Below are positions 1 through 64,000 of a DNA stretch of 64,000 nt, piece after piece (the first letter of the stretch is position 1; each line of letters begins with the position of its first letter). Source of the DNA: Gammaproteobacteria bacterium (GTDB taxonomy: Bacteria > Pseudomonadota > Gammaproteobacteria > UBA4575); the NCBI GenBank assembly GCA_965243395.1, contig CBDEUS010000001.1, positions 384,001 through 448,000 on the forward strand, in the 5' to 3' direction. Under the pieces are notes generated by a model, which worked only from the letters and a program-made list of their open reading frames with translations, was not told where the DNA came from and did not search any database. A program made the position numbers and the translations under genes.

Positions 1-483
1 AAAGTGCGAACCGGGCGTGCCAATGCACGTTTGCTTGATCATGTAATGGTTGAATACTACGGTAATAAAGTTCCAATTAATCAGGCAGCTACTGTTGCGG
101 TAGAAGATGCACGTACGATTGCGGTTACACCTTGGGAAAATTCTATAGTACCAGATGTTGAAAAAGCCATAATAAGTTCCGATTTGGGTTTGAATCCTAC
201 AACTGCTGGAAATGTAATTAGAATTACGATGCCACCTTTAACGGAGGAGCGACGTAAAGATCTAGTAAAAGTAGTCAAATCAGAGGCAGAAAAAGGGCGT
301 ATCGCTATACGCAATATTCGACGTGATGCAAATGCTGATTTTAAAGAGCTTTTGAAAGAAAAAGAAATTTCTCAAGATGAAGATCATCAAGCACAGGATG
401 AAATTCAAAAGCTTACGGATAAGTTCATTTCTGAAATCGAAACTATCTTAGTGCAAAAAGAAAAAGATTTAATGGAAGTTTAG
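1..483 (+). CDS. frr: Ribosome recycling factor (5' end outside window)
   Basis: [19 protein letters not shown] and IRNIRRDAN motifs; upstream of uppS. Confidence 0.97.
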
Positions 484-543
484 TTTTTGTTCTCAAAACC
501 TTACTTCATAAAATATTTTTTGCCATTCCAATACTTTCTCTAA

Positions 544-1272
544 ATGTCTGAAGATCTTGTCCCAGCCCATGTTGCGATTATCATGGATGGTAATGGTAGA
601 TGGGCAAAGCAGCGTAAACTACCCAGAACCGCAGGGCATAAAGAGGGTGTTAAGGCAACACAAGAAATTATTAAAGCGAGTGGTGAGGCGGGGGTTAAAT
701 ACTTGACTTTATTTGCATTTAGTAGTGAAAACTGGGATAGGCCTAAAAATGAAGTCACAGCATTGATGGATCTGTTTTTACGTTCGCTCGAGAATGAAGC
801 ACAAAATTTAGCTGATAATGGAGTGCGACTTAAATTTCTAGGTCAGGTAGATGCATTTTCACAAAAACTTTTTGATCAAATGCAAAGAGCTGAGCAACTA
901 ACAGAAAATAATGACAAACTATATTTAAATATAGCGGTGAACTATGGAGGCAAGTGGGATATTTGCCAAGCCGCTAAATCTGTAGCCGAAGAGTATAAAA
1001 AAGGTACGCTCTCATTGTCTGACATTAATGAGGCTAAATTTGAATCAAGATTGGTAACTAATGATATGCCTGCTCCAGATTTATTCATTCGAACAGGTGG
1101 AGAAACGCGCATAAGTAATTTTTTATTATGGCAACTTGCTTATACAGAGCTCTATTTTAGTGAAGTATTGTGGCCTGAATTTACATCTGGAGAATTAAAT
1201 AAAGCGTTTGAGGCATACCGATCTAGACATAGAAGATTTGGTAAAACGCAAGAACAATTATTAAAGCAATAA
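544..1272 (+). CDS. uppS: Undecaprenyl diphosphate synthase
   Basis: HVAIIMDGNGRWA, FSSENW and IRTGGETRISNFLLWQ motifs. Confidence 0.97.
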   Translation: MSEDLVPAHVAIIMDGNGRWAKQRKLPRTAGHKEGVKATQEIIKASGEAGVKYLTLFAFSSENWDRPKNEVTALMDLFLRSLENEAQNLADNGVRLKFLGQVDAFSQKLFDQMQRAEQLTENNDKLYLNIAVNYGGKWDICQAAKSVAEEYKKGTLSLSDINEAKFESRLVTNDMPAPDLFIRTGGETRISNFLLWQLAYTELYFSEVLWPEFTSGELNKAFEAYRSRHRRFGKTQEQLLKQ

Positions 1273-1273
1273 G

Positions 1274-2080
1274 ATGTTAAAAAAAAGAATTATTACAGCA
1301 CTAGTATTGGCGCCACTAATTATTCTAGCAATTTTTAAGTTAACTAATGATCAGCTAGCAGTACTTTTTGCGTTTATTACTTTAGTCGGTGCATGGGAAT
1401 GGTCTAATTTAATTGGCCTTACTCATGTTGTAAAAAAAATAATATATGTTTTTTTAATTACAATATCGATTTTGGCAGTTTGGATATTTATTTATGATCA
1501 ACATGAATTAGTATTTTTTTCTATTGTTGGAGTTTGGTGGGTAGTATTATTATTTGCGCTTATGGCATATAAATCTGAATGGCTGAAATCAAAGTTTTTA
1601 GAAAAGATTTTAATGTTATCGGCGTTTATCGTTTTAGTTCCAGCGTGGTTGGGGCTTGTTAAGTTGCATGAATACGGTATTTCAATGTTATTGTTTTTTC
1701 TGGTAATCATATGGGCCGCTGATATTGCAGCCTACTTTGTAGGTAAAAAATTTGGTAAAAATAAATTGGCTCCAGAGCTAAGTCCAGGTAAATCACGTGA
1801 AGGATTAGCTGGAGCACTTTTAGCAGCAGTATTGATTGCTTATATTGGAATTGAGTTATTTTCGCTCGATCAAAATACATGGGTTTTATTCATAACTTTA
1901 TGTGTCTTTGTCGCACTAATATCCGTTGTTGGTGATTTGTATGAGAGCTTGTTAAAACGCAGTGCTGGAGTAAAAGATAGTGGTAAAATTCTACCTGGAC
2001 ATGGAGGTGTGCTTGACCGAATAGATAGTATTACTGCTGCTGCACCTATTTATGTGCTGGGTCTAATATGGGTGCTTTAA
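1274..2080 (+). CDS. cdsA: Phosphatidate cytidylyltransferase
   Basis: SPGKSREG and KDSGKILPGHGGVLDRIDS signatures; hydrophobic. Confidence 0.96.
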   Translation: MLKKRIITALVLAPLIILAIFKLTNDQLAVLFAFITLVGAWEWSNLIGLTHVVKKIIYVFLITISILAVWIFIYDQHELVFFSIVGVWWVVLLFALMAYKSEWLKSKFLEKILMLSAFIVLVPAWLGLVKLHEYGISMLLFFLVIIWAADIAAYFVGKKFGKNKLAPELSPGKSREGLAGALLAAVLIAYIGIELFSLDQNTWVLFITLCVFVALISVVGDLYESLLKRSAGVKDSGKILPGHGGVLDRIDSITAAAPIYVLGLIWVL

Positions 2081-2105
2081 TTCTAAAATAGGTTAATTGA
2101 TTGAC

Positions 2106-3287
2106 ATGAAGCGGGTATCAATTTTAGGTGCAACAGGCTCCGTAGGTGTGAACACATTAGATGTAATTGCACATCATCCAGAATTATTTTCCGTTGTTGC
2201 TCTCACAACAAATAAAAATATTGATCTCCTATATGACCAATGTATGAAGTTTCGTCCTGAACTTGTTGTAGTTGTGGACGAGGACTGTGCAAACCAATTT
2301 TTTGCAAAATTTAAACAAAACGCGGATGACTACACACCTCACATCGAGACGGGCAGAAAAGGTCTTGAGGTTGCTGCTAGCTTGGAAGATAGCGAGTGCG
2401 TAGTGGCTGCGATAGTGGGTGCTGCAGGTTTACCCGCGACTTTAGCGGCGGCACAAGCTGGCAAGCATATTTTACTTGCTAATAAAGAGTCCTTGGTAAT
2501 GTCTGGGGATTTGCTTATGAAAGAGGCCAGGCAAAATAACTCTCAGATTTTACCTATTGATAGTGAACATAATGCTGTATTTCAATGTCTACCAATTAAC
2601 AAAGACCAGTGTGATATAGAAAAAATTATCCTTACGGCATCGGGTGGGCCATTTTTAGGAAAGTCCCTAACAGAATTTAAAAATATTACGCCAGAGCAGG
2701 CTTGCGCACATCCTAATTGGGAAATGGGTAAAAAGATTTCGGTTGATTCAGCAACCATGATGAATAAAGGTCTTGAGTTGATAGAAGCTTGTAAGTTATT
2801 TGATGTTAATGTGAAAGATGTAGAAATTGTGATTCATCCTCAATCAATTGTGCATTCCATGGTTGCTTATCCAGATGGTTCTGTATTGGCGCATATGGCG
2901 TATCCAGATATGCGGGTACCAATAGCACATGCTTTAGCTTGGCCTAAACGAATTGTATCAGGTGTAAAGATGCTAAATCTTACAGAGCTTAGTGCTTTAG
3001 AATTTTTTAAACCCGATTTTAATCGTTTTCCTTGTTTACAACTTGCCTATGATGCATTGCATGCAGAACAAAGTGCAACTACAGCGTTGAATGCAGCAAA
3101 CGAAGTTGCTGTAGATTCTTTTTTAAATCAAAAAATTCGCTTTACGGATATCGCTCCTGTAATTGATGCAACATTACAGGATATTGATCATGTGGAAATT
3201 GACGAGCTAGATGTAATTTTTGAAAAAGATAAACAAGCACGCAAGTATGCAGAACGATTTATTCGTGACTCTTTAGTAAGGCATTAA
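2106..3287 (+). CDS. dxr: 1-deoxy-D-xylulose-5-phosphate reductoisomerase
   Basis: LGATGSVG, LANKESLV, PIDSEH and HPNWEMGKKISVDSATMMNKG; ATG at 2106 preferred over TTG at 2097. Confidence 0.96.
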   Translation: MKRVSILGATGSVGVNTLDVIAHHPELFSVVALTTNKNIDLLYDQCMKFRPELVVVVDEDCANQFFAKFKQNADDYTPHIETGRKGLEVAASLEDSECVVAAIVGAAGLPATLAAAQAGKHILLANKESLVMSGDLLMKEARQNNSQILPIDSEHNAVFQCLPINKDQCDIEKIILTASGGPFLGKSLTEFKNITPEQACAHPNWEMGKKISVDSATMMNKGLELIEACKLFDVNVKDVEIVIHPQSIVHSMVAYPDGSVLAHMAYPDMRVPIAHALAWPKRIVSGVKMLNLTELSALEFFKPDFNRFPCLQLAYDALHAEQSATTALNAANEVAVDSFLNQKIRFTDIAPVIDATLQDIDHVEIDELDVIFEKDKQARKYAERFIRDSLVRH

Positions 3288-3292
3288 TCAAT

Positions 3293-4651
3293 ATGCAATT
3301 TCTCACTTATGTATTAGCTTTTATAGTTGCTGTAGGCATTATTGTAACAGTTCACGAGTTTGGTCATTATTGGGTGGCGAAAAAGTTAGGAGTGAAAGTG
3401 TTACGCTTTTCGGTTGGATTTGGCAAGCCTCTTTTTACTAGATTGTCAGGCCCAGATAAAACAGAGTATGTTTTAGCGAGTATTCCTCTTGGTGGCTATG
3501 TAAAAATGCTTGATGAACGAGAGGGTGATGTTGAGGAACATGAGTTACCACGCGCTTTTAATCGTCAGAATGTTTGGAAGCGTTTTGCAATAGTATCGGC
3601 TGGCCCTATTTTCAATTTTCTGTTTGCAGTTTTTGCTTATTGGTTGACATTTGTATCAGGTGTTGAAGGTGTTAAACCAACTATTGGTGAAATAGAAGCT
3701 GAAAGTATTGCTTATGTTGCTCAAATAGAACCTCAAGATACATTCACACATATTGAAGATGTCCCTGTGAAAACTTGGCAGCAGACTTCTATCCAAATGC
3801 TTAACAGTGCATTAAAAAATGGTAATGTGAATGCGACATTGATGCGTCAAGATTCCTCCCAAAAAGTTGTTAAATTGGATTTAACAGATACTAAACATTT
3901 GTTATCAGAAGGTAATCTATTAGAAAAAATAGGTATCACTCCATGGCGTTATCAATACCAAGCCATTTTCGGGGAAATTACGCCTGGCGTAGCAAAATCC
4001 GCAGGTGTGCAGTATGGAGATAAAGTTCTTAGCGTTGATGAAAAACCTGTCTCCACCTGGGTTGAACTGGTGACCTACATTCAAGCCCGTCCCGATGTAG
4101 AAATTGATCTTAAATTATTAAGAGATGATGAAACTGTAAATGTAAAAATTACCCCTAAATCTGAGAGACAAGATGGGAAAGTAGTGGGTCGAATTGGCGC
4201 ATATCCTTATGTTGATCAAGAACAATTTGCCGCACAAAAAGTAGTGGTTCGTTACGGGTTTGTAGAGTCTATAGGGAAGGGATTGGTCAAAACCTGGGAA
4301 GTATCGATTTTAACGCTAAAATTACTCTGGAAGCTTATAGTAGGGGAGGCCTCATTAAAAAATATAAGTGGTCCAGTCACGATTGCCGAATATGCAGGTG
4401 TATCGGCCGCCATTGGTTTTTCTGCGTTTGTGGGAGCCCTAGCGATAATTAGTATCAGTATAGGTATACTTAATTTATTGCCAATACCAGTACTGGATGG
4501 AGGGCACCTATTTTACTATTTAATAGAAATAGTCAAAGGTAGTCCTGTCTCGGAGAAATTTGAGGCTGCTGGGCAAAGAGTGGGAATTCTTATGTTGGCT
4601 GGACTAATGGGTCTTGCTTTCTACAATGATATTTACCGCTTGCTACAATAA
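3293..4651 (+). CDS. rseP: Regulated intramembrane metalloprotease RseP
   Basis: HEFGH zinc motif, NLLPIPVLDGGH, PDZ-like middle region; synteny. Confidence 0.96.
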   Translation: MQFLTYVLAFIVAVGIIVTVHEFGHYWVAKKLGVKVLRFSVGFGKPLFTRLSGPDKTEYVLASIPLGGYVKMLDEREGDVEEHELPRAFNRQNVWKRFAIVSAGPIFNFLFAVFAYWLTFVSGVEGVKPTIGEIEAESIAYVAQIEPQDTFTHIEDVPVKTWQQTSIQMLNSALKNGNVNATLMRQDSSQKVVKLDLTDTKHLLSEGNLLEKIGITPWRYQYQAIFGEITPGVAKSAGVQYGDKVLSVDEKPVSTWVELVTYIQARPDVEIDLKLLRDDETVNVKITPKSERQDGKVVGRIGAYPYVDQEQFAAQKVVVRYGFVESIGKGLVKTWEVSILTLKLLWKLIVGEASLKNISGPVTIAEYAGVSAAIGFSAFVGALAIISISIGILNLLPIPVLDGGHLFYYLIEIVKGSPVSEKFEAAGQRVGILMLAGLMGLAFYNDIYRLLQ

Positions 4652-4677
4652 ATAAAATTAGAAATAAAAAATATAAC

Positions 4678-6966
4678 ATGGAGTCAATTCTAACCAAGCA
4701 ATTCTTGCTTGTTTGTATTTTAATATTTTTCTCTTCTTCGCTATTTGCTGAGACGTTTCGTTTGCAAGATATTCAAGTTGAAGGACTTGAGCGAATAGAA
4801 GCCGGCACTGTATTTACTTATTTACCGGTAAAAGTGGGTGATGAAGTAGATGAAAATGCTACTGCAAGGATAGCAAGAGAGCTTTATAAATCAGGTTTTT
4901 TTGACGACATACAATTACGTCGTGAAGGAAATATATTAGTTGTTTCAGTGAAAGAAAAACCGGCAATAGCAAGCTTGAGTTTTGATGGCAATAAGATTCT
5001 AGATGATGAACAACTTACAGAAATATTGACTAATGTGGGAATTGCTAGTGGAAGAGTGTTTAATCGTTCGGTTCTCGAAAGGCTTGAGAATGAGTTAATT
5101 CAACAATATTTTGCTTTTGGTAAATACAGCGTGAGTATTGATACACAAATAAAAGAATTAGAACGAAATCGTGTCGATATAGGAATACAAATAATTGAAG
5201 GCGATGCCGCAAAAATTAAGCAAGTCAAAATTGTTGGGAATACAGTTTTTGAGGAAGAGGAACTGACTGATGATTTTGAATCGGGTCTCAAACCTTGGTA
5301 CAAGTTTTGGGGAACACGCGATCGTTATGCAAAACAAAAATTACAGGGTGATATTGAATCCCTTCGATCACAATATCTAAATGAAGGTTATTTGAAATTT
5401 GATGTCACTTCTACTCAAGTATCTATCAGTCCTAATAAGGAAGATATATTTATTACAATTAATATAAAAGAAGGAGAGCAGTACACTATTGAAAGTATTG
5501 CGTTTGCAGGCAAGTACATTCTCTCAGAAGATGAGATTAGATCGCTAGTTAATCTTAATAAAGGAGATGTTTTTTCGCGCGCCAGAATTGTAAATTCTAA
5601 TGATAGTATTACCCGCAAGCTTGGTGATTTGGGTTATGCATTTCCAAATATTAATGCTGTTCCAGAAATTAACGAAGAAGAAAAAAAAGTAGATTTAACT
5701 TTTTTTATTGATCCTGGAAAAAGAGTATATGTCCGTAGAATAAATTTCACTGGTCATAAAACTACGCGCGATGAAGTATATAGAAGAGAGCTTAGGCAAA
5801 TGGAAGGAGGATGGTATTCGCAAACAAATGTAGAAGCATCACGACGTAGAATAGAAAGGCTTTCATATGTAGAAACTATAGAAGTCAATACTCGAAGAAT
5901 TCCAGGTGTTGATGATTTTATAGATTTAGATATAGAAGTAGTAGAACGATTAGCTGGCAGCTTTAACATCGGTGCCGGGCTCTCTGATAGTCAGGGTGCG
6001 GTGGTAACTACTAGTGTTAGTCAGGAAAATTTTCTTGGTAGTGGGAAAACCGTTTCGTTTCGTATAAACACAAGTAAAGTAAATACGATTTATGATTTTA
6101 ACTACACTGATCCTTATTACACGATCGATGGTGTAAGTCGAGGTTTTGGAGCTTCTTTTGTATCAACTGAAGCGAGTGAGGCAGATATATCTGATTTTGA
6201 TTCTGATCAATATGCAGTGAGGGTGAACTATGGTATTCCGTTAACTGATAATGATCGTATAGGCGCTACTCTACAATTAAGGCACACTGAAATTAGGAGG
6301 ACTGGTAATACGCCTGTTGAAGTATTGGATTTTCTGGAAGATAACGGTGATGTGTTTGATAATCTCACATTAAATACAAATTTTGTGCATGATACCCGCA
6401 ACCGCAGTTTATTTCCTAACAAAGGTAATCGCCAGACTATCGCTCTAGAATTCTCAGTTCCAGGGAGTGATCTGGAGTTTTATAAATTGACGTATGAAAA
6501 TGCGTTTTATTATCCACTCGGGGAGCTATTTACTCTGTCGTTGGGAAGTGAAATCGGTTATGGTGATCGTTACGGTAGTACATCGGATTTGCCTTTTTTC
6601 GAGAAATTCAGAGCCGGGGGGTTTGATTCTGTAAGAGGTTATGAAAGCAATAGCTTAGGTCCGCGAGATTCTTTTGATGATTCATTTGGTGGAAACTTTT
6701 TAACTACAGCGAGAGCACAAATTTTATTCCCACCTCCATTTGTTGAGAATAAGAATAGAGCTCGTTTGGCATTGTTTGTAGATGTTGGAAATGTGTTTGA
6801 AGAATATGATGATTTTGATACTAGCGATATTCGTGGATCTTTCGGGCTTGGTTTAAGCTGGGTCACGGGATTAGGAGGTATCAGTGCAGCACTTGCTTCG
6901 ACTTTCAATGATCAATCTGGAGATGATACAGAGACATTTCAGTTTAATTTAGGGACGAGTTTTTAG
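4678..6966 (+). CDS. bamA: Outer membrane protein assembly factor BamA
   Basis: Signal peptide, POTRA repeats (GLERIE, YKSGFF), VRGY motif, C-terminal FQFNLGTSF. Confidence 0.96.
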   Translation: MESILTKQFLLVCILIFFSSSLFAETFRLQDIQVEGLERIEAGTVFTYLPVKVGDEVDENATARIARELYKSGFFDDIQLRREGNILVVSVKEKPAIASLSFDGNKILDDEQLTEILTNVGIASGRVFNRSVLERLENELIQQYFAFGKYSVSIDTQIKELERNRVDIGIQIIEGDAAKIKQVKIVGNTVFEEEELTDDFESGLKPWYKFWGTRDRYAKQKLQGDIESLRSQYLNEGYLKFDVTSTQVSISPNKEDIFITINIKEGEQYTIESIAFAGKYILSEDEIRSLVNLNKGDVFSRARIVNSNDSITRKLGDLGYAFPNINAVPEINEEEKKVDLTFFIDPGKRVYVRRINFTGHKTTRDEVYRRELRQMEGGWYSQTNVEASRRRIERLSYVETIEVNTRRIPGVDDFIDLDIEVVERLAGSFNIGAGLSDSQGAVVTTSVSQENFLGSGKTVSFRINTSKVNTIYDFNYTDPYYTIDGVSRGFGASFVSTEASEADISDFDSDQYAVRVNYGIPLTDNDRIGATLQLRHTEIRRTGNTPVEVLDFLEDNGDVFDNLTLNTNFVHDTRNRSLFPNKGNRQTIALEFSVPGSDLEFYKLTYENAFYYPLGELFTLSLGSEIGYGDRYGSTSDLPFFEKFRAGGFDSVRGYESNSLGPRDSFDDSFGGNFLTTARAQILFPPPFVENKNRARLALFVDVGNVFEEYDDFDTSDIRGSFGLGLSWVTGLGGISAALASTFNDQSGDDTETFQFNLGTSF

Positions 6967-6985
6967 CTTAGGAGTAACCGTAAGG

Positions 6986-7489
6986 ATGATTAATTTAATA
7001 TCAAAGATCATAGCAGTTGTATTAGTTTTGCTGCCTACGTTAGTAATGGCAGAAACTAAGATTGGTTTCGTCAATATGGTCGAGCTAATGGAAAAATCAC
7101 CGCAAGCCGAATTAGCGCGCAAAGGTTTAGAGGAAGAATTTTCAGGTCGTGATAAAAAGTTAACAGCAGCGCGTGATGAGGTTCTAAAGCTTGAAGAGAC
7201 TTTAAAAAATGACGGACCTATCATGAGTGATGCAAAGCGCTCGGAGCTTGAAAAGAAAATTTTAAATAGCAAACGAGAATATAATCGACAGCAAGATGAA
7301 TTAAGAGAAGACTTTAATATCCGAAGGAATGAAGAGTTGGGTAAATTGCAGAAAAAAGTTCATGAAATAATTATCATTGTTGCAAAAGCAGAAAGCTATG
7401 ATCTTGTGGTCACGCAACCGGTGCTATATGCCAGTGAGCGAATTGATTTGACTGCACGTGTTTTAGAAGAAATGAAAAAGCCTCAATAA
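6986..7489 (+). CDS. skp: Periplasmic chaperone Skp/OmpH
   Basis: Signal peptide, KIGFVN, coiled coil, YDLV...VLYAS...DLT; follows bamA. Confidence 0.92.
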   Translation: MINLISKIIAVVLVLLPTLVMAETKIGFVNMVELMEKSPQAELARKGLEEEFSGRDKKLTAARDEVLKLEETLKNDGPIMSDAKRSELEKKILNSKREYNRQQDELREDFNIRRNEELGKLQKKVHEIIIIVAKAESYDLVVTQPVLYASERIDLTARVLEEMKKPQ

Positions 7490-7516
7490 CCATATAAGCG
7501 AGTAAATTTATTTATA

Positions 7517-7969
7517 ATGGTCGAGATGAGTATTCATGATATTTTAAAATATCTTCCTCACCGTTACCCATTTCTGCTGGTTGATCGTGTTTTAGAATGC
7601 GATATTGGCCAATCTATTTTAGCAATTAAAAATGTCAGTTTTAATGAACCTTTTTTCCAAGGTCATTTCCCCGCTGCGCCGGTAATGCCAGGAGTTCTTA
7701 TACTTGAAGCACTTGCTCAAGCTTCCGGTTTATTAGCTTTAAGTAATCCTGAATGGCGCCCCGATGATGAGAGCTTGTATTTGTTTGTTGGAATTGATAA
7801 GGCACGATTTAAACGTCAAGTAGGTCCAGGCGATCAGCTAACGTTGGATGTTCGATTAAAAAGACATAAAAGAGGTTACGGAGTATTTGAGGCGGTGGCA
7901 TTGGTTGGCGATGAAGTAGCAGCTAGTGCCGAATTAATGTGCGTATTCAAAGAAGTTGAAACCGGTTAA
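7517..7969 (+). CDS. fabZ: 3-hydroxyacyl-ACP dehydratase FabZ
   Basis: [13 protein letters not shown] and FQGHFP...[12 protein letters not shown]. Confidence 0.97.
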
Positions 7970-7977
7970 TTCAAGTC

Positions 7978-8784
7978 ATGCAGAATATTTCAGAGAAGAT
8001 TGGTGAATTTACTGGGATTCATCCCACGGCGATTATCGATCCAAAAGCGGAGATAGATTCGAGTGTTTCAATTGGAGCATACAGTATTGTTGGTGCTCAG
8101 GTAAAAATTGCAAGAAACACAATAATTGGTCCACATGTAGTTTTAAGTGGCCCAACTACAATTGGTAAAAATAATCGCATATTTCAATTTTCCTCAATTG
8201 GCGAGATCCCGCAAGATAAAAAATATCATGGTGAAAATAGTGAGCTGATAATTGGTGAAGGTAACACTATTCGTGAGTATGTAACCATAAACCGCGGTAC
8301 TGAAGAAGATCAGGGATTTACAAAAATTGGTAATCGAAATTGGATTATGGCGTATGTACATATTGCACATGACTGTAATGTTAACAATGACATTACTTTT
8401 GCAAATGGTGCAACTTTAGCCGGTCATGTAACCGTAGAAGACTTTGCGATACTTGGTGGCTTTACTTTAGTTCACCAATTTTGTCATATTGGTGAGCATG
8501 CTTTTTGCGCAATGGGAACAGCATTAAATCGTGATTTACCTCCTTATGTTATGGCATCCGGTAATTATGCAAGTTCACATGGTTTGAATAAAGAAGGCCT
8601 AAAACGCAGAGGATTTTCAGATGAATGCATTCAAGCTCTACACAAATCCTACAAGTTATTAATACGTAATAAGAATTCGAGAAGTGAGAGTCTAGCTGAA
8701 GTTGAAAAACTCGCGGCTAATTTTCCTGAAGTTGAGAAGTTTAAAAATTTTATTGCATCAAGTAAGCGAGGAATTGTGCAATAG
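7978..8784 (+). CDS. lpxA: UDP-GlcNAc (or GlcNAc3N) acyltransferase LpxA
   Basis: Hexapeptide repeats, PQDKKY, HIAHDC, LAGHV, HQFC and GLKRRGF. Confidence 0.96.
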   Translation: MQNISEKIGEFTGIHPTAIIDPKAEIDSSVSIGAYSIVGAQVKIARNTIIGPHVVLSGPTTIGKNNRIFQFSSIGEIPQDKKYHGENSELIIGEGNTIREYVTINRGTEEDQGFTKIGNRNWIMAYVHIAHDCNVNNDITFANGATLAGHVTVEDFAILGGFTLVHQFCHIGEHAFCAMGTALNRDLPPYVMASGNYASSHGLNKEGLKRRGFSDECIQALHKSYKLLIRNKNSRSESLAEVEKLAANFPEVEKFKNFIASSKRGIVQ

Positions 8785-8789
8785 TATTA

Positions 8790-9950
8790 TTATCTTGATG
8801 AAATTAGCTCAACGGCGAGATGTGCAGTAGAGCTTGAACCATCTTTTTTGCCTAGCAATTCTTTAATCTCTGCCATATTTTTCTTCATATCATCAGCATA
8901 GTTTTTATCAGATAATAATTTTTGCAATTCAATAGCTATATTTTCTCCTGTTGCATTGTCTTGAATGAATTCACGAGATATCTCTTTATTAGCAATGACG
9001 TTTGCTATTCCCGCGTAACTGAATTTTACAATTTTTGAAAATATTTTATACGTAATCGAAGAAATCTTGTAAATGATTAGCATAGGAACTTGTAGTAGTG
9101 TAATTTGAAGGGTGACGGTACCGGATGCCGCAGCAATAGCATCACAGGCATTAATAACATTATAAATATCATCATCCGTTGTCATTACTTCTACGTTTGC
9201 TTTAGAAATATAACTTGTGACTAAATCATTAGATAACGTAGATGCTATTGGAGTTATGAATTGCACATCATTTCTATCTTGTAATAAAATTTTCGCAGCA
9301 TCTAAAAGTACCGGGTAATTATTTTCAATTTCGCTTGAGCGGCTGCCTGGAAATAGGCCGATCAGTTTTTTGTCGACGTCAAGTCCTAGTGACTTAATGA
9401 ACTGTAATTTGTCGATTTTCGCTTTTGCATGTTTTATTAGTGGGTGTCCTACATATTCAACAGGAACATGAGCATCACGATAAAATTTTTCTTCAAATGG
9501 AAACACAACAGCCATCATGTCTACATTTTTTTTAATTTCTTTAATACGCCCTTTACGCCAAGCCCAAATCTGTGGACTGATGTAATAAAGAACTTTTACT
9601 CCTGTCTGTTTAGCAGTTTTAGCTAAGGGTAAATTAAAATCTGGTGAATCAATTAAAATCAATAGATCAGGCTGCTGTTGTTTTATGATATATCTAGTTT
9701 TATTTAGAATTTTTTTTAATCTTGGATAGTGTTTTAGCACTTCAACTAAACCAACTACTGAGAGCTCAGAGACATCGGTATATATATCTACACCAGACTT
9801 TTTCATATTTTTTCCACCTATCCCATAGCACCTAATACTCGGAATAATTTTTTTTATCTCGTCTATAACATGCGCACCATGCATGTCACCTGAAGCTTCG
9901 CCAGCAACTATCATTAATGTAGGTGAGTCATTTCCCTTATATTGAAACAT
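8790..9950 (-). CDS. lpxB: Lipid A disaccharide synthase
   Basis: AGEASGD, IDSPDFNL, YISPQIWAWR, VGHPL, PGSRSSE and ASGTVTL. Confidence 0.95.
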   Translation of the reverse strand: MFQYKGNDSPTLMIVAGEASGDMHGAHVIDEIKKIIPSIRCYGIGGKNMKKSGVDIYTDVSELSVVGLVEVLKHYPRLKKILNKTRYIIKQQQPDLLILIDSPDFNLPLAKTAKQTGVKVLYYISPQIWAWRKGRIKEIKKNVDMMAVVFPFEEKFYRDAHVPVEYVGHPLIKHAKAKIDKLQFIKSLGLDVDKKLIGLFPGSRSSEIENNYPVLLDAAKILLQDRNDVQFITPIASTLSNDLVTSYISKANVEVMTTDDDIYNVINACDAIAAASGTVTLQITLLQVPMLIIYKISSITYKIFSKIVKFSYAGIANVIANKEISREFIQDNATGENIAIELQKLLSDKNYADDMKKNMAEIKELLGKKDGSSSTAHLAVELISSR

Positions 9951-9957
9951 GTCTCAA

Positions 9958-11046
9958 TTATAAATTTATTATTGAATCAACTACTTGTTCAATTTGCTCG
10001 TCAGACATCTCGGGATACATTGGCAAAGACAGACACTGTGAGCAAATGTTTTGAGTATTTGTTAAATATTCCGCACGTGAAACTGAAGAAAAAGCAGGTT
10101 GCTCTGAAAGAGGCATGGGATAAAAAATAGAATGTCCAATATTTTCTGTTGTCAATTTTTTAGATATTGCATCTCTTGACTGACTCAATATGGTGTATTG
10201 ATGGAAAACATGGGAAAGGTCTTCCTTGAAGTCGGGTGTTTGGATTATAGAATTATCTAGTAATTGGTTATATTTTTTTGCCACAGCAATTCGCTTAAGA
10301 TTGAAATCGTCAATGTATTTTAATTTTATTCTTAATATTGCAGCTTGAATTTCATCAAGTCGACTATTCCAACCAATAATTTCATGTTGATTGCGGACTT
10401 TGCTTCCATGTAGTTTCAAAAGCAAAAATTTTTCTGCGATTTTATCTGAATTAGTGATAAATAAACCTCCATCACCATAGCATCCTAAGTTTTTGCTCGG
10501 AAAAAAACTAAAGCATCCAGCATCACCAAAAGTTCCTGTTTTTTGCGAACCAATACGAGCTCCAAATGATTGAGCACAATCTTCAATTATTTTTAGTTTG
10601 TGATTACTAGCAACTTGGTTAATTGCTTGCATATCTGAAACTTGGCCAAAAATATGTACAGGTAAAATTGCCTTAGTCTTGTCCGTAATTGCAGCCTCAA
10701 TTGATTCTGCAGTTGCATTGAATGTAATCGGATCAATGTCTACAAAGACAGGTGTGGCTCCAGTATGGCAAATAGCTTCAGCGGTGGCGGCATAAGTGAA
10801 TGAAGTGGTGATGATTTCATCACCCAAGCCAATATCACATGCGCGAAGTGCTAAATGTAAAGCATCCGTTCCAGAATTACATGACAATGCATGTTTTACA
10901 CCTAAATATTCTGCAGCTTCAATTTCGAATTGTTTAACGTTAGGGCCCATGATAAAACTTGTGCTCTGAAGCACATCAGCAACGGCTGCATCTATCTCGT
11001 TTTTTAACATTGCATACTGCAATTTTAAGTCTAGCATTGGGATCAT
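9958..11046 (-). CDS. gnnB: DegT/DnrJ-family PLP aminotransferase, probably GnnB (UDP-3-keto-GlcNAc transaminase)
   Basis: SGTDAL, EDCAQ, SFFPSKNLGCYGDGG (PLP Lys) and NSRLDEIQAA; lies between a Gfo/Idh/MocA oxidoreductase and lpxB. Confidence 0.8.
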   Translation of the reverse strand: MIPMLDLKLQYAMLKNEIDAAVADVLQSTSFIMGPNVKQFEIEAAEYLGVKHALSCNSGTDALHLALRACDIGLGDEIITTSFTYAATAEAICHTGATPVFVDIDPITFNATAESIEAAITDKTKAILPVHIFGQVSDMQAINQVASNHKLKIIEDCAQSFGARIGSQKTGTFGDAGCFSFFPSKNLGCYGDGGLFITNSDKIAEKFLLLKLHGSKVRNQHEIIGWNSRLDEIQAAILRIKLKYIDDFNLKRIAVAKKYNQLLDNSIIQTPDFKEDLSHVFHQYTILSQSRDAISKKLTTENIGHSIFYPMPLSEQPAFSSVSRAEYLTNTQNICSQCLSLPMYPEMSDEQIEQVVDSIINL

Positions 11047-11089
11047 AACTAAGGATTGAGGAAGGTTAGAGTTTGAGTGCGTATATAAT

Positions 11090-12022
11090 TTAGGTTAATA
11101 GTTCACTTATTTTAATGGCTGTTTGCAATGCGCGCTTGGCATCTTGTCCTGTTACTTTAGGAGTTGTCTGATTTTCAATACAATCTAAAAAATGTTCTAT
11201 TTCTGTCTTTAATGCGTCAGCTTCATTAAAATTATTTTTATCAATCTCAATATTAGGGATTCCAGGATACATTTCACTATTCCCTTTACGGTAGATTGCA
11301 AGTTCACGATTTTGAAAATCGACAGATAAATATGCATCATGTTGAAAAATTCGCATTTTACGATCTGTTTTATTACTTACTCGACTGGCCGTAACATTTG
11401 CGACGCATCCGTTTTCAAACACAATACGGGCATTAACAATATCAATATCATTTGAAAGTACAGATGTCCCGCTTGCGTCTATTTTTTCGACTTCTGAATC
11501 AACAATATCTAAAATTATATCGATATCATGAATCATCAAATCAAGAACCACGCTCACCTCGGTACCACGGGGATTGTATGGTGCTAGGCGATGTGACTCT
11601 ATAAATCGAACTGCAGAAATTTCTTTTTCGATAGCCAGAATAGCAGGATTAAACCGTTCAAGGTGACCTACTTGTAAAATGGAATTATTTTTTTTTGCTA
11701 ACTCTATTAGTTGCTCAGCTTGTTTCACATTGGTAGTAATGGGTTTTTCAACTAATACGTGAGTATGGTGATTTAAAAAATCAGCAGCAATTTCATAATG
11801 AAGGTCAGTGGGAACCACAATGCTAACGGCATCGACATTACCAAGTAATTCATGATAGTCACTTAAAGCCTCACAGCCTGCTTCTTTTGCGACTTTTTCT
11901 GCATTGTTAATGTCTTTGTCAACTACAGCAAGTAACTTGCTGTTTTTCAGTGCTGAATATTTTTGTGCATGAAATTTGCCTAAATATCCTACACCAATGA
12001 CGGCAGTTCGTATCTCTGACAC
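11090..12022 (-). CDS. gnnA: Gfo/Idh/MocA oxidoreductase, probably GnnA (UDP-GlcNAc 3-dehydrogenase)
   Basis: VIGVGYLGKFHA, VEKPI, GHLERFNPA and DLMIHDID; GTG start; co-oriented with the aminotransferase and lpxB. Confidence 0.8.
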   Translation of the reverse strand: MSEIRTAVIGVGYLGKFHAQKYSALKNSKLLAVVDKDINNAEKVAKEAGCEALSDYHELLGNVDAVSIVVPTDLHYEIAADFLNHHTHVLVEKPITTNVKQAEQLIELAKKNNSILQVGHLERFNPAILAIEKEISAVRFIESHRLAPYNPRGTEVSVVLDLMIHDIDIILDIVDSEVEKIDASGTSVLSNDIDIVNARIVFENGCVANVTASRVSNKTDRKMRIFQHDAYLSVDFQNRELAIYRKGNSEMYPGIPNIEIDKNNFNEADALKTEIEHFLDCIENQTTPKVTGQDAKRALQTAIKISELLT

Positions 12023-12138
12023 TAGTTTTTAGGTATCCTTTTAATATGCTACAAAGTATACGAACTTTAAGTACCAAGACCTAACATTCATCCCATGCAA
12101 TAGTTCAATATTTAGCCAGTCTTGTTATACAGAAATTA

Positions 12139-12732
12139 ATGTCAATACAAAGTCTTGTATCAGAACATATCGCAGGTATAGATGAAGCTGGACGTGGCCC
12201 GCTTGCTGGTCCCGTTGTGGCAGCGTGTGTGATTTTGGAGCCTAATAGGCCTATTAATGACTTGGCAGACTCTAAGAGACTAAGCGCTAAGAAAAGAGAA
12301 GCTCTTTACGATGTAATTAAGTTAAACGCATATGCCTGGGGACTGGGATATGCAACTGCGAGCGAGATAGATAAAATCAATATTCATCAAGCAACTCTAC
12401 TGGCAATGTGTCGTGCATACTTTTCAATGCAGACAAATGCTAAACATGTTTATATAGATGGGCTACATTGTCCCAAGCTGCCTGTTCCATGCACCGCCGT
12501 TGTAAAGGGTGATCAAAAGGTAGCACAAATCAGTGCTGCTTCTATTCTTGCAAAGGTAACGCGTGATCGAGAAATGGAAAATCATCATCAAGATTTGCCC
12601 CAATATGGTTTCAATCAACACAAAGGTTATCCAACGGCTCAGCATATTGCCGCACTGAAAGAGTATGGTCCGTGTAAATTGCATCGTAAAAGCTATAAAC
12701 CAGTAAAAGATGTGCTCAGTATTACCAGTTAA
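12139..12732 (+). CDS. rnhB: Ribonuclease HII
   Basis: GIDEAGRGPLAGPV, DSKRLS, ISAASILAKVTRD and HKGYPT. Confidence 0.97.
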   Translation: MSIQSLVSEHIAGIDEAGRGPLAGPVVAACVILEPNRPINDLADSKRLSAKKREALYDVIKLNAYAWGLGYATASEIDKINIHQATLLAMCRAYFSMQTNAKHVYIDGLHCPKLPVPCTAVVKGDQKVAQISAASILAKVTRDREMENHHQDLPQYGFNQHKGYPTAQHIAALKEYGPCKLHRKSYKPVKDVLSITS

Positions 12733-12757
12733 TTATTAAAGTTACTTAAAATTTATA

Positions 12758-15700
12758 ATGTCGCAATTTGTTCATTTGCATTTACACACTGAGTATTCAC
12801 TGGTAGACAGTATTGTGCGCGTGCCGCGCTTAATGAGGAAATTAAGTGACTCTGGAATGTCGTCGGTAGCACTAACTGATTTTAATAATTTATTTGCACT
12901 CGTTAAGTTCTACCAAGCCGCACTAAAAAATGGAATCAAACCTATTATAGGTGTTGAAGCGCAAATTACAGGTTTATCTTCCAAAGATCCTAATTCGCGA
13001 GTAGTTTTTTTATGTAAAAACAATCAAGGATACCAAACACTCACGAAATTAGTGACTAGAAGTTATCTCGATGGTCAGCGAGGAAGTGGACCTACTATAG
13101 AGCGTGATTGGTTGACAGATTTAGGAAATGATTTGATTGTTCTTTCTGGCGCTCGTGATGGTGATGTAGGTCGAGCAATTGTTGCTGGAAATAAAAAGTT
13201 AGCAGAAGAATATCTATTATTTTGGCGAGAACACTTCAAAAATAACTATTACATTGAATTACAGCGAACGGATAGAGAAGAGGAAGAACTATATAACCAT
13301 CTGGCTGTAGAACTAGCCACAAATCATTCATTGCCGGTTGTTGCGAGCAATGATGTGCGTTTTATTGAACAAAGTGAATTTGATGCCCACGAAGTTCGCG
13401 TTTGTATCCATACAAGTAGAATTCTTAACGACCCAAGACGTCCGAAGCTGTACTCACCGCAACAATATTTGCGAAGTAAAGAAGAGATGCTGGAATTGTT
13501 TGAAGACATACCCGAGGCCATAACAAATAGTGTCGAAATTGCAAAACGTTGCAATGTTACTTTGACGTTTGGCGATAATGTGCTGCCAGAATTTCCAATT
13601 CCTGAAACATATACTTTGCAACAGTACATGCGTGAGCAGGCCGAAAAAGGGTTGCAGAAACGTTTAAAAAAATTACACATTCAGGATCTAGATACAAACA
13701 AGGCATATATAGAACGTTTAGATGTCGAATTAGATGTAATCGATTCTATGGGTTATGCGGGCTATTTTTTAATCGTTGCTGATTTTACCCGTTGGGCAAA
13801 AGAAAATGCGGTACCCGTAGGGCCGGGCCGAGGTTCGGGTGCAGGTTCATTAGTGGCTTATGCGTTAGGTATTACCGATGTTGATCCGCTTAAGTACGAT
13901 TTACTCTTTGAACGCTTTCTCAATCCAGAGCGTGTATCTATGCCAGATTTTGATATCGATTTTTGCATGGATAATCGAGATCGCGTTATCGAGTATGTTT
14001 CACAACGTTACGGTCGAACGCGTGTAAGCCAAATCATTACTTATGGAAGTATGGCCGCTCGAGCTGTGGTTCGAGATGTGGGACGCGTATTAGGCCACCC
14101 TTATGGTTTCGTTGACCGAATTGCCAAACTTATTCCATTTGAAGTGGGGATGACATTGGAAAAAGCATTGGAGCGGGAGCCTGCTTTACAAGAGCAATAT
14201 AAAAACGAAGAAGACGTAAAAAGTGTAATCGATATGGCCTGCATTTTAGAAGGTTTAGCGCGCAATGCAGGAAAACATGCGGGCGGAGTAGTGATTGCGC
14301 CTACTGAGCTTACTGCATTTACACCACTATACTGTGAAGCAGGCGGCACAAACATTGTTACACAACTTGACAAAGATGATGTTGAGGCAATTGGCCTGGT
14401 TAAATTTGACTTTTTAGGCTTACGTACACTTACAATTATCGATAACACTGTTCGTTTAGTTAACGAAAAGTTGAAGCTACAAAATCAAAACTTGATTGAC
14501 GTGGATAATTTACCACTCGATGATCCAGCAACTTATGAAACTCTTAAACAACAAAAAACCACAGCAGTATTTCAACTTGAGTCCAGTGGTATTAAAGATA
14601 TCATCAAACGTCTTCAGCCAGATAAGTTTGATGATATTGTCGCATTAGTTGCCTTGTACCGGCCGGGACCACTGCAATCAGGCATGGTGGATGATTTTAT
14701 TTTACGTAAGCATGGCGCACGCGTAGATTATTTCCATCCAGATATCGAACATATATTACAACAAACCTATGGAGTCATCCTATATCAAGAGCAAGTAATG
14801 CAAATTGCTCAAGTGTTAGCGGGTTACACATTAGGAGGTGCTGATTTATTGCGTCGTGCAATGGGTAAAAAGAAACCTGAAGAAATGGCAAAACAAAGAG
14901 AAATTTTTGTTACCGGTGCCGTTGAACGGGGTGTAGCTAAAGCTTTAGCCAGTCATATTTTTGATTTGATGGAAAAATTTGCGGGTTATGGTTTTAATAA
15001 GTCGCATTCTGTTGCATATGCATTGTTGGCTTATCAAACCGCATGGCTGAAAACTCATTTTCCTGCAGAATTCATGTCTTCGGTGATGTCATCAGACCTA
15101 GATAATACGGACAAGGTCGTAAACTTGATTGATGAATGTCGCGGTATGAATATCGAAGTGCAGTCACCAAATATAAATCGTTCTAATTACAATTTTACCG
15201 TACCGGCCGAGAATATTGTTCTCTATGGATTGGGTGCTTTAAAAGGCGTGGGGCAGGCAGCGGTGGAGGAAATGGTAAGTGAAAGAATTGAAAATGGCGA
15301 ATTTCGAGATCTGGATGATTTTTGTATGCGATTAGGGCCGCAAAAAGTGAATCGCCGTTGTATCGAAGCGTTAATACGTGCAGGTGCGATGGATTGTTTT
15401 GGTTATACGCGAGCCAGTTTATTTCAACATTTAGATAAATCACTACGATTTGCAGAACAACGCCAGCGGGATAGCGAGGCTGGTCAGAACGATATGTTTG
15501 GTCATGCAGAAGTCAGCATGAAAACAAGTAAAGTCCAAGAAATACCTGAGTGGGAAGACGAAAGAAAATTACTGGGTGAAAGAGAAACGTTAGGGTTATA
15601 TTTAACCGGCCATCCTATAACGCGTTATCACGATGAGCTTAATAAAATTACCAGTAAGAACATTAAAGAGCTATTAGCTTATGGGAATGACCTAGCACCA

Positions 15701-16255
15701 CGCCATTCTTGGCAGGCGCGCGACGATTCTAAAACAGTGTTAGTTGCAGGGCTATTAGACCAAATAAGATTGAGGAATAGTCCTAAAGGCCGTATTGCTT
15801 TTCTATCTTTAGATGACAATACAGGGCGAATTGATGTCGCTGTATTTTCCGATGATTATGTAAAGTTTGATCATGTATTAATTAAAGATGCAATCTTAAT
15901 AATTAAAGGCAGTTTGGGTTGGGATGAATATACTGGTCGCGTACGTTTACGTGCTAATGATATATGGAGTTTTGATGAATATTTAAAACAATTTGGAGCA
16001 CTATTAAATATCAAAATAAAATCCAATAAAGACTCGTTAAACTGGGTCCAGGATTTACAACAACTGCTCTTACCTTTCAAGGACGGTAATTGCTCAATAA
16101 CAGTTGAATATCAAAATAACTCTATGGCGGCTCAATTTAAGTTTCCTGAAAACTGGAATATTTCTCTAGATGAAAAACTATTGAATCGCTTAAGTAAAGT
16201 ATCTGAGGTATTAGATACCAATGTCATATACAAGAAACAAGGTATTAATGCATAA
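12758..16255 (+). CDS. dnaE: DNA polymerase III alpha subunit
   Basis: [28 protein letters not shown] and [11 protein letters not shown]; no intein seen. Confidence 0.98.
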
Positions 16256-16263
16256 TTACTATC

Positions 16264-17226
16264 ATGAATCCTGACTATCTTGATTTTGAACAACCTATTG
16301 TTGAGCTTGAGGCAAAAATTGATGAATTGCGTTTAGTCGAAAGTGACAATGAATTTAATCTCAATGAAGAAATCTCAAAATTGCAAGTCAAGTCACAAGG
16401 CTTAATCGAATCAATATTTTCTAATTTAAGTCCCTGGCAAGTTGCCCAGCTTGCACGTCATTCAAAAAGACCTTACACCCTTGATTATGTCGAAAGATTA
16501 TTTACCAATTTCGTCGAACTTCACGGTGATCGGATGTATGCGGATGATTCTGCTATCGTGTCAGGGGTTGCGAAATTTGAGGGAAAATCGGTTGCGATTA
16601 TAGGGCATCAAAAAGGACGAAATACTAAAGAAAACATCAAACGCAATTTTGGCATGCCACGACCCGAGGGTTATCGCAAAGCTTTGCGTATTATGGAATT
16701 AGCAGAAAGATTTAAAATGCCTATTTTAACTTTTATCGACACCCCGGGTGCATATCCTGGCATTGGTGCAGAGGAACGTGGCCAAAGTCAGGCAATTGCT
16801 TTGAATTTGGAGCGAATGTCATCCCTACGTGTACCTATTATATGTACCGTTATAGGTGAAGGCGGATCTGGTGGAGCATTAGCAATCGGGGTTGGCGATC
16901 ATTTAGCGATGCTTAGTTACAGCACCTATTCTGTTATTTCTCCGGAAGGGTGTGCTTCGATTTTATGGAAAGATGCCGCTAAAGCTGAAGATGCTGCGAT
17001 AGCGTTGGGAATTACGGCACCACGTTTAAAAGAGCTGGGCTTAATTGATGAAATCATTGAAGAGCCTCTAGGTGGGGCGCATCGAGATATTGATTTGACA
17101 TCTGAAAATGTTCGCCAGTCTCTTACTAAGAGCTTGGATAGGCTCCAATCTCAATCTATTGATCAGTTGATGTCCACCCGCTTTAAAAGACTCACATCTT
17201 ATGGAGAATACAAAGAATCTAGTTAG
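16264..17226 (+). CDS. accA: Acetyl-CoA carboxylase carboxyltransferase alpha
   Basis: [21 protein letters not shown] and [10 protein letters not shown]. Confidence 0.97.
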
Positions 17227-17263
17227 ATGATTTGGCATTCAAAATTTGTGACAGATTAATCTA

Positions 17264-18541
17264 ATGTCTTTTCCAATTTCGTTATTGCAACGATTTTTTT
17301 CTGATTACCAACATCTAGTAAAATTTTATGTCGCCTACAGCGGGGGCTTGGATTCAACTGTGCTGTTGCATGCAATGCACACGGAAAAATTACCAATTCA
17401 TGCTATACATGTAAATCATCATTTACAAAAGGAATGTGATAGTTGGCAAAAACACTGTGAAGCAGTTTGTAAACAATGGGGAATTGCAATTTCAATTAAA
17501 CATGCTGAAATCCAAAATATTCCGCAAAAGAGTTTAGAAGATCTTGCAAGAGACGCTCGTTATAAACTGCTGGAAGAAATGTTGGATTCAAACTCAGCGA
17601 TTGTTACAGCTCATCATCAAGATGATGTGGCTGAAACCATTTTATTGCAACTTCTTCGTGGTTCAGGACCGGCAGGACTTGCCGCTATGCCGGAAGTTAA
17701 AAAGCTAATCCGCGGTTTTCATCTACGGCCAATGCTTCGCGTTAGTCGTAAAGAACTTTTATCTTATGCAAATGAACATGGATTAGATTGGGTAGATGAT
17801 CCCAGTAACAATGAATGTGATTTTGACCGTAATTATTTGCGTAATGAAGTGTTACCAAAAATAATCAAGCGTTGGCCAGCCGCACAAAAAACTTTGGCTA
17901 GATCCGCTGAATTACAGGCACAGACGCTAAGTTGTTTACATGAACTTGCCAAAATAGATCTTCGAGAATCTAATACTGATGAAAGTAATATTCTTGAAAT
18001 TTCTACATTGCAGGCGCTTAGTGATGAAAGATTAAGCAATGTGCTGCACTATTGGATTCAATCACACAATTTGCGCACACCGAGTAGAAAAATTTTGCAA
18101 CAAGTAATATCCGATATTGTTCGCAAGCAAGAGATCGAAACATCACCTATGCAATCGTGGAAAGAAGGCGAAATCAGGCGTTTTCAAAACCGCTTGTACT
18201 TGATGGAGCACTTATCAATGCATGACCCTAGTCAAGAGTTTCGATGGAAAATTAATCAACCATTGTTTATTGAAAGTCTCAATCGAACATTGTTACCTCA
18301 AGAACTGATAGAAAATAATATTGCTGTGCCTGAAGGAGCCAATGAGCTAATCGTACGATTTAGACAGGGTGGCGAGCGATTAAAGCTGGTTGGCCAAACT
18401 CAGCATAGGTCATTGAAAAATTTACTTAATCAAGCAGGGGTGCCACCATGGGAACGCTCCCGAATTCCGTTGCTATATCATGGTGATCAGCTAATTTCAG
18501 TGTTAGGTTATTGGAATGTGGATCAATTTTGTGAAACATAA
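17264..18541 (+). CDS. tilS: tRNA(Ile)-lysidine synthetase
   Basis: AYSGGLDSTVL, AHHQDDVAET, DPSN...RNYLR and C-terminal VPPWER. Confidence 0.95.
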   Translation: MSFPISLLQRFFSDYQHLVKFYVAYSGGLDSTVLLHAMHTEKLPIHAIHVNHHLQKECDSWQKHCEAVCKQWGIAISIKHAEIQNIPQKSLEDLARDARYKLLEEMLDSNSAIVTAHHQDDVAETILLQLLRGSGPAGLAAMPEVKKLIRGFHLRPMLRVSRKELLSYANEHGLDWVDDPSNNECDFDRNYLRNEVLPKIIKRWPAAQKTLARSAELQAQTLSCLHELAKIDLRESNTDESNILEISTLQALSDERLSNVLHYWIQSHNLRTPSRKILQQVISDIVRKQEIETSPMQSWKEGEIRRFQNRLYLMEHLSMHDPSQEFRWKINQPLFIESLNRTLLPQELIENNIAVPEGANELIVRFRQGGERLKLVGQTQHRSLKNLLNQAGVPPWERSRIPLLYHGDQLISVLGYWNVDQFCET

Positions 18542-18709
18542 TCTTGAGCTGTGAAACCAAATTAATAGCAGCTTATTGCTATAGGCAGATTGAGGTTAAG
18601 CTCTTCATTTGATACGCTTTTCTCCCGTCTTGAATACATTCTCTACTAATCTTTCGCGCTAATGAGTACTTCCCTCTTGGTGTGTGAGCTTAGTGTTAGC
18701 GAGGGCTAA

Positions 18710-20431
<1,722 letters not shown>

Positions 20432-21271
20432 ATGAAAATCTGTGACTTTGAAGTAGGGCTAAAGCAGCCCTTTTTCTTGATTGCCGGACCATGTGTTATA
20501 GAAAGCATAGAGTTGGCGCGAGATTCTGCGGGTACGCTACAAGAAATCACTCAGACATTAGATATTCCATTCATATATAAATCTTCTTTTGATAAAGCAA
20601 ATCGGTCTTCAATTGAGAGTTTTCGTGGATTAGGAATGGAACAGGGATTGCAAATTCTTGCGCAAGTAAAAAAAGAATTGAATCTACCGGTTCTTACTGA
20701 TGTGCATGAAGACACACCTTTAGATGAAGTTGCTGAAGTAGTAGATGTATTACAAACACCCGCTTTTTTATGTCGACAAACAAATTTTATTCAACGCGTG
20801 TCGGCGACTAATCTTCCAGTAAATATCAAGAAAGGCCAATTTTTATCCCCAGTTGAAATGAAACATGTAGTAAAGAAAGCTAAAGCTCAGGGGAATGAAA
20901 ATATAATGGTATGCGAACGAGGTGCTTCATTTGGATATAACAATCTAGTATCGGATATGCGTTCATTAGTGATCATGCGTGATACCGGATGCCCAGTGGT
21001 ATTCGATGCAACCCATTCAGTACAATTACCTGGAGGGAATGATGGTAGCTCAGGAGGTCAGAGTGAGTTTGTCCCTGTGTTAGCCAGAGCGGCTATAGCA
21101 AGCGGTGTGTCAGGATTATTTATAGAAACTCACCCAAACCCTGAGTTAGCAAAGAGTGATGGCCCAAACTCATGGCCATTGTCTAAAATTAAAGCGTTGT
21201 TAGAACAATTGAAAGAAATTGATCAAATTGTAAAACGTTCAGGTTTTATCGAACAGGAAGTAATGAACTAA
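20432..21271 (+). CDS. kdsA: KDO 8-phosphate synthase
   Basis: [19 protein letters not shown] and FDATHSVQ. Confidence 0.97.
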
Positions 21272-21289
21272 GAATAACAAGGAATTTAA

Positions 21290-22567
<1,278 letters not shown>

Positions 22568-22570
22568 GTT

Positions 22571-22864
22571 GTGAAAGTCATCATAATAATCCTTAGTGTG
22601 CTTTTCTTTTTATTGCAATATAAATTGTGGTTTGGTGATGCGAGTGTGAGTGATGTTATGGAACTTAAACAAACGATCAAAGAGCAACAAGCTAGGAATG
22701 AGCAAATAAAACAACGCAATGCAGTACTTGCTGCGGAAGTTGAAGATCTCAAAACAGGTCTTGAGGCTATTGAAGAACGCGCAAGAAGTGAGTTAGGTAT
22801 GATAAAAAAAGATGAAACCTTTATTCATATCGTAGAAGGTGACTCGAAAGAAAAAAACAAATAA
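22571..22864 (+). CDS. ftsB: Cell division protein FtsB
   Basis: N-terminal TM helix, LQYKLWFG and EERARSELGMIK; between eno and ispD. Confidence 0.93.
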   Translation: MKVIIIILSVLFFLLQYKLWFGDASVSDVMELKQTIKEQQARNEQIKQRNAVLAAEVEDLKTGLEAIEERARSELGMIKKDETFIHIVEGDSKEKNK

Positions 22865-23583
22865 TGATGACCGCAGCATTGCGATACTGGGCTATTATTC
22901 CCGCAGCTGGGATTAGCCATCGAATGGGGTCCACTACACCAAAACAATATTTACCTATCCATAATACAACGGTTATCGAGGCTTCATTAAACTGTTTTTT
23001 AAATCACCCTAAAGTAAGTGGTGTGGTTGTGGCATTACATAAAGAAGATCAGAACTGGGGCAAGCTTGATATAGATAATAATCAGAAAATACACACAGTA
23101 GTAGGCGGCGAATCTCGAGCTGACTCGGTGATAAATGCAGTCGAGTATTTGAAAAAAACTCCTGCAAAAGACACAGATTTTGTATTAGTGCATGATGCTG
23201 CACGTCCGTGTTTACGATGCAGTGATTTAGATTTGTTGATTTCAAAACTGGAAAATGACGAGGTAGGAGGGATTCTGGCTTCGACCGTCAGTGATACCCT
23301 GAAGCAGGCAAAAAGCAAAGAACTAACTTTTAACGTCGTAAGTGAAACGCTAGATCGCAACAAAGTATGGCGCGCATTCACTCCTCAAATGTTTCGGCTC
23401 AAATTCTTAAAACAAGCACTTGCTCATTGTTCAGAGAAAAATATCACGATTACGGATGAGGCATCTGCTATAGAAGCCATAAAATTGCCTGTCAAACTTG
23501 TAAAAGGGCATAGTGATAACATTAAAATCACACATCAAGAAGATTTAGAACTTGCAGAATTGATTTTGAAGAAACGAGAATGA
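22864..23583 (+). CDS. ispD: 2-C-methyl-D-erythritol 4-phosphate cytidylyltransferase
   Basis: IPAAG...PKQY, LVHDAARP, TPQMF and NIKIT. Confidence 0.96.
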   Translation: MMTAALRYWAIIPAAGISHRMGSTTPKQYLPIHNTTVIEASLNCFLNHPKVSGVVVALHKEDQNWGKLDIDNNQKIHTVVGGESRADSVINAVEYLKKTPAKDTDFVLVHDAARPCLRCSDLDLLISKLENDEVGGILASTVSDTLKQAKSKELTFNVVSETLDRNKVWRAFTPQMFRLKFLKQALAHCSEKNITITDEASAIEAIKLPVKLVKGHSDNIKITHQEDLELAELILKKRE

Positions 23584-24071
23584 TAATGACAAGAGTAGGA
23601 TTTGGTTACGACTCTCACCGCTTCAATAGCGGTGAATTTATCATGCTTGGGGCAGAAAAAATTCCATTTGAAAAGGGATTGGATGCGCATTCAGATGGTG
23701 ATGTATTGCTGCATGCATTATGTGATGCCTTATTGGGTGCAGCTGCAATGGGAGACATTGGCAAACATTTTCCAGATAGTGATCCTGATTACAAAGATAT
23801 CGATAGCAGTTCTCTGGTAGCAAAAGTTATTCAAGAACTAGAAAATAAAAATTTTAAAGTGGGCAATATTGATTGCACAGTCATTCTAGAAAAGCCAAAG
23901 TTAGTTTCATATATACCTGCTATGCAGAAAAATATTAGTACTTTAGTCAATACTTCTTTAACAAATGTAAATGTTAAAGCCACAACCAATGAGAGCATGG
24001 GCTTTATCGGGCGCGGAGAAGGAATTGCTGCATACGTTGTTATTACATTGCTGCAAGAAAATGTTAATTAA
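23580..24071 (+). CDS. ispF: MECDP synthase
   Basis: RVGFGYDSH, HSDGDVLLHALCDA, GDIGKHFPD and KATTNESMG. Confidence 0.96.
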   Translation: MIMTRVGFGYDSHRFNSGEFIMLGAEKIPFEKGLDAHSDGDVLLHALCDALLGAAAMGDIGKHFPDSDPDYKDIDSSSLVAKVIQELENKNFKVGNIDCTVILEKPKLVSYIPAMQKNISTLVNTSLTNVNVKATTNESMGFIGRGEGIAAYVVITLLQENVN

Positions 24072-26050
24072 TGCTAGTGGATGACGATTTAAGTACAGTT
24101 AAAAAAGACTCCTCAAGAGTGGTTGGCGAAAGTGTCTTTAGCGAGTCTGGCTTGCTCTCTGAATATCTTGAAAATTTTCGATATCGCCCTCAGCAACAAG
24201 CGATGAGCGAAGCAATCGAAAATACTTTGCTCAATTATGGTCAATTGATTGTTGAGGCAGGTACTGGAGTCGGGAAAACATTTGCTTATCTCATTCCTGC
24301 ATTGCTTTCCAAACAAAAAGTTGTTATTTCAACAGGTACGAAGCACTTACAAGATCAACTCTATTTTAAAGATCTGCCAACAATACTCGAGTTTCTAAAA
24401 TTACCCGTCAAAACGGCATTGCTAAAAGGGCGATCAAATTATCTTTGCTTACATCGCTTAGAACATTATGCACCCAGTGTGCAAATTCATAACCGGCATC
24501 TTGGTAATAAAATTAACATTATTAAAGAATGGTCACAGTTTACGAAAACAGGAGAGATTGCTGAAGTAACTGCAATTAATGAAAACGATTCAGTCTGGCC
24601 GAATGTAACCTCAACCATAGATAATTGTTTGGGATCTGAATGTCCGAGCTATGAAAAATGCTATGTCATCAAAGCAAGACAAAAGGCTCAACAAGCCGAT
24701 ATGGTGATTATTAATCACCATTTATTTTTTGCAGACCTCGCTTTGAAAATGGAGGGTTTTGGGGAATTGTTACCCAGTGCAAATACAATAATTTTTGATG
24801 AGGCTCATCAACTACCTGAGCTTGCGAGTACTTTTCTTGCAACTTCCGTGAGTAGTCGTCAGTTAAATGAATTGGCAGAAGATGTCATCGCAGCAATGCT
24901 AGAAGAAGCGTCTGATGTTAAAGAAATACAGCTAGCTGTGGATGTTTTGAAAAAAGCAGTAGCAGACTTTCGAATTATTTTGGCGAGTAAAAATGGGCGA
25001 TTCCCGTGGTTTGAAGTGATCTCTGAATCAAAAGTTGAAGATCAATTTGAAGAGTTATGTAAAGCTATTCATACACTATATGAAATCATTGCTCCACAAA
25101 GTGATCGTGGCAAAGTATTGGAGAAATGTGTCGAGCGGTGTGAGCGTATTGAGCAAAGTCTATATTTGATTTCTGAAGGGCAAGATGAGCGAATAAACTG
25201 GTTGGAGTGTTTTGAAAAAGGCTTTAAATTGCATAGTACTCCTTTAGTCGTTGCAGATTCTTTTCAGGAGTTTATGTTGCAATATAAATGTAGTTGGGTA
25301 TTCACATCGGCAACATTAACGGTGAATGCCAAATTTAAACATTTCCAACAGCAACTGGGATTAGTGGATGCTGAAACATTAATGTTAGACAGTCCCTATG
25401 ATTACCAAAATAATACTCGGTTGTATTTACCAGCATTGGGTGTGGAGCCCAATGACCGTAGTTATACCAATAAAGTAATCGATGCAGTTTTGCCGATTTT
25501 AGAGATCAATCAAGGACGTACATTTATCTTATTTACCAGTCATCGTGCTTTGCGTATTGCTGCAAATTATCTTGCTAATCACGATGAATTTACCCTGCTT
25601 GTGCAGGGAGATGCTCCGCGAAGAGAACTAATATCGGCATTTTCTAAAACAGACCATGCCGTGTTGCTTGGAACCAGTAGCTTTTGGGAAGGAGTGGATA
25701 TTCGCGGTGATGCACTAAGCTGTGTAGTGATCGATAAACTACCATTTGCCACACCTGATGACCCGGTTTTAAATGGACGTCTTCAAGCTTTAAGGCGGGC
25801 AGGTGAAAATCCATTTATGTCATACCAATTACCTCAAGCAGTAATCTCACTTAAGCAAGGAGTAGGACGTTTAATACGAGATGAAGAAGATTATGGTGTA
25901 GTGGTTCTTTGCGACCCCAGAATTGTGACTAAACCGTACGGAAAAACTTTTGTAAATAGCTTGCCCGATATGTTGCAAACTTCAAGTTTAGATGACGCAG
26001 TCAATTTTCTGCAATTACGTGATCTGGAAAATGAAACTGTTAGCCATTGA
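24071..26050 (+). CDS. yoaA: DinG/XPD-family Fe-S DNA helicase YoaA
   Basis: EAGTGVGKT, KGRSNYLC, Cys cluster, DEAH and QGVGRLIR; adjacent to tsaB as in enterobacteria. Confidence 0.88.
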   Translation: MLVDDDLSTVKKDSSRVVGESVFSESGLLSEYLENFRYRPQQQAMSEAIENTLLNYGQLIVEAGTGVGKTFAYLIPALLSKQKVVISTGTKHLQDQLYFKDLPTILEFLKLPVKTALLKGRSNYLCLHRLEHYAPSVQIHNRHLGNKINIIKEWSQFTKTGEIAEVTAINENDSVWPNVTSTIDNCLGSECPSYEKCYVIKARQKAQQADMVIINHHLFFADLALKMEGFGELLPSANTIIFDEAHQLPELASTFLATSVSSRQLNELAEDVIAAMLEEASDVKEIQLAVDVLKKAVADFRIILASKNGRFPWFEVISESKVEDQFEELCKAIHTLYEIIAPQSDRGKVLEKCVERCERIEQSLYLISEGQDERINWLECFEKGFKLHSTPLVVADSFQEFMLQYKCSWVFTSATLTVNAKFKHFQQQLGLVDAETLMLDSPYDYQNNTRLYLPALGVEPNDRSYTNKVIDAVLPILEINQGRTFILFTSHRALRIAANYLANHDEFTLLVQGDAPRRELISAFSKTDHAVLLGTSSFWEGVDIRGDALSCVVIDKLPFATPDDPVLNGRLQALRRAGENPFMSYQLPQAVISLKQGVGRLIRDEEDYGVVVLCDPRIVTKPYGKTFVNSLPDMLQTSSLDDAVNFLQLRDLENETVSH

Positions 26051-26723
26051 AACTGCTACCGAGTCTTGTTCGGCAGCTTTAATGTTGAATGAGGAAATTG
26101 TTGACCTAAGTGAAATTGCACCACGACGACACAATGAAATTATTCTTTCAATGTGCGAACAAGTATTAGCACAAGCTCAAACAAGTCTCACTGAACTTGA
26201 TGCAATTGCATTCGGTAGAGGTCCGGGTGCATTCACGGGTGTGCGTTTAGCTGCGAGTGTGGCTCAAGGAATTGCGATGGGCCAGGATTTGCCAGTAGTG
26301 CCTGTATCCTCACTGGCTACACTTGCTCAGGCAGTATATGAAGAGAAGCAAGTTCAAGAAGTATTTGCCTGTATCGATGCCCGTATGCAAGAAGTTTACT
26401 ATGGTGTATATAAACTGTCTTCAGAACATATGATGGAACTTGAAGGTAAAGAAAGAGTAATTACACCTCAGCATATCAATCAAAAAGTAAGTAGCAATTG
26501 TTATGGAACCGGTTCAGGCTGGAATGTTTATGCAGAAAGTCTGCTTCAAGCTGTGGGTAACGATATTTCCTTTGATACGGATAAGTTTCCACAAGCTAAA
26601 TATGTAGCGAAATTAGCAAAAACTTATTTTCAACAAGGTCAAAAACTTTCGGCAGAGGAAGCGTTACCTGTTTATATACGTGACGATGTCGCTGAGAAAC
26701 CAAAAAACAAAGTGGTATTTTAA
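26031..26723 (+). CDS. tsaB: tRNA threonylcarbamoyladenosine biosynthesis protein TsaB
   Basis: MKLLAIETAT start at 26031, GPGAFTGVR, IDARMQEVY and PVYIRD. Confidence 0.95.
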   Translation: MKLLAIETATESCSAALMLNEEIVDLSEIAPRRHNEIILSMCEQVLAQAQTSLTELDAIAFGRGPGAFTGVRLAASVAQGIAMGQDLPVVPVSSLATLAQAVYEEKQVQEVFACIDARMQEVYYGVYKLSSEHMMELEGKERVITPQHINQKVSSNCYGTGSGWNVYAESLLQAVGNDISFDTDKFPQAKYVAKLAKTYFQQGQKLSAEEALPVYIRDDVAEKPKNKVVF

Positions 26724-26725
26724 TT

Positions 26726-27148
26726 ATGGCTACAGCAATTTTTCACTTAGCATTTCCTGTTTACGATATAGAGGAAACGCGAGCTTTTTATGTTGATTTA
26801 CTAGGTTGTACGGTAGGGCGCGAAGATAAGCGTTGGATTGATTTTAACTTTCATGGTCATCAGATTAGTGCACACTTATACGATCACGACGATATGTTTA
26901 CTCCTTCAAATCCCGTTGATGAACATGATATACCTGTAAGGCACTTTGGAATTGTATTGAACTGGGGTGAATGGGAGCACTTGGCGGAACGCTTTAAACG
27001 TGAGAACGTAAAGTTTCATATCGAGCCATGCATCCGCTTTAAAGGACAGCTCGGAGAGCAAGCAACGATGTTTATACAAGATCCAAGTAATAATTATCTT
27101 GAGTTCAAGGCTTTTAAAGACATGAACCAGGTTTTTGCTAGAGAATAA
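26726..27148 (+). CDS. VOC/glyoxalase-superfamily protein
   Basis: FHLAFPV, WIDFNFHGHQ, HFG and GEQATMF..DPSNNYLEFK. Confidence 0.85.
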   Translation: MATAIFHLAFPVYDIEETRAFYVDLLGCTVGREDKRWIDFNFHGHQISAHLYDHDDMFTPSNPVDEHDIPVRHFGIVLNWGEWEHLAERFKRENVKFHIEPCIRFKGQLGEQATMFIQDPSNNYLEFKAFKDMNQVFARE

Positions 27149-27173
27149 TCAGCTACAGGATCGAGAAATATCT

Positions 27174-27530
27174 ATGCGACTTATTTTATTATTAATATTA
27201 GTTTTCTCTTCAGGGATCAGCATCGCAAGTGATGCAAAAATTCTTAAAGCATCAGCTGAGCTGACTTCTGCACAAAAATTTAATATATCTGTCACGGTGG
27301 AGCATGCTGATGAAGGCTGGGATCACTATGCCAATACATGGCGCGTATACTCAATGGATGGCAAGCTAATTGGAGAACGTATTCTTTATCACCCGCATGT
27401 GAATGAGCAGCCTTTTACACGTAGTTTGTTAGGTTTAAGTGTCCCGTCTGAGGTAAAAGAGGTTATGATCGTTGCGGTTTGTTCTAAAACGGGCGAAAGT
27501 AAAGCGAGTTATAACTTAAAACTTCGCTAA
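27174..27530 (+). CDS. Secreted His-rich hypothetical protein
   Basis: Signal peptide from ATG 27174; HADEGWDHYA and HPHVNEQPFTRS motifs. Confidence 0.75.
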   Translation: MRLILLLILVFSSGISIASDAKILKASAELTSAQKFNISVTVEHADEGWDHYANTWRVYSMDGKLIGERILYHPHVNEQPFTRSLLGLSVPSEVKEVMIVAVCSKTGESKASYNLKLR

Positions 27531-27550
27531 ACAATTCTGATATTTCGCTT

Positions 27551-27559
27551 TGCTATAAT
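27551..27559 (+). promoter_or_regulatory. Extended -10 promoter element (TGnTATAAT), probably driving a leaderless transcript
   Basis: TGCTATAAT ends 6 nt before ATG 27566; no Shine-Dalgarno in between. Confidence 0.55.
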
Positions 27560-27565
27560 GCGTAT

Positions 27566-27874
27566 ATGAAGCGTATTTATAGTGAACCCAATCCAATTTT
27601 TATTCACCAAATCAAAGATCTTCTTGAAAAGAAGGGCATTCAAGCGATCGTAAAAAATGAAATGCTTTCTGGTGGTATTGGTGAACTTCCACCTACTGAA
27701 ATTTGGCCAGAGCTTTGGGTAGTGAATAACGAAGATAAATCTCCAGCTAAAAGAATTGTCGAAAATTTTTTAAATTCTATAAAATCTGAACCTGAAGATT
27801 GGGTTTGTAGTCATTGCGGAGAAAAAATTGAAGGCCAATTCAATATTTGTTGGAATTGTGGGAAGGAGCGTTAA
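27566..27874 (+). CDS. DUF2007-like protein with C-terminal RanBP2-type zinc ribbon
   Basis: LL..GI...VKNE.L..G.GELP...WPELWV, then WVCSHCGE..EGQFNICWNCG. Confidence 0.8.
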   Translation: MKRIYSEPNPIFIHQIKDLLEKKGIQAIVKNEMLSGGIGELPPTEIWPELWVVNNEDKSPAKRIVENFLNSIKSEPEDWVCSHCGEKIEGQFNICWNCGKER

Positions 27875-28080
27875 TGAGCGCCGGTTTTAAATCGATTGAA
27901 CTGGCGCGGAAATTATATGGTCTTACCGGAGAAGAGCAAAGAGAATTTTTGGAGACTATGGAATGGGCAAATGAAAATAATCAAGCAAAAAAATATTTAC
28001 GGTTATTTTCAAATGGTGAAATATCGCGCGAACAGTTAATGCAAGCTTGCAATGACATACGCAATACATCGAATCAGTAG
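27874..28080 (+). CDS. Small hypothetical protein (68 aa)
   Basis: TAATG stop/start overlap with the upstream gene; AAGGAG SD upstream. Confidence 0.6.
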   Translation: MSAGFKSIELARKLYGLTGEEQREFLETMEWANENNQAKKYLRLFSNGEISREQLMQACNDIRNTSNQ

Positions 28081-28130
28081 AGCTAAATTAATTCTTCGAT
28101 GAAACATCAGACTTTTTAGTAAAAATTCAA

Positions 28131-30911
28131 TCAGAGGGATTTAATTTTTTCTAATTGTTCTTTTAGCTGGGCTAGTTTAGTCTGGAGTTCTTCGCTCGTT
28201 TTGCGGACATTGTCTACAACATCTTTTGGGGCTTTATCTGCAAAATTAGGATTATTTAGCCTCGCAAGTGTATTTTCTAATTTTGCCTCATCTTTACTAA
28301 TGTCTTTTTCTAATCTTAAGCATTCGGCATCTTTATCAATCAGGCCCGCTAGTGGTATGAGAATTTTCATCTCGCCAATTAAAGCTGTAGCAGATTCGGG
28401 TGCATCTTCATTATTCAACCATTTAATGCTTTCAATTTTTGCCAGTGAATAAATATATTGTTCAGACTTTTTGAAATTACTTTGATCTGTCGCTGACCAG
28501 TTTTGTAATAAAATATTGAGTGGTTTGCCTGGGGCAATATCCATTTCAGCACGAATTTTGCGGACACCATTCACAAACTCTATACACCAGTCTAAGTCTT
28601 GCAAGCTCTCAATATCAACATAGTCATTCTTGCTATTTGGAAATGTTTGTGTAGATATGCTATCACCATCTAGTTTTAATTCCTTTGCAACCGGTTGCCA
28701 AATCTCTTCAGTAAGAAAAGGAATGATAGGGTGTAATAGCTTTAAAAGATTTTCCAGAACCTCTAGCAGTACACGACGCGAATTTTGCTTGATGCTTTCG
28801 TCGACATCATCATTAAAAAGTATCGGCTTACTAAGTTCCAGGTACCAATCACAAAATTCGTGCCATGAAAATTCGTAAAGTGCTTGTGCTGCTAAGTCAA
28901 AGCGATAATTTTTTAAATGTTTATGGGTTAAATCTATCACTTCTTGTTGTTTGCTGAGAATCCAACGATCTGCAAGAGTTAATTGTTGTTTTTCAATTTG
29001 GTCAGAAATTTGCTTGCCTTCCGTATTCATTAAAACAAATCTTGTGGCATTCCAAAGTTTGTTACAGAAGTTGCGATAACCTTCAATTCGACTCAGGTCA
29101 AACTTGATATCACGGCCGGTTGATGCTTGCGCTGCAAATGAAAAACGTAATGCATCTGTACCATATGCTTTAATGCCATCTGGGTACTGCTTGCGCGTGG
29201 CTTTTTCAATTTTAGTCGCCATTTCGGGTTGCATCAGTCCAGTGGTACGTTTTTTTACGAGACTTTCTAAATCAATACCGTCAATGATATCGATGGGATC
29301 TAATACATTGCCTTTAGATTTCGACATCTTTTGACCGTCAGCATCACGAACCAGGCCGTGGATATAAACTTTCTTAAAAGGCACATCATCCATGAATTTC
29401 AGCCCCATCATGATCATGCGTGCTACCCAAAAGAAAATAATGTCGAAACCGGTGATTAAAACAGAAGTTGGATAAAAAGTTTTTAGTTCGGAAGTTTCTT
29501 CGGGCCAGCCTAATGTTGAAAATGGCCAAAGTGCAGATGAAAACCAGGTATCTAAGACATCTTCATCTTGTTTCAGTGCTATTTTATTATCTAAGTTATA
29601 TTTTTTACGAGCACTTTGCTCATCTTCAGCAACATAAATGTTGCCGTTATCGTCATACCAGGCAGGGATTCGGTGCCCCCACCATAACTGACGGCTGATG
29701 CACCAGTCTTGGATGTTACGCATCCATTCAAAATACGTTTTACTCCAATTTTCAGGGACAAATTCGATATTACCGTTTTCAACCGCTTTGATGGCAGGAT
29801 CTGCTAAGGGCTGAATTTTTACATACCACTGATCCGTTAGATAAGGCTCTACGATTACACCGGAACGATCACCACGCGGCACCATTAAAGTATGATCTTT
29901 AATTTCGGCTAGCAGTTCTTGTGTTTGTAAGTCTTCTACAATTCTCTTACGTGCTTCAAAGCGGTCCAAACCCTGATATTGACTGGGGGCATTGTCATTT
30001 ATCTTGGCATCAATAGTAAAAATATTAATCTGTTCCAAGTTATGACGTTGTCCAATTTCATAATCGTTAAAATCATGTGCAGGAGTTATTTTTACACAGC
30101 CGGAACCGAATTCAGGGTCTACATAATCATCCGCAATGACAGGAATCTCTCGATCAGTTAAAGGTAACTTAACTTTTTTTCCAATAATGTTTTGGTATCG
30201 TTCATCTTCAGGGTGTACAGCAACAGCGGTATCACCAAGCATGGTTTCAGGTCGTGTTGTGGCTACGATTAAATAATCGTTTCCATCCGCCATGGTTGAA
30301 TCAACTAGAGGATACCGCATGTGCCACATGTGCCCATTTTCTTCTTCAGAAATAACTTCTAAATCAGAAACTGCAGTATGTAGTTTAGGGTCCCAGTTAA
30401 CGAGACGTTTGCCTCGATAAATCAAGCCCTCATCATATAATTGAACGAAAACTTGTTTGACTGCTTCTGATAAGCCTTCATCCATTGTGAAACGTTCACG
30501 CGACCAATCCAGCGAAGATCCTATGCGCTCCAATTGACTATAAATGGCATTGCCTGATTGTTCCTTCCATTGCCAAACTTTATCCATGAACTTTTCCCGA
30601 CCTAAATCATGGCGAGTAATATTTTCTGCATTCAGTTGTCGTTCAACTACCATTTGGGTGGCAATGCCTGCGTGATCGGTGCCAGGTTGCCATAAAGTGT
30701 TATAGCCACACATACGGTGATAACGCGTCAGGCAATCCATTAAAGTATTATTAAATGCATGACCCATATGTAACGTCCCCGTTACATTAGGGGGTGGAAT
30801 CATAATGCAATAAGAGTGAGTGCCATTTCCTGAAGGTGCGAAGTAGTTATTTTGTTTCCAAAATTTATACCACTTTTGTTCAATGTCTATTGGCTGGTAG
30901 GTCTTATCCAT
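28131..30911 (-). CDS. valS: Valyl-tRNA synthetase
   Basis: [33 protein letters not shown] and C-terminal coiled coil. Confidence 0.98.
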
Positions 30912-31054
30912 GACGAGACAATACTTGAATATTCAAGATCAAAAGCGGTGAGCAGAGATGAAGTTTTTCGATTTATTAATAGGATCTTAGCTAAGATTAC
31001 TCAGCTAATCATACAACATTGTCGCACCTGATGCGGTGGAAAAATAAGGGTCAA

Positions 31055-31411
31055 TTATTTTTTGCGTCCAGGTAATCTAGCGCGCACTTCACTCAGAACT
31101 TGTTGCACAATTTCTTCGCTGGCACTTTCGAAGTGTTTGAGCATGATTCTGTTGACTGTTTTGGTGAGTTCTAACTCGAATTCTGATTTATCCGTACGAC
31201 GATTTTGAGGATGAATTTCAGGCTTGGTATTGCTTATTTGTTGAGTAGCAGGTCGATTTGGTTTTGAAGATGAACTAGGCGTGTAGGCACCATTCATGGA
31301 CGCTAACACGGGTTTGTTAGAGTCTGTTCCAGAAGCGGGTTTTGGTGGCTCACTTGAAGTATCGACTAAATGATCCAATACAGGAGCTTTTTTTGCGCTG
31401 TTTCCATCCAT
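31055..31411 (-). CDS. Hypothetical protein (disordered N-half, helical C-end) between holC and valS
   Basis: 118-aa ORF co-oriented in the pepA-holC-valS run; PVL motif near the N-terminus. Confidence 0.6.
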   Translation of the reverse strand: MDGNSAKKAPVLDHLVDTSSEPPKPASGTDSNKPVLASMNGAYTPSSSSKPNRPATQQISNTKPEIHPQNRRTDKSEFELELTKTVNRIMLKHFESASEEIVQQVLSEVRARLPGRKK

Positions 31412-31437
31412 AGAAGCAAAAGGGAATATTGATAAAT

Positions 31438-31878
31438 TTAAGTAGAGGATACTTCATGGTGCTGGGGATTCAGTCCATTCTCGCGATAAAAGCGGTAGCG
31501 TTCACGACCAGCGTGAATGGATTCTTGTTGATTATCGATAATTTCTGCAATTCTCTGAAATTGCTTAAAATTTTCAGGTATTTGGTGAGATAAATTGACC
31601 AAAAAATCTGTGTGACCAGATGTCATTTCTGGGCTTTTTTCTGAACTGATAGTTACTGGGCAGTCAGTGATGGGAAGTGGAGAAACTTCGTGTGGAATAA
31701 AACTACGGTCTCTAAAAGTCCATAACAAGTTATCTAGTTTTTCACAGTCATATTCAGAGTTCATATGGATATGAACACGATGACCCGCAGAAAATGCTTT
31801 TTCCGTAATTCGGCACGCAGTACGTAATGCAAACTGAGGTTCATTATCTTTCGTTACATAGAAATCAACTCTGGTCAT
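31438..31878 (-). CDS. holC: DNA polymerase III chi subunit
   Basis: MTRVDFY, LDNLLWTF...SFIPH and GRERYRFYRENG. Confidence 0.95.
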   Translation of the reverse strand: MTRVDFYVTKDNEPQFALRTACRITEKAFSAGHRVHIHMNSEYDCEKLDNLLWTFRDRSFIPHEVSPLPITDCPVTISSEKSPEMTSGHTDFLVNLSHQIPENFKQFQRIAEIIDNQQESIHAGRERYRFYRENGLNPQHHEVSST

Positions 31879-31886
31879 TTTACTGT

Positions 31887-33380
31887 CTAAAACTCATAGG
31901 CTTGATGTAATAAATATTCAGTGAGCAGCGGGACCGGCCTGCCTGTTGCACCTTTTTCTTTCCCCTGGTGCCACGCTACGCCTGCAATATCTAAGTGTGC
32001 CCAGGTATATTTTTTGGTAAATCTGGAAAGAAAACATGCGGCAGTAATTGTTCCGCCCCAGCGACCACCTATATTGGCTATATCGGCAAAGTTGCTATCG
32101 AGTTGCGATTGATATTCATCCCATAGAGGTAATTGCCAGGTACGGTCACCCGTTTGTTCACCTGCACGAATAAGACTTTTAGCCAAATCATCATCATTAC
32201 TCATTACGCCTGAAGGGATTTGACCTAACGCCACAACACATGCTCCTGTTAATGTCGCAATATCAATTACAGTTTCCGGTTCAAATTGAGCTATATAGGT
32301 TAGGGCATCGCACAACACCAGGCGACCTTCGGCATCGGTATTTAAAATTTCCACAGTCTGACCAGACATGGTTGTGACTACATCACCCGGTTTAGAGGCT
32401 CTACCATCAGGCATGTTTTCTGCGCAGGCCATTACACCAACAACATTAAGTGGTAAATCTAATTCGCAGCATGCTTTCATTGTGCCTAATACACTTGCAG
32501 CCCCACACATATCAAATTTCATTTCGTCCATAGTGGCGCCTGGTTTTAACGAAATACCGCCCGTATCAAACGTTATGCCTTTACCCACTAATACTACAGG
32601 GCGCTCATTTTCATTACCGCCGTTAAACTCCATGGTTACTAATTTTGCAGGCTCAACACTTCCATTTGAAACTGAAAGCAGTGCACCCATATTTAGTTTT
32701 TTCATTTGTGCTTCTTCCAGCACGTTCACTTTTAATTTTCGATTGCCTTTTTTCAATGCTAATGCTTGTTCAGCAAGATAGGTTGGTGTGCAAATATTTC
32801 CAGGTAAATTGCCTAGTTCTTTTGCTAAATTCATTCCACTGGCTATGGCTTTACCAATTTCAATACCATCGCGCATATCGGATAACTCTTTACGATTAGA
32901 AGTTATAAATTTTTGTTTGCGAAAATGAATTCTTGTTTTAGCTTTTGGTTTAGTTTCACTATAAACATACATTGATGACTCAATCGTCGTAACGGCTACC
33001 TGAACTTTGGTTAATACATCTGCGTCTTTGACGGGTAACTCGGTGAGGCAATTTATGATATTGCTAATCTTGTTGCGCTTAATTTCATTGGCAACTGCAT
33101 TCAAAGCAGTTTGATATTTGCTTATTGAGAACGTATTTTCATCACCACAGCCCACAACGATAATGCAACTATGTTTGCTTCGCCCTGAATTATGTAATGT
33201 TGCAACTTGCCCTAAACCTCCTCCTGCAGCGCCACGTTGACAGGCATTAGTGATCGTATTGCGATAAGTCTTGTCTAATTTTTTTGCTGAATTACTTAAT
33301 CGTTTTGGTTTAAATATGCCCACTACAACACAATCAGCGGTTTCTTTATCAACTGACGTGGTTTTAGCGATGGTTTCCAT
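31887..33380 (-). CDS. pepA: Leucyl aminopeptidase (M17)
   Basis: [19 protein letters not shown] and NTDAEGRL; start set at 33380 (GAGGA SD). Confidence 0.96.
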
Positions 33381-33474
33381 GATTTTCCTCAATTTAACTA
33401 TTTGTACTTGCTGCATTATTGCTAATATTGGCCTAAATGTAACCGTATCTGGCCTATATCTACCAAAAGCCTGA

Positions 33475-34542
33475 ATGTTTTCTACACTTAATCAATATTT
33501 TTCCCGAGAACTTGCTCAAACTTTCGCCGCAGTCAGCATCGTTTTACTGGTTGTTATTGTTGGCAAATCTTTTGTGAGTCTTCTTTCAAATGTTATCAAC
33601 GGAAAATTGCCCTCTGATGTTGTGTTTTCTATGCTTGGACTAGGGATTTTAAAATCGGCAATTGTATTAGTACCTTTTGCGCTGTTGATAACCATTATGC
33701 TTGTGGTGGGTCGTTATTATCGTGATAGTGAAATTTACGCAATAAAAGCTGGCGGAATAGGGTCCTTGGCATTATTTCGATATGCCAGCCTGATTGTTAT
33801 ACCAGTGATCGTTATTTTGTTTTACCTCTCTATCTATTCAGCGCCATGGACTGAGCAGCAAATTGAGAAGATCAAACTTCAAGCAAAAGGATTAACCGAC
33901 ATCTATGGTTTAACGCCCGGTCAGTTCATTGAGTCTAACCAAGGTAACTGGGTGGTGTTTGTTGAGGAGGCCGATAAAGAGTCGGGTAAAGTTAAAAATA
34001 TTTTTATTTCGGATCGTCGAGAGGGCAAAGTTGCGATAGAAACTGCACAGTATGCTGAGCAAAAGAATTTGCCGGAATTAGGAGGTGAATCACTAATATT
34101 GAAGCAAGGTCAACGTTATCAAGGCATACCGGGTGAAGGAGGCTTTACATTACTTGCATTTGATCAACACGCGATTCGCATTCCAGAATTTGATTTAAAA
34201 CTGGATAGTAATGACCCTGAATTCAAGGCAACTTCAGAGCTTATGCAATCCAGTGTTCTTGCAGATATTGCAGAATTCCAATGGCGTATCTCCGTGCCCA
34301 TCGCAGCAATTTTATTAGCATTATTAGCTTTTCCTTTAAGCGTGACCAATCCAAGACAAGGAAGGTTTGCAAAACTTGGAATCGCAATTGTTATCTATTT
34401 AATTTATGCAAATCTTCTGATTTTAATGGAATCATGGGTCGCGGATGGAAAATTTCCTGCAATGCCCGGAATGTTAACCGTGCATGCGGGCATGTTGTTA
34501 CTTATTGTTGTTTTAATGTGGCGTCATCGCTTAGGTGCTTAG
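33475..34542 (+). CDS. lptF: LPS export ABC permease LptF
   Basis: [14 protein letters not shown] and NPRQGR; divergent from pepA. Confidence 0.93.
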
Positions 34543-35652
34543 ATGACGTTGTTTAAACATTTTGATCGTTATATAGGGCGTACCGTTTTTATAGGTACCT
34601 TATTTGCGTTACTGGTTTTGTTTGCTATTGATTCGATTATTGATTTTATAAACGATGTTGAATCAGTCGACGATCGTGGCTTTACGATGACTCATGTTTT
34701 CTTGCGGCTGTTTTTTGAAATGCCTCAGCGTTTATACGAGTTTATGCCTACAGCATTGCTGCTTGGTGCATTGATTGGAATAGGCCAGCTTGCATCGAAA
34801 AGCGAACTCATTGCACTACGTGCAGCGGGAATTAGTAAATTAAGGATCATCTGGTCTGCACTAAAAGTGGGGATCGTTTTAGTCGTATTAAGTGTGTGGG
34901 TGGGAGAAATGATAGTGCCCACTTCGCAAGGTTATGTGAACAGTTTAAGTAAAAGACAAGTTCGCACAGTTGATGAAAATGGGGAAAAACTCAGTGATGT
35001 TAAAAAAATTGCATTGCGCTCAAAGTACGGTGTATGGGTGCGTGATGGTAATAAATATATTAATGCACAGGAAATTTATCCTGACTATCGAATGCGCGAC
35101 ATATGGATTTATGAACTGGATTCACAATATAAATTAAAGCGCGCTAGTTTTGCTAAACAAGCAGTTTACGTAAATGAAGTTTGGCAACTATCGGATATTA
35201 AACACAGTTTAATTTCACCTAACGGTGTTGAAACCGTTGCAGCGGAAGAGGAGCATTGGGAGAGATTAGTTTCGCCTAATTTGTTTGATGTCATCACCGT
35301 AAAACCAGAATACATGGGTGCGGCCAAGCTTAAAAAGTACATTAACTATTTAGATGGTAACGAGCTGGACTCACAACGCTATCAGCTTGCTTATTTTAAT
35401 CGTTTCGCTGTGCCATTATCCGGCATTGCAATGCTATTTCTTGCTTTACCATTTGTGTTTCGTTCTGCGCGTACCGGAGGGTTAGGGCAAAGGATCATGT
35501 TAGGTGCTGTGATTGCATTAAGCTTTAATATCTTGAGTAAAGTATTGGGTAATGCGAGCGTGGTCTATAATTTACCGCCCTTAATGGGGGCGTTTTTACC
35601 TACGTTGATTGTAATTGTTGCTGCAACTATTGCGATTCGAAGAATGGCTTGA
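34543..35652 (+). CDS. lptG: LPS export ABC permease LptG
   Basis: DRYIG, LASKSELIALRAAGIS and GVWVRDG. Confidence 0.93.
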   Translation: MTLFKHFDRYIGRTVFIGTLFALLVLFAIDSIIDFINDVESVDDRGFTMTHVFLRLFFEMPQRLYEFMPTALLLGALIGIGQLASKSELIALRAAGISKLRIIWSALKVGIVLVVLSVWVGEMIVPTSQGYVNSLSKRQVRTVDENGEKLSDVKKIALRSKYGVWVRDGNKYINAQEIYPDYRMRDIWIYELDSQYKLKRASFAKQAVYVNEVWQLSDIKHSLISPNGVETVAAEEEHWERLVSPNLFDVITVKPEYMGAAKLKKYINYLDGNELDSQRYQLAYFNRFAVPLSGIAMLFLALPFVFRSARTGGLGQRIMLGAVIALSFNILSKVLGNASVVYNLPPLMGAFLPTLIVIVAATIAIRRMA

Positions 35653-35690
35653 TTATAAATCGGTTGGGAGTTTCAATTTAGAAATTTAAT

Positions 35691-35716
35691 AAATCCGCTT
35701 TAGTCCCAAGACATTT
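35691..35716 (-). repeat. Probable decayed, inverted copy of the 32-bp palindromic site
   Basis: TCCGCTTTAG-tccca-AGACATTT versus the reverse complement of the 38915 site, TCCGCTTTAG-gtcgatagc-AGACATTT. Confidence 0.45.
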
Positions 35717-35778
35717 ATATATAACTAAAGCAGTAGATAGTAGATCAGAATATAAATCTACTCAGGTAAATTGTTACC

Positions 35779-35795
35779 TGCGACAAAATGCCACA
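35779..35795 (+). promoter_or_regulatory. RegA/PrrA/RegR-type binding box
   Basis: TGCGACAAAATGCCACA; the reverse complement GTGGCATTTTGTCGC fits the RegR-box consensus GNGRCRTTNNGNCGC; regBA lie 1.3 kb downstream. Confidence 0.7.
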
Positions 35796-35860
35796 TTCTA
35801 ATCTGTAATTCCTGATTCTAATATTCTAATTCTATTATTAATCAAAATGGAGTTAGAACA

Positions 35861-36988
35861 ATGGATTTTCCAAGCAGTAAGCACTTTTTTTTATTTCTAA
35901 TATTTTTATTCCTTTTAATTGTACTAGTAACAAAAGCGAGTGCTGATTCAACTGCTCAACCAATAGGATTTGATGTTCATTCTGAAGGTTTGAGTCGGGC
36001 AGACAGCCATGCTCCGATTGGTGTCATGGGGGATCACATGCATCACAAAGGTGAATGGATGATTTCCTATCGGTTTATGACTATGGAAATGAAAGGAAGT
36101 AGAGATGGGAGTAGTGATATTAGCCGTGATGAAATTGTTACAACTGTCCCAAACCGATTTTTTGGTATGCCTATGCAGCCGCCTACGTTACGTGTTGTAC
36201 CTACCGAGATGACAATGGACATGCATATGTTTGGTTTAATGTATGCACCGACAGATTGGTTGACTTTAATGTTGATGACTTCATACATTGAAAAAGAAAT
36301 GGATCATGTTACTTACATGGGTCCAGCGGGGACTACAGTGCTTGGTCGATTCACTACAAAATCGGAAGGGTTTGGGGACACAAAATTAAGCGGTTTGATA
36401 CGTTTATATGATGATGGGAAACATCATTTTCATCTAAATGCAGGAATTAGTTTGCCAACCGGATCAATTACAGAAGATGATGAAATTTTAGCCCCAACTG
36501 GTGCAACACCCTCACCAAATTTACCCTATCCAATGCAACTTGGTTCTGGCACATTTGACCTATTGCCAGGAATTACATATACAGCAGCTTCAGGTCGTAT
36601 GGGGTGGGGTGCTCAATATAGTGCTGTCATTCGGTTAGAAGATGAAAATCATGAAGACTATAGTCTTGGAGATGAACATCGACTTACCGCTTGGGGAAGT
36701 TACTTATGGAAACCTTGGATGAGTACATCATTACGTTTAGCGGGTCAGACTATAGATAAGATTGACGGCCAGAATCCGGATATTGTTGCTCCGGTTCAAA
36801 CTGCAGACCCTAATAACCAAGGTGGTGAGCGGGTAGATTTATTACTAGGTGTTAACTTTTCGGGGCAATCTAATTTAAAAGGCCATCGCATAGCATTTGA
36901 ATTTGGCGCACCTATTTATCAGCACTTGAATGGGCCGCAACTTGAAACTGATTGGATTTTCACTGGGGGTTATCAATTTGCGTTTTAG
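35861..36988 (+). CDS. His/Met-rich outer-membrane beta-barrel 'transporter', putative metal channel
   Basis: Signal peptide, RADSHAPIGVMGDHMHHKGEWM, MTMDMHM, GFGD, MQLGSGT and C-terminal YQFAF. Confidence 0.75.
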   Translation: MDFPSSKHFFLFLIFLFLLIVLVTKASADSTAQPIGFDVHSEGLSRADSHAPIGVMGDHMHHKGEWMISYRFMTMEMKGSRDGSSDISRDEIVTTVPNRFFGMPMQPPTLRVVPTEMTMDMHMFGLMYAPTDWLTLMLMTSYIEKEMDHVTYMGPAGTTVLGRFTTKSEGFGDTKLSGLIRLYDDGKHHFHLNAGISLPTGSITEDDEILAPTGATPSPNLPYPMQLGSGTFDLLPGITYTAASGRMGWGAQYSAVIRLEDENHEDYSLGDEHRLTAWGSYLWKPWMSTSLRLAGQTIDKIDGQNPDIVAPVQTADPNNQGGERVDLLLGVNFSGQSNLKGHRIAFEFGAPIYQHLNGPQLETDWIFTGGYQFAF

Positions 36989-37126
36989 GCCCTAGTTTTT
37001 ATCTATGAAATTAGTGTTTTATTACAATAATTAATTATCACATTTTAGGGTACAGTTTATGGGGTTGCGAGAGTAATTTTCATAAATAAAATAACGACTT
37101 AAATAATTGGATAAGTTTTAGAGCTA

Positions 37127-38389
37127 ATGAACAAACTAAATACATACACCCAGCAATCAGGACATCATGCCAACTTAAAATTACTTATCTGGTTGCGTGC
37201 AGTTTCGATTGTTGGACAATTTACCGCTGTCATTATTGCTAAACATTATCTTGAAATTTCTTTACAAACAGGTGTGTTGTATACATGGATTGGCATTTAT
37301 GTATTTATCAATCTATTAACCATCACGCGACTTTATACAAAAATTGAAATTCACAAATGGGAATTTTTTGCTCACTTAATTGTTGACATAATAATTCTGA
37401 CTATTTTATTAAAATATTCAGAAGGAGGTGCGAATCCGTTTGTTTCCCTATATTTAATCCCTCTTACCATTTCAGCAATAACGCTCCCGGCAATGTTTAC
37501 TTGGGTGTTGGCTGCTATCACGATTTGTTGTTATAGCCTACTTGTATGGGTCTTTAGCCCAATGACTGGACATAGTTTTCATGCAAATCATTTTGATGTT
37601 CATGTTATAGGTATGTGGTTGGGGTTCGTGATTAGTGCTGCTCTTGTCGCATTTTTTGTAGTTAGGATGGGCCGAATTATTCAACTACAGCAACAAAAAC
37701 TTGCAGAACAAAAATCACAACAACTACAAAACGAACAATTTGTAAAACTAGGCACGTTAGCCGCCAGTACTGCCCATGAGCTGGGTACACCACTCGGTAC
37801 TATGCAACTCGCTGTAGAAGAGTTGCAAAATAATCCTGAAGATAACAAGAAACAACTTCATATTTTAAATGATCAAATAAAACGCTGTAAAGAAGCGTTA
37901 TCAGTATTATCCGCTTCTGTAGGCGCACCGCCACTAGAAAGTGGTCAACCTATGAAGGTTAAAAACTTTATTGATGATGTCTTTAATGATTGGCAGCAGT
38001 CTCGCCCAGCCATCAATATTGAAACAAACTGGGTCTCTGATTCCTCTGGTCCAGAAATCATTGCAGAGAGATCGCTGAAACAAGCCATCAAAAATATTTT
38101 AGATAATGCAGCTGATGTATCACCAGAATATGTATTATGTGAAGCCTCGCTAAAACAAGATGAGTTGATACTCAAAGTATCAGATCATGGCCCAGGCATC
38201 ACATTTGATAAAAATGAGAAGATTGGCCAGCAACCTGTTTCAAGTAAAGCGAAAGGAATGGGGCTTGGGTTATTTTTATCGCATGGAATTATCAAAAGAT
38301 TTGGAGGAAATGTTTCTCTAAAGAATATTAGGGAAGGTGGATTACAAACCACTATTTCTTTACCAATACAAACTCTTGCCATTTCATGA
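37127..38389 (+). CDS. regB: RegB/PrrB/RoxS-family redox sensor histidine kinase
   Basis: Multiple TM helices, GGANPF, H-box AHELGTPL, redox Cys in QIKRCKE, G-boxes DHGPG and GMGLGL. Confidence 0.9.
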   Translation: MNKLNTYTQQSGHHANLKLLIWLRAVSIVGQFTAVIIAKHYLEISLQTGVLYTWIGIYVFINLLTITRLYTKIEIHKWEFFAHLIVDIIILTILLKYSEGGANPFVSLYLIPLTISAITLPAMFTWVLAAITICCYSLLVWVFSPMTGHSFHANHFDVHVIGMWLGFVISAALVAFFVVRMGRIIQLQQQKLAEQKSQQLQNEQFVKLGTLAASTAHELGTPLGTMQLAVEELQNNPEDNKKQLHILNDQIKRCKEALSVLSASVGAPPLESGQPMKVKNFIDDVFNDWQQSRPAINIETNWVSDSSGPEIIAERSLKQAIKNILDNAADVSPEYVLCEASLKQDELILKVSDHGPGITFDKNEKIGQQPVSSKAKGMGLGLFLSHGIIKRFGGNVSLKNIREGGLQTTISLPIQTLAIS

Positions 38390-38916
38390 ATAATAATTTG
38401 CTCATAGTTGAAGATGATGAAGCTTTTTCATGTGCGCTCGGAAACGCACTAGAGAAAAAAGGATTCAATGTATTTAGTTCAAGTACAGTAAGCTCTGCAA
38501 TTCATGCAGCGAATACACACTCCCCAAATTTTGCTGTTATAGATTTAAAATTAGAAAATGAATCGGGTCTGAAGATTATTCCAGTATTAAAAGGGCTAAA
38601 CTCTAAAATAAAAATAGTCGTGCTTACTGGATATGCAAGCATTGCTACCGCAGTAGAGGCTATTAAACTTGGGGCAATGCAATATTTAACAAAACCCGCT
38701 AGTAGCGAAGAAATTTATCAAGCGTTTTTTAAATCAGACGGAGATGCGGAACAAAATCTTGTTTCAAATCCAATGTCTCTAAGACGTCTTGAATGGGAGC
38801 ATATTCAAAAAGTACTAAGCGAAAATGATGGAAATTTATCTGCCACTGCAAGAGCATTGGGAATGCATCGAAGAACTTTGCAGCGCAAATTAAATAAGAA
38901 TCCTGCAAAAAATTAA
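38386..38916 (+). CDS. regA: RegA/PrrA/RoxR-family response regulator
   Basis: VLTGYASIATAVEAIKLGA, LEWEHIQ and NLSATARALGMHRRTLQRKL. Confidence 0.93.
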   Translation: MNNNLLIVEDDEAFSCALGNALEKKGFNVFSSSTVSSAIHAANTHSPNFAVIDLKLENESGLKIIPVLKGLNSKIKIVVLTGYASIATAVEAIKLGAMQYLTKPASSEEIYQAFFKSDGDAEQNLVSNPMSLRRLEWEHIQKVLSENDGNLSATARALGMHRRTLQRKLNKNPAKN

Positions 38917-38946
38917 ATGTCTGCTATCGACCTAAAGCGGACATTT
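38915..38946 (+). repeat. 32-bp imperfect palindrome, copy 1 (11-10-11)
   Basis: AAATGTCTGCT-ATCGACCTAA-AGCGGACATTT; overlaps the regA stop codon. Confidence 0.85.
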
Positions 38947-38963
38947 TGAAGTCTTTTATTCAG

Positions 38964-39395
38964 ATGAAGTATTTATTCAGCTTAGCTTGGTTATTGCTGA
39001 TACTGTTGCTTCTTTCATCTTGTGGACCATCTTGCCAAAAAGACTCTGAGGCTGTTGTATTTGCAAAATCTTTGTCAAATGAACAACTCGAAAAATTATT
39101 TATTGATATGCAAACACACTGGAGAAGATTCGACGCTCCTGACGATGGATACTTTCGGGGAACAGAGCCTATTGAGTTTGCTTATCTAAATGCTGCAAAG
39201 GTAAGACCAAGAGATATGAACATAATGCTAGAAGGGTGTCTCGATGAATTTGTCGGCTTAATATTTCACGGGTTCACACTTGAGCCAGATGATGTGATTA
39301 AAGAGCAGAAAATTGAAATTGAATATCACGACAGAGAAAATATAGTGCGAGAGGTATTATGGGTAAACGTTAAATTAGATGATAAAGACAAATGA
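38964..39395 (+). CDS. Hypothetical lipoprotein (candidate cassette cargo)
   Basis: MKYLFSLAWLLLILLLLSSC lipobox from ATG 38964; stop codon lies inside the downstream palindrome. Confidence 0.7.
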   Translation: MKYLFSLAWLLLILLLLSSCGPSCQKDSEAVVFAKSLSNEQLEKLFIDMQTHWRRFDAPDDGYFRGTEPIEFAYLNAAKVRPRDMNIMLEGCLDEFVGLIFHGFTLEPDDVIKEQKIEIEYHDRENIVREVLWVNVKLDDKDK

Positions 39396-39421
39396 CCGTT
39401 ATTGGCCGAAAGCAGTCATTT
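39390..39421 (+). repeat. 32-bp imperfect palindrome, copy 2 (11-10-11)
   Basis: AAATGACCGTT-ATTGGCCGAA-AGCAGTCATTT; 24/32 identical to copy 1, same orientation. Confidence 0.85.
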
Positions 39422-39446
39422 TAAAAACGGAGTATTTCTATTCAGA

Positions 39447-39488
39447 AACAACATCCATGTTGTTACTCATATTCGCACATCCATGTGC
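39447..39488. repeat. Two short hairpins sharing the core ACATCCATGT
   Basis: AACAACAT-CC-ATGTTGTT (39447-39464) and GCACAT-CC-ATGTGC (39475-39488). Confidence 0.7.
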
Positions 39489-39672
39489 TCACTACTCACT
39501 GCAATAGGTAATTTCTTGCTAAAGATATAGTAGGAAGGTCATGTATTTATATGCAATGACTTTGATTCCATGGGCTCATGTAAGTTTTTGGTCTTTTGTC
39601 AGGTCAGATAACTAAGTTGAACAACAGAATGAGGAGCTAACTTTTTATACTCCTTGTGAAATTGAGGCAAAG

Positions 39673-40281
39673 TTGAATCAAAAACCTATTAAAGTAACTA
39701 TATTTCGTTGGGCAGGTTCCTGGGGGCCTTTCAAAGTTAAAATTTCTTGTGGTGAATGTACTTTAACCAAAGATGTAATTTTAGATACTCTTGAAAATGA
39801 ATTATCTGGAATTTCAATAGAAATAGAATCACGAGAATGGCTGAGTGAATGGTGGAAGCCTTTAGCAAAAGGAGGATGGCATGCTCCAATTGTAATGGTT
39901 GAAGGTAAAGTTGTAAGTCAAGGAGTTGCAATCAACCGAGGTATTCTTACGCAAGCAGTTATTGAAGCCTATTCTAGAAATTTAGAAATTGAAGGCAACC
40001 ATCTTTTTGGAAAAGAAAGTTGTCCTCATTGTAAACGGGCGAAAGGGTATCTTGATCAGGCTCAAATTCCTTATCACTATCATGATGTTGTCAAAAGCCC
40101 AAGTGGCTTGTATGAAATGCTTGCTCGTGTGAAACCTCTTATTGGTTCTAAAACACCTGTAACTGTTCCACAAATATGGCTTGATGGCACATACATAGGA
40201 GGAGCGGATCAGCTTAGTAACGTAGTACAGCAAAAAGTCGAACCTAATTTTGATCGTGGTAAGTGCTCAATTTCTCCATAA
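39673..40281 (+). CDS. Two-domain thioredoxin-fold/glutaredoxin protein
   Basis: N-domain CGEC...WHAPIV; C-domain CPHC, TVPQIW and IGG; TTG start with GAGG SD. Confidence 0.8.
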   Translation: MNQKPIKVTIFRWAGSWGPFKVKISCGECTLTKDVILDTLENELSGISIEIESREWLSEWWKPLAKGGWHAPIVMVEGKVVSQGVAINRGILTQAVIEAYSRNLEIEGNHLFGKESCPHCKRAKGYLDQAQIPYHYHDVVKSPSGLYEMLARVKPLIGSKTPVTVPQIWLDGTYIGGADQLSNVVQQKVEPNFDRGKCSISP

Positions 40282-40544
40282 AGTCGCAGATCACACAATA
40301 AAATTCACTCCATATTATTTCCTCAGTTTTTCAGCTCTCAGAGAAAATCTTAAGAAAATATCAACAGCAATCTATGTAGAGAGTGACACTGAATACAAAG
40401 TAATCAAATTTAAATTTATTTTTTATCAGTGAGATACTAAAACCATCTGTAGTAAATTCTTAACAAGAATAAATTTAATTTCTCATTCATCTGGTTAGTG
40501 TAAAATAATGCCTTAAAAAATAATTTAATTAATTTGGAGGAGCT

Positions 40545-40765
40545 ATGAAAAAACCAGTATTCACTGCGACTCTATTCATCACAATTATATTAATACCGTT
40601 TCTTGCTTTTTCTGACAGAAATGAGCATAAAGAAACAATCAAAGTTCCGCATTCACTAAAACTACTGCTATTCCGAGTGATGTGTATGTAAATCCTCAAT
40701 TTGATATGGAAGCTGATAGGGAATATAACGAGCAGGCTGAAATGGAATTTCGTGTGTGTGGTTAG
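40545..40765 (+). pseudogene. Small secreted protein gene, apparently frameshifted
   Basis: GGAGG SD, signal peptide MKKPVFTATLFITIILIPFLAFS; frame 0 stops at 40691 (48 aa) while the -1 frame stays open to TAG 40765. Confidence 0.5.
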
Positions 40766-40820
40766 CCAAATAATTTGGTATAAGTTGCAGCCATAATAGA
40801 ATCTATTAACTAGATCATGT

Positions 40821-40860
40821 AAAGAAGCTTAATTGTATTGGGCTTCTTTGTAGTTTTATT
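40821..40860 (+). terminator. Rho-independent terminator-like hairpin
   Basis: AAAGAAGCTTAAT-TGT-ATTGGGCTTCTTT (two G-U pairs) followed by a T-rich tract. Confidence 0.5.
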
Positions 40861-40914
40861 TTCCTTATTTTTTACGCAAACGCGATCCTAGTTTGAATAA
40901 ACTAATGCCAAGTA

Positions 40915-41709
40915 ATGACTATCAATATCGAAGATAAATATGTAGGGCTCATCCCAGCTGCTGGATGTGCCAGTCGCTTACCAAACTTAGGTTGTAGTAA
41001 AGAAATTTATCCAATACCTACGATTACCGAGCAGAATGAACAAAAATTTACCCCTGTAAGTTCTTATCTTATCCAGTCTTATCAAAGGGCAAGCATAAAT
41101 AATATAAAGATTATTCTTCGTGATGGTAAAGAAGATATCATTGAAACATTAGGCAATGGTCAGCAATATGGCGTACAGCTAAGTTATTTGTACACACAGA
41201 TTTTTCATGGCCCACCTTATAGCTTAGATGCTGCCTTTTCAGATGTTCAAAGCAAATCCATTGCGGTTGGATTTCCTGATATTTTGTTCACACCTCAAGA
41301 TGCATTTGCATCGCTTATTAATAAACAAGAACAGACTCAAGCCGATGTTGTTCTGGGCCTGTTTGTTGCGCCACATCCACATAAAATGGATATGATTGAA
41401 TTTGATTCAGCGAGCAACATTAAATCCATTCACATTAAACCTTCGCAGTCTCCACTAAAATGGACGTGGATATTAGCGGTGTGGACACCTCTTTTTAGTG
41501 TGTTTATGCATCAAACACTGAAAAAAATGCTGCCTGAATTTGAGACCAAACAGCGCAATGAGTGCCATATTGGAACTATTTTTCAACTAGCATTAAACGA
41601 GGGACTTCGTTTTGATTATGTGTATTATGATACAGGTGAGTTGATTGATATAGGCACCCCGGATGACTTGCATCGCATTGAGCATTCATGCCCGGACTGG
41701 CTTAAATAA
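40915..41709 (+). CDS. Sugar-phosphate nucleotidyltransferase (RmlA/dTDP-glucose pyrophosphorylase-like)
   Basis: IPAAGCASRL...SKE, GFPD and DIGTPDDL. Confidence 0.8.
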   Translation: MTINIEDKYVGLIPAAGCASRLPNLGCSKEIYPIPTITEQNEQKFTPVSSYLIQSYQRASINNIKIILRDGKEDIIETLGNGQQYGVQLSYLYTQIFHGPPYSLDAAFSDVQSKSIAVGFPDILFTPQDAFASLINKQEQTQADVVLGLFVAPHPHKMDMIEFDSASNIKSIHIKPSQSPLKWTWILAVWTPLFSVFMHQTLKKMLPEFETKQRNECHIGTIFQLALNEGLRFDYVYYDTGELIDIGTPDDLHRIEHSCPDWLK

Positions 41710-41733
41710 GTTTTGTATTTGAAAAAAGCTCGT

Positions 41734-42177
41734 TCACATATCATCGTACTCAATTCTGATGAGTTTCGTTTTTGAGGCAATGTCGTGCCAAGTACGGTTT
41801 TGTTTATCCCACAAGCTCCAAAGAAAACCAATACCGAAAATTGCCCATGAAAAGATGGCTACAACAAAACGAATTAAGCAACTTTTCCAAGAAACAATCA
41901 TTCCATTTTCGGGTACGAGTTTCATTTTCCAAGTGCGCATTCCAAGTGTTTGGCCATTGTGCGTCCAGAACCAGGCAAAGAATATAAATGCAACAAGAAA
42001 GATATACACTTGATATAAATAGAAAAAAGGGCTTTCAGGTTTGATATTAAATGGAATAACTACTAAAAATGATGCAATAAATAAAACGGTAAGTAATAAA
42101 AAGAAATCATAAAAAATTGCACCAAATCGTCGTAGCAATGAAACATGTTTCTGTGAGGAGGAGTTTTTAGAATTCAT
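41734..42177 (-). CDS. RDD family membrane protein
   Basis: LLRRFGAIFYD, GQTLGMRTWK and WHDIASKT. Confidence 0.9.
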   Translation of the reverse strand: MNSKNSSSQKHVSLLRRFGAIFYDFFLLLTVLFIASFLVVIPFNIKPESPFFYLYQVYIFLVAFIFFAWFWTHNGQTLGMRTWKMKLVPENGMIVSWKSCLIRFVVAIFSWAIFGIGFLWSLWDKQNRTWHDIASKTKLIRIEYDDM

Positions 42178-42416
42178 TTTAATTTGTAATAACTATACAA
42201 AAGTTGATTTTATTATGTGAAATTCATAAACTTAGCTTTAATGGATTAAGTATATCGATTTCAGTACTAGAAAAATCATAAAGATTGATCAATAACAATA
42301 ATAAAACTGAAGTGAAATCGTAAGAATTAGCTAAAAATTGGGAGCTATCTTGCAAAAATTTCAGCGAAATTATTCTTGCCTAAAACCTAGTCGCATTATC
42401 TTTTCAGAATTATCAT

Positions 42417-43334
42417 ATGAGTGATTCTTCATTTACTTTGCCGCCTGACCAGCCTGTTATTGAGGCTTTTCTTGATACTTTGTGGGTAGAACATGGCTTA
42501 AGTGAGAACACATTATCTGCGTATCGTAACGATTTGTTAGGTTTGTCGAAGTGGTTGTCTAAAATGACAGTGAATATTACCGATGCCCGCCGAGATCATT
42601 TATTGGATTATTTGTCCTATCGTGTGCAACAAGGCAGTATGCCGCGTACTTCTGCAAGATTATTATCAAGTATTCGACGTTTTTATCGTTATCTTGTGCG
42701 ACAAGGCGCTGTGCAGAAAGATCCTTCTGCACAAATTGAATTTCCGAAACTCGGTCGTCCGTTACCCGAAACTTTAACGGAAGAAGAGGTTGAACGTTTA
42801 CTCGCTGCACCTAATACAAATAAGGCGCAAGGGGTGCGTGACCGTGCAATGTTAGAGGTACTTTATGCTTGCGGATTGCGAGTTAGTGAATTGATTGGCT
42901 TAACACTCAGTCAAGTAAACTTAAATCATGGTGTAATTCGCGTGACAGGCAAGGGCAATAAAGAACGCTTAATTCCATTTGGAGAGCAAGCCAATGAATG
43001 GATTTCGAAATTCATAAATGAAGCACGAGCAGATTTGTTAAAAAATAATCGTCCTTGCGATGCATTATTTATAACTAATCGAGGTGCTGCAATGACACGG
43101 CAGGCATTTTGGCATTTGATTAAAAAGCACTCGAAAAATGTAGGCATTACTAAGCACTTATCTCCACATACTTTGCGACATGCATTTGCGACTCATTTGT
43201 TAAATCATGGTGCGGATTTGCGCGTTGTGCAAATGCTATTAGGACATAGTGACCTATCTACCACGCAAATATATACGCATGTAGCACAAGCAAGATTACA
43301 GGAACTGCACCGCAAGCATCATCCCCGAGGCTAA
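42417..43334 (+). CDS. xerD: Tyrosine recombinase XerD
   Basis: YACGLRVSEL, GKGNKER, SPHTLRHAFATHLL and LGHSDLSTTQIYTHV; upstream of dsbC. Confidence 0.95.
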   Translation: MSDSSFTLPPDQPVIEAFLDTLWVEHGLSENTLSAYRNDLLGLSKWLSKMTVNITDARRDHLLDYLSYRVQQGSMPRTSARLLSSIRRFYRYLVRQGAVQKDPSAQIEFPKLGRPLPETLTEEEVERLLAAPNTNKAQGVRDRAMLEVLYACGLRVSELIGLTLSQVNLNHGVIRVTGKGNKERLIPFGEQANEWISKFINEARADLLKNNRPCDALFITNRGAAMTRQAFWHLIKKHSKNVGITKHLSPHTLRHAFATHLLNHGADLRVVQMLLGHSDLSTTQIYTHVAQARLQELHRKHHPRG

Positions 43335-43373
43335 AATGTGTTGCTGGGCGGTTAATTTAGTCATTCTAAAGGA

Positions 43374-43402
43374 TGAAATTATTCTCTAGGACAAAGGTCT
43401 TA
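43374..43402 (+). promoter_or_regulatory. Possible sigmaE promoter for dsbC
   Basis: TGAAATT-N16-GTCTTA resembles GGAACTT-N16-GTCAAA; dsbC is a known sigmaE target in E. coli. Confidence 0.4.
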
Positions 43403-43478
43403 TATAGTATGCCTGCAATGGCCTTGCAGCTATGTAGCTACTGAGTATTCATTTCAAATTCAATAGGGAAATAACAGA

Positions 43479-44210
43479 ATGTATAAGTTGATCATTTATT
43501 TAGTGTTGCTTTTATTTAGCTCTCAAATAGCAGTTGCTGGTGAGTCTGAGGATATTGCTAACATCATGGAGCGTTTAGAAAAATTAGCACCGCAAGATAA
43601 GCCAGACTCAATTAAACCCACTGCTGTAAATGGCTTATATGAAGTTATTTTTGGTTCAGAAATATTTTATGTTTCATCAGACGGTCGTTATGTTATTCAG
43701 GGTGCATTATTGGATTTAAATACCAATGAGAATATGACTGAAACGACACGAGCTAATTTACGCAAGACAGCCATGAGTCAGCTGAAAGAATCTGAAATGA
43801 TCGTATTCTCACCAGAAAAGCCTCGTCACACACTAACGGTGTTTACGGATATCGATTGTGGTTATTGCAGAAAATTACATTCTGAGATGGATCAGTTAAA
43901 TAGTTATGGCGTTAAAGTGCGTTATATGATGTTTCCACGTAGTGGTCCTAATACTCCATCCTTTCAGAAAGCAGTAAATGTTTGGTGCGCAAAAGACCAG
44001 CAGGTATCGATGACTAGAGCAAAGGCGGGCGAGAGTGTTCCTCAAGCGAATTGTGATCATCCTATCAATTCGCAGTTTAGTGCAGGACAACAATTAGGTG
44101 TAACTGGTACTCCTGCATTGTTGCTAGATGATGGAACATTGATTCCTGGTTATCGACCTGCAAAAGATTTAGCAGCAATGTTGGATGAACATACTAAGAA
44201 GAGTAATTAA
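43479..44210 (+). CDS. dsbC: Disulfide isomerase DsbC
   Basis: Signal peptide, FTDIDCGYCRKLH and GVTGTPA. Confidence 0.95.
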   Translation: MYKLIIYLVLLLFSSQIAVAGESEDIANIMERLEKLAPQDKPDSIKPTAVNGLYEVIFGSEIFYVSSDGRYVIQGALLDLNTNENMTETTRANLRKTAMSQLKESEMIVFSPEKPRHTLTVFTDIDCGYCRKLHSEMDQLNSYGVKVRYMMFPRSGPNTPSFQKAVNVWCAKDQQVSMTRAKAGESVPQANCDHPINSQFSAGQQLGVTGTPALLLDDGTLIPGYRPAKDLAAMLDEHTKKSN

Positions 44211-44212
44211 TT

Positions 44213-47200
44213 TTATCCGTTTAACTCATCATCAGAATAATCATAGATTGCCGGAATGGATGTAAACAAAACTGATGTGCGTATCGTTTTGTTTGGATAT
44301 AGTTTTTTCACAGCATTTTTATAAACACTCATTTGAGGACAATACTGCTTCGCTAATTCGTGCATCGAGGCCAGTGTGGCTTCGCTTGAGGTTTTATAAT
44401 CAATAATCCAAGCAGACATTTTGTAAATTATTATGTGATCTATGATGCGAAAGTAGACTTTATTGCTTTCTGTAAAGCTTATCGGAATTTCTTTTAAAAT
44501 TTCTTTTTCGTCTGAGGTTGAAAATATCTCTTCTAGCTCTTTCGATTGATAACAATTTTTTACTTCATTCAATGCGCGTTCAAAATTAGAGTGACTTTCA
44601 ATAGACCCAAGTTCAGATTCAACCGTGATTCTTAAATTTTCGTAGTCTGACTCTTCTTGGAAAAAGTGTGGTTCGGCGAGTTCAAATATCTTATGCACAA
44701 GTGTTCCATAATCAGCTTTAGTATCATTTTTAACGCCCTGTTTAGTATTTGCATCGATGTCGTTTGGTTTAACAAAAGCTTGGCTTAAGTCGTAAGTATG
44801 ATTTTGATACTGCTTATTTTTTTCAGCTTCGACTTTTTGTGACTCTGGTATAGGAGCAGTACCAAACTTCATGCATAAGGGATTACTATTGATATCTTGT
44901 TCAAACGCATCATTAATTATGGAGTGCCAAGAAATTGAATGATGTTGTGAAGCAGTCCCGCTGATAAATAAGTATTGTTTTGCGCGAGTTAAGGCTACAT
45001 AAAGTAAGTTTAGTTCTTCTAGACGTTCTTTATCAGTTTGTTTATTGATTATTGATTGTGTATCTGTATCAATTTCGTTTTTGCGTCCTAGTATGAAAAA
45101 TAATTCCGGCTGTAGAGCGCCTGGGGGCCACTGAATGATGGGTTGATAAGTAAAGGGTTTGTTTTTTTGTGGTCCTGTATCATACAAAAATACTACAGGC
45201 GCTTCTAAGCCTTTAGCAGCATGAATAGTCATGATCTGCACAACATTTTCATTTTGCTGCTGTAAGTTTCTCGATAGCGAAATACCAGCATTTGGTTTTC
45301 GTAACGCGTTTAAGAAAGACTGAACGCTAGAATATCTACCTGCATCTATATCTAAACTAAGTTGAAGTAGTGAAATAAGGTTATCTAATACTTGCGTTTT
45401 CGATTTATTGTTATCCTTTTTTGTACAGCACGATGCATAACGTGATAGTAGATTAGTCTGAAAATATATTTGATCAAGTAAATCATGAACTGGAAGCGTA
45501 TTAGTCATTAGTTGCCAGTTATGAATCTGTTCTAGCGCAGATTTTGCTTTAGGGTTGGCCGAAGTGTCTGCATATTCGATAAGTTTTTCATGCCACGTAT
45601 TTTGGTTTTGAATAGATATCTGCATCAATTCTTCATCTGAAAACGCATACAAGGGGCTACGCAACACTTGTGCAAGTGCTAAGTCATTGTGAGGCTGGAT
45701 TAAAAATGTCAGTAGAGCCAATATATCTTGAATTTCGAGAGCTGATAAAAAATCTTTTTCATAAGTGCTGTTGTAGGGTATGTTTTGCTCGCGCAATGCA
45801 AGTTCAAGCTGTGCCAAATGTGTGCGGTTGCGAGCCAAAATCATGATATCGCTGAAACAGACTGCTCTTGCCCCAGATTGATCATTAATCGTAGTTGAGT
45901 TACAGATTATTGTGTTTATTTTGTTTGCTACGCTTTGTCCTTCTAAATAATGACAATCGTATTCGACATTTTGCTTAGGCTCTGTAAGTGGATTTCGAAA
46001 AGCTTTATGTTGAATAGCTTTTTCATCTAAATCATCAACAGTGATTAAAGAATCTACATGGACTTCTCCCCATAAATTTGATTGCACGGCTTGATGAGTA
46101 TTAAAGTTATTGAGCAATATATTTTCTTGTGAAAATACTTGGTTAACAAAATTTACAATTGCTGGTGAGGAGCGAAATGATTCATCCGTTTCGAGTACGT
46201 CAGCTTTAAGGTTTTGTTTAGCCCAATTTGCAGCATTAAATTGCAGCTCAGAATTTGCTCGGCGAAAGCCATAAATGGATTGTTTGGCATCGCCTACAAA
46301 AAATAAGCTTCTATGATTTTCACTAGAATCTATTGCTAGTTCATTTAGTAAAGGGGATATCAATTTCCATTGAGTTGGATTTGTGTCTTGAAACTCATCT
46401 ATTAAAATGTGCTGAATGCGCTGATCCAGTTTGTACTGAACCCAGGCAGCATTTTCATGTTGGTTTAAAAGTAGATAGGTGTACCACTCGAGATCATCAA
46501 AATCCAAAAAATGTTGCTGGAATTTTAGTTCTTGATATTCCTGTATAAGGATATGCCCCGCAAAAAACCATGCACGGTTAAATTCATATAATGCTTGTTT
46601 CTTTTTATTGTCTAGGTAGTCGAAAAATTTTTCACAAATAATGTCATGTAGCTCAAGCAATTTATTCATATTTTCATTGCCTAAGTTTTTTTCTAGTGCT
46701 TTGCTGGTCTTGAGCTTGCGCATTTTTAATTCATTCGTTAAAAACACATTAACGATCGCGTCCAAATGTTGCTCTTCGAGCTGTGTGCTTTGTAAAAATA
46801 TCGTCAGATTCTTGCAGTGGCGTAGATTAGTATCCGTTGGGTGCTGAGACAGATAAACTGAATACTTTTCAACGAACGGCCTAAGAGAGTTCAAAAAATC
46901 TGATAAGTTAAAAGTTTTCTTAAATAGCTTTTTATGTAAGCATTCACCGGCATAGGTAACAGGATCAGTTTGTAGTTCAGTAAAACTCCACCAGTCACTC
47001 CTGGAGTCAATGAAGGTGTCAAGCAGCTGGTTAACATTATTGACGCTGCTGCTGTGTTGTAGCAGTTTAAACAACGCTTGACTAAGCTTAATATGATCTT
47101 TTGATTGTGCTTTTTTGAACAAGCGTTTTCGTGCTTCTTCTTTGAGCTCAAATGTGGTTTCAACTACTCGAAAGCCTGCAGGCACACCTGCATGAATTGC

Positions 47201-47602
47201 GAAACGTTTTAGAATATCCTGGCAAAATGCATGAAAAGTGGTAATTCGTATTTCATGCTCGGCAAATAATAATTCTTCATATAAGTTTCTCGCTTTTGAT
47301 ATGCTTACGTTATCATATGAATGCGAGAGATCTTTTAGCGTTTTCTGTAATTGTGAATCATCCACTGAAGCCCACTCGGCCAATACTTTCATTAGTCGTT
47401 CTTGCATTTCTGCGGCTGCTTTGCGCGTGAAAGTAATGGCTAAAATTTGTGCAGGCTCAATTCCATTAAGCAATAGTTTTAATATACGGTGAACAAGAAG
47501 ATACGTTTTACCACTTCCTGCAGAGGCAAATACTGCAATATTTGCATACGGATCTGTAGCGCGTTGGGTTTTGTTAATGTGACTAATATTCGAGCCTGTC
47601 AT
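44213..47602 (-). CDS. addA: AddA/RecB-like UvrD helicase with C-terminal PD-(D/E)XK nuclease
   Basis: ASAGSGKT, ITFTRKAAAEM, IDEFQDT, VGDAKQSIYGFRRA, LLYVALTRA and ID...IIDYKT. Confidence 0.8.
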   Translation of the reverse strand: MTGSNISHINKTQRATDPYANIAVFASAGSGKTYLLVHRILKLLLNGIEPAQILAITFTRKAAAEMQERLMKVLAEWASVDDSQLQKTLKDLSHSYDNVSISKARNLYEELLFAEHEIRITTFHAFCQDILKRFAIHAGVPAGFRVVETTFELKEEARKRLFKKAQSKDHIKLSQALFKLLQHSSSVNNVNQLLDTFIDSRSDWWSFTELQTDPVTYAGECLHKKLFKKTFNLSDFLNSLRPFVEKYSVYLSQHPTDTNLRHCKNLTIFLQSTQLEEQHLDAIVNVFLTNELKMRKLKTSKALEKNLGNENMNKLLELHDIICEKFFDYLDNKKKQALYEFNRAWFFAGHILIQEYQELKFQQHFLDFDDLEWYTYLLLNQHENAAWVQYKLDQRIQHILIDEFQDTNPTQWKLISPLLNELAIDSSENHRSLFFVGDAKQSIYGFRRANSELQFNAANWAKQNLKADVLETDESFRSSPAIVNFVNQVFSQENILLNNFNTHQAVQSNLWGEVHVDSLITVDDLDEKAIQHKAFRNPLTEPKQNVEYDCHYLEGQSVANKINTIICNSTTINDQSGARAVCFSDIMILARNRTHLAQLELALREQNIPYNSTYEKDFLSALEIQDILALLTFLIQPHNDLALAQVLRSPLYAFSDEELMQISIQNQNTWHEKLIEYADTSANPKAKSALEQIHNWQLMTNTLPVHDLLDQIYFQTNLLSRYASCCTKKDNNKSKTQVLDNLISLLQLSLDIDAGRYSSVQSFLNALRKPNAGISLSRNLQQQNENVVQIMTIHAAKGLEAPVVFLYDTGPQKNKPFTYQPIIQWPPGALQPELFFILGRKNEIDTDTQSIINKQTDKERLEELNLLYVALTRAKQYLFISGTASQHHSISWHSIINDAFEQDINSNPLCMKFGTAPIPESQKVEAEKNKQYQNHTYDLSQAFVKPNDIDANTKQGVKNDTKADYGTLVHKIFELAEPHFFQEESDYENLRITVESELGSIESHSNFERALNEVKNCYQSKELEEIFSTSDEKEILKEIPISFTESNKVYFRIIDHIIIYKMSAWIIDYKTSSEATLASMHELAKQYCPQMSVYKNAVKKLYPNKTIRTSVLFTSIPAIYDYSDDELNG

Positions 47603-47664
47603 GTGGCTAGCATACTGTCGTGATTAGGTTCGTACAATTATTTAAGTTTTAAAAAGGAAACTGA

Positions 47665-49551
<1,887 letters not shown>

Positions 49552-49561
49552 TTTATTTGCG

Positions 49562-49603
49562 CGAAGTCAGGTTAGAAAAAAAGTGAACATGGTGCAATTG
49601 TGA
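49562..49603 (+). repeat. Degenerate duplicate of the parE 3' end
   Basis: 49570-49603 aligns to 49517-49551 at 26/35 identity (one gap), including the TGA stop. Confidence 0.7.
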
Positions 49604-49636
49604 AAAAATCATGCAAGATGGTAGAAAATTAAATAT

Positions 49637-51907
49637 ATGAGTGAAAATTTAGAAATGGACTTTGAACAGTCTGAAGAATTACCCATTCAGGAATTTGCTG
49701 AAAAGGCATATTTGGAATATTCCATGTATGTGATTCTTGACCGTGCATTGCCAAATATTGGGGATGGCTTGAAGCCGGTACAACGTAGAATTATTTATTC
49801 CATGTCAGAGCTTGGTTTGTCAGCAGTTTCCAAACATAAAAAATCGGCGCGTACGGTAGGGGATGTGATTGGTAAATATCATCCTCATGGAGACAGTGCG
49901 TGTTATGAAGCCATGGTTTTAATGGCACAGCCATTTTCTTATCGTTATCCGCTTGTAGATGGTCAAGGCAATTGGGGTTCAACCGATGATCCTAAGTCTT
50001 TTGCAGCCATGCGCTACACCGAGTCAAGATTAACTAAATACGCAAAAGCATTATTGCAGGAGCTGGATCAAGGTACTGCTGAATGGGTGCCGAATTTTGA
50101 TGGCACTTTATCAGAACCAAAAGTATTACCAGCTCGTTTACCAAATGTATTGCTAAATGGCGGAATGGGAATTGCCGTAGGAATGTCTACGGATATCCCG
50201 CCACATAATATCAATGAAGTGGTGAATGCCTGTGTACATTTGCTAGATCATCCCAAGGCAACGGTTGCTGAACTATGCAAACACATTAAAGGTCCAGATT
50301 ATCCAACTGGTGCGGAAATTATTTCAGATCCAAAGGAAATTAAAGAAATTTATGCAACGGGCACTGGTTCCGTGCGAATGCGCGCTGTCTATCAAAAAGA
50401 AGATTCAGATATTGTTATTACTGCATTGCCTCATCAGGTTTCCGGCGCAAAAATATTGGAACAGATAGCGCAACAAATGCAATCCAAAAAATTGCCCATG
50501 GTGCAAGATTTGCGGGATGAATCTGATCATGAAAATCCAATTCGTATCGTAATTACTCCACGAAGTAATCGCATCAATATCGATGATTTAATGTCGCACA
50601 TTTTTGCAACGACTGATTTAGAAAAAAATTATCGTGCAAATTTGAATGTGATCGGCATTGATGGTCTCCCTCAGGTTAAAAATATACGAGATTTGCTTAA
50701 AGAATGGCTGGAATTTAGAAAAGAGACGGTAAAAAAACGCTTGCAATGGCGTTTAGATAAAGTAGCTAAGCGATTGCACGAATTAGATGGACTTTTAATT
50801 GCATATTTAAATATTGATGAAGTCATAAAGATCATACGCAATGAAGATGAGCCAAAAGTTAAATTGATGAAAAAATTCAAGCTTAGTGATGAGCAAGCTG
50901 AATATATATTAAATTTACGTTTACGTAACTTAGCTAAAATTGAAGAAATAAAAATTAAAGCTGAGAAAAAAGAATTATCTACTGAGAGGAAAACACTGGA
51001 GCAGACCCTTAAATCAAGCGCCCGTTTGAAAACCCTAATTAAAAAAGAACTAAAACAAGATGCAGAAGAATTTGGAGATGAGCGTCGCTCTAAATTAGTT
51101 AAACGTGAAGCTGCTACTGCAATAGATGAATCCAAATTAGTTCCCTCTGAGGCTATTACGGTTGTGCTATCTCAAAAAGGCTGGGTGCGGGCAGCAAAAG
51201 GAACAGAAGTTAACGCTAGAGAACTCAATTATAAGTCTGGAGACGCTTATCAAGCTCATGCTTTTGGCAAGTCAAATCAAAACGCATTATTTATAGATTC
51301 GCGTGGACGTTGTTATGCCTTACCTGCACACACTTTACCTTCTGCACGAGGCCAGGGTGAGCCATTAAGTGGTAAATTGAAACCCGCAGATGGTGCACAA
51401 TTTGTGGGTGTAATGATGGGCGATCCCGAAGATTACTACTTACTCGCAAGTAGTGCGGGTTATGGATTTGTCGGCAAACTTGAAGACATGTTTACCCGTA
51501 ATCGCGCCGGTAAAGCGATGTTATCGGTGCCTAAGGGTGCACAAGCACTGCCACCCGTTCGGGTTCGGAGTATTGACGAGGATTGGATCATTTCTATAGG
51601 TTCTGCTGGTAATATGTTAGTCATCCCTTTAAATGAAATTCCGGTATTGCCAAAAGGAAAAGGTAATAAAATCATTAATATTCCAAGTAAGAAAGTGGTG
51701 AGTGGTGAAGAATACATGCGTGCGATAGCTTTAGTGCAAGATGGTGAAAGCCTTACCCTGCACGCTGGAAAGCGTACTAAGAAAATGAAAGGTGATGAAA
51801 TTGACACTTTTGTTGGAGAGCGTGGTCAAAGGGGATTAAAGTTATCACAAGGTTACCGGAATGTTGATGCAATTGAAGTTCACATGGATGAAAAAATAGA
51901 AGAGTAA
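49637..51907 (+). CDS. parC: DNA topoisomerase IV subunit A
   Basis: [20 protein letters not shown] and AAMRYTE. Confidence 0.96.
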
Positions 51908-51910
51908 AAT

Positions 51911-51938
51911 CTTGAGTTTTAATAATAAGGCTCCATAT
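51911..51938 (+). promoter_or_regulatory. sigma32 (heat-shock) promoter for htpX
   Basis: CTTGAG-N14-CTCCATAT versus consensus CTTGAA-N13-17-CCCCATNT. Confidence 0.7.
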
Positions 51939-51981
51939 TTAAATAATGCAGATAAATTTACAATTTTGTGAGGGTTAGTTA

Positions 51982-52866
51982 ATGGCAACTCGAATCTTTC
52001 TACTTATCGCAACTAATTTTGCTGTGATCGTTGTTTTAGGAATTGTGGCTCAGCTTATCGGGCTCGATAAAATCATGGCTCAAAATGGCATGTCTGGTCA
52101 GCTGACGGGTTTGTTTATTATGTCGTTAGTCATTGGTTTTGGTGGTTCATTTATTTCTTTAGCCATGTCCAAGTGGCTGGCAAAAAGATCAATGGGTGTG
52201 CATATGATTGAGCAACCATCAAACGAAGTGGAGCAATGGTTGATGGATACCGTACAACGTCAAGCAGAACAAGCCAACATCGGTATGCCAGAAGTTGGAA
52301 TTTTTGATACACCTGAAGTAAATGCTTTCGCAACAGGTATGCGTCGTAATAATGCGATGGTTGCGGTGAGTACCGGTTTGTTAAATGCAATGAGTCGTGA
52401 TGAAGCAGAAGCCGTGATGGCACATGAGATTAGTCATGTTGCGAATGGAGATATGGTTACTATGGGACTTATTCAGGGTGTATTGAATACTTTTGTAATT
52501 TTCTTGTCTCGTATTGTAGGCATTATTGTCGATAAAGCTGTGTTTAAGTCTAGAAGTGGTTTTGGACCTGGATATTACATAGTTAGTATCATCGCGCAAA
52601 TCGTTTTGGGAATATTGGCATCTATTATTGCGAGTTGGTATTCGCGTCGACGTGAATTTCGTGCAGATGCTGGAGGTGCAGAATTAGCGGGGCGTGAAAA
52701 AATGGCTGCGGCATTAGAGCGTCTTAAAGCACAACACGAGCCACAAGAATTACCAGGACAACTTGCAGCCTTTGGAATTTCGGGTGGCATGAAAGATGGG
52801 CTTAGAAAACTATTCAGTACACATCCACCGCTAGAAGATCGAATTGCGGCCCTAAGAAATTACTAA
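51982..52866 (+). CDS. htpX: Membrane protease HtpX
   Basis: [29 protein letters not shown] and [10 protein letters not shown]. Confidence 0.96.
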
Positions 52867-52931
52867 GGGAGATTATTAAGGGAAATAGCTAATAAAGAAA
52901 ATAGCTAGAAGGTTAATCTATAAAAATTCGT

Positions 52932-55004
52932 TTATAGAGAAAAATCGTAGTTGGGTTGTTCGCCAGGAGGTTGTAAAAAGTTACCTTGTGTATAATTGAT
53001 ACCTAGACTCCATAAGATCGACAGGGTGTCTGCATCTTCAATGAATTGCGCGATAACCTTCGTTCCAGCCGGTTTAAGGGCTTCTGCAATTTCACGGATA
53101 GCGTTCTGATTTTCTTGGTTGTCGCTGACCCCAGACATTAAGCTGTGACAAATCTTCACATAGTTTGCTGGGATTGCTTTCAATATTTTTGCAGGATTTT
53201 CACCTGCGCCGAATGCATCGATTGCAATTTCTGCTTTCATGCCTTGTAATGCAGTGACCAAATTTTTTGATTCTTTGAAATGAGAAATTAATACAGACTC
53301 TTTAATTTCAAAGCATACAAAGTTTGGTGAAATTCCATTGGTATTGAATTGTTCGCCTAACCAAGCCGGTAAATCTTTGTCCAAAATCGAATTAGAGCTT
53401 AATTTAATGAATAAGCGCATATCAGCGCCTTTATTGCGTAGTTCCGATAATTTCTTAAGCGCATTAAGAATAATCCAGCGGTCCAGCATTTTGCCAAAAC
53501 CCGTACGCTCAATTCGCATAACGAATTCACTGGCAGGGACAAGGTCATTTTCTTTATTTCGAAGTGCGGTATAGATCTGATAACGCTCTCCAGGCTCCCC
53601 GTGTAAGCTGATAATGGGTTGGTACAATAGAGCGAGGCGATTTTCTTTTACGGCTTCACGTAGTTTAAGGGTCCAGCGCTCGTCTTTCTCTTTTTCACCC
53701 ATCTGTTCATCATTAGGCTGGAAGATTACAATTTCATTTTTGTCATTTTCCCAAGCCTCATCACAACAATTTTTAGCTTTGTTTAAAATGTCTGGCACAT
53801 CCGTTGTGAACTGATCAATCTTTACAGCGCCAACCGCTGGTTTGATAGAAATGTAATCACTACCTGAAGACGTCATTAAATCTCCAAGACTTTTAATCAC
53901 ACTTGTTCCAAATGCTTGTATTTCTTTTGGATTGATATTGGATGTTAAAACACCGAAAGATTCTTCAGTTAACTTAGAAAGCGTTTCGCCGTGTGTGCAA
54001 CATTTACGTAAGGTGCGTGCCACATCACTACTAACTTTATCAATCGCGGCAATTCCAAACTTATCTTTTATATCACTGAAATTTGCAATATCAATCTGGA
54101 TAAATGCCTGCGACACTTTGCCTTGTGCAGCATCATTTGCAGCGGCATCGAGTTGATCCATAATTGAACGACGATGATAAAAACCAGTATGAACATCTCG
54201 TTCGCTTAAATAATTAAGTTGTTCTTCTAGATCTTTAGTATCTCCTCCACCTTCGCCACTTTGAATAACAATTTGAATGCAATCTTCGCCGGCTAGGCTG
54301 ACAGCATTGTAATTTAATTTGGCAGTAAAGTTTTCATCATCATCTTTTCTGAATGTTAAGCTAGTTTCACCTGGTTCTTTATTTTTAGAAAATGATTTTA
54401 ATAATCCTTTCATTTTAGATTGATCATCTGGAGCGACTAAATCCATGATAGACAATCCATATAATTCTTCGGTATTTGTATAACCAAATTTTTCTAGATA
54501 TTTTTCATTTGCATAAGTATGCATGCCCTCGTGTAGATAACAAATCGCATCACGTGAGCTCTCCATAAGTTTTTTGCAACGTATTTCTAGTTCATCACAA
54601 TTGGCTGCAATTTCTTTAAGTTCCTGGATATGAAATTGAGTTTTTGCGGTACTGTTTACGACTAACTGCAAATGTTCAGTGTTTTTTTTGTTTACTACAG
54701 AAGCAGCACCTTGTTGCATATAGGTGACTGGATCCTCATCAGATGATTTGGTTAGCGCAATAACGGGAATTTCAGGCGCACGTCCATTAATAGTTGTAAC
54801 TGTTTGCTCTAAAGTTACTTCACTATTCTCTAGAGCATGCAAAATGATATGCGGCTGTGCTTCGGTTAGGAGGTTAGTAAGATCATCCGCATCTTGGGCA
54901 ATTCGAGAACGCACAGCCACCCCTGATGTTTTGATGGAGCTGACCATTTCTTCAACATCATTGGGACTGCTGTCAACGAATATGAGTTGCAGCGGATGAT
55001 TCAT
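52932..55004 (-). CDS. fimX: FimX-like REC-PAS-GGDEF-EAL protein with degenerate motifs
   Basis: SSRDAICYLHEGMHTYAN PAS, degenerate GGDEF (TEESF), EAL-like QPIISLHG...QGNF; downstream of fimW. Confidence 0.8.
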   Translation of the reverse strand: MNHPLQLIFVDSSPNDVEEMVSSIKTSGVAVRSRIAQDADDLTNLLTEAQPHIILHALENSEVTLEQTVTTINGRAPEIPVIALTKSSDEDPVTYMQQGAASVVNKKNTEHLQLVVNSTAKTQFHIQELKEIAANCDELEIRCKKLMESSRDAICYLHEGMHTYANEKYLEKFGYTNTEELYGLSIMDLVAPDDQSKMKGLLKSFSKNKEPGETSLTFRKDDDENFTAKLNYNAVSLAGEDCIQIVIQSGEGGGDTKDLEEQLNYLSERDVHTGFYHRRSIMDQLDAAANDAAQGKVSQAFIQIDIANFSDIKDKFGIAAIDKVSSDVARTLRKCCTHGETLSKLTEESFGVLTSNINPKEIQAFGTSVIKSLGDLMTSSGSDYISIKPAVGAVKIDQFTTDVPDILNKAKNCCDEAWENDKNEIVIFQPNDEQMGEKEKDERWTLKLREAVKENRLALLYQPIISLHGEPGERYQIYTALRNKENDLVPASEFVMRIERTGFGKMLDRWIILNALKKLSELRNKGADMRLFIKLSSNSILDKDLPAWLGEQFNTNGISPNFVCFEIKESVLISHFKESKNLVTALQGMKAEIAIDAFGAGENPAKILKAIPANYVKICHSLMSGVSDNQENQNAIREIAEALKPAGTKVIAQFIEDADTLSILWSLGINYTQGNFLQPPGEQPNYDFSL

Positions 55005-55174
55005 AATTCTCGAGTATTCCGTACTTTAGGTGAATTTGACGTCAAAGGTCATTTTGGCAACTGGCTCAGGCTATGCAACAGGCAGACGACAATGCCTTTA
55101 TTTACACTTCTGAACGGTATCTGTAACCGATAAATTACTTGATAATTCAGGTACTTCAAGCCGCTTTTCATTTC

Positions 55175-56956
55175 TTAGTTAAGGTCCCCGGTTGGCATAT
55201 TTGGCATTTCAGAATAGGTGAATCTGGCAAATGAAATGGTCTGCTCTAGCTTGTCTTGAAATACAATATTTTGGTGCTTTTGATTGTGCTGAAGAACTAC
55301 GCTATCTCCATTTTCTGCAGCATTAGGAGGAGTGATCAAAGTTTTGATGGTAGCGCTTGAAGTTTTTTCCGTAATTTGTAGTACAAAATCAAAACCCTTT
55401 AGGCGTTCAAAATTTTGATGTGCGTCAATTACTTCTAACACCTCTACAGAGCCTGGTAAGGTTTCTAGCCCCATTTTTACACCTTGCTTTGATAGAGATT
55501 GCATCCAACGAATTACACCCAAACGCCATTCATCATTCGATTTGTCTTCTAGTCTAAGCAAAATGATATCGCCAACCTGAGATTGATAATCAGAAATGTT
55601 GTAAGAAGTTAAGCAGTATCCACCTTTACTGGCGTTGCTGACATCCCATGTTTGAACAACAGGATTAAGGCTAACTTTTTCAAGCTCTTTTTCTTCTTTT
55701 TGATGTTTTTCATTTTGAGTGTTGTTTTGTTCTGAAATTACGTTGCCACGGCTAACCCAGTCCCATGCATTTGCGCTGGATACTTCATAGCCCACTTTAT
55801 CTTCATCATCATTAAGGTTAAGAAATCGATTACCGCTTGTATTTTCAATTGGCATGAGTTCTAAGTTAGGCTTCATTTCACTATTGAGATCAATACTTGC
55901 ATCAGCAATGGTGACTCCTGTTAGCAAAATTTCTATTGCATCACGCAGGCCAATGACTATATGTAATCTTCCTTTTGCAGGTATGGCTCGTTTAGAGCTT
56001 CGGACGGGTTTGCTGGTGAGTTTGCTCAACAGGCGCTTAGCTAATGATTGATTTAACTCGGTAGACGCTGTTAATAAAGCATTATCAGGTCGGTCGGCTA
56101 TTTGTTCCAAGTCTTCAATTAATGAAGATGCTTTAACATAGCGATTTTTTGAAGATATCGGTATTTCATCATCTGGTAGTAAACGTACAGGTTTGGCAAG
56201 CGCTAAATTTATGTAGAAAGTATATTCACTATCAGTGGGTAATTTATCTGAAAGATCGGTTAAATGACTTGATTTATTTATATAGCCTGCAATTTTTTCT
56301 GCTTCCCCATGACCGTAAGTGTGTAAGTTAGCAAGTGATAATAAACAAGCTTGTGTAAATAGTATTTTTGGAGAAGATTTTGGATTTATTTCATCAATAT
56401 CATTTTTTATTTGTACGTTTGTAAAATTAAAATGTTCTGCTATACCATATAGCTGACATAAATCTTGCCAATAGCTTTGTGGTGGTTCTGAATATACTTG
56501 AGCAAGCGTAATATACTGCTCAAGTTGATAATACATTGCATGATGCACGCAAAATTCAATTTTTTTATTACTAAGAAAGCTATCGCGGTTTACTGTTTCT
56601 TGAATTACAATTCTGTAAGCAACTGCGAGCTCATTTAGAATATTTTGCTGTAGTTTTAAAACTTCATTTGCCTTTTTAGATAATGGGAAAGGCTGGGATT
56701 GTAAATATCTTCGTTGTTGTTTTAAAAACTCATGAGCAACAGGTCGCATGATCTCAATTGCAGCGAGCCTTTGTTTCGTTGAGTGGGCTTGGCGATTTGA
56801 ACGTTTTAAACCATCGTAAAATTGCTGTACTGCGAGATCTTTATCAACGTAGGGTAAATTTTTTATCCATTTGCGTAGATCACGAGGAAGTAAAGAAAAT
56901 TTATTCTCTGCCAAAGGGTCCTGATTTGGCATTGAGATATGAGTATCTAGAAGCAT
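55175..56956 (-). CDS. fimW: FimW-like c-di-GMP receptor (PilZ-like motifs)
   Basis: WIKNLP, RSSKR (RxxxR), NASKGG (NxSxxG) and LGVIRW; paired with fimX. Confidence 0.72.
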   Translation of the reverse strand: MLLDTHISMPNQDPLAENKFSLLPRDLRKWIKNLPYVDKDLAVQQFYDGLKRSNRQAHSTKQRLAAIEIMRPVAHEFLKQQRRYLQSQPFPLSKKANEVLKLQQNILNELAVAYRIVIQETVNRDSFLSNKKIEFCVHHAMYYQLEQYITLAQVYSEPPQSYWQDLCQLYGIAEHFNFTNVQIKNDIDEINPKSSPKILFTQACLLSLANLHTYGHGEAEKIAGYINKSSHLTDLSDKLPTDSEYTFYINLALAKPVRLLPDDEIPISSKNRYVKASSLIEDLEQIADRPDNALLTASTELNQSLAKRLLSKLTSKPVRSSKRAIPAKGRLHIVIGLRDAIEILLTGVTIADASIDLNSEMKPNLELMPIENTSGNRFLNLNDDEDKVGYEVSSANAWDWVSRGNVISEQNNTQNEKHQKEEKELEKVSLNPVVQTWDVSNASKGGYCLTSYNISDYQSQVGDIILLRLEDKSNDEWRLGVIRWMQSLSKQGVKMGLETLPGSVEVLEVIDAHQNFERLKGFDFVLQITEKTSSATIKTLITPPNAAENGDSVVLQHNQKHQNIVFQDKLEQTISFARFTYSEMPNMPTGDLN

Positions 56957-57180
56957 AATTCCTTAGCTAAACAATGATTTAGTCCGTGTTTATATGGGGC
57001 GAAATATTTCCTACTTAAGTGTATAGATTTAAAGGCTTTTGAACTGTGATTTACCTTGCGACTTGTCTTTTAATTGTGGAGTTTTATCCGGAATGAGGAC
57101 TTAAAATTGATGATTACAACCAATAATGTGACGGTGTTGGCAATATGCGCCATCTCGCCATTCGAAGTTAAGACTGTGCT

Positions 57181-58236
57181 TCAGTAGCTTATTAAACTTT
57201 TAGCATCTTGCCCCGGCATTTCTCTAGCCAGCTTAGGAACCATATAACCAGGTAGTCGTTTAGCTACTTCACGCATTAATTTTTGCGCATGGGTTTCACT
57301 CACTTCAAAATGTGCGGCACCTTCAACTTTGTCTAGTGTGTGTAAGTAATAAGGAAGAATATTGTTGGCGAATAGCGCTTCACTTAGAGTTATTAAGGAT
57401 GCGCTGTCATCATTTATATTTTTTAACAAAACGCTTTGATTTAACAATGTACATTGCATTTTAACTAATTGTTGAATTTTGCTTGTAAATTCCTGGTTTA
57501 TTTCTTGTGCATGATTGATATGCAGCACCACAATAATTTTCAGTCTTGAATGAGTGATCCAATCTAGTAATTCATCGCAAACCCGATTTGGTATAACTAC
57601 AGGAAGTCGTGTATGAATTCTCAATCTTTTTATGTGATTGATTGCTTCAATTTTTTTAACCAAAGTTTTCAATTCTGAATCACTTAAAACTAATGGATCC
57701 CCGCCACTAAGAATAACTTCGTGAATGCTGGTATTTCTTTCCAACTCATTTAAAGCTTGTTGCCATGCATCATATCTGGGGTTTTGTTCAGAGTAAGGAA
57801 AATGTCTACGAAAACAATAACGACAATGTATTGCGCATCGACTCGTTGCCAATAACAATGCGCGACCATCGTATTTTTGTAATAGTCCTGTAGATGTAAC
57901 GCTTTGCAAATCTCCTACTGGATCTTTAGTAAACCCTTTTACGATTTGTTGTTCGTTTATTGAGGGTAGTATTTGCAATAACAGGGGGTCATTCGGATTA
58001 GACCTCTCCATACGTTGTATGTAACTTTTAGGAACACGCAAAGAGAATTGTTTATGAGACGATAAACTGATGGGTAATTGATCAGGTCTTAGATTAAGTA
58101 ACCTGCATAATTCATCAATGTCAGTAACAGAAGATTTATATTCGCGTTGCCAATTTGTTAGTTTATTTTCTTTTCTAACAGATAAAGTTGTTGGTTCTGA
58201 GAAAGTACAATCTCGTGTTAGACTAGCGTTGTTCAT
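57181..58236 (-). CDS. epmB: EF-P beta-lysylation lysine 2,3-aminomutase (radical SAM)
   Basis: CAIHCRYCFRRHFPY, LSGGDPL and GAAHF; divergent from efp. Confidence 0.93.
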   Translation of the reverse strand: MNNASLTRDCTFSEPTTLSVRKENKLTNWQREYKSSVTDIDELCRLLNLRPDQLPISLSSHKQFSLRVPKSYIQRMERSNPNDPLLLQILPSINEQQIVKGFTKDPVGDLQSVTSTGLLQKYDGRALLLATSRCAIHCRYCFRRHFPYSEQNPRYDAWQQALNELERNTSIHEVILSGGDPLVLSDSELKTLVKKIEAINHIKRLRIHTRLPVVIPNRVCDELLDWITHSRLKIIVVLHINHAQEINQEFTSKIQQLVKMQCTLLNQSVLLKNINDDSASLITLSEALFANNILPYYLHTLDKVEGAAHFEVSETHAQKLMREVAKRLPGYMVPKLAREMPGQDAKSLISY

Positions 58237-58269
58237 GGTACTAATAAATTTATAACTAATTAAATTAAT

Positions 58270-58839
58270 ATGGCAAGTTACAATACTAATGAATTTAGAG
58301 CAGGCTTAAAGCTAAATTTAGATGGTGAGCCTTATTCCATCATTGAAAATGAATTTGTAAAACCGGGTAAAGGTCAGGCATTTAATCGGGTGAAGGTTCG
58401 AAACCTTAAAACCGGGAGAGTGGTGGATCGTACTTTTAAGTCGGGTGAGTCTGTAGAAGCTGCTGACGTAATGGATACCGATATGCAATATTTGTATAAC
58501 GATGGAGAAGAGTGGCATTTCATGGAGCCAAATTCTTATGAGCAGTTTGCCGTAACTAAAGAGGCTATGGGTGATGCGGCACAATGGCTTAAAGGACAGG
58601 AAGAATGTGTGGTAACGCTTTTAGATGGTCAACCTCTATCCGTAACCGTGCCAAATTTTGTTGAATTGCAGATTGCAGAAACGGACCCGGGTGTACGTGG
58701 TGATACCGCTACGGGAGGCACTAAACCAGCAACCTTAGAGACTGGAGCAGTCGTAAAAGTACCATTATTTATCGAGGAAGGAGAAGTTCTGCGCATAGAC
58801 ACCAGGAGTGGTGAATATGTCTCGCGGGTTAAGGAATAA
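58270..58839 (+). CDS. efp: Elongation factor P
   Basis: VKPGKGQAF (Lys34 type), [12 protein letters not shown] and DTRSGEY. Confidence 0.97.
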
Positions 58840-58852
58840 TTTTAAGTTTGTT

Positions 58853-59785
58853 ATGAGTTGGCAGCCCCGTGCATCGTTAAATGCCATTGAAGCTCGCGCT
58901 GAACTATTTGTAAAAATCCGTGAATTTTTTCGCGCCAAGAATGTACTTGAAGTAGAAACACCAATTCTTAATTCCTATACCGTTACGGATCAGCAAATAG
59001 AAAGTATTGCGACTGAGCATTCAATGTATTTACATACATCGCCCGAGTATGCGATGAAAAGATTGTTGGCTTTTTATCAACGCGATATATATCAAGTTTG
59101 TAAAGTCTTTCGAGCCGCTGAAAAGGGGGCGTATCATCATAGTGAATTCACTATGTTGGAATGGTATAGGCTAACTTGGAGTTATAAGGATTTAATGCAA
59201 GAAGTGACAGAGTTAGTGAAAACATTGCTATGTAATTCAGGTGAATCATTTGAAACGCAACAAATTAGTTATCAGCAGGCTTTTAAAAGTTACCTAAATA
59301 TTGACGTGCAAACAGCTAGTCAAGCAGACTATTTGCAAGTATGTGCAGATCACTCAGTTAAATTAAATACTGTTTTAAACGTTCAGCAATATCAAGAATT
59401 TGTTCTGGGCCAAATTATTGTTCCAAAGTTACAGCAAAATTGCTTGGTATTTATATATGACTACCCAGTTGAACAAGCAGCTTTGGCTCGGATTAACTCT
59501 GAAGCTTGTGCAGAGCGCTTTGAGCTATATTTCAATGGCATTGAATTGGCAAATGGTTTTCAAGAGCTCACGGATGCAAAAGAGCAAGAGTTACGTTTTG
59601 AAGAGGATAATCGTAAGCGATTACAAGCAAATAAAAATGCAATCGATATAGATAAAAATTTTATTGCCGCACTAGATTCGGGTCTTCCTGAATGCGCTGG
59701 AGTTGCTTTAGGAGTAGATCGCTTGTTAATGATAATCTTGGGTGTCAAACATATAGAAGAGGTTTTATCTTTACCTGTTTCATAA
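58853..59785 (+). CDS. epmA: EF-P lysine ligase EpmA (GenX/PoxA)
   Basis: WQPRAS start at ATG 58853, LHTSPEYAMKRLL, EFTMLEWYR, ELANGF and GVALGVDRL. Confidence 0.94.
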   Translation: MSWQPRASLNAIEARAELFVKIREFFRAKNVLEVETPILNSYTVTDQQIESIATEHSMYLHTSPEYAMKRLLAFYQRDIYQVCKVFRAAEKGAYHHSEFTMLEWYRLTWSYKDLMQEVTELVKTLLCNSGESFETQQISYQQAFKSYLNIDVQTASQADYLQVCADHSVKLNTVLNVQQYQEFVLGQIIVPKLQQNCLVFIYDYPVEQAALARINSEACAERFELYFNGIELANGFQELTDAKEQELRFEEDNRKRLQANKNAIDIDKNFIAALDSGLPECAGVALGVDRLLMIILGVKHIEEVLSLPVS

Positions 59786-60634
59786 ATTCGCATCTAGGGC
59801 TTGTCCTAATGCTTGTCCCATTTTGACTTCTTGCTGAAGCTCGAAATGATCATGCCAGGAAATTTTATTACTCTCGAAGGCTACGATAACAGTGGAGCCC
59901 ATATTAAAAATACCTAATTCCTGGCCTTTTTTAAGATGCACATCAGAATATGTTTTGCGAGCAATTCGCTTTCCGTGAGGCGGGGTGACTAATCCTTCCC
60001 ATGCCATTTCAATGGCTGCAACATTAACCGCTCCCACCATCACGACTGCCATGTAACCCACTTCAGTAGAGAAAATGGAGATCACACGTTCGTTTCTACT
60101 GTATAAGCCTTTAATTACTTCAGCAGCATAAGGCGCTACACTAAATAAACGACCAGGCACATATATCATTTCTACCAATTTGCCTTCAAAGGGCATGTGT
60201 ACGCGATGATAGTTTTTCGGAGATAGATAAATAGTAGTAAAACTGCCCGAATCACATAGAGATCCGTAATTATTGTCACCACCCAATAGTTGTGACATAG
60301 AAAAATATTGTCCTTTTGCCTGAATGACTTGGTCATTCTCATATTCTTGTATTTGGCTAATGCGGCCGTCTGCGGGACAGACAATTGAACTAGTGTTTTC
60401 ATTAATTGGTCGTGCACCTTGTATTAATTTTCGTGTGAAAAAATTATTGAAGGTTGAAAATTGTTCCGGACTTTGTAATACGGAATCCCGCAAATCAACA
60501 TCAAATACGCGCATAAAAATGCGAATTGCAGGGCTAGTAAGTGGTGTTTCTAGGCGAGTTAACCAAAAAGTAAAACGCGATACTAAATGATGGGGGAATA
60601 AATGGAATAATATTCCCTTAAAGTGCTTCCACAT
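59780..60634 (-). CDS. psd: Phosphatidylserine decarboxylase
   Basis: FNNFFTR, YLSPKNYHRVHMP and the MGST autocleavage motif. Confidence 0.95.
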   Translation of the reverse strand: MWKHFKGILFHLFPHHLVSRFTFWLTRLETPLTSPAIRIFMRVFDVDLRDSVLQSPEQFSTFNNFFTRKLIQGARPINENTSSIVCPADGRISQIQEYENDQVIQAKGQYFSMSQLLGGDNNYGSLCDSGSFTTIYLSPKNYHRVHMPFEGKLVEMIYVPGRLFSVAPYAAEVIKGLYSRNERVISIFSTEVGYMAVVMVGAVNVAAIEMAWEGLVTPPHGKRIARKTYSDVHLKKGQELGIFNMGSTVIVAFESNKISWHDHFELQQEVKMGQALGQALDANL

Positions 60635-60642
60635 ATTCTTAA

Positions 60643-61317
60643 TTAACTTTGTTGTTTTCGACTATACGCTTGGCTAATTATTTTAAAATCATCAGTTATA
60701 GTTTTTGCATCATGAGGCGTGCTAAACAATGCAGCAAGCTTTCCATTAGGTGCGATCACAAAAATATGTGCACTATGATCAACTAAATAATTTTCAGTAT
60801 CACTGTTTTGAATGGAATAAATTGCGCCTAAGTTTTGTGTAAGTGTATTGATCTGATTCTCGTTTCCAGTTAGTCCGATCATTTCATTATTAAAGTGCGC
60901 CACATATTCTTTAATTTTTTCAGGCTTATCTCGTTCAGGGTCCACAGAAATAAATATGTTTTGTGCAGAAATGCTTTTATCTAGCTGATCACTTACTTGA
61001 TCCATCACACTAAGCGTAATAGGGCATATATCCGGACAGTTTGTGAAGCCAAAAAATATAAAACTCCATGTATTTTTTAGGTCTTTATTACTAAATTCCA
61101 AACCATTTTGATTTGTCATTTTGAAAGTCGGGAGCTCGCGAGGTTGTTCGAGCAGGGAAACTGCTTTTTGAAGGTTATCAATATTCGCGCTCCCACGAAA
61201 AAAATGTTGAGCGCTATAAAAAGCAATTCCTATTGTGAATGCTGCAATTGCAAAAAGAAGAATACGAATTGTACGGCCTTGTTGCATTTCTATCTTGTTA
61301 TGCATCGTGGATTTCAT
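60643..61317 (-). CDS. SCO1/SenC copper chaperone
   Basis: FGFTNCPDICP (CxxxC), VDPERD and VDHSA. Confidence 0.92.
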   Translation of the reverse strand: MKSTMHNKIEMQQGRTIRILLFAIAAFTIGIAFYSAQHFFRGSANIDNLQKAVSLLEQPRELPTFKMTNQNGLEFSNKDLKNTWSFIFFGFTNCPDICPITLSVMDQVSDQLDKSISAQNIFISVDPERDKPEKIKEYVAHFNNEMIGLTGNENQINTLTQNLGAIYSIQNSDTENYLVDHSAHIFVIAPNGKLAALFSTPHDAKTITDDFKIISQAYSRKQQS

Positions 61318-61439
61318 AGTTATAGCATCATGGGTTCATAGCTGTACGGTAAATTCATGAAGATATTATTTCACAGCTACTATGCTTGTATATCAAGCGA
61401 AGTAGATAGTTTTGTATAACATAATGTTAGAATTAGAGA

Positions 61440-62537
61440 ATGTCAGGTAATTCAATTGGTAAGCTTTTCACAGTAACTTCATTTGGGGAAAGTCATGGCA
61501 AGGCCATAGGCTGCATTGTGGATGGCTGCCCTCCTGGTTTGGCGCTTTCAGAACAAGACTTGCAAATCGACTTAGAGCGACGCCGCCCTGGGAAATCGCG
61601 TCATACCACACAACGTCGCGAGCCCGATCAGGTTGAGATCCTATCAGGTACGTTTGAAGGGCTCACTACAGGGTCGCCGATTGGCTTAATTATTTATAAC
61701 AAGGATGCACGCTCAAAAGATTATTCTGATATTAAAGATCAGTTTCGCCCTGGGCACGCTGATTACACCTATTTAAAAAAATATGGTTTACGCGACTACC
61801 GAGGAGGTGGACGCTCATCTGCGCGGGAAACTGCGATGCGCGTTGCGGCAGCAGGAATTGCACGAAAATACTTGCAAGAAAAATTTGGCATTATCATCCG
61901 CGCATACTTAGCGCAACTTGGAGAACTTTTAATTGAGCATAAAGACTGGAATGCTGTTGAGAACAATCCATTTTTTTGTCCAGACGACAGTAAAGTACCA
62001 GAATTAGAAAATTATATGGATGAATTGCGCAAGCAAGGAGATTCCGTGGGCGCACGTGTAAATGTGGTCGCCAGTGGTGTACCGGTAGGATTAGGTGAGC
62101 CAGTATTTGATCGTATTGATGCTGATATTGCACATGCAATGATGAGTATAAATGCAGTTAAAGGTGTAGAAATTGGTGCAGGATTTAAAAGTGTCGCACA
62201 AAAAGGATCGGAGCATCGTGACGAAATTACTCCTCAAGGTTTCCTTAGTAATCATGCAGGTGGCACCTTAGGTGGTATAACAAGTGGACAAGATATATTT
62301 GCCAGTGTGGCATTTAAACCTACATCAAGTATTCGTGTACCGGGTAAAACTGTAAACATAAATGGTGAAGCAACTGAGATTGTTACCAAGGGTAGACATG
62401 ACCCTTGTGTTGGAATCCGAGGTGTGCCGATTGTAGAAGCAATGTTAGCGCTCGTGCTAATGGATCATGTACTACGACATCGTGCGCAAAATACAGATGT
62501 GGAATGTGCAACCCCAGACATACCGCCTACTGTTTAA
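61440..62537 (+). CDS. aroC: Chorismate synthase
   Basis: FGESHG, RPGHAD, RSSARET and GRHDPC. Confidence 0.98.
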
Positions 62538-62568
62538 ATTTACTCTAGTAGTTTAATTTCAATTTAAA

Positions 62569-63735
62569 ATGTTAAGAAAGCAGAAACTTTCTGCCGAGCG
62601 TCATTCGCTTGCGGGATTTTACTTTTTTTATTTTGCAAGCATTGGGGTTTTCCTTCCTTACTGGAATTTATATTTAAAACACCTGGATTTTTCTGCGCGA
62701 CAAATTGGCGAATTGTCTGCAGTACTTCTCGCTACAAAGATATTTGCACCTTATATTTGGGGCTGGATCGCTGATCACACAGGTAAGCGTTTGCTAGCAA
62801 TTCGTTTAGCCGCATTCATTGGTATGGCAATTTTTTCAATCGTAACGGTTATACATGGTTATTGGCCATTACTTGTAGTTTTGGCTGCATTTAGTTTTTT
62901 CTGGAATGCAACGCTACCTCAATTTGAAGCTGCAACGATGAATAACTTGGGTGATAACAAGCATATGTATAGCCGTATTCGTTTGTGGGGATCAATTGGC
63001 TTTATTGTTACAGCTTCGCTATTGGCTCCATTCATCGAACGCTTTGGTATTCAATATTTGCCATGGGTGATTTTAGTAATTTTGTTATTAACCTGGAGTA
63101 ATACACTGTTCGTGAGTGAAACTCAGCACGGAATAAAAAATACTGTAAGTTCATCAGTATTGAAAACATGTTTGAAGCCCGCAGTATTTTCTTTGTTAGT
63201 GGCATGTTTTCTCATTCAAGTAAGTCACGGGCCTTATTACACCTTCTTCAGCATCTATGCAGAAGACAATGGCTATTCGCGTACATTGATTGGGCAATTA
63301 TGGTCTCTCGGAGTCATTGCAGAAGTCGTTGTATTTTTCTATGTGCATCGTTGGCTCCCCTCAATTGGGGCTAAAACATTATTAGTAGTAGCAATGTTGT
63401 TAACCGTGATTCGCTGGTGGTTAATTGCTTTATACGTAGAATATTTACCGGTACTCATTTTTGCACAATTGTTACACGCAGCTTCTTACGGGTTATTTCA
63501 TGCTTCGGCGATACAGCTCATAGATGAATATTTTTCTGGAAGCATTCAAGGCCGTGGCCAAGCTTTGTTTTCCAGCATCAGCTTTGGGCTTGGTGGCTCG
63601 CTTGGGAGTCTCATAAGCGGGTATACTTGGAACTCAGTCGGGCCTTCCTATGTATATATATTGGCGATGTGTATTGCCTTACTCGCCATGATTCAGTTCA
63701 TATGGATTGCAAAGCCACGTTTCGGCAAGGCTTGA
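62569..63735 (+). CDS. MFS transporter (HcaT/MFS_1-like)
   Basis: Multiple TM helices, WGWIAD, YSRIRLWGSIGF and GRGQALFSS. Confidence 0.88.
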   Translation: MLRKQKLSAERHSLAGFYFFYFASIGVFLPYWNLYLKHLDFSARQIGELSAVLLATKIFAPYIWGWIADHTGKRLLAIRLAAFIGMAIFSIVTVIHGYWPLLVVLAAFSFFWNATLPQFEAATMNNLGDNKHMYSRIRLWGSIGFIVTASLLAPFIERFGIQYLPWVILVILLLTWSNTLFVSETQHGIKNTVSSSVLKTCLKPAVFSLLVACFLIQVSHGPYYTFFSIYAEDNGYSRTLIGQLWSLGVIAEVVVFFYVHRWLPSIGAKTLLVVAMLLTVIRWWLIALYVEYLPVLIFAQLLHAASYGLFHASAIQLIDEYFSGSIQGRGQALFSSISFGLGGSLGSLISGYTWNSVGPSYVYILAMCIALLAMIQFIWIAKPRFGKA

Positions 63736-63756
63736 AATTTTTAATGTTTAAAACTT

Positions 63757-64000
63757 ATGCAAAGTAAAACTCTTTACGACAAGGTATGGCAAAGTCACGT
63801 TGTGCACGAGCGCGATGATGGTATGACGTTGTTATATATTGATCGCCATTTAGTGCATGAAGTAACATCTCCACAAGCCTTTGAAGGTTTACGTTTAGCT
63901 AAGCGCAATTTGTGGCGTAAAGATTCAATCTTAGCCACTGCCGATCACAATGTTCCTACTACTGATCGTAGTGCGGGAATAGACGATATTATTTCCAAAA
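63757..64000 (+). CDS. leuC: 3-isopropylmalate dehydratase large subunit (3' end outside window)
   Basis: Translated by hand: [16 protein letters not shown]...[21 protein letters not shown]...DHNVPT. Confidence 0.95.

Follow-up and report, generated by a model that had tools for sequence, protein, structure and literature searches.

The question raised by this locus is whether a single lipoprotein gene, situated between two directly repeated palindromes behind a regA-like gene, is a mobile gene cassette, and of what kind of system it would form a part. Integrons are the textbook route by which bacteria stockpile and shuffle single genes, and to our knowledge integron detection tools have IntI and attC as their sole targets. 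The window, i.e. the whole stretch of DNA that was analyzed, is 64,000 nucleotides long and represents positions 384001–448000 of contig C1 of genome G000 (2.58 Mb, 38% GC, two contigs). An earlier note on the window read the locus as a single-gene cassette between palindromic sites, and overall this reading is partly supported. The 475-bp unit appears to be one cassette of a system that is integron-like and independent of integrons, to which we assign a probability of about 0.6.

The locus behind regA

All features described in this section are on the plus strand. The regB-like sensor kinase gene (37127–38389) is a conserved flank outside of the cassette. It is followed by the regA-like response regulator gene (38386–38916), a core gene whose product displays the Pfam Response_reg domain and a Fis-type HTH. 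The segment 35000–38944 has an 86% aligned identity (blastn) with the nearest relative, G012, and the RegA proteins of the two genomes share a 91% identity. The homology ends at 38944, which is within site 1 (38915–38946), the left edge of a variable segment, and continues from 40410 on with an 88% identity. The 1465 bp in between (38945–40409) are different DNA in the two genomes, and in G000 consist of the cassette, a second repeat termed the T element, and a glutaredoxin-domain ORF of 202 aa (39673–40281, NCBIfam).

Both 32-bp sites are present as the earlier note had written them, with 24 of 32 positions in common. Site 1 is of the A type described below, carries the loop ATCGACCTAA (nhmmer score 36.7) and is overlapped by the regA stop codon (TAA, 38914–38916). 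The cassette cargo, the 143 aa lipoprotein ORF (38964–39395), starts with an ATG 17 nt past site 1; an alternative in-frame TTG start is found at 38946. Its TGA (39393–39395) is inside the left arm of site 2 (39390–39421), which is of the B type, with the loop ATTGGCCGAA and an nhmmer score of 32.6. All of these overlaps and spacings agree with those first described. A degenerate pattern of the site gives four strand-matches in the 64-kb window, all at the two sites, vs. a mean of 0.17 in shuffled sequence, and none of 100 shuffles reaches four.

The lipoprotein has a predicted signal peptide with an LSSC lipobox. It matches no Pfam or NCBIfam family and was found in 0 of 40 relative genomes. 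Among 5.8 billion proteins there is, besides the protein itself, one relative (73% identity, 95 aa), and none was found in the metagenome scans. RegA yields no match above 62% identity in the metagenome scans; thus these provide no strain-level alleles to compare.

The T element (39424–39530) displays two short hairpins (39447–39464 and 39475–39488), each with a TCCM loop. There are 33 copies in the genome at E ≤ 1, in which stem bases change and pairing is kept. Fourteen of the 33 copies are within 200 nt of a site, vs. 2% of the genome within such reach. The element comes after the last site in several arrays and is also found behind ordinary genes. It matches no Rfam family, and an Rfam scan of positions 38000–41000 gave three chance matches, all below the gathering score.

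A family of sites arranged in arrays

The two sites belong to a family with the pattern AATGNCNGCT-N10-AGCNGNCATT, a 30-bp near-palindrome with a 10-10-10 layout. It has two loop types, three loop positions apart, A = AACGACCCAA and B = ATTGGCCGAA. Genome-wide the pattern gives 24, 79, 124, and 165 strand-matches at 0, 1, 2, and 3 mismatches, respectively. At E ≤ 0.05, an nhmmer profile based on 64 oriented copies detects 95 loci, situated in approximately 14 clusters with gene-sized spacing. Among the places with sites is the pgeF-clpB island. The further copies that the earlier note proposed to look for in the genome are therefore numerous, and they flank variable single genes.

Among sites with a score of 20 or more (82 in total), an upstream ORF within 150 nt shares the strand of the site in 68 of 70 instances, compared with 51 of 61 for the ORF downstream. 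Most stop codons are found −6 to +14 nt from the site and the next start is usually within 40 nt. A replication-strand rule was considered and rejected, as 51 sites in leading-strand orientation vs. 31 in lagging orientation represent no strict bias. Half-site 9-mers outside of full sites occur 12, 21, 28, and 25 times vs. 9, 19, 8, and 7 times for reversed control words. An uptake-signal function was rejected on these counts, with two of the half-site words at background and two modestly above it. As the half-site 9-mers are not spread alone, the unit is the whole palindrome.

Of the 41 genomes compared, 20 (including G000) are site-rich, i.e. have at least 10 pattern matches, and 21 are site-poor. 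Besides G000, 13 of 14 genomes of the same genus have 29–202 matches per strand (up to 2 mismatches). Five other genera within the family have 12–190 matches, and G038, which is from another family, has 26. The reversed control pattern shows 0 matches in every one of the 41 genomes. When the class was sampled evenly, matches with up to 1 mismatch were found in 10 of 400 other genomes, and the loop motifs are identical. G038, G157, and G255 (44–54% GC) display the same site-ORF-site order as G000. The exact pattern is also found at 18 loci on viral contigs of 53–61% GC, several with multiple copies and a shorter two-site composite. The site arms are identical in hosts from 38% to 61% GC. Across genera the sites are conserved and the cargo is not. 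Searches of the literature with 12–13 nt strings of the site motif and for the cassette system, which covered neither subscription journals nor supplementary files, found no description; the cassette system is apparently undescribed.

As single-stranded DNA, site 1 folds with −7.9 kcal/mol (z = −4.4). Site 2 is a poor hairpin, with a top strand no better than shuffles (−2.9 kcal/mol, z = −0.7) and a bottom strand at −4.7 kcal/mol (z = −2.0). Eight of the 10 arm pairs are invariant and the variable pairs are often mismatched, e.g. positions 7–24 are CG in 22, TG in 16, and CA in 17 copies, and the pair 5–26 is TA in 29 and AA in 26. The compensatory T:A to A:T swap at positions 6/27 that the earlier note saw between the two window sites is no rule in the family, where the pair is TA in 29, AA in 26, AT in 6, TT in 2, and AG in 1 of 64 oriented sites. 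Because stem pairs are either invariant or often mismatched, covariation provides no evidence for a folded form. The conservation of the arms over 38–61% GC points to recognition by a putative sequence-specific protein rather than to a merely structural hairpin.

Within arrays, one A-ORF-B unit is followed by a conserved 43-bp linker and the next A-ORF-B unit. Twenty-six B-linker-A junctions from G000, G012, and G022 show identical spacing and a strongly conserved linker core. The junction consensus is ...aATGaCCGCTatTGGCCGAAAGcAGaCAtAAaatgggAcg.A.taGGTTGGAATCAAt.A.aTACAAg...AAAATGTCcGgTAaCGACCCAAAGCgGACATT, and the linker holds a conserved GGTTGGAATCAA. The B-linker-A composite is 105 bp in length, with copies 75–90% alike within and between genomes. 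Its ends are imperfect inverted repeats of about 30 bp; 20 of 30 positions agree when B is compared with the reverse complement of A. Its bottom strand folds into one long imperfect hairpin (−27.2 kcal/mol vs. −20.2 kcal/mol for the top strand) in which pairing involves the outer arms and parts of both loops. A 126-bp composite compared with plasmid and phage collections gave no match at E ≤ 0.01. Many junctions consist of a single site and no linker. The linker was also considered as a coding sequence and rejected, since a linker ATG frame that runs through site A in some copies is lost in others.

A promoter-like TTGGAA-17-NAAAAT is found in the linker, with NAAAAT overlapping the first bases of A. 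In a consensus scan, TTGGAA-17-TAAAAT is at a fixed place in six linkers of the G012 array, and a TTGGGA variant is present in a seventh. As the total of promoter-like matches across the G012 array is not above that in shuffles (48 vs. 66.6), the putative linker promoter is a lead only. The window cassette has no linker, so its transcription would rely on read-through from regBA.

Fifty of 83 site-adjacent ORFs are without a Pfam family, a few of the 83 being flanking core genes. Families found in the G000 cargo include GNAT, glyoxalase, OsmC, SRPBCC, several DUFs, methyltransferase, BLUF, and Usp, and there are also nucleases with a Rap1a immunity gene. Array cargo of the relatives adds Hsp20, RRM, and an AraC/GyrI protein with a 'Cass2' domain. 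This spectrum is much like that of chromosomal integron cargo. In G000, G012, G022, G038, and G157 the arrays end at housekeeping genes, such as regA, rpoD (in both G000 and G038), amtB, nuoN, and scpB/rluB. Three outcomes that had been named beforehand as speaking against a cassette did not occur: the window sites are not the sole copies, the copies are not restricted to positions after stop codons of core genes, and the lipoprotein gene is not vertically kept without sites.

Turnover of cargo among relatives

The G012 segment that is the counterpart of the 1465 bp in G000 has 740 bp and holds a different cassette. Behind regA, G012 displays a B-type site on the regA stop, a linker, a decayed A site, a membrane-protein ORF, a decayed site, and a T-like element. 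In ten other regA loci of the same genus no site was found, and in seven of the ten regA faces a convergent 245-aa ORF. An empty allele with a single site was not seen behind regA in G012 or in these ten loci.

Four public runs were searched with positions 37300–41500, their material being assembled contigs, not reads. Three metagenome runs show contigs over regA and from about 39415 onward, not over 38992–39273, and none bridges the gap. Apparent joints of 38947 to 39389/39391 in run X15 were considered as products of excision and rejected, as they come from other A...B loci, one with 1004 letters between its two sides.

An 11-kb array region of G000 shares with G012 the rpoD flank alone (90%). 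At the rpoD place G012 has no sites; a 16-kb array of about 25 cassettes is found elsewhere in its genome. A 13-kb array region of G000 is distributed over five places on four G012 contigs. By these sequence comparisons the two closest genomes, G000 and G012, appear to differ almost completely in cassette content. Single-gene pieces of the 13-kb region give 67–83% matches in other species and genera, and every one of the shared pieces fetched from other genomes is an ORF between or beside sites.

The cassette at regA in G012 (146 aa) and the first cassette of the scpB-rluB array of G022 share a 94.5% protein and an 85% DNA identity. G022 is from another genus, and its RegA is approximately 72% identical. 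One ORF is common to G000, G004, G022, and G024 and is at different loci in these genomes. It carries an A-type site upstream in three of them; downstream an A-type site is present in one and a B-type site in two. The earlier expectation that a cassette ORF would be found with sites at other loci thus holds for other cassette ORFs, also in other genera, but the lipoprotein ORF itself is found at no second locus.

The linker homology between the G012 and G022 copies was considered as a cassette boundary and rejected, as similarity over the linker and site A is common to all copies. Since sites and linker are alike everywhere, alignments run into them whatever the descent, and no crossover point is placed by these comparisons.

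Candidate enzymes and competing explanations

A recombinase or HUH nuclease co-occurring with the sites was predicted by the earlier note, but among the known candidates searched none tracks the sites. The best IntI (TIGR02249) match in G000 scores 83 bits vs. a cut-off of 265 and is XerD. IntI is over the cut-off in 6 of 41 genomes, representing 1 of 20 site-rich and 5 of 21 site-poor genomes. In G015, which has both IntI and sites, the array beside IntI contains none of the palindromic sites. Y1_Tnp (PF01797, RAYT/Y1 HUH) gives no match at E ≤ 0.01 in G000 and is present in 3 of 20 site-rich vs. 12 of 21 site-poor genomes. Serine recombinase, IS110, rve (DDE), reverse transcriptase, and TnpB (zinc-ribbon domain) were searched in G000 and none was found.

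The tyrosine recombinases of G000 are five in number, XerC, XerD (window positions 42417–43334), and three P4-like integrases. Of these, only XerC and XerD are shared by G000, G001, G011, G012, G019, and G022. G011 has 106 site matches per strand, yet its tyrosine recombinases are just XerC, XerD, and one integrase. No recombinase is found at array ends in G000, G012, G022, G038, or G157. Three recombinases adjoin composites on viral contigs, namely a large serine recombinase and two small tyrosine recombinases of 199 and 213 aa; they were not accepted as the enzyme of the system, being of different families and with no counterpart in G000.

A Xer/dif-like site is 28 bp, with 11-bp XerC and XerD arms and a 6-bp spacer. 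The host dif is canonical, GCATAA-TATATA-TTATGTTAAAT, is located outside the window at C1:959293, and has no arm in common with the A or B sites. The pdif modules of Acinetobacter plasmids resemble the cassettes in that they are discrete gene modules with short recombination-type sites and no dedicated recombinase nearby. They differ in that the layout here is 10-10-10 and not 11-6-11, there are no CATAA/TTATG inner arms, and the sites are repeated in one direction, in contrast to the alternating orientation of pdif sites.

The likeness to integrons and CALIN arrays is in architecture. In both, co-oriented and mostly promoterless single ORFs of unknown or stress-type function each end at a repeated imperfect palindrome, cargo turns over fast among close relatives, and identical cassettes are found in different arrays. 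An attC site measures 57–141 bp and combines R'' RYYYAAC and R' GTTRRRY cores with extrahelical bases. Like attC, the composite can form one long imperfect hairpin from its bottom strand, a fold that no covariation supports. Unlike attC, the site is 30 bp (the composite 105 bp), ends in AATG...CATT, and shows no AAC/GTT cores at its ends; the statement of the earlier note that the window sites are without attC cores, dif arms, or GTAG tags is correct. Also unlike integrons, it is the site sequence and not structure alone that is conserved across genera, and there are approximately 14 arrays per genome, none adjoining a recombinase, with IntI not tracking the sites.

In the explanation favored here, a cassette is a single ORF, usually promoterless, with A upstream and B downstream, both in gene orientation. 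Cassettes gather in arrays behind the 3′ ends of housekeeping genes (such as regA, rpoD, amtB, nuoN) and over evolutionary time are gained, lost, and exchanged among species and genera at the sites. Recombination between directly repeated sites may produce an excised circle, which could reinsert at any resident site; the putative enzyme would be encoded in trans and be outside of every family searched. The window cassette probably entered a resident site behind regA, and may be transcribed by the regBA read-through mentioned above. As the known candidates do not track the sites, we infer, rather than observe, an excisable unit moved by a recombinase. The same applies to integration, to a crossover point within the sites, and to a promoter in the linker. 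Speaking against cassette recombination, no enzyme, excision product, circle, or empty single-site allele was seen, and homologous recombination between the conserved sites could also give exchange.

A wider form of this explanation is put forward tentatively, at somewhat less than even odds. It would be a widespread gene-capture system that parallels integrons without their parts, in which a two-flavour 30-bp palindrome marks the start and end of each cassette and the linker provides a promoter that is itself mobile. Each genome would hold dozens to hundreds of cassettes, in many arrays behind housekeeping genes, and these would be moved by an unrecognised enzyme family or by a co-opted housekeeping enzyme. 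The system would extend through Gammaproteobacteria as far as high-GC lineages and phage-like DNA.

The main rival explanation is that conserved palindromes with a role in expression serve as places of homologous exchange. The sites would then be REP-like host elements (UTR stem-loops, protein-binding operators, or insulators) for accessory-gene expression. Shuffling would be a by-product, with RecA recombining DNA acquired from relatives at the 30-bp sites and 105-bp composites as mobile stretches of homology, and there would be no dedicated recombinase. We regard this as unlikely, though several findings fit it. No recombinase tracks the sites, and the strict gene co-orientation and abutment to stop codons fit a role at the RNA level. 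The promoter-like motif is at a fixed place in the six G012 linkers and the variant, and composites that are 75–90% alike are similar enough for homologous exchange. The T element, a second structured repeat with covarying stems, is situated at array ends and behind ordinary genes. Like REP, BIME, and REPIN elements, the sites are short extragenic palindromes of some 100 or more copies per genome, found just behind stops, often in fixed-linker pairs, and throughout a lineage.

Several observations are at odds with a REP-like origin. What is kept is sequence and not stability, with arms identical from 38% to 61% GC, mismatches common, and site 2 barely folding. There are two discrete loop types with fixed upstream and downstream roles. 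Sites are almost confined to accessory cassettes, not spread over operons as REPs are, and the promoter-like matches of the G012 array do not exceed those in shuffles. RAYT, a Y1 HUH transposase, is typically flanked by its own REPs, and G000 has no RAYT/Y1_Tnp. REP palindromes are reported to bear a GTAG or CGTC tag at one end (PMC3733652). No such tag is in or beside the 64 oriented sites. The two sites of the composite are direct and not inverted, the sites of the family are concentrated between accessory ORFs in arrays, and, again unlike REP, A and B sites appear to have spread between families.

A second rival, which we hold to be improbable, is that of non-autonomous hairpin-ended transposons. 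A and B would be the LE and RE of IS200/IS605-like cargo elements in tandem, or the composite would be a Correia-like MITE with an outward promoter, the transposase being absent or unrecognised. In favor of this, A and B repeat a similar palindrome in direct orientation but with different loops, in the manner of LE and RE hairpins, all 26 junctions have 43 nt between B and A, and the composite has the terminal inverted repeats and the long bottom-strand hairpin described above. IS200/IS605 elements carry TnpA (Y1) and/or TnpB and have a fixed target tetra- or pentanucleotide at the left end. Unlike these and PATEs, the cassettes show no constant flank upstream of A sites, no target duplication is visible, and G000 contains neither Y1_Tnp nor a TnpB zinc-ribbon, nor rve or IS110. 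Y1_Tnp is in just 3 of 20 site-rich vs. 12 of 21 site-poor genomes, many junctions are single-site and linkerless, and the 3′ site type of one ORF varies among genomes, which fixed ends would forbid. Neisseria dRS3 and Correia elements combine a fixed-length palindrome of defined spacer, intergenic composites, possible outward promoters, and a tie to variable gene content, and the cassettes resemble the dRS3 intergenic mosaic and Correia elements in these respects. They differ in an unrelated sequence, in a whole ORF per unit, and in arrays of many kilobases.

A third reading, in which the pair arose by chance or consists of ordinary intrinsic terminators, can be dismissed: both sites follow stop codons and site 1 folds well, but the four window matches compare with 0.17 expected, the fold of site 2 is no better than that of shuffles, a T tract is lacking at both sites, and the approximately 95 family members with conserved loops already contradict it. 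An intrinsic terminator is a stable GC-rich hairpin followed by a U tract. The T runs that the earlier note placed after both sites do not exist beyond the TTT(T) that closes the arm. A terminator scan lists neither site, its loop limit of 3–8 nt barring loops of 10 nt.

The architecture of integrons is found here made from different parts. It takes up several percent of the small, marine-type genomes, changes its content from one sister species to the next, and extends beyond the borders of genus and family. Should the sites be acted on by an enzyme, this would be a new recombination system, with a compact 30-bp site usable as a tool. If no enzyme acts on them, the case shows that a pool of cassette genes can be organised by nothing more than short conserved palindromes. 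In both cases, current annotation of mobile elements misses a sizeable share of the accessory genome of these bacteria.

A second repeat family beside the arrays

The source genome (G000; contigs C1 and C2) carries a second repeat family, termed T, which consists of a pair of short hairpins with TCCM loops and a conserved TCTTATTC-like spacer between them. The stems vary in sequence and their pairing is kept. The window copy is situated at 39424–39530, with hairpins at 39447–39464 and 39475–39488, and further copies are found at C1:30444–30549, C2:997699–997806, C2:659547–659613 and C2:1046983–1047051. A search of Rfam gave no family match.

There are 33 copies of T in G000 at E ≤ 1, and 14 of these are situated 200 nt or less from a palindromic site, a reach that takes in 2% of the genome. 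A T copy follows the last B site (B being one of the two loop types that bound the cassettes), the short gap between them being fixed, and ahead of the first site an inverted T copy is often present. Thus the arrays look bracketed. A further, local repeat is found behind several terminal B sites in the C1:874–905 kb island (copies at C1:893544–893619, 898703–898746, 902052–902093 and 905287–905315). No tRNA genes were found in C1:870–905 kb.

Recombinase genes near the cassette and in phage-like contigs

In the window, positions 39673–40281 carry a 202 aa open reading frame with a C-terminal glutaredoxin domain. It falls in a segment absent from the nearest relative, G012, and no recognisable palindromic site is present behind it. 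An XerD-like tyrosine recombinase gene is found 3 kb downstream of the cassette (42417–43334). It looks like the housekeeping XerD, and orthologous copies are present in all five relatives checked. The gene is not tied to the arrays.

A variant of the composite, i.e. of two sites joined by a linker, is found in phage-like contigs of 56–57% GC (viral contig loci L146, L148 and L155). In this variant, a site whose loop reads TTCGGGGGTA is joined to an A-type site by a linker that measures about 15 nt and ends in TTGCACTGCA. At these three loci the variant lies directly downstream of a recombinase gene, which encodes either a large serine recombinase, accompanied by DUF2924, or a small tyrosine recombinase, of 213 aa or 199 aa. 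Other copies in phage-like contigs are found behind terminase genes.

Genomic setting of the arrays

The C1:232–236 kb array adjoins a gene for a 1707 aa RHS-repeat protein (C1:237692–242815), and an Endonuclease_NS gene together with a Rap1a immunity gene is present at the end of the C2:536–543 kb array. GC skew and dif put the terminus of G000 near C1:940–959 kb, with the origin in the vicinity of C2:400 kb; if C1 and C2 form one chromosome, the replichores are very unequal, approximately 1.8 and 0.7 Mb.

Arrays begin immediately downstream of rpoD both in G000 (C2:543117–544888, L019) and in G038, a genome of another family (contig C59, L238, 6359–8901); locus L242 also belongs to this observation. 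Other genes at which arrays dock are amtB, nuoN and regA. This suggests that arrays are preferentially located at the 3′ ends of particular housekeeping operons.
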